Assembly (NCBI GenBank): GCA_022711405.1
Contig: JAKLFC010000002.1
Coordinates: 245,772-309,771, forward strand
DNA length: 64,000 nucleotides
Source of the DNA: Bacteroidota bacterium
GTDB taxonomy: Bacteria > Bacteroidota > Bacteroidia > Bacteroidales > JAGONC01
Direction: 5' to 3'
Below are positions 1 through 64,000 of the stretch, piece after piece. Within the stretch, counting starts at the first letter, position 1; the number at the start of each line of letters is the position of its first letter. Both the position numbers and the translations under genes were made by a program. The notes under the pieces are model-generated. The model was not told the DNA's origin. It did no database searches and saw only the letters and a program-made list of their open reading frames with translations.

Positions 1-20
1 AAATCCGTTTATTTTTGGGA

Positions 21-28
21 TAGATTTG
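21..28 (+). promoter_or_regulatory. Bacteroidota -7 box TAnnTTTG (tagatttg)
   Basis: Upstream of the ATG at 78. Confidence 0.35.
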
Positions 29-77
29 CAAGGAAAAGGAAATACCTATCCCGAAATCAGTATAATTACATCCCATC

Positions 78-818
78 ATGAGCGATCCTATTCCCGATCA
101 ATCCACCCTTTCGCGCGAGGACTCCGTCCGCCTGATCATCGACTTCATTCACCGGACCGTGATGCATCATGTGCTGTGGTATGGCCGGGTACAGGAACGC
201 TTTGGTATGGAAAAAGCGCTGGAAATACTGAAAACGGTATACGACAGGACTTATGAAATCCAAATAAAACGATTATCAAAAGTCCTGGGATTCGGATTAA
301 CAGACAATCTTCCCGGTCCGCTGCTGAACATGAGCGATGAAGAGTTGCATGCGCTGAAAGAAAGCCTGGCGGTCAACTGGCTGGCCAACGACGGAGTCTG
401 GTTCCAGGCGGTGGAGTTTGCCCATGGCATGAAGGATGCCAAACATTGCAATGATTCGTGCTGGGGTCAGTTTTCGCCCTTTGAAGCATGGTCCATTAAA
501 AAATTCCTTTCCCTGCCTGAAAATCCGGGCCTTGAAGGGCTGAAACAAGCGCTGAATTTCCGTCTCTATGCCACCATCAATACGCAGAGCATCACGGAGG
601 AGAAGCCTGACAGCTTCATTTTTCGCATGAATGAATGCCGGGTGCAATCAGCCCGAAAGCGTAAAGGGCTGGATGATTATCCGTGCAAATCCGGCGGCCT
701 GGTGGAGTACACTACATTCGCCAGCGCCATTGATCCGCGGATCCGTACCGAGTGCATTGGCTGTCCACCGGATGCCCATCCTCAGGAATGGTACTGTGCA
801 TGGAGATTTTTTCTGTAA
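78..818 (+). CDS. Conserved hypothetical protein with Cys-rich C-terminal half (tentatively DUF6125 / ATC-hydrolase-like; family name from memory only)
   Basis: 246-aa ORF with ATG at 78 and a TAnnTTTG box at 21-28. Looks soluble. Motif WLANDGVWFQAVE and scattered Cys (CNDSCW, NECR, YPCKSGG, ECIGCPPD). Function not recognisable by eye. Confidence 0.5.
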   Translation: MSDPIPDQSTLSREDSVRLIIDFIHRTVMHHVLWYGRVQERFGMEKALEILKTVYDRTYEIQIKRLSKVLGFGLTDNLPGPLLNMSDEELHALKESLAVNWLANDGVWFQAVEFAHGMKDAKHCNDSCWGQFSPFEAWSIKKFLSLPENPGLEGLKQALNFRLYATINTQSITEEKPDSFIFRMNECRVQSARKRKGLDDYPCKSGGLVEYTTFASAIDPRIRTECIGCPPDAHPQEWYCAWRFFL

Positions 819-822
819 ATAT

Positions 823-967
823 CCAACATTCGAACATACGAAGGTGAAGGCGAAGGTTAAGTAGAAGGCGATTTATGATTTGAAGGAGGAAAACAGATTT
901 CTTCATTCTAATCGCAAATCAACTTCGCCTTTCATTTCTACTTCAACTTCGTATGTTCGAATGTTGG
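823..967. repeat. 145-nt imperfect palindrome filling the gap between convergent genes (candidate bidirectional terminator)
   Basis: Perfect 21-bp inverted repeat ccaacattcgaacatacgaag (823-843) / cttcgtatgttcgaatgttgg (947-967). The arms continue imperfectly through gaagg(t/c) hexamer runs. Confidence 0.7.
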
Positions 968-1657
968 TTATTCAAGAAACAGCACTCCGCCGCCATCAAA
1001 CAACGGTCCATCATAGAGTTCAACGACCTCGTACCTGAGATCCCGTATAAATTCCCTGATCGCATCTCCCTGTGCATAATGCCGAAGGCTGCCAATGAAA
1101 AAAACCTGATCGCGGAAGATCCCGCAGGCTCCCCCGATAAAACCGTGGCGAAATCCGGGAAGCAGGATCTCTGCCGGGTCAACAAAAAGCACTGGGAATC
1201 CTTTCCCGGCCAGAATCTTATGAATACCTTCATCAGAGGTCATGAAGGAATTACATTGCAGCGCCAGAAGATTGCACCGGCAGTAACCCTGGCTGACATG
1301 GATCCTGTCCTTATCCTCTGCATAGCGAAGGATGACAGGATCGGTCAAATCCAGGTTATGAATTAGCATTTCATCAGACAAAACCGCATTGTAGCGGGCT
1401 GTCCCTGGATAGTTTTCCTGCACAGGATTCTCACCTATCCGAAAAGGTACCTTTTCCCTTGTCAGAATTTCAAGAAATTCTCCGGGTACATTGGGTGCAG
1501 CAATCCATTGGGCTCCTGCCTGGCAGAAAAAAATATCAGGGTGACCCGAAATCGCCTCGTACGTGATGCCTGTGGTCGCCAGTTCCATCAGTTCCCCGAA
1601 AGCTGCCAGTGCCTGTTTTGCCTCTTCCGGTATTTTCTTATCAATGATGATCAACAT
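968..1657 (-). CDS. Conserved hypothetical protein, possibly a DUF6873-type guanidino-modifying-enzyme (GME) fold protein
   Basis: 229-aa ORF whose start overlaps the stop of the upstream radical SAM gene by 17 nt. Motifs GHPDIFFCQ, YPGTARYNAV, SQGYCRCNLL, HGFIGGACG. Family assignment is from memory and tentative. Confidence 0.5.
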   Translation of the reverse strand: MLIIIDKKIPEEAKQALAAFGELMELATTGITYEAISGHPDIFFCQAGAQWIAAPNVPGEFLEILTREKVPFRIGENPVQENYPGTARYNAVLSDEMLIHNLDLTDPVILRYAEDKDRIHVSQGYCRCNLLALQCNSFMTSDEGIHKILAGKGFPVLFVDPAEILLPGFRHGFIGGACGIFRDQVFFIGSLRHYAQGDAIREFIRDLRYEVVELYDGPLFDGGGVLFLE

Positions 1658-2654
1658 GGAAATCCCTTCCTGTCAAGGATTCATCTTTAATAAATTTCAC
1701 GCTCATGAACCTGTCCAGCAACATCCTTTTATTTCCTGCCCTGTAACCAATCGCCACATTATACTGATCGGGGGCAATATGTATGACAATATGCTTTCCG
1801 GATTCACTGACCGTGATGTTTTCTAACCTCTCCTTCCAAATAACGGTTTCCACCAGCTCCCGAAAAGAAGGATGGTAAGGACCCGCGAGAAGTTCTGTGC
1901 CGGAGATCAGGCCTTCCGAGGGATGGAGTCCCAACCGGATGATTTTTATACCGGCCATTTCAAAGATCCTGCAGATTTCCACAGACCACCGGATGGCCTC
2001 GCCGAGCGGCAGGGGCCTGTACTTCCCATTGCTGAACAAGTCAGCCAGCGTTGTATCTTTAATGACCAGCGCCGGATAGATGCGCGTGTCATCGGCTCCG
2101 AGTTCCACGATCCTCCGTGCTGTATGCAATGATTTTTCCAGTGTATCTCCCGGAAGTCCGATCATCATTTGCAGACCCAGCCGAAAGCCCTTCTGGAGGA
2201 TGAGGGCCGATGCCTTTTCAGTATCCGCCACGGAGTGGCCCCTGCCCGACCTCCTCAGCACCTCATCATCCATCGACTGAGCGCCCAGTTCAATGGTGGT
2301 CACGCCATGGTCCTTCAGAATGCCAAGCCGGTGTTCATCGATGCAGTCGGGGCGTGTAGAGATGCGGATGCCATGTAGATTGCCGATGGTAGATTGCCGA
2401 TGTGCGAGGGAGAGAAATTCGATTTGTTTGTCGAGATCGATCCCGGTAAAGCTGCCGCCGAAAAAACCGATCTCGATATGGGAGTTTTCCCGGGGTATGG
2501 TGCTGAGGTGCCTTTGTATGATATCCGCCACTTCGCATACCTCCGGTTCACGAATGGCACCTGATATCTTACGCTGGTTGCAGAATACGCACTGATGCGG
2601 ACAACCCAGGTGAGGAATGAAGATCGGTATTGTATAGTGCTTCTGGTAAGGCAT
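1641..2654 (-). CDS. Radical SAM protein (ELP3-like radical SAM core without acetyltransferase domain)
   Basis: N-terminal IPIFIPHLGCPHQCVFCNQ gives the CxxxCxxC 4Fe-4S/SAM motif. I chose the internal ATG at 2654 (MPYQKHYTIP...) rather than the ORF-track start at 2702, which would overlap the ileS promoter region. Confidence 0.75.
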   Translation of the reverse strand: MPYQKHYTIPIFIPHLGCPHQCVFCNQRKISGAIREPEVCEVADIIQRHLSTIPRENSHIEIGFFGGSFTGIDLDKQIEFLSLAHRQSTIGNLHGIRISTRPDCIDEHRLGILKDHGVTTIELGAQSMDDEVLRRSGRGHSVADTEKASALILQKGFRLGLQMMIGLPGDTLEKSLHTARRIVELGADDTRIYPALVIKDTTLADLFSNGKYRPLPLGEAIRWSVEICRIFEMAGIKIIRLGLHPSEGLISGTELLAGPYHPSFRELVETVIWKERLENITVSESGKHIVIHIAPDQYNVAIGYRAGNKRMLLDRFMSVKFIKDESLTGRDFHVDHH

Positions 2655-2730
2655 CCTGTACAGGTGTAATGAACAAAGATACGCAACTGTGTTTTCTTTC
2701 ACATTCCCTGCTTGTTATCATATTTTTATT

Positions 2731-2738
2731 AATTTTGC
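2731..2738 (+). promoter_or_regulatory. Bacteroidota -7 box TAnnTTTG (taattttg)
   Basis: Upstream of the ileS ATG at 2776. Confidence 0.45.
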
Positions 2739-2775
2739 AGACTTTTTACGGGCAAACACCAAAATCCGCAGGCGG

Positions 2776-5700
2776 ATGAAGGAGAAATACAGGGAATACA
2801 AGCAACTGAACCTTCCGGAGATCGGTCAGGAAATTCAGGAATACTGGAGGGAACACGGGATTTTCCATAAAAGCATGGATCAACGGAAAAACCATGAACC
2901 CTTTATTTTTTATGAAGGTCCTCCCTCGGCCAATGGCCTTCCGGGTATCCATCATGTGATGGCCAGGGCCATCAAGGATATTTTCTGCCGGTACAAGACC
3001 ATGAAGGGATTCTACGTCAAGCGAAAGGCTGGCTGGGATACCCATGGACTTCCCATCGAAATCGCAGTGGAAAAGACACTCGGTATCACCAAGGAAGACA
3101 TCGGCAAAAAGATTTCGGTGGAGGACTTCAATGCTGCCTGCCGGCGCGAGGTGATGCGATACAAGAACCACTGGGATGACATCACCCTGAAGATCGGGTA
3201 CTGGGTTGACCTGGATGATCCTTACATCACGTTTGAGAACAAATATATTGAGACAGTATGGTACCTCCTTGCCAGGCTGTTTGAGAAAGGGCTTCTTTAC
3301 AAGGGTTATTCCATCCAGCCTTATTCGCCCGCTGCCGGAACCGGTATCAGCAACCACGAGCTGAACCAACCCGGCGCCTACCGCGATGTGAAGGACAACA
3401 CGGTCACTGCTCAGTTCAGGCTGATCCGCGATCCAAAGTCCGAATTCCTGTTTGCAAGGGCCCACGGTGAGGTGTTCATCCTGGCGTGGACCACTACCGC
3501 CTGGACGCTGCCTTCCAATACGGCACTGGCGGTAGGGCGACATATCGACTATGTACTGGTAAACACATTTAATCCTTATACCTCCAGGCCGGTCACGGTC
3601 ATTCTTGCAAAAGACCTGTTCAATAATTTCTTCCCGGAGAAAAATGCCGGAATGAAGATGAACGAGTACGAACCCGGGCAAAAGAACATTCCTTTTGAAA
3701 TCATCCAGAGCTGTAAAGGCGAGGAGCTGATCGGCATCCGTTACGAACAGCTGCTGCCCTATGCACAGCCTGAGGATGGGGATGCCTTCAGGGTGATTCC
3801 CGGGGACTTTGTGACAACCGAAGATGGCACCGGGATCGTCCATATCGCTCCCAGCTTCGGCGCCGATGACTTCAGGGCCGGAAAGGAAAATGGCATCGGA
3901 TCCCTGACCATGGTCGACAAACAGGGAAAATTTGTAGACGCCATGGGGGAATTTGCGGGCCGCTTTGTGAAAAATGAGTACTATCCCGATTACGATCCTG
4001 AGAAACCTGAATACCAGGACAGTGTGGATGTTGACATCATCGTCAAGCTGAAAAGGGAGAACAAAGCCTTCAAGACGGAAAAGTACGTGCACTCGTACCC
4101 GCATTGCTGGAGGACCGATAAGCCCATTCTTTACTACCCGCTGGATGCCTGGTTCATACGGTCCACAGCCTATCGCGACCAGATGATCGCCCTGAACAAT
4201 ACCATCAACTGGAAGCCCAAGGCTACCGGCGAGGGACGCTTTGGCAACTGGCTGGAGAACCTGGTCGACTGGAATCTTTCCCGTTCACGCTTCTGGGGAA
4301 CCCCTCTGCCCATCTGGATGACGGAAGATGGTAAAGAAAAGATCTGTATCGGTTCGGTGGCCCAGCTAAAAGAGGAAGTGGAAAAGGCCGTCCGGGCAGA
4401 TTACATGAGTTCCAATCCCTTTGAAAATTATAGTCCGGGAGACGTTTCGGAAGAAAATTACCACAGCTTTGATCTTCACAGACCGTTTGTGGATCATATC
4501 ATCCTGGTTTCCCCTTCTGGCAGGAAGATGTATCGTGAACCCGACCTGATCGATGTATGGTTTGATTCGGGTGCCATGCCATACGCCCAGTATCACTATC
4601 CCTTCGAACCATCGCAGAAGCTGGAAGAATACTTTCCTGCAGATTTCATTGCCGAAGGTGTTGACCAGACGCGGGGATGGTTCTTCACCCTGCATGCCAT
4701 CGCAGTGATGCTGTTCGACTCGGTTTCTTACCGGACATGTGTCTCCAACGGTCTGATCCTGGACAAGAATGGGAATAAAATGTCGAAAAAACTGGGGAAT
4801 ACGGTCAGTCCGTTCGAAATGGTCGACAGGTACGGTCCGGATGCGTTGCGGTGGTATTTGCTGACGAATGCACAGCCATGGGACAACCTCAAATTCGACG
4901 TGGAAGGGATGGCGGAGGCTCAGCGCAAGTTTTTCGGAACTTTTTACAACACCTACGCCTTTTTTGCTTTGTATGCCAATATAGATGGTTTTGATAATAC
5001 CGCACCCGAAGTCCCCGTGTCGAAAAGACCCGAGATCGACCGGTGGATCCTTTCGGAGCTGCACACGCTGATCCAATACACGGATGAGTGTTACCATGAT
5101 TATGAGCCCACCAAAGCTGGCCGGGCGATCCAGGATTTCGTGGTGGATCATCTGAGCAACTGGTACGTTCGGCTGAGCCGCCGCAGGTTCTGGAAAGGGG
5201 ATATGACAGACGACAAAATCGCCGCCTATCAGACTCTTTACACCTGCCTGGTGACTGCAGCTCAGTTGGCCGCCCCTTTGGCTCCTTTCTTCACGGAAAG
5301 GATCTTTACAGACCTGAACCGCGTTACCGGTCAATCAGAAGCTGAATCTGTTCACCTGACCGATTTCCCAGTGGCCATGGAAACCCTTATCGACAAAGAT
5401 CTGGAGCAACGTATGGAACTGGCACAGGACATCTCATCCATGGTGCTCTCCCTTCGGAAACGATCCATGATCCGGGTGCGGCAGCCTTTGAACAAGGTCA
5501 TGGTCCCGGTGCTCACACCTCAGTTCAGGGAACAGATGGATGCCGTCAGGAACCTGATCCTTACCGAGGTGAATGTGAAAGATATCCAGTACATTTCAGA
5601 TACTTCGGATATCCTTGTCAAAAAGATCAAACCGAACTTCAAGACCCTGGGACCCAGGTATGGCAAGCTGATGAAGCAGATCGCCGCCACCATCGACCAG

Positions 5701-6150
5701 TTTGACCAGCAGGCCATCAACCGGCTCGAACAAAACGGAAGCGTTCTGTTTAACCTGGATGGTCAGCCGGTGGAAATCCTGATCAGTGATGTGGAGATCC
5801 TCACCGAGGATATCCCTGGCTGGGTGGTTTCCAATATGGGGAACCTTACCGTAGCACTGGATCTGACGATCACCGATGAGCTAAGGCAGGAAGGGCTGGC
5901 ACGCGAACTGATCAACCGTATCCAGAACCTGAGAAAAGAAAGCAACCTGGAGGTGACGGATAAGATCCGCGTCGAAGTTGAAAAAAATCAAGAGCTGGAA
6001 ACAGCCATCCAAAATAATTATCATTATATTTGTTCTGAAACGCTGGCCATATCGCTCAAAACGCCTGAGATAATAGCTTCGCCGAATAAGCAGCGGATTG
6101 AAATTACGGAAGAGATCCAGGTGGACATCTGCATCGAAAAAGCCGGCTGA
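2776..6150 (+). CDS. ileS: Isoleucine--tRNA ligase (long Bacteroidota-type form)
   Basis: Class I aaRS signatures PSANGLPGIHHV (HIGH region) and KMSKKLGN (KMSKS), about 1124 aa. Start moved to MKEKYREYKQLNLPEI at 2776. TAATTTTG box at 2731-2738. Confidence 0.95.
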   Translation: MKEKYREYKQLNLPEIGQEIQEYWREHGIFHKSMDQRKNHEPFIFYEGPPSANGLPGIHHVMARAIKDIFCRYKTMKGFYVKRKAGWDTHGLPIEIAVEKTLGITKEDIGKKISVEDFNAACRREVMRYKNHWDDITLKIGYWVDLDDPYITFENKYIETVWYLLARLFEKGLLYKGYSIQPYSPAAGTGISNHELNQPGAYRDVKDNTVTAQFRLIRDPKSEFLFARAHGEVFILAWTTTAWTLPSNTALAVGRHIDYVLVNTFNPYTSRPVTVILAKDLFNNFFPEKNAGMKMNEYEPGQKNIPFEIIQSCKGEELIGIRYEQLLPYAQPEDGDAFRVIPGDFVTTEDGTGIVHIAPSFGADDFRAGKENGIGSLTMVDKQGKFVDAMGEFAGRFVKNEYYPDYDPEKPEYQDSVDVDIIVKLKRENKAFKTEKYVHSYPHCWRTDKPILYYPLDAWFIRSTAYRDQMIALNNTINWKPKATGEGRFGNWLENLVDWNLSRSRFWGTPLPIWMTEDGKEKICIGSVAQLKEEVEKAVRADYMSSNPFENYSPGDVSEENYHSFDLHRPFVDHIILVSPSGRKMYREPDLIDVWFDSGAMPYAQYHYPFEPSQKLEEYFPADFIAEGVDQTRGWFFTLHAIAVMLFDSVSYRTCVSNGLILDKNGNKMSKKLGNTVSPFEMVDRYGPDALRWYLLTNAQPWDNLKFDVEGMAEAQRKFFGTFYNTYAFFALYANIDGFDNTAPEVPVSKRPEIDRWILSELHTLIQYTDECYHDYEPTKAGRAIQDFVVDHLSNWYVRLSRRRFWKGDMTDDKIAAYQTLYTCLVTAAQLAAPLAPFFTERIFTDLNRVTGQSEAESVHLTDFPVAMETLIDKDLEQRMELAQDISSMVLSLRKRSMIRVRQPLNKVMVPVLTPQFREQMDAVRNLILTEVNVKDIQYISDTSDILVKKIKPNFKTLGPRYGKLMKQIAATIDQFDQQAINRLEQNGSVLFNLDGQPVEILISDVEILTEDIPGWVVSNMGNLTVALDLTITDELRQEGLARELINRIQNLRKESNLEVTDKIRVEVEKNQELETAIQNNYHYICSETLAISLKTPEIIASPNKQRIEITEEIQVDICIEKAG

Positions 6151-6199
6151 CGGAACCAATGTGTATTCTTTTTGTCGGATCATTAATACAGCGAGACCC

Positions 6200-6607
6200 A
6201 TGAAAAACGAGAAAGAAGATGTCGTCAGAACGCGATACTCTGACGAGGAATTGGAAGAGTTCCGTGCCATCATCCTTGAAAAACTTGAAAAAGCGCGGCG
6301 GGATTTGGAGTTATTGACAGAAGCGTATACCAACAGTAATGAACACGATACAACCGACACTTCACCCACATTCAAGGTTCTGGAAGAAGGTTACAATGTT
6401 TTGTCGAAAGAGGAGAACAGCCGGTTGGCCGCCCGTCAGCAAAAGTTCATCAATGCACTTGAGAATGCGCTCATCCGCATTGAGAACAAGACCTATGGGA
6501 TCTGCCGTGCCACAGGGAAACTGATCTCGAAGGAACGTCTCAGGAGCGTGCCCCATGCTACCCTGAGCATCGATGCCAAGCTGAGCATGCAAAACGAACG
6601 AAGATAG
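6200..6607 (+). CDS. TraR/DksA family transcriptional regulator (degenerate zinc finger)
   Basis: 135 aa from the internal ATG at 6200. Coiled-coil region plus C-terminal YGICRATGKLISKERLRSVPHATLS resembling the DksA C4 finger, with only one Cys kept. Sits between ileS and lspA as is usual in Bacteroidota. Confidence 0.7.
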   Translation: MKNEKEDVVRTRYSDEELEEFRAIILEKLEKARRDLELLTEAYTNSNEHDTTDTSPTFKVLEEGYNVLSKEENSRLAARQQKFINALENALIRIENKTYGICRATGKLISKERLRSVPHATLSIDAKLSMQNERR

Positions 6608-6641
6608 ATCAGGCAAAAAGGACCTTAACCTGTACCACTCC

Positions 6642-7277
6642 TTGAAAAAACCACTGATCATCATTCTTGTCATCCTGCTGATCGACCAGTCACTTAAGAT
6701 CTGGATAAAAACCCATATGTTCATCGGTCAGGAAATCCGGGTCATGGGAGACTGGTTCATCCTTCATTTTACGGAAAACAACGGAATGGCCTTTGGAATA
6801 GAACTGGCCGGGGAGTCAGGAAAACTGATCCTGAGTATTTTTCGTTTCATTGCGATCGTCCTCATTGCCTTCTATCTGGCCCGGATCTCCAGGGAGAAGG
6901 TTCACCCGGGGCTTGTCATCAGCATCTCACTGATCTTTGCCGGCGCCCTGGGTAACCTGATCGACAGCGCTTTCTACGGCCTGATCTTCAGTGAAAGTGC
7001 GTACTACCACCCGGCGCAGTTGTTTCCGGAGGGGGGTGGATACAGTACGTTCCTGCATGGGAAGGTGGTGGATATGTTTTATTTCCCCATCATCAAAGGC
7101 CACTACCCCGCCTGGTTCCCCATCTGGGGTTCCGAGGAATTCATTTTCTTCCGTCCTGTATTCAATGTGGCCGACTCCGCGATCACGATCGGTGTTTTCA
7201 CACTGATCCTGTTCCAGCGAAGACTCTTTCCCAGAAAATCCGATCATGGAACGAACGAAATTGTATCTTTGCCCTAA
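6642..7277 (+). CDS. lspA: Lipoprotein signal peptidase (signal peptidase II)
   Basis: Four-TM profile, motifs NNGMAFG and FNVADSAITIGV, and the classic ileS-lspA linkage. The only in-frame start near the N-terminus is TTG at 6642. Confidence 0.85.
   Translation: MKKPLIIILVILLIDQSLKIWIKTHMFIGQEIRVMGDWFILHFTENNGMAFGIELAGESGKLILSIFRFIAIVLIAFYLARISREKVHPGLVISISLIFAGALGNLIDSAFYGLIFSESAYYHPAQLFPEGGGYSTFLHGKVVDMFYFPIIKGHYPAWFPIWGSEEFIFFRPVFNVADSAITIGVFTLILFQRRLFPRKSDHGTNEIVSLP
7264..7271 (+). promoter_or_regulatory. Bacteroidota -7 box TAnnTTTG (tatctttg)
   Basis: Upstream of the atpD ATG at 7290. Lies inside the lspA 3' end. Confidence 0.35.
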
Positions 7278-8801
<1,524 letters not shown>

Positions 8802-8802
8802 T

Positions 8803-9039
8803 ATGAAAGTCGAGATCATCAAACCGGATAAAACCATCTTCTCCGGAGAGGCCATCCTGGTACAGCTCCCGGGAATCGACGGCTCCCTTGAAATTCTGAA
8901 AAACCACGCTCCCCTGATCACCATCCTTGGAAAAGGAGAAATTAAGGTCCAGGACGTCAACAATAAAATCCAGCTGTTCATGGTGAACGGTGGTGTGGTC
9001 GAGGTCCTGCGTAATAAAGTGCTGGTGCTGGCGGAGTGA
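8803..9039 (+). CDS. atpC: F0F1 ATP synthase subunit epsilon (short form)
   Basis: ATG at 8803, 1 nt after the atpD stop. 78 aa beginning MKVEIIKPDKTIFSGEA, typical of the epsilon N-terminal beta-sandwich. Confidence 0.85.
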   Translation: MKVEIIKPDKTIFSGEAILVQLPGIDGSLEILKNHAPLITILGKGEIKVQDVNNKIQLFMVNGGVVEVLRNKVLVLAE

Positions 9040-9041
9040 AC

Positions 9042-9069
9042 GATATCGGATTAACGATTAACCGATATT
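9042..9069 (+). terminator. Stem-loop directly after atpC
   Basis: gatatcgg-attaacgattaa-ccgatat: a 7-8 bp inverted repeat starting 3 nt after the atpC stop. No clear U-tract follows. Confidence 0.35.
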
Positions 9070-9155
9070 GGATTTTTGATTTAAATCGCAAAGCAAATCA
9101 GATATCTGATATCCGTTAATCGGTTCATCAGATATCCGTCTGGGTCACTATTAAT

Positions 9156-9983
9156 TTATTGCGATTTTGTGCTATTATTTCGGATTTGTTTGGAATTTGG
9201 ATCCTGAAATTTGTTTGGAATTTGGTTTTTGGAATTTGGAATTTGATATACCCTGTAACACTGCATAATCGCAAGATAGAAATCATAATCCGGTGCCCAC
9301 AGGATAAAGGGCAGTTCCAGGTCGCAATATTTCATCAGCTGGACGATAACCGCTTCACTTTTTATGCCGGTCAGCCGTGAAACCACGTACGGGTTATAAC
9401 GCTGTACGATCTTCTCCTCCAATGCTTCCCTGGTAAGTACCGCTCTCAGCTTCCGTTGTTCCCTGGGACTCTTTCCAAAGATCTGGTATAAAATACCGGC
9501 AGGACCGGGCATACCTGGAGTGACCTCGAACAGCCAGGCAAGGTCATCCTTGATATACAGCCTCGTCAAGGCGTCGACGGCATATTCCGGAAGGTCCAGG
9601 ACCAGCTCGGTCTCTTTGAAATGATCCCACGTCACCGGTGGAGGTGAGATGGTCACCTCGCTCAGCAAAAGCGTATCGGCAGTGAGGATCACCTTCAGCC
9701 AGTACCGCTCTGCTACCAGAGTGTCGGGAATCCGGATACGAGAGGTCTTGTACGAGACAGCAGAAAAGAGCAGGATGTCACCCGGGACCACCGATATCCT
9801 GAATTTCCCGTACACATCGCTGGCACAACCCTCGTTTCGTTCCGGCACCAGGACGTTGACGAAAGGAACCGGTACGTACAAGGTGTCCCTGACCTCCCCT
9901 TCGATCAGGATACGGCGGGGCACCTGCGCAGGCAGTAATCCAGGCAATGCCAGCAAGAACAAAAAAACCACCCTCCAGACCAT
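9156..9983 (-). CDS. Carboxypeptidase-regulatory-like domain protein (secreted)
   Basis: Signal peptide MVWRVVFLFLLALPGLLPAQ, then IEGEVRD...PFVNVLV...GCASDVYGKFRI, typical of the CarboxypepD_reg fold. The last ~25 codons (QIPNSKNQIPNKFQDPNSKQI) are encoded by a repeat element also found intergenically at 60831-60886. Confidence 0.55.
   Translation of the reverse strand: MVWRVVFLFLLALPGLLPAQVPRRILIEGEVRDTLYVPVPFVNVLVPERNEGCASDVYGKFRISVVPGDILLFSAVSYKTSRIRIPDTLVAERYWLKVILTADTLLLSEVTISPPPVTWDHFKETELVLDLPEYAVDALTRLYIKDDLAWLFEVTPGMPGPAGILYQIFGKSPREQRKLRAVLTREALEEKIVQRYNPYVVSRLTGIKSEAVIVQLMKYCDLELPFILWAPDYDFYLAIMQCYRVYQIPNSKNQIPNKFQDPNSKQIRNNSTKSQ
9191..9246. repeat. Copy A of the GGAATTTGG-rich repeat (inside the 3' end of CDS 9156-9983)
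   Basis: By eye, tggaatttggatcctgaaatttgtttggaatttggtttttggaatttggaatttga aligns to 60831-60886 with only about seven substitutions and no gaps. Confidence 0.7.
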
Positions 9984-10171
9984 TTACTGTTGATAAAATG
10001 TAAAGGTATAACGGATTGCAAAGGGGTGGCGATAAGAAACGTTAAATGATATCTGATGAGCGGCCGACAGCCTGCCCTGATGAAAATCAGGGATTTTGGA
10101 TGCGGTAGATGGGTATCTTGTTGCTTTTGGCAAAATAAAAGGCTAACTTTACATTTTCTTACTTCACAGGC

Positions 10172-11608
10172 ATGAAAATCAACGTCTTCTTTTTATTCCT
10201 ATTCATTGCCTCTGCTGCATTCTCACAGACGTTTGTGACCACCATCCGCACTGAACTCGATGAAGTTGCCGGTAAACCGCTGGAACTGGACGACGGGAGC
10301 TTCCTGGTGCCTATGGCAAGGGGAACGTACGATCCAATCCAGCCGGAATTATACGATTATCAGGAATACATTTTTAAAGTAAGTCCGGATGGAATAGTGA
10401 CTGACTCCGCCATCATCGATATTGAAAGTGCATTTACTTCCGGAAGTTTGAAACTGTTGCATTATAATGACCAGGTTTTCTTCTGGTCCACCATTCGGGA
10501 TACCACTGAGTCAGGCCGGCCGGGGGGACTGCGGTATGGTCTTTTATCAGATGATCTTGAAGTGACGCAAGAAACGATCCTGTTCAGTGCTGACACCGGC
10601 AGGACATTTCATGATTGTATGGTCAACATCTTCAATAATCTTGTGTTCGTTGGGATCGAAGTTGACTGGAGCACTCAGAACCAAACTAATATTATCTGGG
10701 AAATCAATCCCTCAGAAGGAATCATCCGGCAGGGAGGCCTGGATGACGACATGGTTTATTTCAGGGAGATCATTGATTTGCATGCCGTTCAAAAATACCA
10801 TATCTGCGGAATAGCCCGCAACTGCCAGTTCAATTATAACCTGGATTTTGAAGGGATGATTTTTATTCAACCAATGGAAGATACCATTTTTGAATACCAT
10901 GCTTCACAGTTGCTGACCGACAGCACCTATGCCCGGTGTGCCATTGGTTTTGAATTCCCTCCCAGCGATTTTCAGGATTTCGGGATCGGCATTTTCAACG
11001 ATTCTGGCCAGAAACAGAAAACCTATACATTAGGAGTACCGGGAACGAATGATTACGCCATCAGCCTTGACTGTAATCATCCCGATTCCCTGATCGTTGG
11101 GGGAACCCTGGGAGGACCGCTTGCCACTATGGATAAAAAGTTCGAGGTTATTAATTTCCGACCTTCCTCTGGCGAAGTAAACTGGCAATTCTATTACGGA
11201 GACAGCGGGGCTTATGAGGTTTCCTCGGTCCTTACCACCCGCGATGGTGGTTGTCTGATCGCAGGAACCTGGTGGGACGGATTGAATTATCCGTATATGG
11301 AACGGGATGTCATCCTGATCAAAGTCAACCGCCAGGGACAGCTGGTAGATATCGAAGAGAGATTCGGATCCCAGTTTGCAATGTGTCATGTGTACCCGAA
11401 TCCGGGATGGAATACACTGTATGTAACATGCGGGCTGGATGCAGGAGAATTTGAGCTGTTTGACAGTTTCGGACAAAAGGTCGTTTCGAGAACCTACATA
11501 CCGGAAATCCTTATTATTGATACTTCCGGATTACCCAAAGGTTTATTTTTTTATCGGATTATTTTTAATGATAAAAACTCCTGTAGCGGAACCTGGATCA
11601 AACAATAA
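10172..11608 (+). CDS. T9SS type A sorting domain-containing protein (unknown function)
   Basis: Signal peptide MKINVFFLFLFIASAAFSQ. C-terminus VYPNPGWNTLYV...FELFDSFGQKV...GLPKGLFFYRI matches the Por secretion tail pattern. Confidence 0.65.
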   Translation: MKINVFFLFLFIASAAFSQTFVTTIRTELDEVAGKPLELDDGSFLVPMARGTYDPIQPELYDYQEYIFKVSPDGIVTDSAIIDIESAFTSGSLKLLHYNDQVFFWSTIRDTTESGRPGGLRYGLLSDDLEVTQETILFSADTGRTFHDCMVNIFNNLVFVGIEVDWSTQNQTNIIWEINPSEGIIRQGGLDDDMVYFREIIDLHAVQKYHICGIARNCQFNYNLDFEGMIFIQPMEDTIFEYHASQLLTDSTYARCAIGFEFPPSDFQDFGIGIFNDSGQKQKTYTLGVPGTNDYAISLDCNHPDSLIVGGTLGGPLATMDKKFEVINFRPSSGEVNWQFYYGDSGAYEVSSVLTTRDGGCLIAGTWWDGLNYPYMERDVILIKVNRQGQLVDIEERFGSQFAMCHVYPNPGWNTLYVTCGLDAGEFELFDSFGQKVVSRTYIPEILIIDTSGLPKGLFFYRIIFNDKNSCSGTWIKQ

Positions 11609-11630
11609 AAACGATTCTAATTTATATACC

Positions 11631-11643
11631 ACCCCTTCGGGGT
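11631..11643 (+). terminator. CCCC-TTCG-GGGG tetraloop hairpin after the T9SS gene
   Basis: accccttcggggt lies 23 nt after the stop at 11608 and is followed by tcgaaattt. Confidence 0.4.
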
Positions 11644-11681
11644 TCGAAATTTCCCGGATCCGCAATTGCTAACGATATGGC

Positions 11682-11694
11682 GCCCCTTCGGGGC
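11682..11694. repeat. Second CCCC-TTCG-GGGG hairpin
   Basis: gccccttcggggc has the same architecture as 11631-11643, about 50 nt downstream. Confidence 0.4.
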
Positions 11695-11758
11695 AGGGGG
11701 AAGATATCCGATTAAATGATTAACGGATATTTGATATTTGATATTTGATTTCCTTAAC

Positions 11759-11823
11759 CTCACCCCCTGGCCCCCTCTCCAAATGGAGAGGGGGAACAGG
11801 GGGCAGGGGGTTAAGGGGGTGAG
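11759..11823 (-). terminator. G/C-rich bipartite hairpin abutting the alpha-2-macroglobulin stop codon
   Basis: cctcaccccc...ccccctctcc aaat ggagaggggg...gggggtgagg. Outer and inner 10-bp stems are separated by an asymmetric internal loop (3 vs 20 nt). It ends 2 nt from the TAA at 11826-11828. Confidence 0.45.
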
Positions 11824-11825
11824 GC

Positions 11826-14800
11826 TTAATCTGATATCCTCACCCGCATCCCTTCCGAGTGCGAGGCGAACTCCGGTGCGTACATGCACTGGATCGTGGT
11901 GATGCCGTTGGAGAACTCGCCGGCTTGTGATGCCTTCAGCGGGTACTCAAACACATAGGTCCCTTTGGGCAGGTAACCGATAAAGAAATTGGTGGAGGCG
12001 TCGCGTGTGCTCTCATAATAGCCAAGCCCGCCCTGGTAACGGTATCCTGAAAGGACATTCACCGGCTCAAAGGCTGCAGCACGCATATCCTTAAGGTGCA
12101 CATACTCCATGTCGCGGTCGGCGCGTATCTCGATCCTGACCTTGATCCTGTCGCCGACTTTCACATTTGAACCATCCTCAGCAATGGGTTCCATCAGGGG
12201 TCCGGTCGGCGTATTGCGTTCGATGAATAGCTGTTTCTCAAGTTTAAGTGGTGTCTCGTGCGGGGTGATCTTATCGAGGTCCTCAAAATATTGCCAGTAG
12301 ATCCCTCCCCATGCAATGCCCTCGTCCGGCTTTGTCACAGTAATGTATCCCATCTCCGGTGCGATTTCCTTTCCGGTCCATGCAGTCTTGAAATACCCGG
12401 TGCCCGCTTCCACTTTCACGTCCTCCATCTTACGCGGATCCACTTCGGTGTTTCCCAGCTTCACCTGCACCAGCTTGTCACCGGCCAGCAGGTCGGTTCC
12501 CCTGAGCAGCAATGCATACACGGCTTCTACCGTGGCCTTTGTGGTTTTCCAGTCCTGGGTCTGCTTTTGTTTGAGCAGCCATACCTTCATCTCCTCGACA
12601 GCCTTCTGGTCATTGGCCACCTCATCAAACAATTCGATCAGCAGCGCCTGTGTCTCAATAGGAGCCTGATGCCAATAATAACCGGCATCTCCTCTCCAGT
12701 ACATTCCCATTTCTTCACTGGATAGGGCACGTTCCTTCAATGACTTAATGATATTCGCCGGGATTTCCCTATCACCGTACCGGTGGAGTGCCAGGCCGGT
12801 CATTCCCTGCATGTAGTTATTCTGTTTCACCCAGTATTTTCTTGCCTGCCCCATGAAATAATCGAATGCCTCCCTGTTCCTTGCATCCATCTCCACGGTG
12901 AAATTGAAGGTGTTGTAATAACTCCGGGCGTAGAGGTAATGGATCTGTGTATAGCCTATTTGCTGTTCGTCCATCTTATCCGGATAATGCTTGCGGATGT
13001 ATTCATAATCCTCTCGCATCCGATCGTCGAGGTACAGGATCGCCCTGCGTATCATCTGCCATACCTGGTCATTGGCGACCATATCCTGTACCTTCAGGTT
13101 ATTCAGATGACCAAAGCCGGCGACAATATGCTGGGTGATGTACCGGTTGTCCTGCATCTCTCTGAACCACGGCCATCCTCCATTGGGCAACTGCATCTCC
13201 TGAAGCTTCTTCAGGGCAGCCTGCCGTTCGGAGGCCATCCGGTTCAGGTCGAAAAGCAACGCGATGCGCTGTTTCCGCTCGGTTTCATTCTGTGCATTCA
13301 GCACCCAGGGGGTTTCTTCCAGGATCAGGGCCTTGAGCTCCTGGTTCTTTTCCAGGTTCGACAGCAATGCATCCGGCGTATAATTTTTCCATGCGTCAAA
13401 AACCCGTTTGATCCTGGGGTTGGAATTGGCAATGTGGCTGGCCAGTGTATTGGCATAATAGCGGCTGAAAAGCTGTTCGGAGCATTCGTAGGGATATTCC
13501 ATCAGGTAGGGCAGTGCCTGTACGGCATACCAGGCGGGATTAGATGTATACTCCAGCGTCAGCCGGTGATTTTTCAGGGTGGTGGAGTTACCGGATTCCA
13601 GGAGTTTCGTAAACCGGAACTGCCTGGTCTGATTCCCCTTGATGGGCAGCGGCATGGTCTCGGTCACCAGCATCCGGTTGGTGAGCACCGGCAGGGTGGC
13701 TTCCTCTCCGTCGGAAAAATTTCCCGCGGTGGCCACCACGCGATAGATGACCGCTTCCACACCTTCGTAAGGTATGGCCAGCGGCCATCCGGCCACCGTG
13801 CTTTTACCTGCATCAACGGTAAAATTCACTTCTTTGACACCACTGGGCTGTAACATTTCAACCGGTTGCATGGTGACCGCATCCAGTATTTCCAGTGTGG
13901 CTTTTCCGGTCAGCACGGTACCTGACAGATTGTTGATCCTGACACTGAATCTCATGTGGTCGCCTTCCCTGAAAAAACGCGGGGCGTTGGGGAACACCAT
14001 CAGGTCTTTCTGCGTGACCAGTTCGTTGGTTATCAGCCCGTTCTGTAGCTGCTGGCTGTGGGCAAAGCCCAGCATCTTCCAGCGGGTGAGTGCTTCCGGG
14101 ACCGTGAACCGGATGATCACTCCTCCCTCGCTATCCGTCTGCAGCGTGGGGTAAAAGAAGGCGGTTTCCCTGAAATCCCTTCGGATCTGCAGGCCTCCCG
14201 ACGGTGCCGGCCCTTCTTCAGGAACAGGAGCGGGGGGAGCCGCTCCCTCTTCACTTTCACGGACTTCCTGAGCCTGGTCAGTGACCCCTCCCACCATCAA
14301 CGCATCTTCTTCTACATTGGCACCGGCGGCCCTGGCTGCTACCCCTTTCAGCATCGGCATGTAATACCTTGACCAGGCTTCGAATCCAAACCAGTTCAGG
14401 GCATCGTATTCCCGGATGACCGGTTGTACATCCTTAAAGGGGGCGCTGGTATAGGCATCGCTGTTCCGGGCCCCAAAGGCATTGTTCATGTTCCATCCAT
14501 TTGTGGCCAGGGATGGATTGAACATGTCAAAGCTCCACGAATGTGGCACAAATGCTTCAAGGGAGGCATCGTACAGGGCTGCCACCATTTCGGCGGCCAC
14601 CTTATCGCCCTTTTTATCTTTTATCCGGATCCGCCATTCTTCTTCCTGGCCAGGTAAAAGCTTATTCCTGAACGTCTCAAAGGAGATGACCAGTTCCTTG
14701 TTGGTGTAGGGCACCGTGATCAGCTGGATATCCTGGAAACTGCGGTTGTGCCTGACATAGGCCGACAGCACCTGGAAATTACCGCGGTATTCCTCTTTGA

Positions 14801-17800
14801 TGGGTACCTCGAATGAACGCTGCTGATCATTCAGCCGGATCCACTCCCGGGAAACGGTATTGTTCTCATGGATCACCTCGCGGATCACCTGTACGTTCTT
14901 TTCGGCGGTACCCAGCAGCAGGCTGGCCTTTTCACCGGGTTCACCCGAAGTCTTCAATGCCGTGTACCAGTGCAGGTTCCTCGAAGGGACTTTCTTATCC
15001 TGTTTTGAAAAGACCGTGGTGTACTTTTTGACCTCGATCTTTTCACCAAAGGCATCCACGGTACTCAACGTGATGAGGTAGGTCCCGCTTTTCCATCCGG
15101 AAAGACCCTCCATAAGGATCAGGGAATCGGAAGGGGTCTGATGTTCCTTTTCCAGGATGGTAGTCTCTTTTTCCCATGTCTCTACATTATCCTCATCATT
15201 ATAGACATCGTACGGGAACAGATCATAGAACTCCTTTTGTGACAAGATGAATTTATCCGGACGTGGCCATTGTCTTTCCCTGAAGATCCGGCCGGGTTCC
15301 TTTAATTTATAGATGCCCACCTTCACACGTGCCGGTTCCGGCTGTCCGTTCAGATTAGTGGTCCTGAGATTGAACGATGATTTACCGGTCTTGTCGAGCT
15401 GCGCCGGAATGCCGGCATCCACCAGCATGGCATTGTATCCGACAGCCACCAGGTTGGAGGAGGACTGAGTTTCTCCATTGAGGTCAGTCACATCCGCATA
15501 GATCCTGTAATGGAATACGGGTTTGTACTTTTTAGAGAGGCTAAGATCAGGAACCGCAGTAAACGTGACGGTAAACTGACCCGTGTCGCCGGTAGTCAGA
15601 AATCCGCTAGCAATTTCCATTTCCGGGGCCGGAGGGAACCATCCCCGCCACCAGAGAGGGTACGGGAAGATGGCTGAGCGGACCACGCGGTACTTCACCT
15701 GCGCCTGATCCAGCCCAACGCCCGCATATGACTTTGCCACACCGGTCACCGACACCTGTTCATTTAACTTATACACTCCCTGCACCGGTTCAAAGACCAC
15801 CTCAAACTTCGGCCGTTTGTATTCCTCCACCTGAACCGTGACCGAACCGGATTCGTTCCGGATGGTCATCGCACCGGTGAGAACGCCCGATGGTGCTGTG
15901 AACGATCCGTTGAACGATCCGAATTCATTCGTCACCAGGCTCAGGCTGGCAATTTTCTGATGATTGACATCATAGAACGTAACCTCGGTGGATTGTTTCG
16001 CAAGGATATCATTCTCCCTGCCATCCGTTTCGATCATGATCCCCTTGAAATAGACGGTCTGACCGGGACGGTAAATGGCACGGTCGGTGAAAAAATAGGT
16101 CCGGGGCTTTTTTTCTTTTTCTACAGCTGGCCTGGAGAATAGGTAAAAATAGGTATCTGTCAGCAGGCGGTCGGCATCCTTCCGGAAGTCCAGGATCAGC
16201 GACTGGGAACGTTCACCGCGCGAAGCAGGAGGGATCTTCACCAATCCCTGTGGATCGGTGGTAAACACTTTCCACTCGTTCAACCTGTATTGTCTGGATT
16301 GATAATTATAATCCCGTGTATAGGCCGTAACCGTCACACCCTCCATAGGGGTGCCCTGATCCCTGTGGAGGACATAGATGTCGTAGCCACCCTGAGAGCC
16401 GATCCCCCGGCTGATATAGCTGATGTCGGAGATCCAGAAGGAGGTATACGCTACCGGATCCGTCCTGAAAGTGAATTCGGAGTTGGGGCTGAGCATGAGG
16501 ATGTAATATCCCAGGGGCAGCACAGGCAGGCTGATCTCGACCGAATGCGACTGAAAATCACCGTCAGATGGGAGCTTCAGGCTCCACTGGCTTACCGCGG
16601 GTTCTTTCAGGTACATCACCAGGGGAGTATCTTCGCGGCCAAGTTCCCTGACCTCCCTGTCCTTTTGGGGATCCATCCGTATGATCCGGAGGTACACCGT
16701 TTCCACATTCCTATAACTCAGCAATGCGGGAAACGGGCTGCCCTGAAAGGTAGCGTAATCCGTGGTCAGCGAAAGCTCCTTTCTGCTGATCTTTTCCAGA
16801 AGCGACTGGCAGCTTTTGGCTCCTTCTGATTCGGGGAAGTTCTTCAGCGCATCCAGGCAGAGATCATATGCTTTTTTTACAACCCATTTGAAATCATCGG
16901 ACTTAAGCGGATCATAAAGGACTCCCTGCTCATAATACGCATTGGCCAGCCAGAAGGTGATCTCTGCGGAGGAGGGAGCGTTCGCGTAATCTTCCCGCAT
17001 CTTCTGCAGCGCCTCGAGGTAGAGGGTGTCCTTGAGGTCGACGACAGCCTCCTGGCGCACGAAGTTCAGCCGTTTCAGGCTCGCATCGGCCAGGGCTTCC
17101 GGAGATTCATCCCTGAGATGAAAACGTTCAATATCCTGAAACAGGCGAAGGGCGTACCAGGTTCGCGACATTGTATCCCGGGTAGTGATATCGAGCTTTG
17201 CGAAAGCTCCGGCCGGAGCGAAATACTCTGGCGAATCGATCGAAAATTTATAGATGGGCTCGGTAATGCCGGTCTCTTCATTCAAAAAGAAATCCACCGC
17301 ACGGTGAGCCAGAAAATCATAGAGCGTCGGACGGTACTTTTTGGAATCCTTTGCTACCACCAGAATGGCATCAAACTCACTGAGGGAAACCTGCTGAAGG
17401 CTCTCTTTTTCTTCCAGTGACTTTTGATAGCAGGACATGATCTCCTTCACAAATGTCTGGAGATCCCATGTCTGCAGGTCCTCATTTTCGAAACCAGTGG
17501 TGGCTGTCCGGTCAAGGATCTGATGGCGGTTCATGGTATAATAGCGCCAGTACAGCTCAGCCTGTATCGAATAAAGGATCTGGCGGACCGGGAATTCAGC
17601 CTGAAGGATCTCCTGCCGGGTGTTCATAATGACCGTATCCATATAACCCTCCCCGAAATCAGAAAAGAGGCTCATCCTGTAAAGGAGCGACTTAACAAAC
17701 TGAGGTGAATTATGGGTGGCGAGGGATGCGGAATAAATGCCCTTTACGATCTCAAGGGCGGATTGCGGAAGCCCCTGTTCGACAAGGGAATCCACCTTCT

Positions 17801-17936
17801 TCCATTCCTTTTGGAAGTCTTCGGTCTGACCCTCCGGTGAAGGATCTTCCCTGGAAATAAAATGTATCATGGTGAATCCTGTTATTGCGAAAACTATGGT
17901 CAAAAGAATTAAAAGGACAATGGGCCGTGTTTTCAT
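11826..17936 (-). CDS. Alpha-2-macroglobulin family protein (2036 aa) with thioester motif
   Basis: Very large secreted or anchored protein. EYPYECSEQLFSRYYAN contains the CxEQ thioester signature. Repeated beta-rich MG-like segments. N-terminal hydrophobic anchor MKTRPIVLLILLTIVFAITGF. Confidence 0.85.
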   Translation of the reverse strand: MKTRPIVLLILLTIVFAITGFTMIHFISREDPSPEGQTEDFQKEWKKVDSLVEQGLPQSALEIVKGIYSASLATHNSPQFVKSLLYRMSLFSDFGEGYMDTVIMNTRQEILQAEFPVRQILYSIQAELYWRYYTMNRHQILDRTATTGFENEDLQTWDLQTFVKEIMSCYQKSLEEKESLQQVSLSEFDAILVVAKDSKKYRPTLYDFLAHRAVDFFLNEETGITEPIYKFSIDSPEYFAPAGAFAKLDITTRDTMSRTWYALRLFQDIERFHLRDESPEALADASLKRLNFVRQEAVVDLKDTLYLEALQKMREDYANAPSSAEITFWLANAYYEQGVLYDPLKSDDFKWVVKKAYDLCLDALKNFPESEGAKSCQSLLEKISRKELSLTTDYATFQGSPFPALLSYRNVETVYLRIIRMDPQKDREVRELGREDTPLVMYLKEPAVSQWSLKLPSDGDFQSHSVEISLPVLPLGYYILMLSPNSEFTFRTDPVAYTSFWISDISYISRGIGSQGGYDIYVLHRDQGTPMEGVTVTAYTRDYNYQSRQYRLNEWKVFTTDPQGLVKIPPASRGERSQSLILDFRKDADRLLTDTYFYLFSRPAVEKEKKPRTYFFTDRAIYRPGQTVYFKGIMIETDGRENDILAKQSTEVTFYDVNHQKIASLSLVTNEFGSFNGSFTAPSGVLTGAMTIRNESGSVTVQVEEYKRPKFEVVFEPVQGVYKLNEQVSVTGVAKSYAGVGLDQAQVKYRVVRSAIFPYPLWWRGWFPPAPEMEIASGFLTTGDTGQFTVTFTAVPDLSLSKKYKPVFHYRIYADVTDLNGETQSSSNLVAVGYNAMLVDAGIPAQLDKTGKSSFNLRTTNLNGQPEPARVKVGIYKLKEPGRIFRERQWPRPDKFILSQKEFYDLFPYDVYNDEDNVETWEKETTILEKEHQTPSDSLILMEGLSGWKSGTYLITLSTVDAFGEKIEVKKYTTVFSKQDKKVPSRNLHWYTALKTSGEPGEKASLLLGTAEKNVQVIREVIHENNTVSREWIRLNDQQRSFEVPIKEEYRGNFQVLSAYVRHNRSFQDIQLITVPYTNKELVISFETFRNKLLPGQEEEWRIRIKDKKGDKVAAEMVAALYDASLEAFVPHSWSFDMFNPSLATNGWNMNNAFGARNSDAYTSAPFKDVQPVIREYDALNWFGFEAWSRYYMPMLKGVAARAAGANVEEDALMVGGVTDQAQEVRESEEGAAPPAPVPEEGPAPSGGLQIRRDFRETAFFYPTLQTDSEGGVIIRFTVPEALTRWKMLGFAHSQQLQNGLITNELVTQKDLMVFPNAPRFFREGDHMRFSVRINNLSGTVLTGKATLEILDAVTMQPVEMLQPSGVKEVNFTVDAGKSTVAGWPLAIPYEGVEAVIYRVVATAGNFSDGEEATLPVLTNRMLVTETMPLPIKGNQTRQFRFTKLLESGNSTTLKNHRLTLEYTSNPAWYAVQALPYLMEYPYECSEQLFSRYYANTLASHIANSNPRIKRVFDAWKNYTPDALLSNLEKNQELKALILEETPWVLNAQNETERKQRIALLFDLNRMASERQAALKKLQEMQLPNGGWPWFREMQDNRYITQHIVAGFGHLNNLKVQDMVANDQVWQMIRRAILYLDDRMREDYEYIRKHYPDKMDEQQIGYTQIHYLYARSYYNTFNFTVEMDARNREAFDYFMGQARKYWVKQNNYMQGMTGLALHRYGDREIPANIIKSLKERALSSEEMGMYWRGDAGYYWHQAPIETQALLIELFDEVANDQKAVEEMKVWLLKQKQTQDWKTTKATVEAVYALLLRGTDLLAGDKLVQVKLGNTEVDPRKMEDVKVEAGTGYFKTAWTGKEIAPEMGYITVTKPDEGIAWGGIYWQYFEDLDKITPHETPLKLEKQLFIERNTPTGPLMEPIAEDGSNVKVGDRIKVRIEIRADRDMEYVHLKDMRAAAFEPVNVLSGYRYQGGLGYYESTRDASTNFFIGYLPKGTYVFEYPLKASQAGEFSNGITTIQCMYAPEFASHSEGMRVRISD
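13473..13484 (-). other. Thioester motif codons (Cys-Ser-Glu-Gln) of the alpha-2-macroglobulin
   Basis: Plus-strand ctgttcggagca is the reverse complement of tgc tcc gaa cag (C-S-E-Q), in frame with the 11826-17936 CDS. Confidence 0.8.
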
Positions 17937-18012
17937 ACCTGGTGTCGAATTACTGAATGTTTATGTAAAGATGATAAAATCGGTAAAATTCCATAACGGA
18001 ACGAACGAAAGG

Positions 18013-18020
18013 CAAAGATA
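18013..18020 (-). promoter_or_regulatory. Bacteroidota -7 box TAnnTTTG (tatctttg on the minus strand)
   Basis: Upstream of the alpha-2-macroglobulin ATG at 17936. Confidence 0.35.
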
Positions 18021-18040
18021 ACCAAACTTTGGAATGCTCC

Positions 18041-18844
18041 CTATTCGAGCTTTGCAGTGAGCAGGTTGGCCAGTCCCGAAAAGCTGTTCAGTTCGACCCT
18101 GACTTTTCCGACCAGCACTTTGGACTCCACCCTGACAGGTATCCGGTTTTCGTCATCGGTCATCCAGACGGTCATCGGGTAAGGTTCGCTGAACACAGGG
18201 CCCACCAGCACCATTGGTTTGAATTTCAGGCAACTGAACGATCCCAGGTGCGATTTGACGGTATCATGTCCCTGGTATACCACCTGCGAAATGTAGACTG
18301 AATCGTCCAGAAAAAAATCGAACGGGAACACATCACCCTTTTCAGCTGAGGCAAAATCGAACGTTCGTGCATAGTACACCGCAGAGATGATATCCTGTAT
18401 GTTTACAGGAACCTCACGGGTGGCATAGCGACCCAAGGCCATATGATTTCTCTGGTCAAACACCACATCATCGTCCCTCACATAGGTTCCTTCTTTGGTA
18501 CGTCTTATGAAGTACCACGGAATAAGAGCCCTTTCATCGATATAGGTCTCATAGCGGTCCTCCACTTTGTAGAACATGTTCAGAACTCCTTTGGAATAGC
18601 CTGTGCCGACCACATGATAAGTGCTGCGGGAATGGAACCGTTTGTTCTCATCGGTGATCTGCAGGATGGCAGTACCTGCGATCATTTTGGGGAGGAGCCA
18701 GGCATCCCAGTAAACATTGTATTCAAGGTACTCTCCGCGAGTAAAGGCGTTGTTTTCAACGTACCGGTAATCCTGCGGATTCGCTGTAAGCGACAAGAAA
18801 AACAAGAATAGAGGAATGATATTTTTTATGCGGGCTGGCTTCAT
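18041..18844 (-). CDS. DUF3108 domain-containing protein
   Basis: Signal-like N-terminus from the internal ATG at 18844 (MKPARIKNIIPLFLFFLSL). GEYLEYNVYW...AGTAILQI and C-terminal WMTDDENRIPVRVESKVLVGKVRVEL fit the DUF3108 pattern (from memory). Confidence 0.55.
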   Translation of the reverse strand: MKPARIKNIIPLFLFFLSLTANPQDYRYVENNAFTRGEYLEYNVYWDAWLLPKMIAGTAILQITDENKRFHSRSTYHVVGTGYSKGVLNMFYKVEDRYETYIDERALIPWYFIRRTKEGTYVRDDDVVFDQRNHMALGRYATREVPVNIQDIISAVYYARTFDFASAEKGDVFPFDFFLDDSVYISQVVYQGHDTVKSHLGSFSCLKFKPMVLVGPVFSEPYPMTVWMTDDENRIPVRVESKVLVGKVRVELNSFSGLANLLTAKLE

Positions 18845-18961
18845 CTTTTTTGAAAAATTTCCCCGCTGGTGCAACAAGTATGCCAAACGCTGTAGCAGGA
18901 TGTTCACGGATGAGTTCCGCGATAATCCTCGTAATCCGTGTCATCCGTGTTCTATAAACGA

Positions 18962-21745
18962 TCAAACGACAATATTGATGATCTTTCGCGGGACGATGAT
19001 CACTTTTCGTGGGGCTTTCCCTTCGAGCCATTTCTGGGATTTTTCCAGGCCCAACACGATCTTTTCGATCCCGTCGCTTGTCATATCCACGGGCAGATCC
19101 AGGGTGAAGCGGAGCTTTCCGTTGAAAGAAACGGCATAGGTGGCAAGATCTTCCCTCAGGAATTCTTCATTATAAGGCGGATAGGCAGCAAAGTGAATGC
19201 TTTCGTTATGCCCGAGAAGATGCCACAGTTCTTCGGCTGTGTGGGGGGCATAGGGAGATAGGATCACTGCAAGGTCTTCCAGGATCGCACGTTTGTTGCA
19301 CTTCAGATCCGTGAGTTCGTTCACGCAGATCATAAGGGTGCTCACCACCGTATTCAGTGAGAACCTCAGGATGTCATCCTCCACCCGTTTGATGGTCTTA
19401 TGAAGGATCTTCCATTCCGCCTGAGAAGGAGATTCATCGGAGACAGCGAAATGGAACTGTTCATCATGATACAGCCTCCAGCACTTTTTCATGAACCGGA
19501 ACACACCTTCGATTCCTTTGGTATCCCAGGGTTTGTGATATTCGATGGGCCCCAGGAACATTTCATACAGCCGCAGGGTATCGGCTCCGTATTTCTCGAT
19601 CAGATCGTCCGGATTCTGGACATTATGCTTCGATTTCGACATTTTTTCGATTTCCCAGCCGCAGATATATTTTCCATCCTCAAGGATGAAATCGGCGTTG
19701 GCAAAATCAGGTTGCCATCTTCGGAATGCTTCGATGTCCAGGATGTCATTATCAACGATGTGGATATCCACATGCTGGCGGATGGTATCGTAACTGTTCC
19801 GCAGGTTGTGGGATACGAACGTGTTGGAGCCTTTGATCCGGTAGACGAAGTTGGATCTTCCCTGGATCTTTCCCTGGTTGATGAGTTTTCGGAAGGGTTC
19901 CTGTTCGACGGCCAGTCCAATATCGCACAGGAATTTGTTCCAGAAACGGGCGTAGATCAGGTGTCCGGTACCGTGCTCATCTCCTCCCACGTAGAAATCC
20001 ACATTTCGCCAGTACCCGATGGCTTCTTTTGAGAAATACTCCTGATCATTATGGGGGTCCATATACCTGAGGTAGTAGCCGCTGGAGCCGGCAAAACCGG
20101 GCATTGTATTGGTTTCCAGGGGATAGCCCTCCCGGGTCTTCCAGTTTTTGGCCCTGGCCAGGGGCGGATCTCCGGTCTCCGTAGGCAGGTAGCTATCCAC
20201 TTCCGGGAGTTCAAGGGGCAGTTCACTTTCGTCGAGCGGACAGGGGATGCCGTTCCTGTAATAGATCGGAAAGGGTTCGCCCCAGTATCGCTGGCGGCTG
20301 AAGATCGCGTCGCGGATGCGGTAGTTGATCTTACCGAAACCATTCCCATGATCCTGCAGCCACCGGATGGTTGCCTGGATCCCTTCTGTGACGGTCAGAC
20401 CGTTGATGAAACCGGAGTGGATCATGACGCCTTCTTTTGCATCGTACGACTCCTTCCATTCGTCAGGATCAGAAGGTAGTTCCCCCTCCTTTGCAACCAC
20501 CTGGATGATGGGCAGGTGAAAATGCCGTGCGAAGGCAAAGTCGCGGCTGTCGTGACCCGGCACGGCCATAATGGCTCCCGTACCGTATCCGGCCAGCACG
20601 TAATCTGCGATCCAGATCGGGATCTTCGCACCGTTGACCGGATTGATGCCATAGGCGCCCGTGAACTCTCCTGTGATGGTCTTCACCTCTGCGATGCGTT
20701 CGCGCTCAGAGCGGTTGGTGGCCCAGGTGACATACTCCCGGACTTTCCGGCTGCGGTCGGCCGTGGTGATCTTTCCGACCAGCTCATGCTCGGGTGCCAG
20801 CACCATGAAAGTCGCTCCCCAGAGGGTATCGGGGCGGGTGGTGAACACTTCGAGACGATCTTCGAAACCATCGATCCGGAAATACACGGCGGCACCTTCC
20901 GAGCGGCCGATCCAGTTGCGCTGGACCTCCTTCAAAGACTCCGGCCAGTCCACATCGTTCAGTCCATCCAGCAGGCGCTGTGCATAGGCAGAAACACGAA
21001 GTGACCACTGCTTCATCAGCTTTCGTTCGACCGGGTGGCCTCCACGCTCAGAGAATCCATCCTTGACCTCATCATTGGCCAGCACCGTACCCAGCGCCGG
21101 GCACCAGTTCACCATCGTATCGTCGAGGTATGCAAGCCGGTAGTTCATCAGAATATGCTGCTGCTGAGCATGATCCATCGCCTGCCATTCCGCTGCAGTG
21201 AAATTCAGCGGCAGTGTGCAGGCCGCATTCAGGTCCCCGGTGCCGCTCACAGTAAACCGGTCCTCAAGTTCAGAAACCGGCTCCGCCCGATCCGTTGCAT
21301 TGTTGTACCAGGATTTAAAAAGCTGAAGGAAGGTCCATTGTGTCCATTTATAGTAAAACGGATCGCAGGTACGCACTTCCCTGTCCCAGTCGTACGAAAA
21401 TCCAAGCTTGTCCATCTGGTGCCTGTACCGCTGAATATTTTTCTCAGTGGTGACGGCAGGATGGGTTCCCGTCTGGATGGCATACTGTTCCGCCGGAAGG
21501 CCATAAGCGTCAAATCCCATGGGATGCAGCACATTGAATCCCTTCAGGTGCTGATAGCGCGCAATGATGTCGGAAGCGATATAACCCAGCGGGTGCCCGA
21601 CGTGCAGGCCAGCACCCGATGGATAGGGGAACATATCAAGGACGTAGTACTTTGGCTTCGAATGATCAATATCCACCCTGTAGGTCTTGTTACGATCCCA
21701 GTACTGCTGCCATCTCTGTTCTATCTCTTTAAAATTGTAATCCAT
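18962..21745 (-). CDS. leuS: Leucine--tRNA ligase
   Basis: HIGH region [16 protein letters not shown] and KMSKSKHN. Start moved to [16 protein letters not shown] at 21745. Confidence 0.95.
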
Positions 21746-21871
21746 CCCGATGATCTTTTTGGTTGCGAAACCCCTCTGAGAACCTGCAAAGGGATGCGAA
21801 GTTACTAAAAACAGGGGAACTGGTGCCCTGCATCCCAAATTTTTATACCTTAGCTCCCCCTAATACAGGTC

Positions 21872-22750
21872 ATGAGCGTCAAGGAGGAACAATACAACCG
21901 GAGGCGTCTCCGGTCATCGTACATCACCACCCTGGTGAGCATTACCATGGTCCTATTTATGCTGGGGCTACTGGGGCTGCTGGTGATGCAGGCCGATAAA
22001 CTGTCGAGGCATGTCAAGGAGAACATAAGCCTTTCGGTGATCATCAAAGAGAATGTGAAAGAGAGCAGCATCCTTGAGTTTCAGAAAAAGCTGGACATCT
22101 CCCCCTATGTCCGGTATACGGAATATATCCCCAGGGAAAAGGCAGCGGAAGACCTGAAAGAACAGCTGGGAGAGGATTTCATCAGTTTCCTGGGGTATAA
22201 TCCGCTGCTGCCTTCCATCGATGTTCACCTGAAGTCAACCTACGCCAATAACGACAGTATTGGAAAAATCGAACAATCCATTCTTCAGGAGGAAGATGTG
22301 AAAGAAGTCTTTTACCAGAAATCCCTGGTCGACCTGGTGAATGCCAACACCCGCAAGCTGAGCTACCTTCTGACCGGCTTCAGCGTGCTGCTGCTCTTCA
22401 TTGCCATTGCGCTGATCAACAATACCATACGGCTTTCGGTGTATGCCAAGCGATTTCTTTTACGGACCATGCAACTGGTGGGGGCCACGCAGGGATTCAT
22501 CCGGAAACCCTTTGTCACCCGTGGCATCATCCAGGGACTGATCGGGGGAGTGATCGCCAACATACTGCTGACCCTGGTCCTTTTCTGGGCTCAGGGTCAG
22601 ATACCGGAACTCAATGCATTGCACGACCTGAGGTTATTTCTTTCGCTGCTTGCGCTGGTCATCCTTACCGGTGTCATCCTGACCTGGATCTCCACCTATC
22701 TTGCTGTCAGAAAATACCTCAAGATTCGAACCGACGAATTGTACTATTAA
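21872..22750 (+). CDS. ftsX: Cell division protein FtsX-like permease
   Basis: 292 aa. N-terminal TM, periplasmic loop, then three C-terminal TM helices. Synteny with DUF3098 and uppP. Confidence 0.8.
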   Translation: MSVKEEQYNRRRLRSSYITTLVSITMVLFMLGLLGLLVMQADKLSRHVKENISLSVIIKENVKESSILEFQKKLDISPYVRYTEYIPREKAAEDLKEQLGEDFISFLGYNPLLPSIDVHLKSTYANNDSIGKIEQSILQEEDVKEVFYQKSLVDLVNANTRKLSYLLTGFSVLLLFIAIALINNTIRLSVYAKRFLLRTMQLVGATQGFIRKPFVTRGIIQGLIGGVIANILLTLVLFWAQGQIPELNALHDLRLFLSLLALVILTGVILTWISTYLAVRKYLKIRTDELYY

Positions 22751-22760
22751 ATTTTTCACC

Positions 22761-23045
22761 ATGAGCACCAAAAAGAAGATCCCGGAACCCGTTCAAAAAT
22801 CAAGGCCCGCAGAAACGAAGACCACCGAATTTGCTTTTGGCACACAGAACTACCGATTGCTGATCATCGGACTGGCCTTCATTTTTCTTGGATTTCTGCT
22901 GATGATCGGGGGAGGATCAGATGATCCGAACGTCTTCAATGAAAAGATCTTTTCCTTCCGGCGTATCACCCTGGCCCCTATCCTTATTTTAGCCGGATTC
23001 ATCATCGAGATCTTCGCCATTATGCGGAAAACCAAAGAAGGATAA
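22761..23045 (+). CDS. DUF3098 domain-containing small membrane protein
   Basis: 94 aa from the ATG at 22761. Two TM helices (YRLLIIGLAFIFLGFLLMIGG and ITLAPILILAGFIIEIFAI). Conserved position after ftsX. Confidence 0.6.
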   Translation: MSTKKKIPEPVQKSRPAETKTTEFAFGTQNYRLLIIGLAFIFLGFLLMIGGGSDDPNVFNEKIFSFRRITLAPILILAGFIIEIFAIMRKTKEG

Positions 23046-23121
23046 AAGCACCGGGCATGCCGGAAGCTCACAGTGTGAAGCGTGCAGCTTGCAGCTGATT
23101 CAATCTTAAAACCTCATTGGG

Positions 23122-23907
23122 ATGGACTGGTTAACAGCGTTGATACTTGGTTTGATACAGGGCCTGACGGAATTTCTGCCGGTGAGCAGCAGCGGACACC
23201 TGGAGCTGGGAAAATCCATATTCGGGTTGCAGGGTACTGAAAATTTGCTATTTACAGTTACGGTCCATGGTGCAACCGTACTGAGCACCCTGATGATCTT
23301 TTACAAGGACATCATCCGTTTGCTGAAAGGACTTTTTGCATTCCGGTGGAATCCGGAAACCCGGTTCACCGTGAAAATCTTTCTTTCGATGATTCCTGTG
23401 GCTGTCGTTGGTGTCTTTTTCCGCGATGAGGTGGAATCGTACTTTACCGGAGATGCCGTTTTTGTTGGCAGTATGTTGATCATCAACTCTTTTGTGCTGG
23501 CCCTCACCTCCCTGGTGAAATCAGGAGTGAAGACCATCCCTTTTGTGGATGCGCTGGTGATAGGAATTGCCCAGGCAGTGGCCGTGCTTCCCGGTATTTC
23601 CCGGTCAGGCGCCACCATTTCCACTGGGCTCCTGCTGAGAAACCAAAAAGAGGAGGTCACCCGTTTTTCATTCCTGATGGTCATCATCCCGATCCTGGGT
23701 GCCAACGCGATGGATCTTATCAGCGGTGACATGCAAAGCAATGCCCAGGTAGGGGGCATTCCCCTTTTCATCGGTTTCCTGGCTGCATTCCTGACGGGAT
23801 TGCTGGCCTGCAGGTGGATGATCGGCATTGTTAAGAAAGGTAAACTCATCTGGTTTGCCCTGTACTGCTTTGTCATTGGACTGGCGGCACTCATCTGGGG
23901 CGGCTGA
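23122..23907 (+). CDS. uppP: Undecaprenyl-diphosphate phosphatase
   Basis: GLTEFLPVSSSGHL and PGISRSGATI motifs of the BacA/UppP family. 261 aa polytopic protein. Confidence 0.9.
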   Translation: MDWLTALILGLIQGLTEFLPVSSSGHLELGKSIFGLQGTENLLFTVTVHGATVLSTLMIFYKDIIRLLKGLFAFRWNPETRFTVKIFLSMIPVAVVGVFFRDEVESYFTGDAVFVGSMLIINSFVLALTSLVKSGVKTIPFVDALVIGIAQAVAVLPGISRSGATISTGLLLRNQKEEVTRFSFLMVIIPILGANAMDLISGDMQSNAQVGGIPLFIGFLAAFLTGLLACRWMIGIVKKGKLIWFALYCFVIGLAALIWGG

Positions 23908-23930
23908 CCCCGGTCCATGAATCCGGACGT

Positions 23931-24680
23931 ATGATGGAAAAGACACACTTCCCTTCGAATGAAGAACTCCTGAATGGCCAGATGGTATTGCTTGACAAAC
24001 CGCTGGGATGGACTTCCTTTGATATGGTTGGCTACATGAGGAGGCTGCTCAGGGAACGCCGTCATTTGTTAAAGATCAAGATCGGCCATGCCGGCACACT
24101 GGATCCTCTGGCCACCGGCCTGCTGATCATCTGTACCGGTAAGTATACCAAGCGGATCATTGAATTCACCGATATGGAAAAAGAATATACCGGCCGGTTT
24201 ATCCTGGGAGCGACACGGCCTTCCTTTGATAAAGAGACCGATGTTGATCAGACCTTTCCGGCAGACCATGTCACAGAACAACTCATCCATAAGGCCGCAG
24301 CCAGCTTTACGGGCGAACAGCAGCAGATCCCTCCCGTCTTTTCAGCCACCAAAGTCAAGGGCATCCCTGCCTACATGTACGCAAGGGATCAACAGCATAT
24401 CGAAATGGAACCCAAAAATATCCTGGTCTCTGTGTTTGAGATCACGGCCATAGATTTTCCCGCCGTGGATTTCCGAATCGTATGCAGTAAGGGAACATAT
24501 ATTCGTGCCCTCGCCCGTGATGTGGGCAAATACCTGGGCTGCGGCGCGTACCTGGATTCGTTATGCCGTACAAGGATCGGTCCCCACCGCCTGGTGGATG
24601 CCATAGGTACGGAAATGCTGGAGCATATTCTGACAGGTGAAAAATTCACCGATGATGGATACTGCCCTCCGTCCCTCTGA
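23931..24680 (+). CDS. truB: tRNA pseudouridine(55) synthase
   Basis: Catalytic motif GHAGTLDPLATGLL and downstream YIRALARD. Confidence 0.9.
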   Translation: MMEKTHFPSNEELLNGQMVLLDKPLGWTSFDMVGYMRRLLRERRHLLKIKIGHAGTLDPLATGLLIICTGKYTKRIIEFTDMEKEYTGRFILGATRPSFDKETDVDQTFPADHVTEQLIHKAAASFTGEQQQIPPVFSATKVKGIPAYMYARDQQHIEMEPKNILVSVFEITAIDFPAVDFRIVCSKGTYIRALARDVGKYLGCGAYLDSLCRTRIGPHRLVDAIGTEMLEHILTGEKFTDDGYCPPSL

Positions 24681-24720
24681 TTTATTTTCTATTTATATTG
24701 ATTTTCCCCCTGATTTTGAC

Positions 24721-24728
24721 TACTTTTG
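24721..24728 (+). promoter_or_regulatory. Bacteroidota -7 box TAnnTTTG (tacttttg)
   Basis: Upstream of the queA ATG at 24773. Confidence 0.45.
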
Positions 24729-24772
24729 CACCCATTTTCAGATCCTGAAGAAATAAATAGATTGTATTACAT

Positions 24773-25828
24773 ATGAAATTATCTCAATTCAGGTATCATC
24801 TTCCAAAAGAATTGATTGCTTTGCATCCCCCTGAACACCGGGATGACTCAAAGTTGATGATCCTGCATCGTAACACCAGGGAGATCGAACACCGGTCCTT
24901 CAAGGACATTGTGGAGTATTTCGGGGAAGGGGATGTATTTGTGATCAACAACACCAAGGTGTTTCCTGCTCTCCTGCTGGGTGAAAAGGAGAAAACAGGT
25001 GCAAAGATCACTGTATTTCTGCTGCGCGAGCTCAATTCCGAGTCCAGGTTATGGGATGTTCTGGTTGATCCGGCCCGGAAGATTCGAATCGGTAATAAGC
25101 TTTACTTCGGTGAGGATGATGCCCTGGTGGCAGAGGTTATTGACAACACCACTTCCAGGGGCCGTACTCTGCGTTTTCTTTTTGATGGTCCGTATGAAGA
25201 ATTTAAAAAGACCATCCAGTCGCTGGGCAAGACTCCTCTTCCGGAGGAGTTGCAGAAGATCCGGGAGATAGAACCTGAGGATCAGGAAAGATATCAGACC
25301 ATCTATGCAAAAGCAGAGGGTGCAGTGGCAGCTCCCACGGCAGGTCTGCATTTCAGCCGGGAGCTGATGAAACGGCTGGAGCTCAGGGGGGCTTCTTTTG
25401 CCGAAGTTACACTTCATGCCGGGATCGGCAACTTTCGGGAGATTGATGTGGAGGATCTGACCAAGCATAAGACCGACTCGGAAGAAATGTTCATCAGCGT
25501 GGAGACCGCTAATGCGGTCAACAAGGCCAAGGAAGGGAAACACAGGGTTTGCGCCGTGGGTACCACCACCATGAAAGCACTGGAGTCCTCTGTTTCCATC
25601 GCCGGATACCTTAAACCTTTCAACGGATGGTCAAACAGATTTATCTTTCCTCCCTATGAGTTTAACATTGCCAATGCCATGGTCACCAACTTACACCTTC
25701 CCATGTCGCCCATGCTGATGCAAGTGACGGCCTTCGGCGGATTTGAATTTGTCATGGATGCCTATAAGGAGGCCATCAAGAATAAATACATGTTTTTCAC
25801 CTATGGCGACGCTATGCTTATCGTTTGA
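24773..25828 (+). CDS. queA: S-adenosylmethionine:tRNA ribosyltransferase-isomerase
   Basis: [16 protein letters not shown] start, [17 protein letters not shown]. 351 aa. TACTTTTG box at 24721-24728. Confidence 0.93.
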
Positions 25829-25831
25829 TCG

Positions 25832-26521
25832 TTGAATCCCGGTCTGACATATGCAGTGATTGTTGCCGGCGGGATGGGTGAACGGATGAAGAGCCGCATC
25901 CCGAAACAGTTTATGAATATCGGAAGGCTGCCTGTGCTGATGCATACCCTGAATGCCTTCATAAAAGCCATCCCCTCCATTCATCTTGTTGTCGTGCTTC
26001 CGTCCGGGCAGATCGATACCTGGAATGACCTGATCCGGCGGTATTCCTTCCAGGCGCCCCATCAGGTGACTGAGGGCGGGCAAAGGCGGTTTTTTTCTGT
26101 GAAAAACGGCCTGGAACATGTGCCTGATGACAGTGTGGTGGCCATCCACGATGCGGTGCGTCCTGTAGTGACCTCCCGGCTGATCCGCTCGTGCTTCCAT
26201 GATGCCCTGACCTTCGGCAGTGCAGTTCCCTGTATTGTACCGGCAGAGTCTGTCAGGGTGGTGACAGAAAGTATGCACCGGCCCGCAGACCGCAACTGCA
26301 TCAGGATCATTCAGACACCCCAGACCTTTCGGGCAGCCCTGATCAAAAATGCATACCAGCAGCCCTTCAGTGATGCGTTCACCGACGATGCAACCGTGCT
26401 GGAATCCGCCGGGCAGCCGATCCATCTGGTGGAAGGGTATGCGTGGAACATCAAGATCACCTACCCTGAAGATCTGATAGCGGCGAAGGGACTTCTGAAA
26501 ACATTGAACATTGAACATTGA
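25832..26521 (+). CDS. ispD: 2-C-methyl-D-erythritol 4-phosphate cytidylyltransferase
   Basis: VAGGMGERM (AAGxGxRM-type) nucleotide-binding motif and QTPQTF. Apparent TTG start at 25832, 4 nt after the queA stop. Confidence 0.85.
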   Translation: MNPGLTYAVIVAGGMGERMKSRIPKQFMNIGRLPVLMHTLNAFIKAIPSIHLVVVLPSGQIDTWNDLIRRYSFQAPHQVTEGGQRRFFSVKNGLEHVPDDSVVAIHDAVRPVVTSRLIRSCFHDALTFGSAVPCIVPAESVRVVTESMHRPADRNCIRIIQTPQTFRAALIKNAYQQPFSDAFTDDATVLESAGQPIHLVEGYAWNIKITYPEDLIAAKGLLKTLNIEH

Positions 26522-26528
26522 ACATTGA
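26501..26528. repeat. Perfect heptamer tandem repeat (acattga)x4 spanning the ispD stop and ruvC start
   Basis: Read directly from the sequence. The ispD TGA (26519-26521) lies in unit 3 and the ruvC TTG (26525-26527) in unit 4. Confidence 0.9.
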
Positions 26529-27079
26529 AAACGGACAGGATCATACTGGGGATTGACCCGGGGACGACGATCATGGGATATGGACTGGTCCACGACCACG
26601 GACCTGCCATCGAACTGATCGCCCTGGGGGTGATCAAGCTCGAGAAGATGCAGGATCACCTGATGAGGTTACAGCGCATCTTTGAACGTACCCTTTATCT
26701 GATCGATGAGTATAAGCCCGACGAAATGGCCATTGAAGCTCCCTTCTATGGCAAAAATGTCCAGTCGATGCTCAAACTCGGGCGGGCTCAGGGCGTGGCC
26801 ATGGCCGCGGCGCTGTACCGTTCGGTCCCCATCAGCGAATATTCTCCCCGGAAGATCAAGCAGGCCATCACCGGCAAAGGAAGCGCCACCAAGGAACAGG
26901 TAGCCTCCCTGCTTACCGTCCTGCTCTCCATCAGGGAGACCCCACAATACCTGGATGCCACGGATGGGCTGGCAGCGGCAGTATGCCACTACCTGCAGAA
27001 AAATCCCGGATCTTCCGGTGGAAAATACAAGAGCTGGAAATCATTCATTTCCGACAATCCGGAAAGAATCACAGGCTGA
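26525..27079 (+). CDS. ruvC: Crossover junction endodeoxyribonuclease RuvC
   Basis: [17 protein letters not shown]-terminal catalytic Asp motif and C-terminal [12 protein letters not shown]. Apparent TTG start lies inside a heptamer repeat. Confidence 0.88.
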
Positions 27080-27084
27080 CACTG

Positions 27085-28260
27085 TCACATCAGTTTCTGA
27101 TAAGCCTGCCACCAGCGGTCAGGAATATCATTTTCGCAGGCCGTCTGGTAATCCCTGTACGAACACGGCACCAGGTAATGCCGGGCATATTTGAGCTGCA
27201 TGTCGGGTGGACAGTTCACTTCCATCCACCAGCGGTCGCTGCGTTTGCTTTTGTAGAAGATGATCTCATCACCCTGGCCTTCGATGCGGACCATGTATTT
27301 CACGTACAGGTCCTTGTCTTTATACGGAAATTCCCTGTACCGGCTGAGGTAGCCGTCAATGAAGTACCATATCATCTGGGCGGCCAGATGCGCGGTCTGT
27401 TCATGGGTATCGTAGGTAGGATTGACCTCATAGATCCCCAGGGAAGTCAGCTTATCGCTCAAACCAGCATATCGCATGATCTGACAGATCTCCTCCCCGT
27501 AAAAACCATTCGGGGAGGCATGGGCGCAGCCCGGCGCATCCGAAAACCTTACCGCAGAAATATCAACGCTCACCATATCGGCATTTCTGACCAGCGGCTC
27601 TGTCTGCTGAAGATCATTCCTGACCTCCCCAAGGCGGTACACATCAAAAAAAAGATTCTTCATCAGCTTGATGGCATCCTGGTCGACAAAATAGGTCTGA
27701 TACCCGATGTTCGTCAGATTGAACAGGAAGTTGGGTTTATGCAGAATGATCCGGCTGATATACGAATGTGAATCAAAGGCGTCTTCGTTACTGCCGATAT
27801 CGAATTCCTTGTCGATGGTAACAATATTGACGATCTGCCCCAGGCTTTCGTAGGCGGTGTAGTTGGCATAGGTCAAATCCTGGCTGCCGCCGATGATAAT
27901 CGGGATGATGTTGTGTTTCAACAGTTCAGCCACCGCGTTCCTGACTGCAAAAAAAGAATCCTCGATCCCGAATCCCTGCCGGATATTCCCAAGGTCAAGC
28001 ATCTTCAGCTGAGGATCTGATGAATACAGCCTGTAGAGTTTTTCCCTGATGTAATCCGGGGCCATCCCGCAGCCCTGGTTGGAAAGGGCCTGCCTGTCCT
28101 CATTCACTCCCATGATGGCAATGCCGGGGGTAATAAGTTCAGGGAAATACCCCTGCTCGTCGAACGGCTGGATGAGATCACCGATCATACCACGATTGGG
28201 ATTGACCGCGTCCATGATCTCAAGGCGGCGAATCGGCTCAAAATACATTGAAATATCCAT
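27085..28260 (-). CDS. Arginase/formiminoglutamase-fold protein with C-terminal extension (metal ligands look partly substituted)
   Basis: Fold motifs align by eye: IIIGGSQDLTY (cf. GGDHS), VTIDKEFDIGS (cf. DAHxD), VSVDISAVRFSDAPG (cf. SxDxDxxDP), EVNP. About 90 extra C-terminal residues. Confidence 0.6.
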   Translation of the reverse strand: MDISMYFEPIRRLEIMDAVNPNRGMIGDLIQPFDEQGYFPELITPGIAIMGVNEDRQALSNQGCGMAPDYIREKLYRLYSSDPQLKMLDLGNIRQGFGIEDSFFAVRNAVAELLKHNIIPIIIGGSQDLTYANYTAYESLGQIVNIVTIDKEFDIGSNEDAFDSHSYISRIILHKPNFLFNLTNIGYQTYFVDQDAIKLMKNLFFDVYRLGEVRNDLQQTEPLVRNADMVSVDISAVRFSDAPGCAHASPNGFYGEEICQIMRYAGLSDKLTSLGIYEVNPTYDTHEQTAHLAAQMIWYFIDGYLSRYREFPYKDKDLYVKYMVRIEGQGDEIIFYKSKRSDRWWMEVNCPPDMQLKYARHYLVPCSYRDYQTACENDIPDRWWQAYQKLM

Positions 28261-28293
28261 GTGGCTGATATTTACGCGTGGACTACCTGGTCC

Positions 28294-30618
28294 CTATTTC
28301 TTCCTGCCTGTTTTTTTTGGTGACCTGGCGGGTGGGGTTGACTGAATGATTCGCAAACAATCCTCCAGTGTCAGCGTTTCCGGCTCCCTGTCCCTGGGTA
28401 TCTTAAAGTTGTCCTTTCCACTGGATATATACGGTCCAAAGCGTCCCCGGATGATCCTCACCGGAGGATTCCCGTCAAATTCCCTGATGATCTTTGCTTT
28501 TTCCTCCTGACGCCTGATTTCTATGATGGTCAGAGCGCGTTCCAGGGTGATGGTATGCGGGTCATCCGTTTTATCGAGAGAATAATAATTGTTCCGGTGC
28601 TTGATATAGGGTCCGAATCTGCCCAGGCCGATGACGATCTCACTTTGTTCAAATTCACCCAGCTCACGCGGGAGCTGAAACAAGGCGAGCGCCTCTTCCA
28701 GGTTTATGGTGTCGATGCTTTGGTCTTTTCTCAGCCCTGAAAATTTAGGCTTTACCGAATTGTTTGTCTCTCCCAGCTGTGCTATGGGACCATACTTCCC
28801 CAGCTTGACGTATACATTTTTCCCTGTCACGGGATCCTGTCCCAGCAGTTTTTCCCCTTTTACCTTTTCGTTGCTGTTGAGGGTTAATTCTACCTGTTGA
28901 TGGAAAGGCCCATAAAACTTTTTGATCATCTCATTCCACACCTTTTTGCCCTGGGCAATTTCATCAAAGTCCTTTTCGACCCTGGCGGTGAAATGATAAT
29001 CCATAATATTCACAAAATACTTTACCAAAAAGCTGTTCACAAGGGTTCCGATATCGGTCGGGATGAGTTTACCCTTGGTGAATCCGAATTTCTCCTTCCT
29101 GACTTCTTCGAGGAAGGTCCCTTTTTTAAGGGTGATCACATCGAAGTTCCTCCATTCACCAGTCTTATCGCCTTTTTCCACATATTCCCGTTTCTGGATG
29201 GTAGAGATGATGGGTGCGTAGGTGGAAGGGCGTCCGATTCCCAGATCTTCGAGCTTTTTCACCAGGGTGGCTTCGGAATACCGGAAAGGAGGCTGAGAAT
29301 ATTTCTGCGTAGCGCACATATCCTTCAGATACAGCTCCTGACCAACGTTCAGGGGCGGGAGGATACTGGTGGCGTCCTCGCCGGACTCATCGTCGGAGGA
29401 TTCCATGTACACTTTAAGAAATCCCTCAAAGCGGATCACCTCACCCCTGGCGATAAATTTCTCAGTGGCAGTGGAGATGTCAATGGTCACAATTGTTTTT
29501 TCGATCAGTGCATCGCTCATCTGGGATGCGATGGCCCGTTTCCATATCAGATCATACAGCTTTCGTTCGGTAGGGTCGCCTTCGATGGCAGACTGATCCA
29601 GGTACGTCGGACGGATGGCTTCATGAGCCTCCTGAGCTCCTTTGGTCCGCGTGGTATACTGACGGGTTTTGACATATTCCTTACCGAAGGCGGATGTAAT
29701 CACATCACGCGCCGCTGCGAGGGCCAGGCTTGAAAGGTTCACCGAGTCGGTACGCATGTAGGTGATCTTGCCTGCCTCGTACAGTTGCTGGGCCACCTTC
29801 ATGGTACTGCCTACCGTAAGCCCCAGTTTACGGCTGGCCTCCTGCTGCAGGGTGGAAGTGGTAAAGGGCGGTGCGGGGGCTTTGGTGACCGGCTTGGTTT
29901 CAATATCACTGATCCGGAAGGTTGCGTTCCTGCATTTTTCCAGAAAACCAACGGCTTCCTGTCGGGTATCAAACCGCTGGGGAAGCTCAGCCTGAACGTT
30001 CGTCCGGCCCTGGGAAGTTTCCACGTCAAAGTTGGCAGTAACTTTATAGGAAGTGGAAGCCTGGAAGGCTTTGATCTCTTCTTCCCTTTCGACGATCAGC
30101 CGGACTGCGACCGATTGTACCCTTCCGGCAGACAATGCAGGTTTTACTTTTTTCCAGAGGATGGGCGACAACTCAAAGCCTACCAGCCGGTCGAGCACCC
30201 TGCGTGCCTGTTGTGCATCCACCAGGTTCATGTTGATCCTGCGGGGATTGTTAACAGCCTCTGCAATGGCCTGCCTGGTGATCTCATGGAAGGCAATCCT
30301 TTTCACCTTCTCCTGGTCCAGGTGCAACGTCTCGGCCAGGTGCCATGAAATGGCCTCCCCCTCCCTGTCCTCATCAGAGGCAAGCCATACCGTTTCAGCT
30401 TCGCCGGCAAGCCGCTTCAGCTCGCTAACGATTTTGGTCTTATCCGGAGTAATCTCGTAATGGGGAAGGAAATCCTTTTCGATATTGACGCTCAGGTTCT
30501 TCTTCGACAGATCCCTCACATGACCAAAACTCGATTTGACAAGAAAGTCCTTACCCAGAAAACCGCTGATGGTTTTAGCTTTGGCAGGTGATTCAACAAT
30601 GACCAGATTTTTCGCCAT
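28294..30618 (-). CDS. topA: DNA topoisomerase I (type IA)
   Basis: Toprim start LVIVESPAKAKTI and active-site Tyr context ITYMRTDS. 774 aa. TAATTTTG box on the minus strand at 30646-30653. Confidence 0.95.
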   Translation of the reverse strand: MAKNLVIVESPAKAKTISGFLGKDFLVKSSFGHVRDLSKKNLSVNIEKDFLPHYEITPDKTKIVSELKRLAGEAETVWLASDEDREGEAISWHLAETLHLDQEKVKRIAFHEITRQAIAEAVNNPRRINMNLVDAQQARRVLDRLVGFELSPILWKKVKPALSAGRVQSVAVRLIVEREEEIKAFQASTSYKVTANFDVETSQGRTNVQAELPQRFDTRQEAVGFLEKCRNATFRISDIETKPVTKAPAPPFTTSTLQQEASRKLGLTVGSTMKVAQQLYEAGKITYMRTDSVNLSSLALAAARDVITSAFGKEYVKTRQYTTRTKGAQEAHEAIRPTYLDQSAIEGDPTERKLYDLIWKRAIASQMSDALIEKTIVTIDISTATEKFIARGEVIRFEGFLKVYMESSDDESGEDATSILPPLNVGQELYLKDMCATQKYSQPPFRYSEATLVKKLEDLGIGRPSTYAPIISTIQKREYVEKGDKTGEWRNFDVITLKKGTFLEEVRKEKFGFTKGKLIPTDIGTLVNSFLVKYFVNIMDYHFTARVEKDFDEIAQGKKVWNEMIKKFYGPFHQQVELTLNSNEKVKGEKLLGQDPVTGKNVYVKLGKYGPIAQLGETNNSVKPKFSGLRKDQSIDTINLEEALALFQLPRELGEFEQSEIVIGLGRFGPYIKHRNNYYSLDKTDDPHTITLERALTIIEIRRQEEKAKIIREFDGNPPVRIIRGRFGPYISSGKDNFKIPRDREPETLTLEDCLRIIQSTPPARSPKKTGRKK

Positions 30619-30645
30619 CTCCCTGTTGATTTTTTAAAACCGTGG

Positions 30646-30653
30646 CAAAATTA
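30646..30653 (-). promoter_or_regulatory. Bacteroidota -7 box TAnnTTTG (taattttg on the minus strand)
   Basis: Upstream of the topA ATG at 30618. Confidence 0.45.
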
Positions 30654-30726
30654 TAACTTTTATTGATTAATACGGAAACGTGAAATTTGTGACCCTGTTT
30701 CGGCAAAAAACCTCTGTGATTTTTAT

Positions 30727-30734
30727 TATTTTTG
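30727..30734 (+). promoter_or_regulatory. Bacteroidota -7 box TAnnTTTG (tatttttg)
   Basis: Upstream of the miaB ATG at 30784. Divergent from the topA promoter. Confidence 0.45.
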
Positions 30735-30783
30735 CAATCTTTTTTATAAGCTATTGATTTATACCTCAATCCTTCAGGACAAG

Positions 30784-32118
30784 ATGCTGCCAGGGAGAAA
30801 GATTTATATTGAAACGTATGGTTGCCAGATGAATTTCTCGGACAGCGAGATCGTGGGATCCCTGGTGCTGGGAAGCGGGTATGAAACCACTACAGATCCG
30901 GGTGAGGCGGATGTGGTCTTTATCAATACCTGTTCGATCAGGGATCATGCTGAACAGCGCGTACGGCAGAGGCTGCGGGAGTTCCGCGCGTTGAAGAAGA
31001 AGCATCCCGGGATGATCATAGGTGTACTGGGCTGCATGGCAGAACGGTTAAAGGATGAGTTGCTGGAGCAGGAACCTTCGGTGGATATGATCATCGGGCC
31101 GGACGCCTACCGTGATATCCCGGCTCTGATTTCAGCGGTGGGGAGCGGTCAGAAGGCCGTGAATGTGATGCTTTCGCTGGAGGAGACCTATGCCGACATA
31201 CAGCCGGTAAGGCTGGGTAGTAACGGTGTCAGCGCCTTCATTTCGATCATGCGGGGTTGCGAAAATTATTGTGCCTACTGTGTGGTGCCATTTACGAGGG
31301 GTAAAGAACGCAGCAGGGATCCGGATTCCATTATCAGGGAGGCCGGTGATCTCGTTCAAAAAGGGTACCGGGAGGTCACCCTGCTGGGTCAGAATGTCAA
31401 CTCCTACGCATGGAATGAGAATGGACGGACGATGAATTTTGCACAACTGATCGCCCGCGTGGCCGGCATAGATCCACAGCTTCGCCTGCGGTTTGCTACC
31501 TCCCACCCCAAGGATCTGTCGGATGAACTTATCGGTGTCATCGCCTCCACCCCAAATATCTGCAGGGCAATCCACCTGCCTGTCCAGTCAGGAAGCAACC
31601 GGATCCTGCATCTGATGAACAGGAAATATACCCGTGAAGAGTATATGAACCGTATCAGGGCTATCAGAGAAAAGATCCCCGACAGCAGCATCTCTACGGA
31701 TATCATTACCGGATTCTGCGGTGAGACAGAGGAAGACCACCTGGAAACCCTTTCCCTCATGCAATGGGTTTCCTTCGATTATGCTTTTATGTTCAACTAT
31801 TCAGAGCGGCCGGGTACCCTTGCCGCAAAAAAACTTCGCGATGATGTTCCCGATGTGGTTAAAAGCCGCCGTCTGGAGGAAGTGATCCACCTGCAGCAAA
31901 AGCTTTCCCATGAAAGCAATAAAAAAGACATCGGAAAGGTCTGCGAAGTGCTGGCAGAAGGAAGATCTCGAAAATCGGAACATCAGCTCTCCGGGCGCAA
32001 CAGCCAGAATAAGGTCGTGGTGTTCCCTGCAGGGGATATTCATCCCGGTGAATACATCCGTGTAAAGATCACCCGATGCACCCCAGCCACCCTGATAGGC
32101 GAGGTCAGCCCGGAATGA
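30784..32118 (+). CDS. miaB: tRNA (N6-isopentenyl adenosine(37)-C2)-methylthiotransferase
   Basis: N-terminal [15 protein letters not shown], radical [15 protein letters not shown], and a C-terminal TRAM-like region. ATG at 30784 preferred over the upstream TTG at 30754. Confidence 0.9.
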
Positions 32119-32203
32119 AATCCTTCCCTGGCTTGCTCGGTATGTTTTTCAAAGGCTGGCATGCACTCTGAAGTTAATTCCCTTTTTTCAAAAGAAAAAT
32201 CAT

Positions 32204-32211
32204 TATTTTTG
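32204..32211 (+). promoter_or_regulatory. Bacteroidota -7 box TAnnTTTG (tatttttg)
   Basis: Upstream of the cysC ATG at 32258. Confidence 0.45.
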
Positions 32212-32257
32212 CAACCCTGCCTGAAAAGACGGGCAATGGGTTAAGGGTGCAGATCTA

Positions 32258-32887
32258 ATGGAAGGAGATATGAAAAATGCTCAGGAAACCGGAAGGGTTT
32301 ATCCGGAATTCCATAAAATAATTCAGCGAGCGGATAAAGAATCGTTCCTCAAACAAAGGGCGAAGGTGATTTGGCTCACAGGACTCTCAGGATCAGGCAA
32401 AACCACACTGGGAAGCTACCTGGAAAAGGAATTGTTTTCGAGGGGCTACCTTACTCAAATGCTTGACGGGGATAACATACGAGTCGGGATCAATTGCAAC
32501 CTGACCTTCACGGAGGAGGATCGTCGTGAGAATATCCGCAGGATCGCTGAAGTGTCAAAGCTTTTTTTGAACTGCGGGATCATCGTGATCAGCTGCTTTA
32601 TCTCCCCCACCCAGGAGATCCGCAGGATGGCACGGGCCATCATTGGTGATGGGGATTTCCTCGAGATCTATATCAATTCACCGCTGGATGTCTGTGAGCA
32701 AAGAGATGTAAAGGGATTGTACAAACTGGCAAGACAAGGGAAGATAAAGGATTTCACAGGGATTGACTCCCCCTTTGAGAAGCCAATGAATTGTAATCTG
32801 GAAATACGGACCGATCTGCTTTCAGTGGAGGAATCTGCCAGGAAACTGGTGAATTTTGTTCTTCCTCAGGTCACAAATGGCCGTTAA
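32258..32887 (+). CDS. cysC: Adenylyl-sulfate kinase
   Basis: P-loop WLTGLSGSGKTTLG, then LDGDNIR and SFISP-like CFISP motifs. Confidence 0.9.
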   Translation: MEGDMKNAQETGRVYPEFHKIIQRADKESFLKQRAKVIWLTGLSGSGKTTLGSYLEKELFSRGYLTQMLDGDNIRVGINCNLTFTEEDRRENIRRIAEVSKLFLNCGIIVISCFISPTQEIRRMARAIIGDGDFLEIYINSPLDVCEQRDVKGLYKLARQGKIKDFTGIDSPFEKPMNCNLEIRTDLLSVEESARKLVNFVLPQVTNGR

Positions 32888-32905
32888 AGGATCGAATAGA
32901 CGACA

Positions 32906-33811
32906 ATGAAGAAATATCATTTGAATCACTTACGGGAGCTTGAATCCGAATCCATCTACGTCATGCGGGAGGTGGCTGCCCAGTTTGAACGCCCCTGCCT
33001 GCTGTTCTCGGGCGGGAAAGATTCGATCGTTCTGGTTCATCTGGCGCGCAAAGCTTTTCACCCTTCCCTGATTCCTTTCCCGCTTTTGCATATCGATACA
33101 GGACACAATTTCCAGGAAGCGCTGGATTTCAGGGACGGACTGGTCAAAAAGATCGGCGCCCGCCTGGTGGTCGGCAGCGTCCAGGAGTCGATCGATAAGG
33201 GCCGGGTGGTGGAAGAAACAGGATACAGCGCCAGCCGCAATGTGCTTCAGACTACCACGCTGCTCGACACCATCGCCGAATTTAAGTTCGATGCAGCCAT
33301 CGGAGGCGGTCGCCGCGACGAAGAGAAAGCCCGCGCCAAGGAACGGTTTTTCTCGCACAGGGATGAGTTCGGACAATGGGATCCCAAAAATCAACGACCT
33401 GAACTGTGGAATATCTTCAACGGGAAAAAACACATCGGGGAACATTTCCGGGTCTTCCCTATCAGCAACTGGACCGAGATGGATATATGGCAATATATCT
33501 ATATGGAAAACATCGAACTGCCAAGCCTTTATTATACCCATACCCGTGAAGTGTTCAACCGCGACGGGGTCTGGCTGGCTTATGCGCCGTTCATGAAACT
33601 CAAACCGAATGAAAAGGTGGAAATGAAAACGGTAAGGTGCCGTACCGTAGGGGATATCACCTGTACCGGCCTTAGCCTTTCGACAGCGAACTCACTGGAG
33701 GAGATCATCCAGGAGATCGCGGCCACACGCGTGACGGAAAGAGGAAGCCGCTACGACGACCTGCGGTCGGAAGCAGCCATGGAAGACCGCAAACGGGAAG
33801 GATATTTCTGA
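32906..33811 (+). CDS. cysD: Sulfate adenylyltransferase subunit 2
   Basis: PP-loop LFSGGKDS, GGRRDEEKARAKERFFS, and C-terminal EDRKREGYF. Confidence 0.93.
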   Translation: MKKYHLNHLRELESESIYVMREVAAQFERPCLLFSGGKDSIVLVHLARKAFHPSLIPFPLLHIDTGHNFQEALDFRDGLVKKIGARLVVGSVQESIDKGRVVEETGYSASRNVLQTTTLLDTIAEFKFDAAIGGGRRDEEKARAKERFFSHRDEFGQWDPKNQRPELWNIFNGKKHIGEHFRVFPISNWTEMDIWQYIYMENIELPSLYYTHTREVFNRDGVWLAYAPFMKLKPNEKVEMKTVRCRTVGDITCTGLSLSTANSLEEIIQEIAATRVTERGSRYDDLRSEAAMEDRKREGYF

Positions 33812-33835
33812 TAACGGGCAGTAAACATTCACTCA

Positions 33836-35122
33836 ATGGAAGAAAAGTTTTCGAGCAAAGGGTACCTCAATATGGAGCTGCTGCGTTTCACCACTGCAGG
33901 CAGCGTGGATGACGGCAAAAGCACACTGATCGGAAGACTTCTCTACGATAGCAAATCCATCTTCGAAGACCAGCTGGAAGCTGTGAAAAGGGCCAGCATC
34001 CGCAGGGGAAATGAACGGGTTGACCTGGCCCTGCTGACCGACGGACTGAGGGCTGAGCGTGAACAGGGTATCACGATTGACGTAGCCTACCGTTACTTTG
34101 CCACACCAAAACGCAAGTTCATCATCGCCGATACACCGGGCCATGTCCAGTATACCCGTAACATGGTGACCGGTGCCTCCACCGCCAACGCAGCCATCAT
34201 CCTCATCGATGCACGTAATGGCGTCACGGAACAAACCTGCCGACACTCCTACATCGCCTCCCTGCTCGAGATCAAACACCTGATCATCTGCATCAACAAG
34301 ATGGACCTGGTGGAATTCAGCCAGGAGGTCTATGAAAGAATCAAAAATGAATTCATTGTCTTTTCAAGGAAACTGGATGCCCGCGATATACACTTTGTAC
34401 CCATCAGCGCACTGCTGGGTGACAACGTGGTGGAACCCTCGTCCAATATGGGATGGTACAGGGGAGGTACATTGATGCATATCCTCGAAACCATCGATAT
34501 CATGAGCGATTGCAACCTGGACGACCCCCGCTTTCCGGTCCAGTATGTCATCAGACCTCAGTCGGCAGATTATCCCGATTATCGGGGATATGCAGGCAGA
34601 ATTGACGGAGGAGTCTTCAGAAAGGGAGACGAGATCGTGGTCATGCCGCAGCAGAAATCAACAGTGATCGAGTCGATAGACTTCTTCCACCAGAGTCTCG
34701 AACAGGCATTTCCGCCAATGTCGGTGACCATCCGTATCAAAGATGATATCGACATCAGCCGGGGCGACATGTTTGTCAAAAAAGACAACATGCCTTCTGT
34801 CACACGGGATATCACCGCCATGGTTTGCTGGATGAGCGATCGGCCTTTGCAACTCAATGGAAAATATGCCCTGAAACATACTACGAAAGACGTGCGCTGC
34901 GTGATCAGGGACGTTCTGTATAAAGTGAATGTCAATAACCTTCATCAGAACAAGGAAGACAGGAACGTAACCCTGAATGAGATTGCCTGCGTCTCCCTTC
35001 GGACCACACAGCCCCTTCTGACCGATCCTTACAAGAGGAACAGGAAAACCGGTTCCCTGATCCTGATCGATGAGGGTACCAATAATACGGTGGGTGTGGG
35101 AATGGTGATTTCCTCACAGTAA
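33836..35122 (+). CDS. cysN: Sulfate adenylyltransferase subunit 1 (GTPase)
   Basis: G1 GSVDDGKSTL, G3 DTPGH, G4 NKMD. 428 aa, with no fused APS kinase domain. Confidence 0.9.
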   Translation: MEEKFSSKGYLNMELLRFTTAGSVDDGKSTLIGRLLYDSKSIFEDQLEAVKRASIRRGNERVDLALLTDGLRAEREQGITIDVAYRYFATPKRKFIIADTPGHVQYTRNMVTGASTANAAIILIDARNGVTEQTCRHSYIASLLEIKHLIICINKMDLVEFSQEVYERIKNEFIVFSRKLDARDIHFVPISALLGDNVVEPSSNMGWYRGGTLMHILETIDIMSDCNLDDPRFPVQYVIRPQSADYPDYRGYAGRIDGGVFRKGDEIVVMPQQKSTVIESIDFFHQSLEQAFPPMSVTIRIKDDIDISRGDMFVKKDNMPSVTRDITAMVCWMSDRPLQLNGKYALKHTTKDVRCVIRDVLYKVNVNNLHQNKEDRNVTLNEIACVSLRTTQPLLTDPYKRNRKTGSLILIDEGTNNTVGVGMVISSQ

Positions 35123-35175
35123 GAATGAAATAGTAAAAATGAAATAGTACATATTTATCATCAAAAATCCTTCTT

Positions 35176-36885
35176 ATGAAACAATTACTGCGTATAGCGC
35201 CTTGTACGATTTTCGTTGTTATGACCGGTTTCTGGATGACCTCAGACGCCTGCACCAACTTCCTCGTCACCAAAGGCGCCTCCGTCGACGGATCAGTCAT
35301 GATCAGTTATTCAGCTGACTCGCACACCCTTTATGGGGAACTTTACCACTGGGCTGCAGCAACGTATCCGGAAGGTGCCCTGCTGGACGTTTATGAATGG
35401 GATACCGGAAAATACCTGGGAAAGATCAGGCAGGCACGGCAGACCTACAACGTGATCGGGAACATGAATGAGCACCAGGTGGCCATTGGAGAAACCACAT
35501 ACGGTGGCCGCGAGGAGTTAGGAAGTCAGTCAGGTGCCATCGTTGATTACGGCAGCATGATGTATATTGCCCTTCAGCGCTCCAGGACTGCCAGGGAAGC
35601 CATCAGGATCATGACAGGCCTGGTAGCGGAATATGGTTATGCCAGCTCGGGAGAGTCAATTTCAGTATCCGATCCCAATGAGGCCTGGATATTTGAGATC
35701 ATTGGAAAAGGAGAAGGCCAGAAAGGAGCCGTCTGGGTTGCCCTGCGCATTCCCGACGGATATGTCTGCGCCCACGCCAACCATGCCCGTATAACCACCT
35801 TCCCTCCTGCCAATGGAAAAACCTCCATTACCTTCTCACAGATCGATAAAATCTTTGATCCCGCCGTGGAATGTGTATATGCCGATGACGTGATCACCTT
35901 TGCCCGCACAATGAAATACTATGAGGGGAAAGACCAGGATTTCAGCTTTTCAGATACTTACGCTCCTCTTGACTTCAGCGCTGCCCGGTTCTGTGAAGTG
36001 CGTGTCTGGTCTTTTTTCAGAAGCGTTCATTCCGGCATGGAAAAATATGTTGATTATGCATCCGGTCATAATTTAAAAAACCGTATGCCGTTGTGGATCA
36101 AACCCGAACGGAAGATCTCGGTAACTGATATGATGGATTTCATGCGTGATCACCTGGAGGGTACACCACTGGATATGACAAAGGATATGGGTGCCGGTCC
36201 CTACAAAAATCCTTACCGCTGGCGCCCGCTTACCTTCAAGGTGGATGGAAAAGTGTACTGCAACGAACGTGCGACCAGTTCACAGCAATGCGGTTTTGTA
36301 TTCGTAGCCCAGTCACGGTCGTGGCTGCCGGATCCTATCGGCGGCATCCACTGGTTCGGTGTGGATGATGCTGCCAGCAATGTCTTTGTACCCATGTACT
36401 GCAGCATTACCGAGGCTCCCCAGGCATACGCTGCAGGAAACGGATCCATGATGGAATTCACCTTCAACAGCGCCTTCTGGGTGTCCAACATGGTTTCCAA
36501 CTTTGCCTATACGCGCTACAGCGATATCCACCCGGAAATCCGTGAGGTCCAGACCAGCCTTGAGAATAAATTCATCGACAAGGTTAAGGATACCGATCAG
36601 AAAGCCCTTGCCCTCTACAACAATGATCCAGCAGCAGCCGTTACGTTCCTGACAGGTTTTTCGGCTGAACAGGGAGCCCTCGCACTGAAGACATGGCAGA
36701 ATTTATGGGCGTATCTTTTTACACGGTATATGGACGGTAACATCAAAACTGCCCTTCCTGTTCCAGATGGTTACCTGTACTACAATCCAAAGGTGGAACA
36801 GCCAGGCTATGGAGAAGAATGGTATCGCAGGATCGTGGAAGAGACCGGCGATCATTTTTTGGTCCCGGGTGCGCCCAGCCATTGA
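35176..36885 (+). CDS. C69 family dipeptidase (secreted)
   Basis: Signal-like N-terminus followed by the nucleophile context ACTNFLVTKGASVDGSVMISYSADS typical of peptidase C69. Confidence 0.75.
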   Translation: MKQLLRIAPCTIFVVMTGFWMTSDACTNFLVTKGASVDGSVMISYSADSHTLYGELYHWAAATYPEGALLDVYEWDTGKYLGKIRQARQTYNVIGNMNEHQVAIGETTYGGREELGSQSGAIVDYGSMMYIALQRSRTAREAIRIMTGLVAEYGYASSGESISVSDPNEAWIFEIIGKGEGQKGAVWVALRIPDGYVCAHANHARITTFPPANGKTSITFSQIDKIFDPAVECVYADDVITFARTMKYYEGKDQDFSFSDTYAPLDFSAARFCEVRVWSFFRSVHSGMEKYVDYASGHNLKNRMPLWIKPERKISVTDMMDFMRDHLEGTPLDMTKDMGAGPYKNPYRWRPLTFKVDGKVYCNERATSSQQCGFVFVAQSRSWLPDPIGGIHWFGVDDAASNVFVPMYCSITEAPQAYAAGNGSMMEFTFNSAFWVSNMVSNFAYTRYSDIHPEIREVQTSLENKFIDKVKDTDQKALALYNNDPAAAVTFLTGFSAEQGALALKTWQNLWAYLFTRYMDGNIKTALPVPDGYLYYNPKVEQPGYGEEWYRRIVEETGDHFLVPGAPSH

Positions 36886-36915
36886 TATTTATTGGTTATT
36901 TTCCCCCGCTTCTAG

Positions 36916-36923
36916 TATATTTG
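36916..36923 (+). promoter_or_regulatory. Bacteroidota -7 box TAnnTTTG (tatatttg)
   Basis: Upstream of the ATG at 36962. Confidence 0.4.
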
Positions 36924-36961
36924 TGGTAATTAACCGGGGATATATTTTAAAATGATTCAAT

Positions 36962-37903
36962 ATGAATAACAGTTATTCATTCGGGGAATCCGATCCCGGA
37001 TCTTCCGGAAACAGAAACAGATCATGGATTTATCTTGTCGCCATTCTGTTGCTGGCCGTAGTGTGCGGAATTTATATTGCCAAATTCATCAGGTCGAACA
37101 AAGAGGTTCAAACCCTCACCACCGAGAAAGAAAGCCTGAAAACGGAACTACAGGGTGAACTGGATTCACTGCTGATCGAACATGAAAAGATCAAACAGGA
37201 ATATGGAGAATTGAGCGATGTTCTGGTGGTGAAAGACAGCATCATTCAGGCTAATGCAATGGAAATCAAACAACTACTTGATACCCAATGGGAGTATTAT
37301 AAGGTGAAGAAGAAATTGGACAACCTCCGCGACGTTTCACAGAGCTACCTGAAACAGATCGATTCGTTATTTACTGTCAACAGGGCTCTGAAGGAAGAAA
37401 ACCTTGCGATACGGCAACATTTTGAGGCAGAACAGAAAAAAACGGAGATCCTTCAGAAAGACAAAGAGGAGCTGACCCAAAAAATCACGGAAGCAGCGGT
37501 GCTGAGGGCGTATAACATCAGTGCCGTGGGGGTGCGCTTCAAAAGTGCTGAAGAAGAAAAAGTAACCGATAAGGCCCGCAGGGTTGATAAAATCAAGGTC
37601 TGTTTCACGCTGGCTGCCAATCAGTTGATCACTCCGGGGCAAAAGGATGTATATATCCGGATCGCCCGCCCCGACAACATGATCCTGACCAAGGGAAAAG
37701 GTGAGGAGTTTTCCTTTACCTTCATGGGCGCCACACTGCAGTACTCGATCCTGCAAACGGTGGATTATAACCTGGAAGCCGTTGAGAGCTGCACCTACTG
37801 GATCCACCGCGACAGCTATGAGCCCCTTATTGAGGGAACCTATGTCGTATCCATCTACGCGGAAGATAAAGAGATCGGCCAGACCTCCTTCGTGCTGATG
37901 TGA
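36962..37903 (+). CDS. Membrane-anchored coiled-coil protein, function unknown
   Basis: TM helix WIYLVAILLLAVVCGIYIA, then ~170 aa of heptad-like E/K/Q/L-rich sequence and a beta-rich C-terminal domain. TATATTTG box at 36916-36923. Confidence 0.5.
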   Translation: MNNSYSFGESDPGSSGNRNRSWIYLVAILLLAVVCGIYIAKFIRSNKEVQTLTTEKESLKTELQGELDSLLIEHEKIKQEYGELSDVLVVKDSIIQANAMEIKQLLDTQWEYYKVKKKLDNLRDVSQSYLKQIDSLFTVNRALKEENLAIRQHFEAEQKKTEILQKDKEELTQKITEAAVLRAYNISAVGVRFKSAEEEKVTDKARRVDKIKVCFTLAANQLITPGQKDVYIRIARPDNMILTKGKGEEFSFTFMGATLQYSILQTVDYNLEAVESCTYWIHRDSYEPLIEGTYVVSIYAEDKEIGQTSFVLM

Positions 37904-38516
37904 TTCTTCTCCTGTCAGAGAGGATTGTTTTTTGGGAAAATGACTTTCCCGTGGCGATGTATTCTGCCCAGATGACCCAGAGAATAAAAAAGACCAGATA
38001 AAAGATACCCTTTGCCAGGTATCCATGAAAAAATGGCCAGAGTCGGGGCAGGTAAACGATGACCAGCGACAGGCCTGCGATGCGAAGCAGGTTGGCGAGA
38101 TGCACGGCCACCCATCCCAGGGGGATGAACCAGGTTTTCTTCAGCCAGGGGCCGGGATAGAATATCATTAAAAGGGTAAACTGGGTAAACTGCCTGATCC
38201 CCGAACAGGGATGACTGATGCTCAGTGAGCCCGGCGAACCCAGACAGATACGCTGCCCATCGTAACATGCCTCCATCCTGCAGATCCGGGTCAGGATCCA
38301 TTCGCTGCCATGATACAATCCCTGAACCATCCATGCCGACCAGCCGTTCATCAGACGGGTGACAGGAAAAAAATGCAGGGGTTTTTCCCAGATCCACCAG
38401 AAAAGGTAAATGCCTGCCATCAGCAGAAAAAACCTGCTCAGGTTGTAAGGAAACAAGTCCGCATCCCCGGTGTCTCCGGAAAATACCCAGCGCCTTGAAA
38501 AAAAACGCTGCATCAT
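37827..38516 (-). CDS. Short exosortase/archaeosortase-family membrane protein (subfamily unassigned)
   Basis: Polytopic. Ordered motifs ISHPCSGIR (Cys113 in ORF numbering, codon at 38205-38207), VHLANLLRIAGL (N-x-x-R-I), FFHGYL, then FFILWVIW. This layout matches the exosortase core. ATG at 38516 overlaps the upstream stop as ATGA. Confidence 0.65.
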   Translation of the reverse strand: MMQRFFSRRWVFSGDTGDADLFPYNLSRFFLLMAGIYLFWWIWEKPLHFFPVTRLMNGWSAWMVQGLYHGSEWILTRICRMEACYDGQRICLGSPGSLSISHPCSGIRQFTQFTLLMIFYPGPWLKKTWFIPLGWVAVHLANLLRIAGLSLVIVYLPRLWPFFHGYLAKGIFYLVFFILWVIWAEYIATGKSFSQKTILSDRRRITSARRRSGRSLYLPRRWIRHRFPQ

Positions 38517-38752
38517 TGATCCTTCTTTTTTCCTGACAGCCATTTTTTGATTCCATACCCGATGCCGAACAAAAAGAAAAAGAACAATCCACTCCCCAGG
38601 GGAACGCCTCCCGATAATGGGTCGCCACCAACCAGCGTACTGTCACCATTCACCCCGGGTGCAGGCTGTGCCATGAGTACTCCATGACACAAATATCCCG
38701 ATGCGATGACCACAACCAGCAGGGTCATCCATGAAATTCTTGCTCGCTTCAT
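38513..38752 (-). CDS. 79-aa secreted mini-protein with PEP-CTERM-like C-terminal sorting-signal architecture
   Basis: N-terminal signal peptide MKRARISWMTLLVVVIASGYLCHGVLMA|QP, a Gly/Pro-rich 21-aa middle, then VPLGSG + LFFFFLFGIGYGI (TM) + KKWLSGKKKDQ. Starts 11 nt after the stop of the upstream LTD gene. Confidence 0.55.
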   Translation of the reverse strand: MKRARISWMTLLVVVIASGYLCHGVLMAQPAPGVNGDSTLVGGDPLSGGVPLGSGLFFFFLFGIGYGIKKWLSGKKKDQ

Positions 38753-38763
38753 GCCAATGAATA

Positions 38764-41700
38764 TTAAGGAATAAATACTTTTTGAGAGATAACACCCGAT
38801 GAGGATAGCACCCTGACGATATACCAGCCTTTGGATTCAGGCACGGTAACGACCGTCAGTCCCGCATGTGTGACACTTTCCCGTCGGACCAGACGTCCGG
38901 TCATGTCATGAACGAATAACTCTCCTTCCCTGAAAGAGGAAGGGATCATCAGATGAAGATGATTGCCCGACCGGCACAGCACCAAATGCTCAGAAGTAAT
39001 TTCTTCATGCCCTGAGACGACTGTAAAATGAACAAGAAACCGTTCCGGATCATCACCCGGAGCATAGGAAAAGCTATAGTCTGTATGATCCCGGCAGTCG
39101 ATCAGCACATCTTCCTTCAGGTCTTCCAGTAGAATGTCCATGCCTGCAGGGAAAGTCTCCATACCTGTAAAAGCCAGCACGTACATCCCTGAAAGATATG
39201 CAGTAAAGCCTATCATCACGTGCTCGGTATCTGTAACGGAAGGGAAGGCATTCACCGACAGTATGCTGCCGTCGTCTGCAAAAGAGTAGACCTGGGGCAC
39301 GCCATCATTCCCGAAGAGTTTATGAGCATCATACTCCAGATCAAAACCACTGGTGGAACCCTCCCTGAAACAAAGGGTCGTCTGATCGGTCCCATCTTCG
39401 CCCGAAACGTTGATCCTGAAGAGAGGAAAGGATGATGCGACGGGCAGATAATGGTTCGAAACCTCATGGAGGCGGGCCGCATTGGTGAATGTGACGGATC
39501 CGGTTTGCCCGGGTGCGTCCACGCGGATGAAAAATCCCTGCATGGCCGGTACGATGGAATCTGTTGTCTCCGGATTGTTCCCGACACCGTTGATATAAGA
39601 TGAATATCCTTCCCGTTCGGGATTCCAGAAATAGATCGCGTTCTGGATATGATCCCTCAGGATTGCAGGATGCTCCCAGTTTATGGCTGAAGGAAACGGA
39701 TTCCCGATAAGCTGATATCCTGCATAATCAGGCTGATAGGACGGCAGGCCAGGACCGGTATAGGATAATCCGCCTGCCTGCTGAACACCTGAATTAAATT
39801 CTCCGCTGAAATCCACCATGGTGCTGCCTCCTTCCAGCCAGACCGAATAACCCTTGACGGGTGACAATGGGCTGCTGAATGTGAGGTTCTCCCAAAGCTG
39901 GAGAGGTTCATTATACTGACGGACAAAGGCGCTGCCGGGGAAGACATCGCCTGCCTGTGCCTGTGTGACTGGCGGGGAAATAAAATGATACACTGCACCT
40001 TCCGGATCGCGGGATATGCCACCGCTTAAAAATACCTCCATGATGGAAGTCCCGCTGACTTCCACGGCTGCCAGGTCATCTTCCAGCAGCAACGAAGAGG
40101 TAAGGGATGTATCTGCCTGCAGCCACAGTGATCCACCGACCCGCAGGGTATCTCCCTGTGCTACGGTCACCATGGCCCCCGGAGCCAGACTGAGATCCTG
40201 GCAGAAAAAGGGATGATCTATGATCAGCAGTGCATTCACGCTGGCCGGTACGGTGACCTGTGTTCCGGCACCTGCTGACTGGCCTGCAAGCCAGTTGGAT
40301 GGCACCGCCCAGTTATGCTCCTGTTCTGTGCAGCCTCCTGCCCAGGTTGCAGCAACAGGGGCCAGGCTGTTTGCCTGACCGGGGGTGCCACCGTTCATAT
40401 GACTGGCTTTCCAGTTACCGGAAAAACTGTTGTCTGCATTCTGTCCGATCAGCTCCAGTGATGGTCCATATCCGTCGGGAGCCCTGTTGCCCCAGGCTGG
40501 ATCGTCACTGTAGGTTACCAAATCGATCAGCTGGCCGGCAGCATTCTGCAGCTCGATCGTTTCACCGGAATTGCTCAGCGTTCCGCTCTGCCACTCGTAC
40601 ACCCTGGAATCCAGGTCCTGGTACATCCCTGAGGAATACGCGACAACTACGAATTCACCCGGGCCCAGCGTGGCTGTATCCGGAAAAGTGAAGGTAACTC
40701 CCTGCGTAAAGGTATACCCCCCAAGAGCAGTTTCAGGGGATCCCGCATTGACCAGTTCGATGAACTCAGAAGTATCCGTTCCAGTTTCGGGACCATTGTA
40801 ATGGATCTCATGAATGACAATGCGAGCCAGGGGCAGGACATTGAAAGGACTGCTGGTATCCGCTTCCAGCATGGTTCCCGTTAATACCAGTGCAGCAAGG
40901 GTAATGTTGTTCCCGGAAGTGTCATACCGAATCCCGGTGATCACGACTGAACTCCCGCCTGCAAAAAGGGTGTCCTGTAAATTGCCGTACAACTGACCTG
41001 TGCCGGTAGCCACCGATAGCCCTATGACAGTGTTCTCCCCCACAGGACAGATATTCCCCGACGAATCCACTGTCTGTATGCTCACATAAAAGGGCGCATC
41101 CACAAAGGGATCTATGCCGCCATTGACGGAAAGGATCTGGAGCCCTGCAGGCTGAACTTCTTCACCAACTACCGTGAAGCCACCGGTTGACAACACCTGG
41201 CGCTGTGTGTCGGATCCCGTCCAGCTCAGATAATTATTCACCGCCTCCTGGAGTTCTTCCTGCGACCCGTTGATGAGGCTCCGGTTATAGACCAAGTTAT
41301 CAGTCTCTGCCAGGGCTACGCAGGATACTCCGTTCACCAGGCCGGCAGGAAGGGCGGATGTACTGGCATCTGTTGCATCTTCCTGCCAGATATGCTCACC
41401 CTCGTCGTTGATGGCCGCCACAAACAGGGGGGTCTCCTCCGTTCCCTGATACACCAAGATCTGATCCCCGCTGGAGGAGAGGGCCATGCCGGATATGGTG
41501 ACGACCACCTCTGCGCCTGCAGGATGATCGGCAGTCGCTATCCAGATATCGGTCCCTTCCCCTGTCCTGAATGTGCCGGATGCCTTCCACCCGTTATCAG
41601 TCAACCGGATCTCCGTTCCGGCTTCAATGGCCACTAAAAAAGCCAGGGAAACTTCATCGGGATTATCCATATTGAATCCGGTGATAACCAGATCCCCGGG

Positions 41701-41790
41701 CAGTAAGACAGTTTGGGCATGGCTGGGTGTTAAAAAAAAGAGGATTGCCAGTAGTGGCAATCCTGAATATAAAGAAATGTACTGTTTCAT
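38764..41790 (-). CDS. Lamin tail domain (LTD)-containing T9SS cargo protein (~1008 aa)
   Basis: Signal peptide from the ATG at 41790 (MKQYISLYSGLPLLAILFFLTPSHAQ). LTD signature IVIHEIHYNGPETGTDTSEFIELVNAGS...SNSGETIELQNAAGQLIDLVTY (about 40366-40827). C-terminal LFVHDMTGRLV...GWYIVRVLSSSGVISQKVFI resembles a T9SS type A tail. Confidence 0.75.
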   Translation of the reverse strand: MKQYISLYSGLPLLAILFFLTPSHAQTVLLPGDLVITGFNMDNPDEVSLAFLVAIEAGTEIRLTDNGWKASGTFRTGEGTDIWIATADHPAGAEVVVTISGMALSSSGDQILVYQGTEETPLFVAAINDEGEHIWQEDATDASTSALPAGLVNGVSCVALAETDNLVYNRSLINGSQEELQEAVNNYLSWTGSDTQRQVLSTGGFTVVGEEVQPAGLQILSVNGGIDPFVDAPFYVSIQTVDSSGNICPVGENTVIGLSVATGTGQLYGNLQDTLFAGGSSVVITGIRYDTSGNNITLAALVLTGTMLEADTSSPFNVLPLARIVIHEIHYNGPETGTDTSEFIELVNAGSPETALGGYTFTQGVTFTFPDTATLGPGEFVVVAYSSGMYQDLDSRVYEWQSGTLSNSGETIELQNAAGQLIDLVTYSDDPAWGNRAPDGYGPSLELIGQNADNSFSGNWKASHMNGGTPGQANSLAPVAATWAGGCTEQEHNWAVPSNWLAGQSAGAGTQVTVPASVNALLIIDHPFFCQDLSLAPGAMVTVAQGDTLRVGGSLWLQADTSLTSSLLLEDDLAAVEVSGTSIMEVFLSGGISRDPEGAVYHFISPPVTQAQAGDVFPGSAFVRQYNEPLQLWENLTFSSPLSPVKGYSVWLEGGSTMVDFSGEFNSGVQQAGGLSYTGPGLPSYQPDYAGYQLIGNPFPSAINWEHPAILRDHIQNAIYFWNPEREGYSSYINGVGNNPETTDSIVPAMQGFFIRVDAPGQTGSVTFTNAARLHEVSNHYLPVASSFPLFRINVSGEDGTDQTTLCFREGSTSGFDLEYDAHKLFGNDGVPQVYSFADDGSILSVNAFPSVTDTEHVMIGFTAYLSGMYVLAFTGMETFPAGMDILLEDLKEDVLIDCRDHTDYSFSYAPGDDPERFLVHFTVVSGHEEITSEHLVLCRSGNHLHLMIPSSFREGELFVHDMTGRLVRRESVTHAGLTVVTVPESKGWYIVRVLSSSGVISQKVFIP

Positions 41791-41976
41791 AACTGGGTTG
41801 CATTTTGGGTTCAACACTGTTCCATTTCATAGGTTAATCCCCCGGGTACCCAAAATGTGACCCTGTTTTTTAAAAAAAATTTTTATATTTTTTTAATTTT
41901 TCTTAATTGATTGATTTACAACTATATGATTTTTTTAATCTGTCTCAAAATTGACAAACGGCAGGAAGTGCGGGGA

Positions 41977-42609
41977 TTATTTTCTTCCAAAATCGGCAGG
42001 TATCTCTCCCCAGGCAGCTGTATTCCATTTGAGGACCGTACTGGAATAATCGTTTTCCTTCAGCCATATCAAGGCCCGGTCAATAAGTTCGAAAAGTCTG
42101 TGGGTATTACTGGTCCTTTCCAGTTTGGTCTTAACTGCTTTCTCTTTCACCCACTTAATGGCGGTCCTGGAGTCACTGTACAATGGACATGATTTTCCCT
42201 GTGTTTTTAAAAAGGCGAGCCCATGAACAATGCCAAGGAACTCCCCCAGATTGACAGTCCCTTCCGGAAACGGGCCACCCCTGAACACTTCCTGCCCTGT
42301 TTCCGTCCACACACCCCTGTACTCCAGTATTCCCGGATTGCCCTTGCAGGCAGCATCCACCGAGAGACTTCCCAAAATGGGAAGGGAAACGGAGGAAGAT
42401 GAGGTCAGTGAAAGAGCCGACTGGATGGAATCTTTACCAATATAGTCCCTGTGATCCCCTGAAAAGGCCCTTTCGGCCGCTTCCCTTGTGGGAAAGGACT
42501 TGTAAACCGCTCCCTCGATCCCTTTAACCTGTTCTTCACATTCACTCCAGCTGGAAAAAACACCTGGCTTTTTACCCTTCCAAACGACGTAATATCTTGA
42601 TTTTGGCAT
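41977..42609 (-). CDS. rnhA: Ribonuclease H1 with N-terminal hybrid-binding domain
   Basis: YYVVWKGKKPGVFSSWSECEEQVKGIEGAVYKSFPTREAAERAF (RNase H1 N-terminal/viroplasmin-type domain), then the RNase H core (SVDAAC..., LEYRG, YSDSRTAI). Start at the internal ATG at 42609. Confidence 0.8.
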   Translation of the reverse strand: MPKSRYYVVWKGKKPGVFSSWSECEEQVKGIEGAVYKSFPTREAAERAFSGDHRDYIGKDSIQSALSLTSSSSVSLPILGSLSVDAACKGNPGILEYRGVWTETGQEVFRGGPFPEGTVNLGEFLGIVHGLAFLKTQGKSCPLYSDSRTAIKWVKEKAVKTKLERTSNTHRLFELIDRALIWLKENDYSSTVLKWNTAAWGEIPADFGRK

Positions 42610-42640
42610 GATCCTCCCATTCCTGTACAAAACTAATAAG

Positions 42641-42648
42641 TATTTTTG
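42641..42648 (+). promoter_or_regulatory. Bacteroidota -7 box TAnnTTTG (tatttttg)
   Basis: Upstream of the gldH-like ATG at 42709. Confidence 0.4.
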
Positions 42649-42708
42649 TGGAGCGATGGCATCCTCCGGGCCAAACTTTCGACAAGGGTTCGGGAATTTT
42701 CATTAAAA

Positions 42709-43197
42709 ATGAAACAAATTAGTGTATTACTGCTTATTTCACTCCTTTTCATTTCATCCTCCTGTACCAGAAATGAAAGGCAATGTCAGTTTGTTTCGTT
42801 TCATGATCATGCCTGGAACCGGTTTGAGAAGCAGAAATTTGAAATCCCCGTCCGAAATATTTCATCTCCGTCAGAACTGAAGCTGATCCTGCGCCATACT
42901 AATGATTATCCCTTCGATAACCTGTATATCAACGTAATAACAGAAATGCCCGGGGGTGAAGAACGGATCATGGAAAAGGATTTGAGGCTGAAGGATGCCA
43001 GTGGAAACTTTCTGTCGGACGACCGGAAGGGATATCACGAAATCTCCTTCACCCTTTACAAAGAACTGCGGTTCACTGAAAAGGGGTTGTGTCGTGTGGA
43101 AATAGAAAATCTGATCCCAAAGATAGAGATCCCGGGTATCCTGGAACTTGGATTATGTCTTCAGAAACCTCAGCGGGATCAAGGCAAGCAGCAGTGA
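42709..43197 (+). CDS. gldH: Gliding motility lipoprotein GldH-like
   Basis: Lipoprotein signal MKQISVLLLISLLFISSSC. Body W..F...F.F.V, LILRHTNDYPFDNLYINV and LRLKDASGNFL match my memory of GldH. TATTTTTG box at 42641-42648. Confidence 0.55.
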   Translation: MKQISVLLLISLLFISSSCTRNERQCQFVSFHDHAWNRFEKQKFEIPVRNISSPSELKLILRHTNDYPFDNLYINVITEMPGGEERIMEKDLRLKDASGNFLSDDRKGYHEISFTLYKELRFTEKGLCRVEIENLIPKIEIPGILELGLCLQKPQRDQGKQQ

Positions 43198-44133
43198 TCA
43201 ATTGCTGTTGTGAAGGATCTGCACCACATTAAGTCTGTCGTGCTCAAGTTGCCGGCGCAACGCCTCCGGATCGCTGAATTTGATTTCGTCGCGGATCCTG
43301 TCTACCCATCCGATGACGAGAAGATCGCCGTATATCTCGTGGTTGAAATCAAAGATGTGCACCTCGATAGTGTGATCCTTCCGGTTGAACGTGGGCCGGT
43401 TACCGATATTTCCCATTCCCAGGAATTCCCTGCCCTGCCATTGGATCCGACAGGCGTAGACCCCGCTGGCTGTGATCAGTTTCAGCGAATCATCCACTTC
43501 AATGTTGGCTGTGGGAAAACCCATTTCCCTTCCTACCCTGAAGCCGGGGATCACCTTCCCCTGTATCGAATAGGTATAACCAAGGTATCGGTTGGCCAGC
43601 CGGATATTGCCTTCATTCAGCGCGGTTCTGATCTTTGACGAACTCACTGCCACTCCGTCCACATACAAAGGTGCCACCTCCTCAACCTCAAAGCCCAGAT
43701 CCTCTCCGAAGCTTCTGAGACTGCGGTGGTTTCCCAGCCGGTCCTTTCCGAAATGATGATCAAATCCGACAACGATCCGATTCATCTTTATTTTGTCGGC
43801 AAGGATGTTCCTGATGAACTCGAAGGAGGTCATGCCCGCGAACTCCTTTGTGAAAGGAAGGATCACCAGGTGGTCGATCCCTGTTTTCTCCAGTAATTCG
43901 ATCTTTTTCGCCGGTGAGTTGATCAGCTTCAGATTCCATGAATCAGCATAGATCACGGACCGCGGATGGGGTTCAAAGGTGATGACAACCGTCTGGCCTC
44001 CGATTTCCCGGGCGGATTCCTTCAGCCTGTTGATGATCTTCTGATGACCGAGATGGACCCCGTCGAACGTACCAACCGTAACAACCGGAATATCGACCCC
44101 CCTAAACTCATCAACGTCCCTGTAAATTCTCAC
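43198..44133 (-). CDS. ribF: Bifunctional riboflavin kinase / FAD synthetase
   Basis: VVTVGTFDGVHLGHQ nucleotidyltransferase motif and C-terminal kinase region GFPTANI, RPT...E(V)HIFDF. GTG start at 44133. Its stop abuts the gldH stop with zero gap. Confidence 0.9.
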   Translation of the reverse strand: MRIYRDVDEFRGVDIPVVTVGTFDGVHLGHQKIINRLKESAREIGGQTVVITFEPHPRSVIYADSWNLKLINSPAKKIELLEKTGIDHLVILPFTKEFAGMTSFEFIRNILADKIKMNRIVVGFDHHFGKDRLGNHRSLRSFGEDLGFEVEEVAPLYVDGVAVSSSKIRTALNEGNIRLANRYLGYTYSIQGKVIPGFRVGREMGFPTANIEVDDSLKLITASGVYACRIQWQGREFLGMGNIGNRPTFNRKDHTIEVHIFDFNHEIYGDLLVIGWVDRIRDEIKFSDPEALRRQLEHDRLNVVQILHNSN

Positions 44134-44152
44134 CTTTTTTCGTTTGAATCCG

Positions 44153-44160
44153 CAAAATTA
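44153..44160 (-). promoter_or_regulatory. Bacteroidota -7 box TAnnTTTG (taattttg on the minus strand)
   Basis: Upstream of the ribF GTG at 44133. Confidence 0.4.
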
Positions 44161-44243
44161 TACATTTTCAGCAACCATACTACCGAATCCAGGGTAACAA
44201 AACCTTCCCCAACGGGATTAACCAGTGTATAAAAAGTACTATA

Positions 44244-46847
44244 ATGAAAAAAATATTCCTTTTTATCTTCCTGGCCGTAGCATTCTTTGCTAAAGCCCAG
44301 CTGGCAGACGATTTTGCAGATGGTAATTTTACGGCTGATCCCTCCTGGAGCGGCGACTCTGAACGATTCCGGATCAATGCGGATCATCAGTTGCAGTTGT
44401 TTGACAGCGGATCGGGCACAGCTATGCTGGCGACTGCCAGCTACCTGTTTGACAGCACCGAATGGCAGTTCCATATCCGGCTGGGATTCAGCCCTTCCTC
44501 CAACAATTTCGCCAGAATCTACCTTGCTTCCGATCAGGCAGACCTGACCGGAATGCTCAACGGATTCTTCCTGCAGTTCGGAGAACAGGGAACCAGCGAT
44601 GCTCCTGAGCTTTTCCGCCAGGAAGGCCTGACCACTTACCCAATATGCCGCGGAACCGACGGAAGCATAGCGCAGGCCTTCGCCCTGAACATCAGGGTGA
44701 CCCATCTGAGCGACGGATCATGGAATATATTTTCAGCTCCCGGCGACTCCCATGCATTTCAATTCCTGGCATCAGGATCAGATGCCACCCTGATCAGCCC
44801 CGCTCATGCAGGTGTTCTCTGCACCTACACCAGCTCCAACAGTCAGAAATTCTATTTTGACGACTTCCTGATACAGCCCGTACTGAAGGATACCGTGCCT
44901 CCGGCAATTGAACAGTTGTACCCTGTTTCTTCCACCCGGCTGCACCTCAGGTTCACTGAAACTGTGAATGGTCAGGATGCCACGCATACCGGTCATTATT
45001 CGCTTGCATCCAGCGGGCAGATACCGGATTCAGCCACCCTTGATCCCAATGATCCCAACCGTGTGGTCCTCGGCTTTACAACTCCCTTTATCATCGGCTC
45101 TTTTGAAGACCTCCTTATTTCAGGCATTCACGACATGGCCGGAAACCTGCTCAGAGACACAGTTGTACCCTTTGTCTGGTATATTCCGCAAGTTTTTGAC
45201 ATCCTGATCAGTGAGATCATGGCTGACCCGGATCCTTCCTCCGGTTTGCCTCCGGTAGAATATATTGAGCTGTTTAATGCATGTGATTTTCCGGTACGGT
45301 TAAAGGACTGGCGCCTTACCATCTCAGGAAGTCCCAGAATATTTCCGGAAACAGGAATAGCAGCAAAAAGCTACCTGCTCGTTACAAAAGAGGCCGGTCT
45401 CAGCGAATTTGGCGCCTGCGCTTTGTTGCTGACCTCATCGTATTCGCTGAGCAACGAAGGAACGGCCATTGCCCTCTTCAACGCCGCCGGGCAGCTGATC
45501 CACTCGGTCACTTATGCCGCGGATTGGTACGACGAGGAATGGAAAAAGGATGGGGGATGGTCGCTGGAGCTCGTTGACCCGATGAATCCCTGTACGGAAG
45601 AGGGTAACTGGGAAGCCAGCACGGATCCGTCTGGAGGGACCCCCGGAAGAGTCAATTCCTGTCTCATGGAGAACAGGGATACGATCCCTCCCCGGCTGGC
45701 CGGTATTGGAATAGAAGCAAAGGATTGGATCCGGATCTGGTTTTCGGAAAAAATGGATAGCACCACCCTGCTGGATCCAGGATTGTACAATCTTGAACCC
45801 CACGAGGGCCACGCGACCATAGTATTACCGGCAGGCGACTTTTATCATTCGGTGCTCGTCCGGCTGCCTTTTCCCCTGGAGGAAGCTGCATCCTATCAAC
45901 TGTCGCTGACCGGAGGCGTCACTGATTGCGCAGGGAACGAAATGGATGCCGGCGCACGGCTGCCTGCAGGCCTTCCTGCCATTGCCGACAACATGGATAT
46001 AGTGATCAATGAAATTCTGCTGGATCCTTCAGATCCGGGAGCAGCGTTCATTGAGCTCTATAACAGGACCGACCGCTTCTTTGACATAAAGGACCTGGTC
46101 CTGGCACGGATGGATACGGTCCGTCTTGTGTTGACGTCCGTACAGGCCATCTCTGATGAAAGTTACCTGTTGGCTCCGGGACGTTACATGGTTCTCTCCC
46201 CGGATCCATTTGCTGTCATCCGGCACTATCACTGCCCTGATCCTGATGCTTTTGTCAAAATGAGCGGATGGCCTGTGTTCAGCAGGGAGGCGTCTGTCAT
46301 CGTACTTGCCTGCAGGCATGATGAGAAGGTGATCGATCAGGTATATTACCGCGAATCCCTTCACTTCGACCTGGTCAGCAATCCGGAAGGAGTCTCACTG
46401 GAACGCATTCATTTTAGCAGGCCATCCGGGGATGATACCAACTGGCACTCTGCCTCACAGTCGTCCGGTTATGCCACGCCGGGGTACCAGAACTCACAGT
46501 TCACAGGCGATATCGTCCAGCCGGATGACTGGCTGACCGTGGAACCGGAGCTCTTCACTCCCGACAATGATGGCATGGATGATCTGCTGGCTGTCTGCTG
46601 TTCTGAGCATGAACCGGGATGGGTTGCCAGCATCCAGGTGTTTGACGCAGCAGGGAGACTGGTCAACTACCTGGTTGATAATGCATTAATGGGTATGAAT
46701 AATATCTTCACATGGGATGGAAAGGACCAGGATGGGAATTTTCTGCCAACCGGCATTTATATCATTTTCGCTCAGATCTTTGACCTGTACGGGAATGCAA
46801 AAACAGGCAAACGTGCCTGCGTCCTTGTCCGTCAGGATCTTCGCTGA
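44244..46847 (+). CDS. Double lamin-tail-domain protein with T9SS type B-like C-terminal domain
   Basis: Signal peptide MKKIFLFIFLAVAFFAKAQ. LTD1 ILISEIMADPD...EYIELFN (about 45195-45659). LTD2 IVINEILLDPSDPGAAFIELYN (about 45996-46493). C-terminus FTPDNDGMDD...IQVFDAAGRLV...WDGKDQDGNFLPTGIYII resembles the gliding-motility-associated (type B) CTD. Confidence 0.75.
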   Translation: MKKIFLFIFLAVAFFAKAQLADDFADGNFTADPSWSGDSERFRINADHQLQLFDSGSGTAMLATASYLFDSTEWQFHIRLGFSPSSNNFARIYLASDQADLTGMLNGFFLQFGEQGTSDAPELFRQEGLTTYPICRGTDGSIAQAFALNIRVTHLSDGSWNIFSAPGDSHAFQFLASGSDATLISPAHAGVLCTYTSSNSQKFYFDDFLIQPVLKDTVPPAIEQLYPVSSTRLHLRFTETVNGQDATHTGHYSLASSGQIPDSATLDPNDPNRVVLGFTTPFIIGSFEDLLISGIHDMAGNLLRDTVVPFVWYIPQVFDILISEIMADPDPSSGLPPVEYIELFNACDFPVRLKDWRLTISGSPRIFPETGIAAKSYLLVTKEAGLSEFGACALLLTSSYSLSNEGTAIALFNAAGQLIHSVTYAADWYDEEWKKDGGWSLELVDPMNPCTEEGNWEASTDPSGGTPGRVNSCLMENRDTIPPRLAGIGIEAKDWIRIWFSEKMDSTTLLDPGLYNLEPHEGHATIVLPAGDFYHSVLVRLPFPLEEAASYQLSLTGGVTDCAGNEMDAGARLPAGLPAIADNMDIVINEILLDPSDPGAAFIELYNRTDRFFDIKDLVLARMDTVRLVLTSVQAISDESYLLAPGRYMVLSPDPFAVIRHYHCPDPDAFVKMSGWPVFSREASVIVLACRHDEKVIDQVYYRESLHFDLVSNPEGVSLERIHFSRPSGDDTNWHSASQSSGYATPGYQNSQFTGDIVQPDDWLTVEPELFTPDNDGMDDLLAVCCSEHEPGWVASIQVFDAAGRLVNYLVDNALMGMNNIFTWDGKDQDGNFLPTGIYIIFAQIFDLYGNAKTGKRACVLVRQDLR

Positions 46848-46853
46848 GTCGCA

Positions 46854-47597
46854 TTACCCTCCGGAAGCAGGCGTGTCGGAGCTGGTTTTGGTGATCCGGC
46901 ATCCGATGGTTCCCGAAAGGTATATGTTACGGACGACGCCATCCATCTCGGTGTATCCTTCCTCAAAGATGGACCTCAACCCAAAACTCAGCCCAAGATC
47001 GAAATTCAGTCTTGAATAAGATTCATAGCTGGCGCCCAGGATGATGCTGTAATCCCACTTATTGATCTTGTCGCTGATGTCGAAAGGTTCATCCGTAACC
47101 GTCGAGTAGTTTTCCCCGATCTGAATGTCGGCCGTCCCCTTGTTTTTTCCCCTGATGAGATACGAGATCTGGGGCCCCAGGAGCATGCCAAAACGTGGGC
47201 TGAGCTGGTACCTGGCCTGAAGCGGAAAATCAATGTAGATATTTCCAAACTCGCCTTCCACCCATCCTTTGTACCAGGTAGGGATATAGAATGTATCACC
47301 CAGAAGAATCTGTTCATAAAGGGTATCTCCTGACACAGGTGTCTTGTAATTCCCCCCCTTTGCCGAATACAGGGCTTCTACCTGGAAATAAAGTTTTTCA
47401 TTGAATTTCAGCCGCATGAACGCTCCCAGCCGCGGGCCCAGGCCCAGGGAACCCGACGATCCCTCCTCGGGTTTCATGTAGGGAGTACCAAGATTCACTC
47501 CCCCTTTGATCCCCCAGGAGCGGTTCTGGGCGCCGATGTCCGCGGTAGCCCATAAAAGAATGGCAAGGGTAATGAGGGTCGTCCTGAAAAGAGTCAT
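46854..47597 (-). CDS. Outer-membrane beta-barrel (porin-family) protein
   Basis: Signal peptide, then alternating-hydrophobicity strands (WGIKGGVNLG, FQVEALYSAKGG, LSFGLRSIF). Aromatic-rich and 247 aa. Confidence 0.55.
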   Translation of the reverse strand: MTLFRTTLITLAILLWATADIGAQNRSWGIKGGVNLGTPYMKPEEGSSGSLGLGPRLGAFMRLKFNEKLYFQVEALYSAKGGNYKTPVSGDTLYEQILLGDTFYIPTWYKGWVEGEFGNIYIDFPLQARYQLSPRFGMLLGPQISYLIRGKNKGTADIQIGENYSTVTDEPFDISDKINKWDYSIILGASYESYSRLNFDLGLSFGLRSIFEEGYTEMDGVVRNIYLSGTIGCRITKTSSDTPASGG

Positions 47598-47615
47598 AAG
47601 CAGACTGTTAACGAT

Positions 47616-48551
47616 TTATCTTTCAGCAACAATAAAAGAGCCGCCCGACAGTATCGTCCGGTTGTCGATGACCTGATACTGGTAGTAACCGGGAGAAAGA
47701 CCGGTAATATCAATGTCAGCTTTGATCCCGGAGAATCCTTTCCTGGAACATTCATTTCCATCAATGGAATAGATCACCACCGTACCCTGCCTGATTTCAT
47801 CACTGATTTCAATAGTAACCTTACCGGTGGCAGGGTTTGGATAAGCTTTCGAAACAACCTCCGACATCAGTTTCCACTCGATGCCGTTCTCAAATTCCAG
47901 GGAAATATCATCAATATACAACGTGCTTCCCACCTGCCCTTCAAAGAGATCGCCTGCCGCGCTGGGGGAAAAAATGATCGAGATGGTGTCCGGTTCCTCT
48001 TCTGAGAAATATTTGTACGGAAGATCAAACTGAGTCCATTCCGTAACCCTGATCGTATCGGTCATCCACGCATACGCAATAGTGTCCCGGCGATGGGTGG
48101 ACGGATTCCATTTGTACAGGAGCGAATAAACATCGCAGGAATCATGGTTCACCGAGAAATATTTGAAGTAACCCTTGAAACGGTAAGGGTGTCCGTTAAA
48201 AGGAATGCCATCCTTTAAATTGGTTGGCGGAAGCGCCAGCTCATCAAAGTAGCCCGTGGCCAGGGCCCCCGTCTGTAAAATATCATTTCCGGGCAGCTCA
48301 GCCAAATCCGTTATGATCTTCGCTGAATAATTTCCCTCATAGGCATCCTCCGACTTGAAGGTAGTGACCTTGAAAATGTCCGGATTCAACAGTACAGCCC
48401 TGTTGGCTGTAGTCCATATCCCCCCCCCCGGCTCTTCATACCTTGGGTACGTTACCCATTCTTCCATGTTCATATTGGGAAGAACCGTCTGAGCGGAGAG
48501 TTGAATAAAATTTATGAAAATGACTGATAGTGAGAGTATTAACTTCCTCAT
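47616..48551 (-). CDS. T9SS type A sorting domain protein with PCMD-like N-terminal domain
   Basis: Signal peptide, NMEEW...IWTTANRA...YEGNYSAKIIT (PCMD-like, from memory). C-terminal AYPNPATGKVTIEI...VVIYSIDG...GLSPGYYQYQV. Confidence 0.55.
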   Translation of the reverse strand: MRKLILSLSVIFINFIQLSAQTVLPNMNMEEWVTYPRYEEPGGGIWTTANRAVLLNPDIFKVTTFKSEDAYEGNYSAKIITDLAELPGNDILQTGALATGYFDELALPPTNLKDGIPFNGHPYRFKGYFKYFSVNHDSCDVYSLLYKWNPSTHRRDTIAYAWMTDTIRVTEWTQFDLPYKYFSEEEPDTISIIFSPSAAGDLFEGQVGSTLYIDDISLEFENGIEWKLMSEVVSKAYPNPATGKVTIEISDEIRQGTVVIYSIDGNECSRKGFSGIKADIDITGLSPGYYQYQVIDNRTILSGGSFIVAER

Positions 48552-48681
48552 AGGCTCTGTTTTGGGTTAAAACAGCTGCCTAAATTAAACAATTTTTCAA
48601 TTAGTCAACTAATTTTTTAACGAAGGCAGGCTTGAGGATGGAGAACTTCGCCAGTCAGGGAAATCAGTGCCCGGCCTTCTT

Positions 48682-49371
48682 CTAATGCGATGCAAAAGCA
48701 ATGCACGCCACACTTAACGTAAGGCCCGGAATGCTCAGCAGGGCACTGGCACAGGCTTCCATGGTAGATCCGGTCGTCAGGACATCATCTACCAGGAGCA
48801 CATGTTTGCCCGCCAGGTCCGTTCCGGGGGTGATGTCAAAGATATCTTTGACGTTTTCCCAGCGTTTGTAGCGGGATTTTCTGGTCTGTGTTTCAGAATA
48901 ATGAACCCTGACAAGGGTCCGGGTATCCAGGACTGCCCCCAGGGAACGGCATATCCCCGTGGCGATCACCTCGCTTTGATTGTACCCTCTTCTTCTCAGT
49001 TTCCTGGGATGCAATGGAACTGGCACCACCGCCTCAACCGTATTGAAAAGTATGCTTTCCATGAGCTCATTCCCAAGGAGAGCGCCCAGGTAAATACCTA
49101 TCTCCCTGTTTCCCTTATACTTGAGCTGATGGAGCAGGTGCTGTACACGGCTGCCTTTTTTGAACAGATATAAAGCAGTGGCTGAATAAATATCCAGTTT
49201 TCCCCAGAATACCTGGCTCACCGGATTATCCTTTTCCCTGCTGTAATAGGTCCGTGGCAGGTGCAGCAGGCATGAGGTGCAGATCAGGTCTTCATTCATC
49301 ACCAGCGGACTGCCGCACCCCGCACACACTTCCGGAAAAAACAGTCCCGCCAAATCCCTCCATAAACTCAT
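48682..49371 (-). CDS. comF: ComF family protein (phosphoribosyltransferase domain)
   Basis: N-terminal Cys pairs CAGCG...CTSC and PRTase motif LLVDDVLTTGST. Start at the internal ATG at 49371. Confidence 0.8.
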   Translation of the reverse strand: MSLWRDLAGLFFPEVCAGCGSPLVMNEDLICTSCLLHLPRTYYSREKDNPVSQVFWGKLDIYSATALYLFKKGSRVQHLLHQLKYKGNREIGIYLGALLGNELMESILFNTVEAVVPVPLHPRKLRRRGYNQSEVIATGICRSLGAVLDTRTLVRVHYSETQTRKSRYKRWENVKDIFDITPGTDLAGKHVLLVDDVLTTGSTMEACASALLSIPGLTLSVACIAFASH

Positions 49372-49466
49372 AGGTAAAAAGTAAAAATCAAATATCAACT
49401 ATCATTCAATCGTTCATCTGATATCTTAATCCCCCTGGCCATCCAATTGTTACCCCTCTCAGACCT

Positions 49467-49474
49467 ATTAATTG
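49467..49474 (+). promoter_or_regulatory. Bacteroidota -7 box TAnnTTTG (tacctttg)
   Basis: Upstream of the ABC ATPase ATG at 49499. Confidence 0.4.
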
Positions 49475-49498
49475 CATACCTTTGATGAAAATTATTCA

Positions 49499-51256
49499 AT
49501 GCCGCTTCTTGACATTCAGGAGTTGACGGTGGAATTCCAAACCGACGATGATAAGGTCACTGCAGTGGACCATATCTCTTTTACGGTTGGGGAGGGCCAG
49601 ATCGTAGGAATTGTCGGCGAGTCAGGCTCCGGAAAGTCAGTGACTGCATTGTCGGTCATGCGTTTGATCCCTGAGCCACCCGGCAGGATCACCAGTGGCC
49701 GGATCCTGTACAGCCATGGCGGCAGTCAGCCGGTGGATCTGCTTTCCCTCAACGATAAGGAAATGCAGGCATATCGTGGCAACCGGATTTCGATGATCTT
49801 CCAGGAGCCGATGACCTCACTGAATCCCGTTTATACCTGCGGCAGGCAGGTGACAGAAGCGATCCGGCGCCACCAGAAGATCGACCGTCATACAGCCAGG
49901 CGAAATGCCCTGGATCTTTTTTCAGAAGTGCAACTGGCTCACCCCGGGACCATTTATCGTTCCTATCCCTTTCAGCTCTCCGGTGGAGAAAAACAACGGG
50001 TGATGATCGCAATGGCCATATCGTCCCATCCGGCACTGCTGATCGCCGATGAGCCCACCTCCGCTCTCGACGTGACGGTACAAAGAACCATCATCGCACT
50101 GCTGAAGGAGCTGCGGCAAAAATACGGTCTTGCTGTGCTTTTCATCACCCACGATCTGGCCGTGGTCAGAGAGGTAGCCGATGAGATCGTGGTAATGAAA
50201 AATGGTAAGATCGTGGAAGCCCGCCCCGCAGAATCTCTCTTTAACCATCCGTCACACGCATACACCAAAGGATTGCTCGCGTGCAGACCTCCTCTCAGTG
50301 TAAGGCTTAAAAAACTCCCCGTAGTGGCTGACTTTGTTTCAGGCACCGACAACAAGATCAGGGAACATGATCCGGTCATCATAAACACCGTGTCCCCCGA
50401 AGAAAGAGCCCGGCGCCTTGAGAAGATCTACCACCGCGATCCGCTCCTGCAGGTCATCCACCTGAAGACCTTTTTTCCCCTTCCAAAAAAGCTCCTTCAC
50501 CGCACAAGGTATTATACCAGGGCTGTGGATGATGTGCTCTTTGAGGTTTATCCGGAGGAAACACTGGGACTGGTTGGAGAATCCGGCTGCGGAAAAACAA
50601 CGCTGGGACGTTCCCTGCTCAGGCTGATTGAACCAACATCGGGACAGGTCATCTACAAAGGCCATCACCTGCTCGACCTTCCAGCTTCGGAGATCCGTAC
50701 CTTCCGAAAAAATCTTCAGATCATTTTTCAGGATCCCTATTCATCCCTGAATCCCCGGATGACTGCCGGGATGGCCATCATGGAGCCTATGAAAGTGCAT
50801 GGACTTTATTCCACTGAAAAAGCCAGGAGACAAAAAGCAATGGATCTTCTCCAAAAGGTAAACCTGGAAGAACGACACTTCTACCGCTATCCTCATGAAT
50901 TCTCAGGTGGACAGCGGCAGCGCATCTGCATCGCCCGCGCCCTGGCCGTGGAACCGGAATTCATCATCTGCGACGAATCGGTGTCCGCACTCGATGTATC
51001 GATCCAGGCCCAGGTGCTCAACTTGCTCAACTCCCTGAAAAATGAGTACCACCTGACCTATATCTTCATCTCCCACGACCTGTCGGTGGTTAAATTCATG
51101 TCCGACCGGATCATGGTCATGAAAGACGGAAAAATCATTGAAATAGGCGAAGCGGATGAACTTTATGCACATCCCACGGATCCTTATACCCGAAAACTGA
51201 TACAGGCCATCCCCGCTCTAGCGGTCAGCAGTCAGCAGTCAACAGTCAGCAATTGA
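49499..51256 (+). CDS. ABC transporter ATP-binding protein with duplicated ATPase domains (oligopeptide/dipeptide-type)
   Basis: Two Walker A motifs ([16 protein letters not shown]), two signature motifs ([16 protein letters not shown]) and two Walker B motifs ([24 protein letters not shown]). The last 11 codons are encoded by a heptamer repeat. Confidence 0.85.
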
Positions 51257-51285
51257 CAATTTAACAATTTGACAATTTAACCATT
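51224..51285. repeat. Heptamer/octamer tandem array (gtcagca x4 with one variant, then attgaca / atttaaca / atttgaca / atttaacc)
   Basis: Read directly from the sequence. The first part encodes the ABC ATPase tail [11 protein letters not shown] and its stop. The array ends 13 nt before the rnr ATG. Confidence 0.85.
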
Positions 51286-51297
51286 AATAACCCATCT

Positions 51298-53457
51298 ATG
51301 TCCAAATCACGTAAAAAGCCCCCAATAAAGGCAAATCCCTTTATCAAAGCGGTTTTAGCTATTTTCACCAACAATCCGCATAAAGGCTACAACTTCCGCC
51401 AGGTTGCAGCACAACTGGGCATCCAGGACAAAGCCTCAAGGGAACTGGTAAGCAACATCCTCTATGACCTGGAAAACCGCAGGGAAATCATACGCATCAA
51501 GCGTGGAAAATATCAGCTTCACCCCTCCAGGGTAGCGGCTGCAACCGTTAGTACAGTGGTCACAGGAACCGTGGACATGAAAAACACCGGAAAAGCCTAT
51601 GTGATCACTGAAGAGCTCGGTGAGGATGTCTACATTGCTCCCAATAACACCGGCCACGCCCTGAACGGCGATAAGGTGAAGGTAAGGCTGTTCCCAAAAC
51701 GGCAGGGAAGAAAGATCGAAGGACAGATCACCGAAATTCTCGAACGTGCCAAGACGCAGTTTGTCGGAGTGATCCATGCAACGCAGAAATATGCCTTCCT
51801 GATCCCCGACAATCCCAATATGCCGGTCGACATCTTCATTCCCCTTGAAAAGCTCCACGGCGCAGCTCACGGCATGAAGGCCGTGGCCCGCATCACCGAC
51901 TGGCCACACGAATCGAATACTCCCTTCGGGGAGATCACCGATGTGCTGGGTAAACCCGGCGAACACGAAGTGGAAATGAATTCGATCCTGGTGGAATTCG
52001 ACTTCCCCCTGAAATTCCCCGATAGCGTCGAAAAAGAGGCGGAGCGACTGCCCGTTCAGATCACCGAACACGAGATCAGTCTGCGGAGAGACTTCAGAAA
52101 TACGTTGACCATCACCATTGACCCCGAAGACGCCAAGGATTTCGACGACGCTCTGTCGCTCAGAAAACTGGAAAACGGCAACTGGGAGGTGGGAGTGCAC
52201 ATTGCCGATGTCTCATGGTATGTCAGGCCAGGAACCGGCATCGACAAAGAAGCGTTCGACCGGGGTACATCCGTTTACCTGGTCGACCGCGTGATCCCCA
52301 TGCTCCCCGAGAAACTGTCCAATAACGTTTGTTCCCTGAAACCCAACGAGGATAAACTCTGCTTTTCGGCCGTCTTTGAACTGGACGAAAACGCCCGCGT
52401 TATAAATGATTGGTTTGGAAAGACCATCATCAACTCCGACCGAAGATTCAACTACGACGAGGTTCAGCAAATGATCGAAGGAGCTGACGGGGACTTCAGG
52501 GCTGAGATCATGACCCTCCACGGGCTCGCTTCCAGACTCCGGCAGGAGCGCTTTGGAAAAGGATCCATCGATTTCCGCAGCGAAGAGGTCAAATTCCGGC
52601 TCGACGAGAAGGGCAAACCCATCGATACCTATATCAAAACAAATAAGGAATCCAACTGGCTCATCGAGGACTTCATGCTGCTGGCCAACCGGCGCGTGGC
52701 GGAAAAGATCGGTCTGGTGAAAGGTAAAACCAAACCGCGGACCTTTGTCTACCGAATCCACGATAAGCCCAGTACGGAAAAACTGCAGAACTTCATCGAG
52801 TTCCTGGGTAAACTGGGCTATTCGATCCGCACGAACTCCCGCAAGACCCTTGCCCAGTCATTCAACCAGCTTTTTAAAGATATTGAAGGCAAGGGCGAGG
52901 AGAACATGATCGAGACCATTGCCATCCGAACCATGGCAAAAGCTAAATATTCAACAAAGAACATTGGTCACTACGGACTCGGCTTCGATCACTATTCGCA
53001 TTTCACCTCTCCGATCCGGCGCTACCCTGACCTGATGGCCCACCGCCTGCTGTTCGATTACATGAACGGAGCACCCGGCGTGGATGAGGAGACCTGGGAG
53101 GAGAAATGTGTGCATTCGTCTGTCATGGAACGTAAGGCCGAAGAAGCCGAACGCGCCTCGGTCAAATACAAACAGGCTGAATACCTGGCGGATAAGATTG
53201 GCCAGGAATTCAATGGACTGATTTCCGGGGTGAGCAAATGGGGCATCTTCGTCGAACTGGAAGGTAATAAATGTGAGGGGATGGTGTCGCTGAGGAATAT
53301 GCAGGATGATTTCTATTACCTGGATGAAGAAAATTACCGCGTGATCGGAAGCCGTTACGGCAAAGAGTACCAGCTGGGCAATCCGGTCAGGATCAGGGTC
53401 AAAAGCATTGACCTGTCGAAGAAACAGATGGATTTCGAGATGGTTGAAACCCTGTGA
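51298..53457 (+). CDS. rnr: Ribonuclease R
   Basis: RNB-domain motifs IDPEDAKDFDDAL and HYGLGFDHYSHFTSPIRRYPD. C-terminal S1 domain GLISGVSKWGIFVELEG. Confidence 0.93.
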   Translation: MSKSRKKPPIKANPFIKAVLAIFTNNPHKGYNFRQVAAQLGIQDKASRELVSNILYDLENRREIIRIKRGKYQLHPSRVAAATVSTVVTGTVDMKNTGKAYVITEELGEDVYIAPNNTGHALNGDKVKVRLFPKRQGRKIEGQITEILERAKTQFVGVIHATQKYAFLIPDNPNMPVDIFIPLEKLHGAAHGMKAVARITDWPHESNTPFGEITDVLGKPGEHEVEMNSILVEFDFPLKFPDSVEKEAERLPVQITEHEISLRRDFRNTLTITIDPEDAKDFDDALSLRKLENGNWEVGVHIADVSWYVRPGTGIDKEAFDRGTSVYLVDRVIPMLPEKLSNNVCSLKPNEDKLCFSAVFELDENARVINDWFGKTIINSDRRFNYDEVQQMIEGADGDFRAEIMTLHGLASRLRQERFGKGSIDFRSEEVKFRLDEKGKPIDTYIKTNKESNWLIEDFMLLANRRVAEKIGLVKGKTKPRTFVYRIHDKPSTEKLQNFIEFLGKLGYSIRTNSRKTLAQSFNQLFKDIEGKGEENMIETIAIRTMAKAKYSTKNIGHYGLGFDHYSHFTSPIRRYPDLMAHRLLFDYMNGAPGVDEETWEEKCVHSSVMERKAEEAERASVKYKQAEYLADKIGQEFNGLISGVSKWGIFVELEGNKCEGMVSLRNMQDDFYYLDEENYRVIGSRYGKEYQLGNPVRIRVKSIDLSKKQMDFEMVETL

Positions 53458-53479
53458 ACGTATTAACGTTTAACACGTT

Positions 53480-54817
53480 GTGAAGAAACTCCGGGAATAC
53501 TATCTCCAGGCCCGAACCTATCTCGAAAAGGATATCTGGCGAATCCACCTTTCCCAGCTACCCTACTACAGATCGCTGTACATTCGGCTGCTACGCATCG
53601 TCATGATCGTTCTGAGGGGGGTGAACAAAGGCAAGCTCACACTGCGCTCTTCCTCCCTCACATTCTATTCCGTACTGGCCATCGTCCCGTTCATGGCGAT
53701 CATCTTCGGCATTGCCAAAGGATTCGGGGCCGAAGTTTATATCCGGGATTTTATCCTCAACAGCCTGGCCATACAGGAAAAATTCATGACCCGGATCATC
53801 GATTTTGCCAACAACCTGCTGGAAAAGACACGGGGAGACCTCATCGCCGGCATTGCCTTCATCCTCCTGATATGGACCATCATCACCGTACTGAACACGG
53901 TGGAACGTACGTTCAACAACATCTGGCAGATCTATAAAAAACGCTCCTTCATCCGCAAATTCACCGATTACCTGGCCCTGATCCTGGTGGCGCCTGCCCT
54001 GATCATTGTCTCGAGCAGCATCACGGTCTACATCTCCACACAACTGGATACACTGGCCGAAAAGATCAAAGTGTTCGAATACATCACCCCCATGGTGGTC
54101 TTACTGGTGAGATTCGTACCATACCTTCTGATCTGGATCCTGCTGACCTTTGTGTACATGATCTTTCCCAATACCAGGGTCAAGTTCAAATCGGCCCTCC
54201 TGGCAGGTATCGTCGCAGGTACGGTCTACCAGATCGTGCAATGGTACTATATCCGCTTCCAGGTGGGCATTACGAATTATAATGCCATCTATGGCAGTTT
54301 TGCGGCGATCCCGCTTTTCCTGATCTGGATCAACCTCAGCTGGCAGATCATTCTCTTCGGTGCCGAGATCTCGTTTGCCGACCAGAATGTCGACACCTAT
54401 GATTTTGAGGATAACTCCATGCGGCTGAGCCATGCACACAAGCGCCTGCTGGCCATCATGATCATGCACCGGATCATCCAGCAGTTTGAAGAGGGCAAGC
54501 GGCCCCTGAGCTCCTCCGAAATTGCGATCAGCCTTGGCATTCCTGCCCGTCTGACCAACCAGCTGATCAATATGCTGGTCGATTGCGAGCTGGTGAGCGA
54601 AACCTACGACAAGGAACACAACGAAAGCGGATTCCAGCCTGCGCGCACGATTAATACGATCACCATCCAAAGCATGATCGAAACCATCGATTACCTGGGA
54701 ATGGAAGATATCAATGTGAGTGATGTCACTCTGCTGGAAGCTGTAGAAGAAAAGATCGCCGCATTTCGCGCGACCATCGAAAAATCGCCAGCCAATGTTC
54801 TGGTGAAAAATCTTTAA
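53480..54817 (+). CDS. YihY/BrkB family membrane protein with C-terminal cytoplasmic extension
   Basis: Six hydrophobic helices, YGSFAAIPLFLIWINLSWQIILFGAE motif, ~130-aa soluble tail. GTG start at 53480. Confidence 0.75.
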   Translation: MKKLREYYLQARTYLEKDIWRIHLSQLPYYRSLYIRLLRIVMIVLRGVNKGKLTLRSSSLTFYSVLAIVPFMAIIFGIAKGFGAEVYIRDFILNSLAIQEKFMTRIIDFANNLLEKTRGDLIAGIAFILLIWTIITVLNTVERTFNNIWQIYKKRSFIRKFTDYLALILVAPALIIVSSSITVYISTQLDTLAEKIKVFEYITPMVVLLVRFVPYLLIWILLTFVYMIFPNTRVKFKSALLAGIVAGTVYQIVQWYYIRFQVGITNYNAIYGSFAAIPLFLIWINLSWQIILFGAEISFADQNVDTYDFEDNSMRLSHAHKRLLAIMIMHRIIQQFEEGKRPLSSSEIAISLGIPARLTNQLINMLVDCELVSETYDKEHNESGFQPARTINTITIQSMIETIDYLGMEDINVSDVTLLEAVEEKIAAFRATIEKSPANVLVKNL

Positions 54818-54843
54818 TCGAATGTTGGATATTCAAATCAGCG

Positions 54844-57237
54844 TCACCGCTCCTCAAATTTTACCGCCACCCTCATCTGCATCCGCACCGGCACGCCCCT
54901 CTGCAAAGCTGGGGTCCAGAAGGAACTGGTCAGCTTTATGACACGGACCGCCTCCTGATCGCACTCTGCAGACAGGCCCCGTTTCACCTCTATATTCGAG
55001 ACAGATCCGTCCTTCTCAACGACAAACTGCAGATACACTGTTCCACCCTTACCTAATTCAGGTGCCGGCCAGGTAGAAGGATACTTTAATTGCTCACGGA
55101 TGAATTCTTCCAGCGACTGCCCCATACAGTTGAAGACAGGAGTTACTTCTGCGACTGTAAAAATTGGTTCCTCCTGATCGTATTCCCTTTCCACTGAAGG
55201 ATATTCCACCGCAAAATCCCCGATGCTTCTGTCTGCCTCTCTTGCTGTACGCGGAACTGCACCAGTGAACGACTGTCCTTTCAAACTGCCTTTACTCCCC
55301 TGCGGCATCACCCCTCCCACAGCCTGCCCCACGGCATAGTTGCTAACCCCCTCGGGCAGCGGCAGAGGCTGTCTTACCGTGATCTGCTCACCGCCTGCAT
55401 TGCGTACCTGTGAATCAACAGCAATGAACGACGTATAACGGGTCAGAAGATTGTACCGGAGCCCCAGTTCAGTGATCTGAGCCTGCAGGCTGTTTTCTTC
55501 TCCCAGTCCGGTAAAATCATCCAGGATGCGGATGCGCTCCCGCGCCCAGAGGTATTTCAGTCCTTCATGATTACGCTTTACGTCGCTGGCGTTTACTTCA
55601 ATGGTCTGGCGGTAACAGGTATTCCCGGATGATCCCGTCAATCGGATCGTTCCTGTCGGATCTCCCCTCCATTTCCCGAAAACGATCACCGGCCGTTCAG
55701 AAAAAACATCCGGAACGCTCAGAGGTTCCACATCATAGACATCCAATCCGTCAAAGGTCATCTTTATGTTGGATAAAACCGGATGCTGAACATACTCCCT
55801 GAACCGTTCGGCCATTGTTTCTGCCTCCGGTTCATCCGTGGCGACAAATGCGGCTCCCTGCCCCACGTGGGCCATCCCTTCAATGATGTAACGATTGACC
55901 GAGGTACCGATACCAAAAGGAAAAAAGTTGGCCCTGCCCACGTTCTCACGGATCAGCTGGAAGACCTCCTTTTCAACACTGACATATCCGTCGGTTGCAA
56001 TGATGAATGTACGGGCGTATTCATTCTCTTTTTCCAGGGAAAGTGCTTTTTCCAGTGCAGGAAGGATCTCCGTTCCACCGCTGCCGCTCTGATCCCCGAT
56101 CATCCGGATGGCCTTACTGATGTTTTCACTGCTTGCCTGCAGGGAGCGATCCGACAACAGTCTGGAATCCCCTGCAAAAAGGATCACATTGAAACGATCC
56201 GCCGGCCGTAGGCTGCCGATCAGATCCTTAAGCAATTTTTTGGTTACGTCGAGCGGATAACCATACATGGACCCCGACACATCAACAATAAAAATGTACT
56301 CCCGCGGCGGGATCATATCAGGAGTGACCATCCTCGGCGGCTGGATCATCGCCAGGAAAAATTTTTCATCGCCTTCGGACAGTAGTACCCCCGATTCGAG
56401 CTTATCCCCTGATAAACGATACTGTAAAATAAAATCCCTGTTTCCCTGCGAGTTTTCGGTATCAGCCAGATCTATCTCAACGGACCGGTTGCCGGTGTAA
56501 CGGGTTTGAACTAAATGCGAAGTGCTCCGGAGATCCTTTATCGGTGTCGGAGAAGTGAGCCCGACATGGATATCGAATGTGTAGAGAGGTTTTTCACCTT
56601 CACAGGTATATGGATTTGCGTTCCATGCCGCATCCCCCGAAAGGCTGTTGGTATACCGGGGCCCGGCCACCGTCGGATAGACAAACTCGTAAATGCCTTT
56701 TTCCGGAATGAGCAGTTCCGTATAGGACAGCTCAACCGAGATCACATCGCCGGGCAGGATATTGGCCACATTCATCTGAAACACATTCGGCCGCTGTTCC
56801 TCCAACAGAGAAGCTGTTTTCCCCTCCTGCCTGGCCTGCTCGTAATCCTCCCTGGCTTTCTGCCTTTCCTCAATCTTTGCGACAAGGGTTCGCTCCCCGA
56901 TGGTCATTTTCAATGAATATACAGCCGCACGGGTGGAAGCCGGAAAAATGTAAATCGCCTCCAGCACATTATTTCCTTCATTCCGGTAGACCTGGGTGAC
57001 ACTGACATCTGCAATGACACCTGCAATCCGGACCTCTGCTGAGGTCGACTTCAGCGGGAGCTGGTCGGTAGCTGGATCATCCGACGGTATGAAAAAATAA
57101 GGGGAGGATGTCCGGTCAGCATCCTCATAAGGTCTCTGTATGCCTGGACCTATCACCTGCTGGGAAACGGCGGCCCAGGAATAGCCGACCAGGATAGACA
57201 GGTAAAATACCCTCCGGATCATTGCGTTTGTTTTCAT
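54844..57237 (-). CDS. VIT domain + von Willebrand factor A domain + TonB C-terminal domain fusion protein (797 aa)
   Basis: Signal peptide. VIT-like LKSTSAEVRIAGVIADVSVTQVYRNEGNNVLEAIYIFP. vWA with MIDAS DVSGS (56269-56283). C-terminal 108 aa PVF...GTVYLQFVVEKDGSVSNIEVKRGLS...QEAVRV...PVR is TonB_C-like (54847-55170). Confidence 0.75.
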   Translation of the reverse strand: MKTNAMIRRVFYLSILVGYSWAAVSQQVIGPGIQRPYEDADRTSSPYFFIPSDDPATDQLPLKSTSAEVRIAGVIADVSVTQVYRNEGNNVLEAIYIFPASTRAAVYSLKMTIGERTLVAKIEERQKAREDYEQARQEGKTASLLEEQRPNVFQMNVANILPGDVISVELSYTELLIPEKGIYEFVYPTVAGPRYTNSLSGDAAWNANPYTCEGEKPLYTFDIHVGLTSPTPIKDLRSTSHLVQTRYTGNRSVEIDLADTENSQGNRDFILQYRLSGDKLESGVLLSEGDEKFFLAMIQPPRMVTPDMIPPREYIFIVDVSGSMYGYPLDVTKKLLKDLIGSLRPADRFNVILFAGDSRLLSDRSLQASSENISKAIRMIGDQSGSGGTEILPALEKALSLEKENEYARTFIIATDGYVSVEKEVFQLIRENVGRANFFPFGIGTSVNRYIIEGMAHVGQGAAFVATDEPEAETMAERFREYVQHPVLSNIKMTFDGLDVYDVEPLSVPDVFSERPVIVFGKWRGDPTGTIRLTGSSGNTCYRQTIEVNASDVKRNHEGLKYLWARERIRILDDFTGLGEENSLQAQITELGLRYNLLTRYTSFIAVDSQVRNAGGEQITVRQPLPLPEGVSNYAVGQAVGGVMPQGSKGSLKGQSFTGAVPRTAREADRSIGDFAVEYPSVEREYDQEEPIFTVAEVTPVFNCMGQSLEEFIREQLKYPSTWPAPELGKGGTVYLQFVVEKDGSVSNIEVKRGLSAECDQEAVRVIKLTSSFWTPALQRGVPVRMQMRVAVKFEER
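56269..56283 (-). other. MIDAS DxSxS motif codons (D-V-S-G-S) of the vWA domain
   Basis: Residues 319-323 of the 797-aa protein in the context YIFIVDVSGSMYG. Confidence 0.7.
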
Positions 57238-57311
57238 AACTTTAATGGTTTTTTGGAATATCGTTTGTTACAAGATGCAGATCTTCGAAAAATTCCATAA
57301 AACATCCCCGC

Positions 57312-57908
57312 ATGAGGTTGTTCGGCAAACAGAAAATCACACCACACCAGGATCTTCCGGATGATGAACTCCTGAAACGTTTCCGGCTTTCAGGTGACAC
57401 TTCACTGATGGGCATCCTGTTTACACGCTATACCCACCTGGTATATGGTGTATGCATGAAATATCTTCAGGATCAGGAAGATGCGCGCGATGCCGTGATG
57501 GATATCTTTGAAGATCTGCTTCTGAACCTGCATACCCATAACGTGGAGGTCTTCAAAAACTGGCTGTACACCGTATCCCGGAACCACTGCCTGATGATCC
57601 TGCGAAAAGAGGCATCGGTCAGGAGGGTACGTGAACAATGGCTGGCGACCTTTTCTCAGGAGATTATGGATTCGGGGGATATTCTGCATCTTGATAAAAA
57701 TGAACAAGATTCCCGCTTATCCTCCATGATGGAAGCACTCAAACGGCTGAATGATGAACAGCGGACCTGCCTGGAGCTTCTTTACCTTCATAACAGGAGC
57801 TACCAGGAAGTTTCGGAAATCACAGGATTTTCGATGAACCAGGTGAAAAGCTTCATTCAGAACGGCAAACGAAATATGAGAAACATACTCATCAAAGAAC
57901 ATGACTGA
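57312..57908 (+). CDS. ECF-type RNA polymerase sigma-70 family factor
   Basis: Region 2 (LVYGVCMKYLQDQEDARDAVMDIFEDL...WLYTVSRN) and region 4 HTH (SYQEVSEITGFSMNQVKSFIQNGKRNMR). 198 aa. Confidence 0.8.
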   Translation: MRLFGKQKITPHQDLPDDELLKRFRLSGDTSLMGILFTRYTHLVYGVCMKYLQDQEDARDAVMDIFEDLLLNLHTHNVEVFKNWLYTVSRNHCLMILRKEASVRRVREQWLATFSQEIMDSGDILHLDKNEQDSRLSSMMEALKRLNDEQRTCLELLYLHNRSYQEVSEITGFSMNQVKSFIQNGKRNMRNILIKEHD

Positions 57909-59019
57909 AAAACGTTCCACAACACCTCTGTTCAATCCTTCCGGATGCCTGACCCTCAGGGCATTTCAGCATTACCTGGAAGGCAGTCTATCCATGGAGG
58001 ATCAGAAACTTGTCATGGATCACCTGAGTGCTTGCTTGTTATGCAGGGATGCAGCAGAGGGATTGGCTAAGACATCAGATCCTAAAGTGATCAACAGGGA
58101 GATCAATGCCATCAACCGGGAAATTCTGGAAAAGACGTCCGGGGCCGCCTTTGACCGACCACATCCGAGAGCACAAAAAAAACTCATTAGGAATGTATGG
58201 ACATACGCAGCGGCCGCATCGGTCATCCTTCTGGTAAGTATCTACTTCCTGGTGCGTCAATCCCGTCCCGAGTACCAGGAATCCATGATTGCCCTGAGCG
58301 ATACGGTCAGGAAAGATGTGGATCAATTACGTCAGAGTGAACCCGTCACAGTGCCTGATTCCAGAAAGGTCCCAGCAAAGGAAAGCATCCCGCCGGGTGT
58401 ACCGCAGTCTATGGAGCCTGAATTCCAGGAATCCGAACCCGAAGCCGTTGTCAGTGAGGAAAATGCTGATGCCATTGCAGAAGCACAGATTTCATCCGGG
58501 GAGATCAGCCCCACGACCGACAGTACGACACCTGCACAGGTGGCGGATCATACGGTCGTCGTGGAAATGAAGGAAATGGCTGCGGAAGAACCGCTTCCGG
58601 TCATAGAAGGAATTTCAGTGGGTGGTGTATCCGCCAGAAGGGAGAAAAGCGCTCACCGCACGGTCAGGGCCGACATGCAGATATCCCAGGGGGAGGACGT
58701 TTTCACCATAGTCGAACAGATGCCCGTATTCCCTGGAGGAGACGACAGCCTGTCAGCCTTTCTCAGCAGAAACCTTCATTACCCGGAGGAAGCCCTGGCT
58801 CATCAGACGGAAGGTACCGTTTATCTGACATTTGTTGTGGAAAAGGATGGTACTGTCTCGGATGTGCGCGTACAAAGAGGTCTCTCGGAGGCATGCAACC
58901 AGGAAGCGATCCGTCTGGTAAATTCCATGCCCCGCTGGCTTCCCGGCCGTCAAAACAACACCCCCGTCCGCGTCAGCTACAACCTGCCCATTCCGTTTAC
59001 TCTCCCAAATAAAAAATAA
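57901..59019 (+). CDS. Anti-sigma factor (zf-HC2-like) fused to a TonB C-terminal domain
   Basis: ATG overlaps the sigma stop (ATGACTGA). H41-x3-C45-x2-C48 (HLSACLLCRD). TM VWTYAAAASVILLVSIYFLV. Acidic/Pro-rich linker. C-terminal TonB_C-like 108 aa (58693-59016). Confidence 0.7.
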   Translation: MTEKRSTTPLFNPSGCLTLRAFQHYLEGSLSMEDQKLVMDHLSACLLCRDAAEGLAKTSDPKVINREINAINREILEKTSGAAFDRPHPRAQKKLIRNVWTYAAAASVILLVSIYFLVRQSRPEYQESMIALSDTVRKDVDQLRQSEPVTVPDSRKVPAKESIPPGVPQSMEPEFQESEPEAVVSEENADAIAEAQISSGEISPTTDSTTPAQVADHTVVVEMKEMAAEEPLPVIEGISVGGVSARREKSAHRTVRADMQISQGEDVFTIVEQMPVFPGGDDSLSAFLSRNLHYPEEALAHQTEGTVYLTFVVEKDGTVSDVRVQRGLSEACNQEAIRLVNSMPRWLPGRQNNTPVRVSYNLPIPFTLPNKK

Positions 59020-59044
59020 TCTTTCTCCTTTCTCCTCTCTCCTC

Positions 59045-59725
59045 TCAATTCTGTATCTCAATCTCCCAGCTCCCCGGCTCATAGATGACAAACATCAGTT
59101 TACAGATAAGCGTACCTGTTCCGAGTTTATTGATCGTTGAATAGGTCACCTGGCCCGTAAAGGGAAAAGTAATGCTTTCGAAACCATTGAAGTTCGAACT
59201 CTGATAACCGCTGTCGCCCCACATAAGAAGGTTTTCCAGGTTCGGATTTTCTACCCCGGATCTGAAAAAACGTATCCTCACCTGTTCTCCCGAATGATCC
59301 ATTCGCAGAAAACGCGCATCATCAATATCCCTGGTCTCCAGGACTTTATATTCATACTTGTGGTATTCCGATCCCACATAACGATCCTCTTTCCAGTAGC
59401 CGGTGAGAACGCTGTCCACATTGTTCACCCTGTAGGAGAAAATACCAAATCCATCGCGCCGGCCCTCCACCCATTCTCCATCATACACCTCGCCGGTGCT
59501 CCAGGTATAGATTCCATTACCTTCAGGAAATCCTCTTACGAATTTTCCGTTATAGGTATCCCGTCCCCTGGCCAGTCCCTCCCCATGGGCGAGTCCTTTT
59601 TTGCATTCCCCCTGGTATTGGTCGGCAATGGGAGGCAGCAACACTTTGCAGGGGACAGAGGTCTGCTGCTGGGCTGAAAGGGAAATGGGCAGAGCTATCA
59701 ATAGGTACAGTGACAGTGTTTTCAT
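59045..59725 (-). CDS. MORN repeat-containing secreted protein
   Basis: Signal peptide MKTLSLYLLIALPISLSAQ. Repeats of the Y.G.F..G...G.G.Y type (YNGKFVRGFPEGNGIYTW, YDGEWVEGRRDGFGIFSY). Confidence 0.55.
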   Translation of the reverse strand: MKTLSLYLLIALPISLSAQQQTSVPCKVLLPPIADQYQGECKKGLAHGEGLARGRDTYNGKFVRGFPEGNGIYTWSTGEVYDGEWVEGRRDGFGIFSYRVNNVDSVLTGYWKEDRYVGSEYHKYEYKVLETRDIDDARFLRMDHSGEQVRIRFFRSGVENPNLENLLMWGDSGYQSSNFNGFESITFPFTGQVTYSTINKLGTGTLICKLMFVIYEPGSWEIEIQN

Positions 59726-59898
59726 AGCATGAATCGAATGAGGTTAGAAAATGATGCACCTAAATTACTCATTTTTCCATTTTAATGAATCGTTACAATC
59801 CTTTGTGTTCCTTAGTGGTTTCATTTTTTTTACCTTAACCACAAAGGTCATTTGTACGGCATGCGCTGTGGAAAACATAAAATATGTAAACTTGCAGG

Positions 59899-60759
59899 AT
59901 GAAAGATGATAGCCCCATACGCTTCAACTACCATACCCACACCCGTTTCTGCGACGGCAGGAGCGAGCCGGAGCAGTACGTGCAGGAAGCCCTGCGCCTG
60001 GGGATGCATTCCCTGGGATTTTCGGCGCACAGCCCGCTGCCTTTTGATACCCCCTTTGCCATCCGCTGGAATGAAGTGGAAGAATATTGCCATACCATTC
60101 TGGAACTGAAACAGAAGTACGCTGACCGGCTCCCGATCTACCTGTCGCTGGAGATCGATTATATCCCGGGCATTTCTGAAAATTTTGATCAGCTGCGAAA
60201 TGCACACCCCCTGGATTACACCATTGGATCGGTACACCTGGTCCGGCCTGGCGACCGGGAGGGACTCTGGTTCATCGATGGTCCCATGGCAGAGATCTAT
60301 GATTCCGGCCTGCAGGAATTGTTCGACGGCGATATCCAAAAAGCGGTATCCACCTATTACCGGTATTTGAATCAGATGATCACCGGACAGCGGCCCACCA
60401 TTATCGGCCACATGGATAAGATCAAGATGCACAACAGGGGACGTCATTTTACAGAAGATGAGCACTGGTACATTCAATTGGTGGAAGAAACCCTCGACAA
60501 CATCCAGGCATCGGCGGGTATCGTGGAGGTCAATACCCGGGGAGTGTACAAAAAAAGGTCAGATGACCTTTACCCGGGCAGGTGGGTGCTTCAGAGAATC
60601 CAGCAACGGCACATTCCGGTGACCATCAGTACCGATGCCCACCGCCCGGAAGAGCTGACGGCCTATTTTGATGAAACCGTTAAGATCCTGGCGGAAATCG
60701 GGTTCCGGTCGGTCATGTACATTAAGGATGGGAAATGGAAAGAACATCCCTTGTGTTAG
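59899..60759 (+). CDS. Histidinol-phosphatase HisJ family (PHP domain) protein
   Basis: FNYHTHTRFCDG metal-binding start, GFSAHSP, and later GHMD and STDAH motifs typical of PHP/HisJ. Confidence 0.8.
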   Translation: MKDDSPIRFNYHTHTRFCDGRSEPEQYVQEALRLGMHSLGFSAHSPLPFDTPFAIRWNEVEEYCHTILELKQKYADRLPIYLSLEIDYIPGISENFDQLRNAHPLDYTIGSVHLVRPGDREGLWFIDGPMAEIYDSGLQELFDGDIQKAVSTYYRYLNQMITGQRPTIIGHMDKIKMHNRGRHFTEDEHWYIQLVEETLDNIQASAGIVEVNTRGVYKKRSDDLYPGRWVLQRIQQRHIPVTISTDAHRPEELTAYFDETVKILAEIGFRSVMYIKDGKWKEHPLC

Positions 60760-60763
60760 TTAT

Positions 60764-60886
60764 AAATCCCAAATTCCAAGCACCAAGGTCCAAACAAATT
60801 CCAGTCTACAAATTCCAAACTCTTATCCCCTGGAATTTGGATCTTGAGATTTGTTTGGATTTTGGATTTTGGGATTTGGAATTTTA
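60764..60886. repeat. Copy B of the GGAATTTGG-rich repeat together with its inverted partner: a ~120-nt imperfect palindrome between convergent genes
   Basis: The left arm (aaatcccaaattccaag...tccaaacaaattccagtctacaaattcca) is an imperfect reverse complement of the right arm (tggaatttggatcttgagatttgtttgga...). It fills the gap between the HisJ-family gene stop (60759) and the fabH stop (60884). Confidence 0.7.
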
Positions 60887-61882
60887 CGTTCCGTTATATC
60901 CCCACTTCAGGTACATCGCCCCCCAGGTGAATCCGGCTCCGAACGTCGCCAGGATCAGGTTATCACCTTTTTTCAGTTGGTTTTCCCATTCCCAGAGTAG
61001 CAGCGGCAGGGTGGCGGCGGTTGTATTTCCGTATTTTTCAATGTTGATCATGACCTGGTCGCGGCTGATGCCCATCCGGTTAGCTGTAGCCTGGATGATC
61101 CGCATGTTGGCCTGGTGGGGAAGGAACCAGGTCAGGTCAGTGGGAGCGATATGGTTCCGTTGCATGAGCTCCACCGATATGTCGGCCATATTGGCCACTG
61201 CATACTTGAAGACGGTCCTTCCTTCCTGGTAGATGTAATGTTCGCGGGCGTCCACTGTGGCATGAGAGGCTGGTTTCAGCGATCCCCCTGCTTTCTGGTG
61301 CAGATAGATATGGCCCGAACCGTCGGTGCGCAGGATGCTGTCGAGTATGCCGTATTCGCCCGTAGTGGGTTCCAGCATCACCGCCCCGGCGGCATCGCCG
61401 AAGATCGGGCAGACGGCCCTGTCGCTGTAGTCGATGATAGTCGACATCTTTTCAGCGCCCACGATGATGACTTTTTTGTAGTCACCTGTTTCAACAAACC
61501 GGCTGCCTGTCTCCAGTGCATAAAGAAATCCAGAACATCCTGCTCCCAGGTCAAAGCTGAAGGCATTCCGGATCCCGGTGGCGTCGCTGATCAGGTTGGC
61601 CGTGGCCGGGAACTGCATATCCGGGGTCACCGTGGCACAGATCAGCACATCCACCTGCTCGGGTGAAGTGTTCGTCTTCCTCAGCAGTTCCCTGACCGCC
61701 TGGGCTCCAAGGTAAGAAGCACCTTTATCCTTATCTTTTAAGATCCTTCGTTCTTTTACCCCGATCCGTTCCATGATCCACTCATCGGAAGTATCCACCA
61801 TGCGGCTCAACTCCTCATTGGTCAGCACGTACTCAGGTACATAGGCTCCCACACCGGTTATTGCTGCTCTGATTTTTTCCAT
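60884..61882 (-). CDS. fabH: Beta-ketoacyl-ACP synthase III
   Basis: Active-site Cys context [11 protein letters not shown], His PHQANMRI, Asn GNTTAATLP. 332 aa. Confidence 0.93.
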
Positions 61883-61939
61883 TACTGTAACGGATTAACG
61901 ATTCCGGAAAGAAACTCCAGGTTGATGATCCTGGAATAT

Positions 61940-62896
61940 TTATGTGTTGTTATTGATTTCTATCAACGAATGGCGTATCTTGTCGGAGAGGTTGGCATGA
62001 TAAACGTCCCTGCTCAGGAGGATCATGTTTTTAATGGCGCGTTCATTGGAAATCCCATGGCCAACGATGACGGGAGCATTGATGCCAAGGATAGGGGTAC
62101 CGCCGAAGTTTTCATAGTTGAACCTTTCGAAATAGTCATCCACCAAACTGCGTTTCTTCAGGATATAATAGATCTCTTCCAGCGCTTTGAGGACAATGTT
62201 GCCGGTGTATCCGTCACAGACCACGACGTCGGCCTTGTCGCCGAAAAGATCTCTTCCTTCGATATTGCCTATAAAGTGGAAATCCCTGGTGTCTTTCATC
62301 AGCTGAAAAGCGGATTGACATAAAAGGTTTCCCTTGATGTCCTCCTCTCCTATATTCAGCAGCCCGACTTTCGGATTATTGATGTGATGGACATACTGGG
62401 CATAAACCGAACCCAGGATGCCCAGCTGGTACATCACATCGGGTTTCAGATCCGGATTGGTTCCAACATCCAGTAAAACGGTCACGCTGCCGCTCTCCTT
62501 GGGAATGATGGCCGTAGTGGCTGGCCGTATGATCCCCTGGATCACGTTCACGCTGTAAATGGATCCCACCATCATGGCCCCGCTGCTGCCCGCACTGGTA
62601 AAAGCATGGATATGATTGTCCTTCATCAGCCTGAATCCGACTGCGATGCTGGAGTGTGGTTTTTGCAAAAAAGCACGGGTGGGAGTTTCGTGCATGTGGA
62701 TCACCTCCGGTGCGTGTATGATCTCAAATCCGGCGGGATCTCCTCCCTTCTCAGCCAGTGTTGACAGGATGACCTGCTCGTCGCCGATCAGAACGATGCT
62801 GTCGTCAGAACTTAATTCTTTCAACGCCTGGATGGCTCCTCCAATAGGAGCACCAGGGTACTTGTCACCCCCCATGACATCCAGGCCAACTTTCAT
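61940..62896 (-). CDS. plsX: Phosphate acyltransferase PlsX
   Basis: MKVGLDVMGGD start at the internal ATG at 62896. Conserved GNIVLK and GHG regions. rpmF-plsX-fabH synteny. Confidence 0.93.
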   Translation of the reverse strand: MKVGLDVMGGDKYPGAPIGGAIQALKELSSDDSIVLIGDEQVILSTLAEKGGDPAGFEIIHAPEVIHMHETPTRAFLQKPHSSIAVGFRLMKDNHIHAFTSAGSSGAMMVGSIYSVNVIQGIIRPATTAIIPKESGSVTVLLDVGTNPDLKPDVMYQLGILGSVYAQYVHHINNPKVGLLNIGEEDIKGNLLCQSAFQLMKDTRDFHFIGNIEGRDLFGDKADVVVCDGYTGNIVLKALEEIYYILKKRSLVDDYFERFNYENFGGTPILGINAPVIVGHGISNERAIKNMILLSRDVYHANLSDKIRHSLIEINNNT

Positions 62897-62939
62897 CTCA
62901 GACTGGTTTGGTAGAACATGATTGAACAGAAGCCGCTCA

Positions 62940-63125
62940 TTAAACAGCCGTTTCCTTTTCGATCGCCTTTTTACCCCTGTAATATCCGCACTCCGGGCAG
63001 ACCCGGTGATAAACCACGGGAGCACCACAATTGGAACAGATGCTGTAGGTTGCAGGAGTGGTCTTATCGTGGGTTCTTCTCTTGTCCCTTCTGGTCTTGG
63101 AGTGATTTCGTTTCGGATGTGCCAT
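62940..63125 (-). CDS. rpmF: 50S ribosomal protein L32
   Basis: MAHPKRNHSKTRRDKRRTH start and the CxxC...CxxC zinc ribbon (CSNCG...CPECG). Confidence 0.93.
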   Translation of the reverse strand: MAHPKRNHSKTRRDKRRTHDKTTPATYSICSNCGAPVVYHRVCPECGYYRGKKAIEKETAV

Positions 63126-63153
63126 TGTATTGTCTGTTAAATAAAATTAATGT

Positions 63154-63669
63154 TCATAGCAATTTTTTCAGTTCATCCCAGCGAGGATCTGCCGCTTCAT
63201 CCTCCTTGCTGCTTTGCCCCAACCTGCCTGTCACCTCGGGATTACACAGGCTGATCCCTTCCTCATCGTTGGGATGCACGCACTTATATGGCAACAGCAG
63301 GTGAATGTATTCATAAATATAATGACGTACATTGATCCGGTGCTCCGTGCCCGGAATGACCACAATTTCATCTGTCTCCTCGTAGCTGGTTTCACCGAAC
63401 TTGATGATCAGGCGCTCTGTCCCTCCGATGGGCTGGTCATAATAATCCAGGCACCGGTCACACATCACATGCACTGTACCGCTGATCGCAAAGTTCAGCA
63501 CCAGCATCGTTTCCTGCTTTTCAACCTCCAGGTCAACCGTCACCTTCCCCGCCTTGATCTGCGAATACTCAAAATGCCGGAAAAATTCATCGTCGATGAA
63601 AAATTCATATTCGTGTATTCCCGGTTTCAGTCCGGAAAACGGAATCACAAACGGATCAGCGTACGACAT
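63154..63669 (-). CDS. yceD: YceD/DUF177 family protein
   Basis: Located upstream of rpmF. Motif CDRCLD and acidic C-terminus. Start at the internal ATG at 63669 with a TACTTTTG box at 63697-63704. Confidence 0.8.
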   Translation of the reverse strand: MSYADPFVIPFSGLKPGIHEYEFFIDDEFFRHFEYSQIKAGKVTVDLEVEKQETMLVLNFAISGTVHVMCDRCLDYYDQPIGGTERLIIKFGETSYEETDEIVVIPGTEHRINVRHYIYEYIHLLLPYKCVHPNDEEGISLCNPEVTGRLGQSSKEDEAADPRWDELKKLL

Positions 63670-63696
63670 GAGGCAAGGAACAGAAAAAATTGGGTG

Positions 63697-63704
63697 CAAA
63701 AGTA
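63697..63704 (-). promoter_or_regulatory. Bacteroidota -7 box TAnnTTTG (tacttttg on the minus strand)
   Basis: Upstream of the yceD ATG at 63669. Likely promoter of the yceD-rpmF-plsX-fabH unit. Confidence 0.45.
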
Positions 63705-63776
63705 TACTTTTTCCATGTTATTAACAAATTTAACTGGTTTTTAACAACACCCCTTGATTGGAATAGTTTTTCTCCC

Positions 63777-63784
63777 TATTTTTG
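63777..63784 (+). promoter_or_regulatory. Bacteroidota -7 box TAnnTTTG (tatttttg)
   Basis: Upstream of the partial ORF ATG at 63800. Confidence 0.3.
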
Positions 63785-63799
63785 ACCAAACTCTCTCCC

Positions 63800-64000
63800 A
63801 TGAAAAACTCCATTTACCGTATACGTTGTTTATTCACTCCAAAAAGTAAAAAGGGATTTGTTATCCTGAAGGTGACAGGAGAACCCTCCGGGTTCGACAT
63901 CACCTACAAATGCAGTGAGATCAAGGCCCGCCAGGAGAAGAGCCAGGCCAGTGGCTGGAACCGTACGTTCAGGGCCTGTCCGGGGCTGTACATCTACTGC
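63800..64000 (+). CDS. Hypothetical protein, 5' partial (runs off the window end)
   Basis: My own translation from the ATG at 63800: MKNSIYRIRCLFTPKSKKGFVILKVTGEPSGFDITYKCSEIKARQEKSQ... stays open to base 64000. TATTTTTG box at 63777-63784. Confidence 0.3.
   Translation, partial: MKNSIYRIRCLFTPKSKKGFVILKVTGEPSGFDITYKCSEIKARQEKSQASGWNRTFRACPGLYIYC

What the first reader, a model, noticed from the sequence alone, without database searches (positions are those of the whole stretch)
37827..41790. Candidate undescribed protein-sorting module: LTD/T9SS giant protein, then a 79-aa mini-substrate with a PEP-CTERM-like tail, then a short exosortase-family enzyme
Three same-strand genes are packed as one apparent transcription unit.
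- There is an 11-nt gap between the LTD gene stop (38764) and the mini-protein ATG (38752).
- An ATGA stop/start overlap links the mini-protein to the exosortase-like gene (38513-38516).

Exosortase systems are best known from Proteobacteria and Cyanobacteria, where they occur with PEP-CTERM cargo inside EPS and glycosyltransferase loci. Bacteroidota exosortase relatives generally lack a defined cognate signal. Here a short exosortase-like enzyme sits directly behind a tiny ORF. That ORF's only features are a signal peptide and a motif / TM / basic-cluster tail, which is the tripartite layout expected of a dedicated substrate. No glycosyltransferase or polysaccharide genes are nearby. The upstream partner instead uses a different export route (a T9SS C-terminal domain).

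After signal-peptide removal and tail cleavage, the released or transferred product would be only about 21 residues (QPAPGVNGDSTLVGGDPLSGG). This suggests a peptide tag or anchor rather than a conventional surface protein.
Basis: partly seen in the sequence, partly recalled or inferred. Interest (0 to 1): 0.85.

Follow-up and report, generated by a model that had tools for sequence, protein, structure and literature searches.

The report
Divergent exosortase with dedicated mini-substrate
A short membrane sorting enzyme (exosortase) is encoded right behind its probable single substrate, a 79-residue mini-protein that always follows a large secreted adhesin gene; it is a divergent branch of a database-curated but unpublished system (XrtX/PID-CTERM), and could make the unknown chemistry of Bacteroidota exosortases directly testable.

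Summary
Three same-strand genes sit at the stated coordinates, with an 11-nt gap and an ATGA overlap.

- **Enzyme.** The 229-aa protein is an exosortase-family enzyme with the conserved Cys104/Arg145/His164.
- **Mini-protein.** The 79-aa ORF is a real gene. Its core is nearly invariant in 18 orthologues although synonymous sites are saturated. It has a signal peptide, a 21-residue mature peptide, and a motif/TM/Lys tail.
- **"Undescribed" is only partly right.** The best curated matches are exosortase X (94.5 bits, cut-off 170) and its cognate PID-CTERM signal (18.4 bits, cut-off 26). Both are sub-threshold.
- **Same layout in a genuine XrtX locus.** L106 carries XrtX, a T9SS giant, then a 75-aa bona fide PID-CTERM mini-protein. 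An intermediate clade (L104/L105) has the same giant, mini, exosortase order.
- **The conserved partner is not the LTD domain.** It is a RemA-family C-terminal module plus a type A T9SS domain. Every held locus with that module intact is followed by a mini-protein.
- **Sister clade.** Sister-clade exosortases sit beside VimE/VimA-like deacetylase and FemAB genes. This lineage has none in 64 kb.

Verdict: a new variant of the XrtX/PID-CTERM-type dedicated sorting system, coupled to a T9SS adhesin. Processing, the acceptor and the adhesin link are inferred, not shown.

The parts
38764..41790 (-). Giant surface protein, 1008 aa from the ATG at 41790 (the ORF runs up to a GTG at 41817). It has a Sec signal peptide ending SHA|QT and variable head domains that include a lamin-tail domain. 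A RemA-family C-terminal module and a T9SS type A C-terminal domain follow.
   Evidence: ORF and sequence. LTD PF00932 scores 71.1 bits against cut-off 34.3. T9SS type A TIGR04183 scores 25 bits against cut-off 23. Orthologues are 1007-1008 aa.
40507..40827 (-). Lamin-tail domain (residues 331-437 of the 1017-aa ORF). It is specific to this lineage and is not the conserved partner of the mini-protein.
   Evidence: Giants in L018, L027, L104 and L106 lack LTD.
39037..40446 (-). RemA-family pre-CTD module of about 470 aa. It is shared by every giant that precedes a mini-protein.
   Evidence: Profile A7 against PDB sequences hits chain 8gl6_D ('RemA', residues 888-1435) at E 2.4e-37 and Mfa5 at E 3.3e-7. 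Pairwise identity among giants is 21-31%, E 1e-10 to 1e-41. With the CTD removed, the module hits only mini-linked giants in all held loci.
38770..38922 (-). T9SS type A C-terminal sorting domain of the giant.
   Evidence: TIGR04183 residues 966-1016, 25 bits against cut-off 23. The Pfam Por_Secre_tail hit is only 13.1 bits against 27.
38753..38763 (-). 11-nt spacer between the giant's stop codon and the mini-protein's start codon. It is too short for an independent promoter.
   Evidence: The gap is also 11 nt in L027, 4 nt in L105, 42 nt in L106 and 52 nt in L018.
38513..38752 (-). 79-aa mini-protein gene (GenBank HOW24143.1, annotated 'hypothetical protein'). It is the probable dedicated exosortase substrate.
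38669..38752 (-). Signal peptide, residues 1-28 (MKRARISWMTLLVVVIASGYLCHGVLMA). The predicted SPase I site is A28|Q29.
   Evidence: The hydrophobic segment spans residues 4-27. A-Q-P is invariant in 18 orthologues while the preceding residues vary. This fits the Bacteroidetes Q-rule (PMC5837995).
38606..38668 (-). Mature peptide, residues 29-49 (QPAPGVNGDSTLVGGDPLSGG). It is nearly invariant across the lineage and contains D37-S38-T39, a match to the Bacteroidota O-glycosylation sequon.
   Evidence: The motif (D)(S/T)(A/I/L/V/M/T) is given in PMC8550257.
38516..38605 (-). PID-CTERM-like sorting tail, residues 50-79. It has the motif V-P-L-G-S-G, a hydrophobic helix (LFFFFLFGIGYGI) and a basic end (KKWLSGKKKDQ).
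   Evidence: NF046080 PID_CTERM scores 18.4 bits (cut-off 26) on residues 50-70. It is the only NCBIfam hit for all 18 orthologues. Hydropathy. Alignment with the genuine PID-CTERM mini of L106.
37827..38516 (-). Short exosortase, 229 aa (GenBank HOW24144.1, annotated 'exosortase/archaeosortase family protein'). It is XrtX-like but scores below the XrtX cut-off. The last 25 or so residues are a lineage-specific extension.
   Evidence: TIGR04178 53.1 bits against cut-off 23. NF046081 XrtX 94.5 bits against 170. Alignments A1, A3 and A6. AF2 model mean pLDDT 85.6, helical bundle.
38205..38207 (-). Codon of Cys104, the predicted catalytic nucleophile, in the motif P-C-S-G.
   Evidence: Invariant in the 80-sequence alignment A6. 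Coordinates. Cys/Arg/His triad: Haft 2023, doi 10.1101/2023.06.07.544157.
38082..38084 (-). Codon of Arg145, in the motif N142-L-L-R145.
   Evidence: N142 is invariant and R145 is conserved in at least 90% of A6. R145 is invariant in A1 and A3.
38025..38027 (-). Codon of His164.
   Evidence: Invariant in A1, A3 and A6.

Best explanation
This is a divergent branch of the XrtX/PID-CTERM type of exosortase system, organised as a dedicated enzyme-substrate pair and genetically coupled to a RemA-family T9SS adhesin.

Proposed working:
1. The giant adhesin gene and the mini-protein gene, and probably the exosortase gene, are transcribed together.
2. The 79-aa mini-protein is exported by Sec. Signal peptidase I cuts after Ala28, exposing Gln29. 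By the Bacteroidetes Q-rule this Gln may cyclise to pyroglutamate.
3. The peptide stays tethered in the inner membrane by its C-terminal helix, with the Lys-rich end in the cytoplasm.
4. The polytopic exosortase (Cys104/Arg145/His164) recognises the V-P-L-G-S-G motif at the periplasmic face of that helix and cuts there. By analogy with sortase-like enzymes, it transfers the remaining peptide of about 21-27 residues (QPAPGVNGDSTLVGGDPLSGG...) to an acceptor, either a lipid or an amino-sugar glycolipid. The D-S-T sequon may be O-glycosylated.
5. The product is a tiny anchored (glyco)peptide that works together with the co-encoded adhesin at the cell surface.

Shown here:
- family membership of the enzyme;
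- reality and strong constraint of the mini gene;
- the tripartite tail;
- recurrence of the giant, mini and exosortase association in four other locus types, spanning at least two further exosortase clades, one of them genuine XrtX.

Inferred: cleavage, the cleavage site, transfer, the acceptor, glycosylation, and any physical link to the adhesin.
For: **Enzyme**
- TIGR04178 signature scores 53.1 bits, above its cut-off of 23. The best subfamily is XrtX at E 6.6e-27.
- Cys, Arg and His are conserved across 80 homologues.
- The AF2 model is confident, with mean pLDDT 85.6.

**Mini-protein**
- There are 17 homologues, all 71-80 aa.
- The core is nearly invariant although synonymous sites are saturated.
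- PID_CTERM is the only family hit for all 18 sequences.

**Linkage**
- Mini and enzyme are adjacent in all loci of the lineage. Housekeeping proteins there have diverged to 72-87% identity and the enzyme to 49-67%.
- L104/L105 (enzyme XrtX score 130 bits) has giant, then 4 nt, a 76-aa mini, then 12 nt, then the exosortase.
- L106 has genuine XrtX (191 bits), a protein resembling the XrtX-associated membrane protein, a T9SS giant, and a 75-aa mini scoring 41.7 bits against the PID-CTERM cut-off of 26.
- In L018 and L027 the giant-then-mini pair lies 4.3-4.4 kb from the exosortase in two further gene orders.
- The RemA-family module occurs only in mini-linked giants in the held loci.

**Concept**
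- Dedicated one-to-one sorting systems with adjacent genes, and the Cys/Arg/His triad, are described by Haft 2023.

**Window scan**
- No other ORF in the 64-kb window has such a tail.
Against: - Neither the enzyme (94.5 bits against 170) nor the tail (18.4 bits against 26) reaches the curated cut-offs. The signature residue Asp of P-I-D is replaced (P-L-G).
- No homologue of the XrtX-associated membrane protein was found in the window (tblastn only).
- Only 64 kb of the genome could be scanned, so other substrates may exist and 'dedicated' is not proven.
- In the sister clade, only 2 of 23 loci with at least 6 kb of upstream sequence have the cassette nearby. One genuine XrtX locus (L102) has none within 7 kb.
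- All window-lineage loci share wider synteny, so they count as one evolutionary observation.
- No transcript, proteomic or biochemical data exist. No exosortase has a solved structure.
Confidence: 0.7

Rival explanations
1. The mini-protein is one of many substrates. The exosortase serves several P-[LI]-G-S-G-tailed proteins scattered in the genome, as classical PEP-CTERM systems do. Its adjacency to the mini gene is inherited synteny rather than a one-to-one relationship.
For: - Most exosortase systems are one-to-many (Haft 2006, PMC1569441; Haft 2023).
- Sister-clade enzymes sit in polysaccharide-type loci with no mini nearby.
- Only 64 kb of this genome was visible.
Against: - Word-based search with the mini-protein returned only 71-80-aa orthologues and no larger protein sharing the tail.
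- No other tail-bearing ORF exists in the window or in about 100 related loci.
- The mini gene is retained next to or near the enzyme in five different gene orders.
Confidence: 0.15
2. The mini-protein is not cleaved. It is a small bitopic membrane protein (periplasmic peptide, one helix, cytoplasmic Lys tail) that serves as an accessory subunit or tether for the T9SS adhesin or for the exosortase. This would resemble the small partner proteins of XrtF and XrtX.
For: - Exosortase F and X systems have dedicated small membrane partners (Fjoh_1449 in PMC10936215; NF046082).
- T9SS substrates are often paired with a cognate downstream partner gene, as in SprB/SprF-type pairs (PMC12618676).
- The helix and its flanks are as conserved as the motif.
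Against: - The tail has the motif/helix/basic layout and C-terminal position of a sorting signal. Its only family match is a curated sorting domain.
- It shows no similarity to NF046082.
- The known partner proteins are multi-helix proteins of about 150 aa, not 50-residue single-helix peptides.
Confidence: 0.1
3. The exosortase acts only as a maturation protease. It releases the invariant 21-residue peptide as a diffusible signal or effector rather than anchoring it.
For: - Near-invariance of a 21-residue sequence suggests recognition by a specific partner.
- Whether exosortases are transpeptidases is unresolved (Haft 2023).
Against: - The mature parts of the minis in other clades differ completely in sequence and keep only a Gly/Pro-rich composition.
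- The constant pairing with a surface adhesin points to a cell-surface role.
- Experimental work on relatives (ArtA, PEP-CTERM PepA) supports anchoring.
Confidence: 0.05

Closest known systems
Exosortase X (XrtX, NCBIfam NF046081), the PID-CTERM sorting domain (NF046080; Pfam PF28310) and the XrtX-associated membrane protein (NF046082)
   Same: - These are the best curated hits for both the enzyme and the tail.
- The enzyme is short, about 170-200 aa.
- The tail has the same layout: Pro-aliphatic-x-Gly-Gly, a Gly-rich helix, then Lys-Lys.
- In the genuine locus L106 a 75-aa PID-CTERM mini-protein follows a T9SS type A giant that carries the same RemA-family module, close to XrtX.
- The signal peptide likewise ends A|Q-P.
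   Different: - The enzyme scores 94.5 bits against a cut-off of 170 and is 29-31% identical over long alignments to genuine XrtX (43% over a 92-residue stretch to P0129).
- The tail scores 18.4 bits against 26, and its motif is P-L-G-S-G rather than P-I-D-G-G.
- No XrtX-associated membrane protein is detected.
- The enzyme gene is fused directly behind the mini gene.
- The mature peptide has no Cys pair, unlike those of L105 and L106, but has an invariant D-S-T.
- No publication describes the XrtX system.
Sister clade of short Bacteroidota exosortases (P0186-like; 473 metagenomic relatives), annotated only as 'exosortase/archaeosortase family protein'
   Same: - These are the closest sequence relatives outside the lineage, at 30-40% identity.
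- They show the same sub-threshold XrtX best hit, 69-107 bits.
- Two or three loci (L018, L027, and a fragment in L030) carry a giant-then-mini cassette with an A-P-I-G-S-G tail. The L018 tail scores 25.9 bits against a cut-off of 26.
   Different: - In 33 of 37 loci the enzyme sits beside a FemAB-like gene. In 28 of 37 it sits beside a DUF3473 deacetylase (best hits TIGR03019 and TIGR03006, the XrtA-system families).
- The window has neither gene in 64 kb.
XrtA/PEP-CTERM and EpsH systems (Haft 2006, PMC1569441)
   Same: - Same enzyme superfamily.
- Same tripartite signal logic.
- Proposed cleavage at the motif, with conjugation of the new C-terminus to an unidentified compound (PMC7468200).
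   Different: - No PEP motif and no PEP-CTERM model hit.
- The enzyme is about half the size.
- There is no EPS locus.
- There appears to be one substrate rather than many.
- The host is Bacteroidota.
Exosortase F (XrtF, Fjoh_1448) and its associated protein in Flavobacterium johnsoniae
   Same: - It is a short Bacteroidota exosortase with no known PEP-CTERM substrate.
- Its deletion gives the same surface-colonisation and biofilm phenotypes as the T9SS attachment mutants porU and porZ (PMC10936215). This hints at an exosortase-T9SS link.
   Different: - The XrtF model scores only 34.2 bits against a cut-off of 90.
- XrtF has a multi-helix partner protein and no identified mini-substrate.
Dedicated one-to-one sorting pairs (concept in Haft 2023, doi 10.1101/2023.06.07.544157; for example archaeosortase B with VPXXXP-CTERM)
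   Same: The enzyme and its single target are encoded by consecutive genes.
   Different: - These are different subfamilies. Archaeosortase B scores 24.5 bits against a cut-off of 150.
- Here the target is almost nothing but the signal itself, and it is tied to a T9SS adhesin.
T9SS type A cargo attachment (PorU sortase, A-LPS linking sugar made by VimA/VimE/VimF; Veith 2020, PMC7468200)
   Same: - The giant is a type A CTD cargo.
- VimA belongs to the pepcterm_femAB family and VimE is a deacetylase. These are the same two gene families that flank the sister-clade exosortases.
   Different: - No PorU, VimA or VimE gene is in the module.
- Any convergence of the two pathways is inference only.

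Membership tests
Exosortase/archaeosortase superfamily | Signature HMM TIGR04178 scores above its curated cut-off | tested here: met
   53.1 bits against cut-off 23, residues 99-183.
Exosortase/archaeosortase superfamily | Pfam PF09721 Exosortase_EpsH scores above its gathering score | tested here: inconclusive
   The window protein scores 23.8 bits against 25.7, just below. Most orthologues carry precomputed PF09721 hits.
Exosortase/archaeosortase superfamily | Conserved Cys, Arg and His (putative catalytic triad) | tested here: met
   C104 and H164 are invariant and R145 is conserved in at least 90% of 80 homologues. All three are invariant in A1 and A3. Triad as stated in Haft 2023.
Exosortase/archaeosortase superfamily | Polytopic, deeply membrane-embedded protein | tested here: met
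   The AF2 model (pLDDT 85.6) consists of long helices. Hydropathy segments.
Exosortase X (XrtX, NF046081) | HMM score at or above the curated cut-off of 170 bits | tested here: not met
   94.5 bits. Genuine members score 178-191 bits. Identity to them is 29-31% over long alignments (43% over 92 residues to P0129).
Exosortase X (XrtX, NF046081) | A cognate PID-CTERM protein is present | tested here: inconclusive
   The adjacent mini-protein gives the only hit, but it is sub-threshold at 18.4 bits against 26.
Exosortase X (XrtX, NF046081) | An XrtX-associated membrane protein (NF046082) is present | tested here: not met
   tblastn with the L106 copy finds nothing in the window. NCBIfam scans of the neighbouring genes gave no NF046082 hit. 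Sensitivity is low and the rest of the genome was not seen.
Exosortase X (XrtX, NF046081) | Gene neighbourhood as in a genuine locus: T9SS giant followed by a mini-protein | tested here: met
   L106 compared with the window.
PID-CTERM sorting domain (NF046080 / PF28310) | HMM score at or above 26 bits | tested here: not met
   18.4 bits. The best of the 18 orthologues has E 3.1e-4, and all are below cut-off. PF28310 is absent from the local Pfam copy.
PID-CTERM sorting domain (NF046080 / PF28310) | Pro-Ile-Asp signature motif | tested here: not met
   The window has P-L-G. L018 and L027 have P-I-G, L105 has P-I-G, and genuine L106 has P-I-D.
PID-CTERM sorting domain (NF046080 / PF28310) | Tripartite layout (motif, transmembrane helix, basic cluster) at the extreme C-terminus, behind an N-terminal signal peptide | tested here: met
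PEP-CTERM / XrtA system | PEP-CTERM model hit, XrtA-type enzyme and an EPS locus | tested here: not met
   No PEP-CTERM or XrtA hit for either protein. No deacetylase or FemAB gene in 64 kb.
Exosortase F (XrtF, TIGR04128) | HMM score at or above 90 bits | tested here: not met
   34.2 bits.
T9SS type A cargo (giant protein) | C-terminal type A sorting domain | tested here: met
   TIGR04183 scores 25 bits against cut-off 23. The Pfam version is sub-threshold at 13.1 bits. The CTD aligns with RemA, NucA and gingipain CTDs.
RemA-family adhesins (giant protein) | Homology of the C-terminal 550 or so residues to RemA/RemZ | tested here: met
   Profile A7 against 8gl6_D residues 888-1435, E 2.4e-37. 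Lectin head and gliding function were not tested.

The most novel reading that the evidence does not exclude
The mini-protein is a genetically encoded anchor, or 'bridge peptide', for T9SS adhesins. The exosortase fixes the C-terminus of the roughly 21-residue peptide to a lipid or amino-sugar glycolipid. The RemA-family adhesin encoded just upstream is then tethered to that peptide conjugate after T9SS export, either covalently through the PorU sortase or through its conserved C-terminal module.

The exosortase and T9SS attachment pathways would then converge. That would explain three observations:
- XrtX-type exosortases recur beside T9SS giants.
- Their sister clade sits beside VimA/VimE-like genes.
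- F. johnsoniae xrtF mutants phenocopy porU and porZ mutants.
Probability: 0.12. Interest if true: 0.85.

Novelty: new variant of a known kind. Interest (0 to 1): 0.55.

Why it matters
What exosortases do chemically is still unknown. Neither where they cut nor what they attach has been established, and for Bacteroidota not even the substrates are established experimentally (PMC10936215).

- **A minimal test case.** This system has one enzyme and one probable substrate. The mature part of that substrate is a 21-residue, nearly invariant peptide that is easy to follow by mass spectrometry.
- **An unpublished genomic link.** The recurrent pairing of these mini-substrates with RemA-family T9SS adhesins ties the exosortase and type IX secretion surface-attachment pathways together. 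I found this link in no paper.
- **An annotation gap.** Curated XrtX and PID-CTERM models miss whole related clades. Here the enzyme is annotated only generically and the substrate as 'hypothetical protein'.

Tried and rejected
1. **Attenuator hairpin.** A terminator-like hairpin lies just after the mini stop (38510..38488). It is not conserved in six orthologous junctions, so I dropped it.
2. **Sigma-70 promoter scan.** It found no more sites than in shuffled sequence, and it does not cover Bacteroidota promoters.
3. **Single-sequence AlphaFold of the giant's C-module.** Mean pLDDT was 38 and the model is unusable. Locus-derived alignments are not accepted by that tool.
4. **Foldseek against afdb50.** The library was unavailable. 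Foldseek against PDB and PDB sequence searches with the exosortase found nothing meaningful.
5. **Locus search with the 41-sequence alignment A3.** The genome-contig scan with A1 gave only 5 loci.
6. **Other tail-bearing ORFs.** I looked in the window and in about 100 related loci. None was convincing beyond the minis.
7. **XrtX-associated membrane protein.** None was found in the window or related loci.
8. **Lipoprotein reading of the mini.** The Cys22 in 'YLCHG' is not conserved in orthologues, so I rejected it.
9. **LTD as the conserved partner.** Rejected.
10. **Literature.** No paper mentions PID-CTERM or XrtX. Haft 2012 and the RemA paper are not held.

Full report
**1. Observation**

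- The giant ORF runs 38764..41817 from a GTG. Its likely ATG is at 41790, which gives 1008 aa, the length of the orthologues, and a signal peptide ending SHA|QT.
- Its TAA stop (38764-38766) is followed by 11 nt (TATTCATTGGC) and then the ATG of a 79-aa ORF (38513..38752).
- The TGA of that ORF overlaps the ATG of a 229-aa ORF (37827..38516) as ATGA.

Two qualifications apply.
- An in-frame ATG at 38543 would give 238 aa, and GenBank holds both versions. In orthologues the called start of the enzyme lies from 31 nt inside the mini gene to 88 nt after it. Close adjacency is conserved, but the ATGA overlap is not.
- The window's enzyme carries a non-conserved Arg-rich tail of about 25 aa. This tail overlaps the convergent gene 36962..37903 by 77 nt.

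**2. The enzyme**

- NCBIfam places the 229-aa protein in the exosortase/archaeosortase superfamily (TIGR04178, 53.1 bits against cut-off 23).
- The best subfamily model is exosortase X (NF046081, E 6.6e-27). At 94.5 bits it is far below the curated cut-off of 170. XrtF, XrtG, XrtH, XrtY, XrtM and the archaeosortase B and C models score lower still.
- Pfam Exosortase_EpsH is just sub-threshold, at 23.8 bits against 25.7.
- In an 80-sequence alignment Cys104 (P-C-S-G), Asn142, His164 and Lys127 are invariant, and Arg145 is conserved in at least 90%. Cys, Arg and His form the putative catalytic triad of the family (Haft 2023, doi 10.1101/2023.06.07.544157).
- An AlphaFold model built on that alignment is confident (mean pLDDT 85.6) and consists of long helices.
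- No solved structure resembles it by sequence or fold.

**3. The mini-protein is a real, strongly constrained gene**

- A word-based search of 5.8 billion proteins found 17 homologues. All are 71-80 aa, and all come from Bacteroidales or Lentimicrobiaceae MAGs or unnamed metagenome contigs.
- In the alignment the N-terminal signal peptide varies freely. From Ala28 onwards the sequence A-Q-P-[AD]-P-G-M-N-G-D-S-T-L-V-G-G-G-P-[LI]-S-G-G-V-P-L-G-S-G-L-F-F-F-L-L-F-G-I-G-Y-G-I-R-K-W is almost fixed, with 31 invariant columns.
- Pairwise codon comparison of this core in seven loci gives pS 0.50-0.83 (saturated) against pN 0.015-0.13. The conservation therefore acts at the protein level.
- In the same loci CysN is 72-87% identical, the giant 55-67% and the exosortase 49-67%. 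The mini core is the most conserved element of the neighbourhood.
- The layout is a signal peptide (residues 1-28), a 21-residue mature peptide QPAPGVNGDSTLVGGDPLSGG, then V-P-L-G-S-G, a hydrophobic helix, and K-K-W-L-S-G-K-K-K-D-Q.
- The invariant A|Q junction fits the Bacteroidetes Q-rule for signal peptidase I substrates (PMC5837995).
- The invariant D37-S38-T39 matches the Bacteroidota O-glycosylation motif (D)(S/T)(A/I/L/V/M/T) (PMC8550257). A three-residue match could be chance, so this is a lead only.
- The only family hit is the PID-CTERM sorting domain (NF046080). It scores 18.4 bits against cut-off 26 on residues 50-70. The same holds for all 18 orthologues.

**4. Conservation of the arrangement within the lineage**

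Every locus recovered through the enzyme or through the mini-protein (L001-L006, L008-L014) has the same order. The order is: LTD protein (867 aa), RibF, GldH, RNase H-like (Cauli_VI), giant (about 1007 aa), mini, exosortase, a convergent DUF8429/8428 gene, peptidase C69, CysN/D/C. These loci share broad synteny. They therefore count as one evolutionary observation, although a deep one.

**5. The wider family**

*Breadth of the family.*
- A profile search of 1.84 billion cluster representatives found 1741 relatives at E<1e-3 and 40 at E<1e-30.
- Ten sampled top hits all have XrtX as best model, at 69-99 bits, below cut-off.
- Among the top 149, a separate cluster of proteins of about 168-190 aa (one of 253 aa) holds genuine XrtX: the four members tested (P0103, P0129, P0141, P0143) score 178-191 bits.
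- The window enzyme is 29-31% identical to genuine XrtX over long alignments (43% over a 92-residue stretch to P0129). It is 33-40% identical to its nearest outside relatives P0009, P0186 and P0228 (29% to P0210).

*The sister clade (P0186-like).*
- It is large, with 473 metagenomic stretches. Eighty loci were fetched.
- Among loci with at least 3 kb downstream, 33 of 37 have a FemAB-like gene next to the exosortase and 28 of 37 have a DUF3473 polysaccharide deacetylase.
- The best NCBIfam hits of these neighbours are the XrtA-system families TIGR03019 and TIGR03006, both sub-threshold.
- The window contains neither gene in 64 kb. It marks a departure from the ancestral context.

**6. The same cassette elsewhere**

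Four other locus types carry a large T9SS protein followed by a mini-protein of the same design.

| Locus | Enzyme | Giant | Gap | Mini | Tail motif | Position relative to exosortase |
|---|---|---|---|---|---|---|
| L018 | P0186, 35% identical | 937 aa, choice-of-anchor J, type A CTD | 52 nt | 77 aa | A-P-I-G-S-G + helix + KK (PID-CTERM 25.9 bits, cut-off 26) | 4.3 kb away, divergent |
| L027 | P0186-like | 717 aa, type A CTD | 11 nt | 77 aa | A-P-I-G-S-G | 4.4 kb away, different intervening genes |
| L104/L105 | P0094, XrtX 130 bits | 1068/1222 aa, ice-binding + PKD | 4 nt | 76 aa | T-P-I-G-G-G + helix + KK | mini then 12 nt then exosortase, the window's order |
| L106 | genuine XrtX, 191 bits | 1403 aa, PKD, type A CTD | 42 nt | 75 aa | V-P-I-D-G-G (PID-CTERM 41.7 bits, cut-off 26; precomputed Pfam PF28310) | same strand, XrtX then a 155-aa protein (best hit NF046082, the XrtX-associated membrane protein; 42 bits, below cut-off 75) then giant then mini |

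- Aligned together, the minis share a signal peptide usually ending A|Q, a short Gly/Pro-rich mature part, P-[IL]-x-G/S-G, a Gly-rich helix, and Lys-Lys.
- One other genuine XrtX locus (L102: SecG, XrtX, Wzy_C-like) has no such gene within 7 kb.
- Only 2 of 23 sister-clade loci with at least 6 kb upstream have the cassette. Proximity is therefore frequent but not universal.

**7. The giant**

- LTD is not the conserved element. The heads differ between clades.
- The giants share a module of about 470 aa before the CTD, at 21-31% identity and E 1e-10 to 1e-41.
- A profile of this region matches PDB chain 8gl6_D residues 888-1435 at E 2.4e-37, and Mfa5 at 3.3e-7. The chain is deposited as 'RemA'. 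[quoted passage not shown]
- With the CTD removed, the module hits only the mini-linked giants in the window and the 106 held loci. Wherever the giant's 3' end is on the contig, a mini follows.
- These loci were collected through the exosortase. This shows co-occurrence within that sample, not genome-wide.

**8. Mechanism**

The best-supported reading is a dedicated exosortase/substrate pair of the XrtX/PID-CTERM type.
1. Sec export of the mini-protein.
2. Cleavage at A28|Q29.
3. Retention in the inner membrane by the C-terminal helix.
4. Recognition of V-P-L-G-S-G by the exosortase, followed by cleavage.
5. By analogy with ArtA and the proposed PEP-CTERM pathway, transfer of the peptide to an acceptor.

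Shown: family membership, gene reality, tail layout and repeated linkage. Inferred: every biochemical step.

The link to the adhesin is genomic only. Three observations make a functional connection to T9SS surface attachment plausible.
- VimA and VimE make the amino-acid-bearing linking sugar to which PorU attaches T9SS cargo. They belong to the same two families that flank the sister-clade exosortases (PMC7468200).
- F. johnsoniae xrtF and its partner gene give the same surface-colonisation phenotypes as porU and porZ (PMC10936215).
- T9SS substrates are often paired with a cognate downstream partner gene (PMC12618676).

**9. Comparison and novelty**

- The system works like, and is laid out like, the XrtX/PID-CTERM system. 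That system is curated in NCBIfam and Pfam, but I found no paper on it.
- Strict membership fails. The enzyme and tail are both below cut-off, the signature Asp is replaced, and no XrtX-associated membrane protein was detected.
- I file it as a new variant of a known kind. GenBank annotates the two genes as 'exosortase/archaeosortase family protein' and 'hypothetical protein'.
- Interest is moderate. The general concept of dedicated sorting pairs is known. The near-minimal substrate and the recurrent coupling to RemA-family T9SS adhesins are not described in any paper I could find. They offer a direct experimental handle on exosortase chemistry in Bacteroidota.

**10. Limits**

- Only 64 kb of the genome was visible.
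- The loci for the wider clades are few and were found through the enzyme.
- The curators' own descriptions of NF046080-82 and PF28310 could not be read. They may already note the mini-protein/T9SS association.
- There are no expression or protein data.

Noticed in passing
window 37827-37903: The exosortase ORF has an Arg-rich C-terminal extension of about 25 aa. It is absent from all relatives outside its own 90% cluster. The extension makes a 77-nt overlap with the convergent DUF8429/DUF8428 gene (36962..37903). It looks like a recent loss or shift of the stop codon.
   Followed up: partly
window 38513-38752: The window's mini-protein has V34, D44, F60 and K69 where the 17 orthologues have M, G, L and R at otherwise (nearly) invariant positions.
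   Followed up: no
window 38606-38668: An invariant D-S-T in the mature peptide matches the Bacteroidota O-glycosylation sequon. The minis of L105 and L106 instead carry a Cys pair (CWPPDPDC, CWPKPC), and those of L018 and L027 carry neither.
   Followed up: partly
window 41977-42630 (-): The RNase H-like (Cauli_VI) gene lies upstream of the giant. In sister-clade loci L018, L030, L059, L066, L077 and L089 it lies 0.2-2.4 kb upstream of the exosortase. The giant-plus-mini cassette therefore looks inserted between the two in the window lineage.
   Followed up: partly
window 44244-46847 (+): A second LTD protein (867 aa) lies nearby. Orthologues show weak CHU_C (type B T9SS CTD) hits. It lacks the RemA-family module.
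   Followed up: partly
window 33836-35122 and orthologous loci: CysN, followed in relatives by CysD-like PAPS_reduct and APS kinase genes, lies 3-10 kb from the module in every orthologous locus. These genes activate sulfate. No link to the module has been established.
   Followed up: no
L023 1408-2130, L026 1763-2503, L051 10427-11155 and others: Sister-clade loci carry a conserved membrane protein of about 240 aa ending ...Y(N/K)VI(V/I)K, between the exosortase and the deacetylase. L051 also has a second exosortase fragment at 9525-9734 (-).
   Followed up: no
L102 1214-3126: In this genuine XrtX locus the enzyme is followed, with a 4-nt overlap, by a 455-aa Wzy_C (O-antigen ligase/polymerase-like) protein. 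No mini-protein lies within 7 kb.
   Followed up: partly
window 38488-38510 (-): A terminator-like hairpin lies just after the mini-protein stop, inside the 5' end of the exosortase ORF. It is not conserved in six orthologous junctions.
   Followed up: yes
tool libraries: Pfam PF28310 (PID_CTERM) appears in the precomputed annotation of L106 but is missing from the local Pfam copy. A Pfam scan therefore cannot test membership. PDB chain 8gl6_D is labelled RemA, but the paper calls it RemZ (Fjoh_0803).
   Followed up: yes
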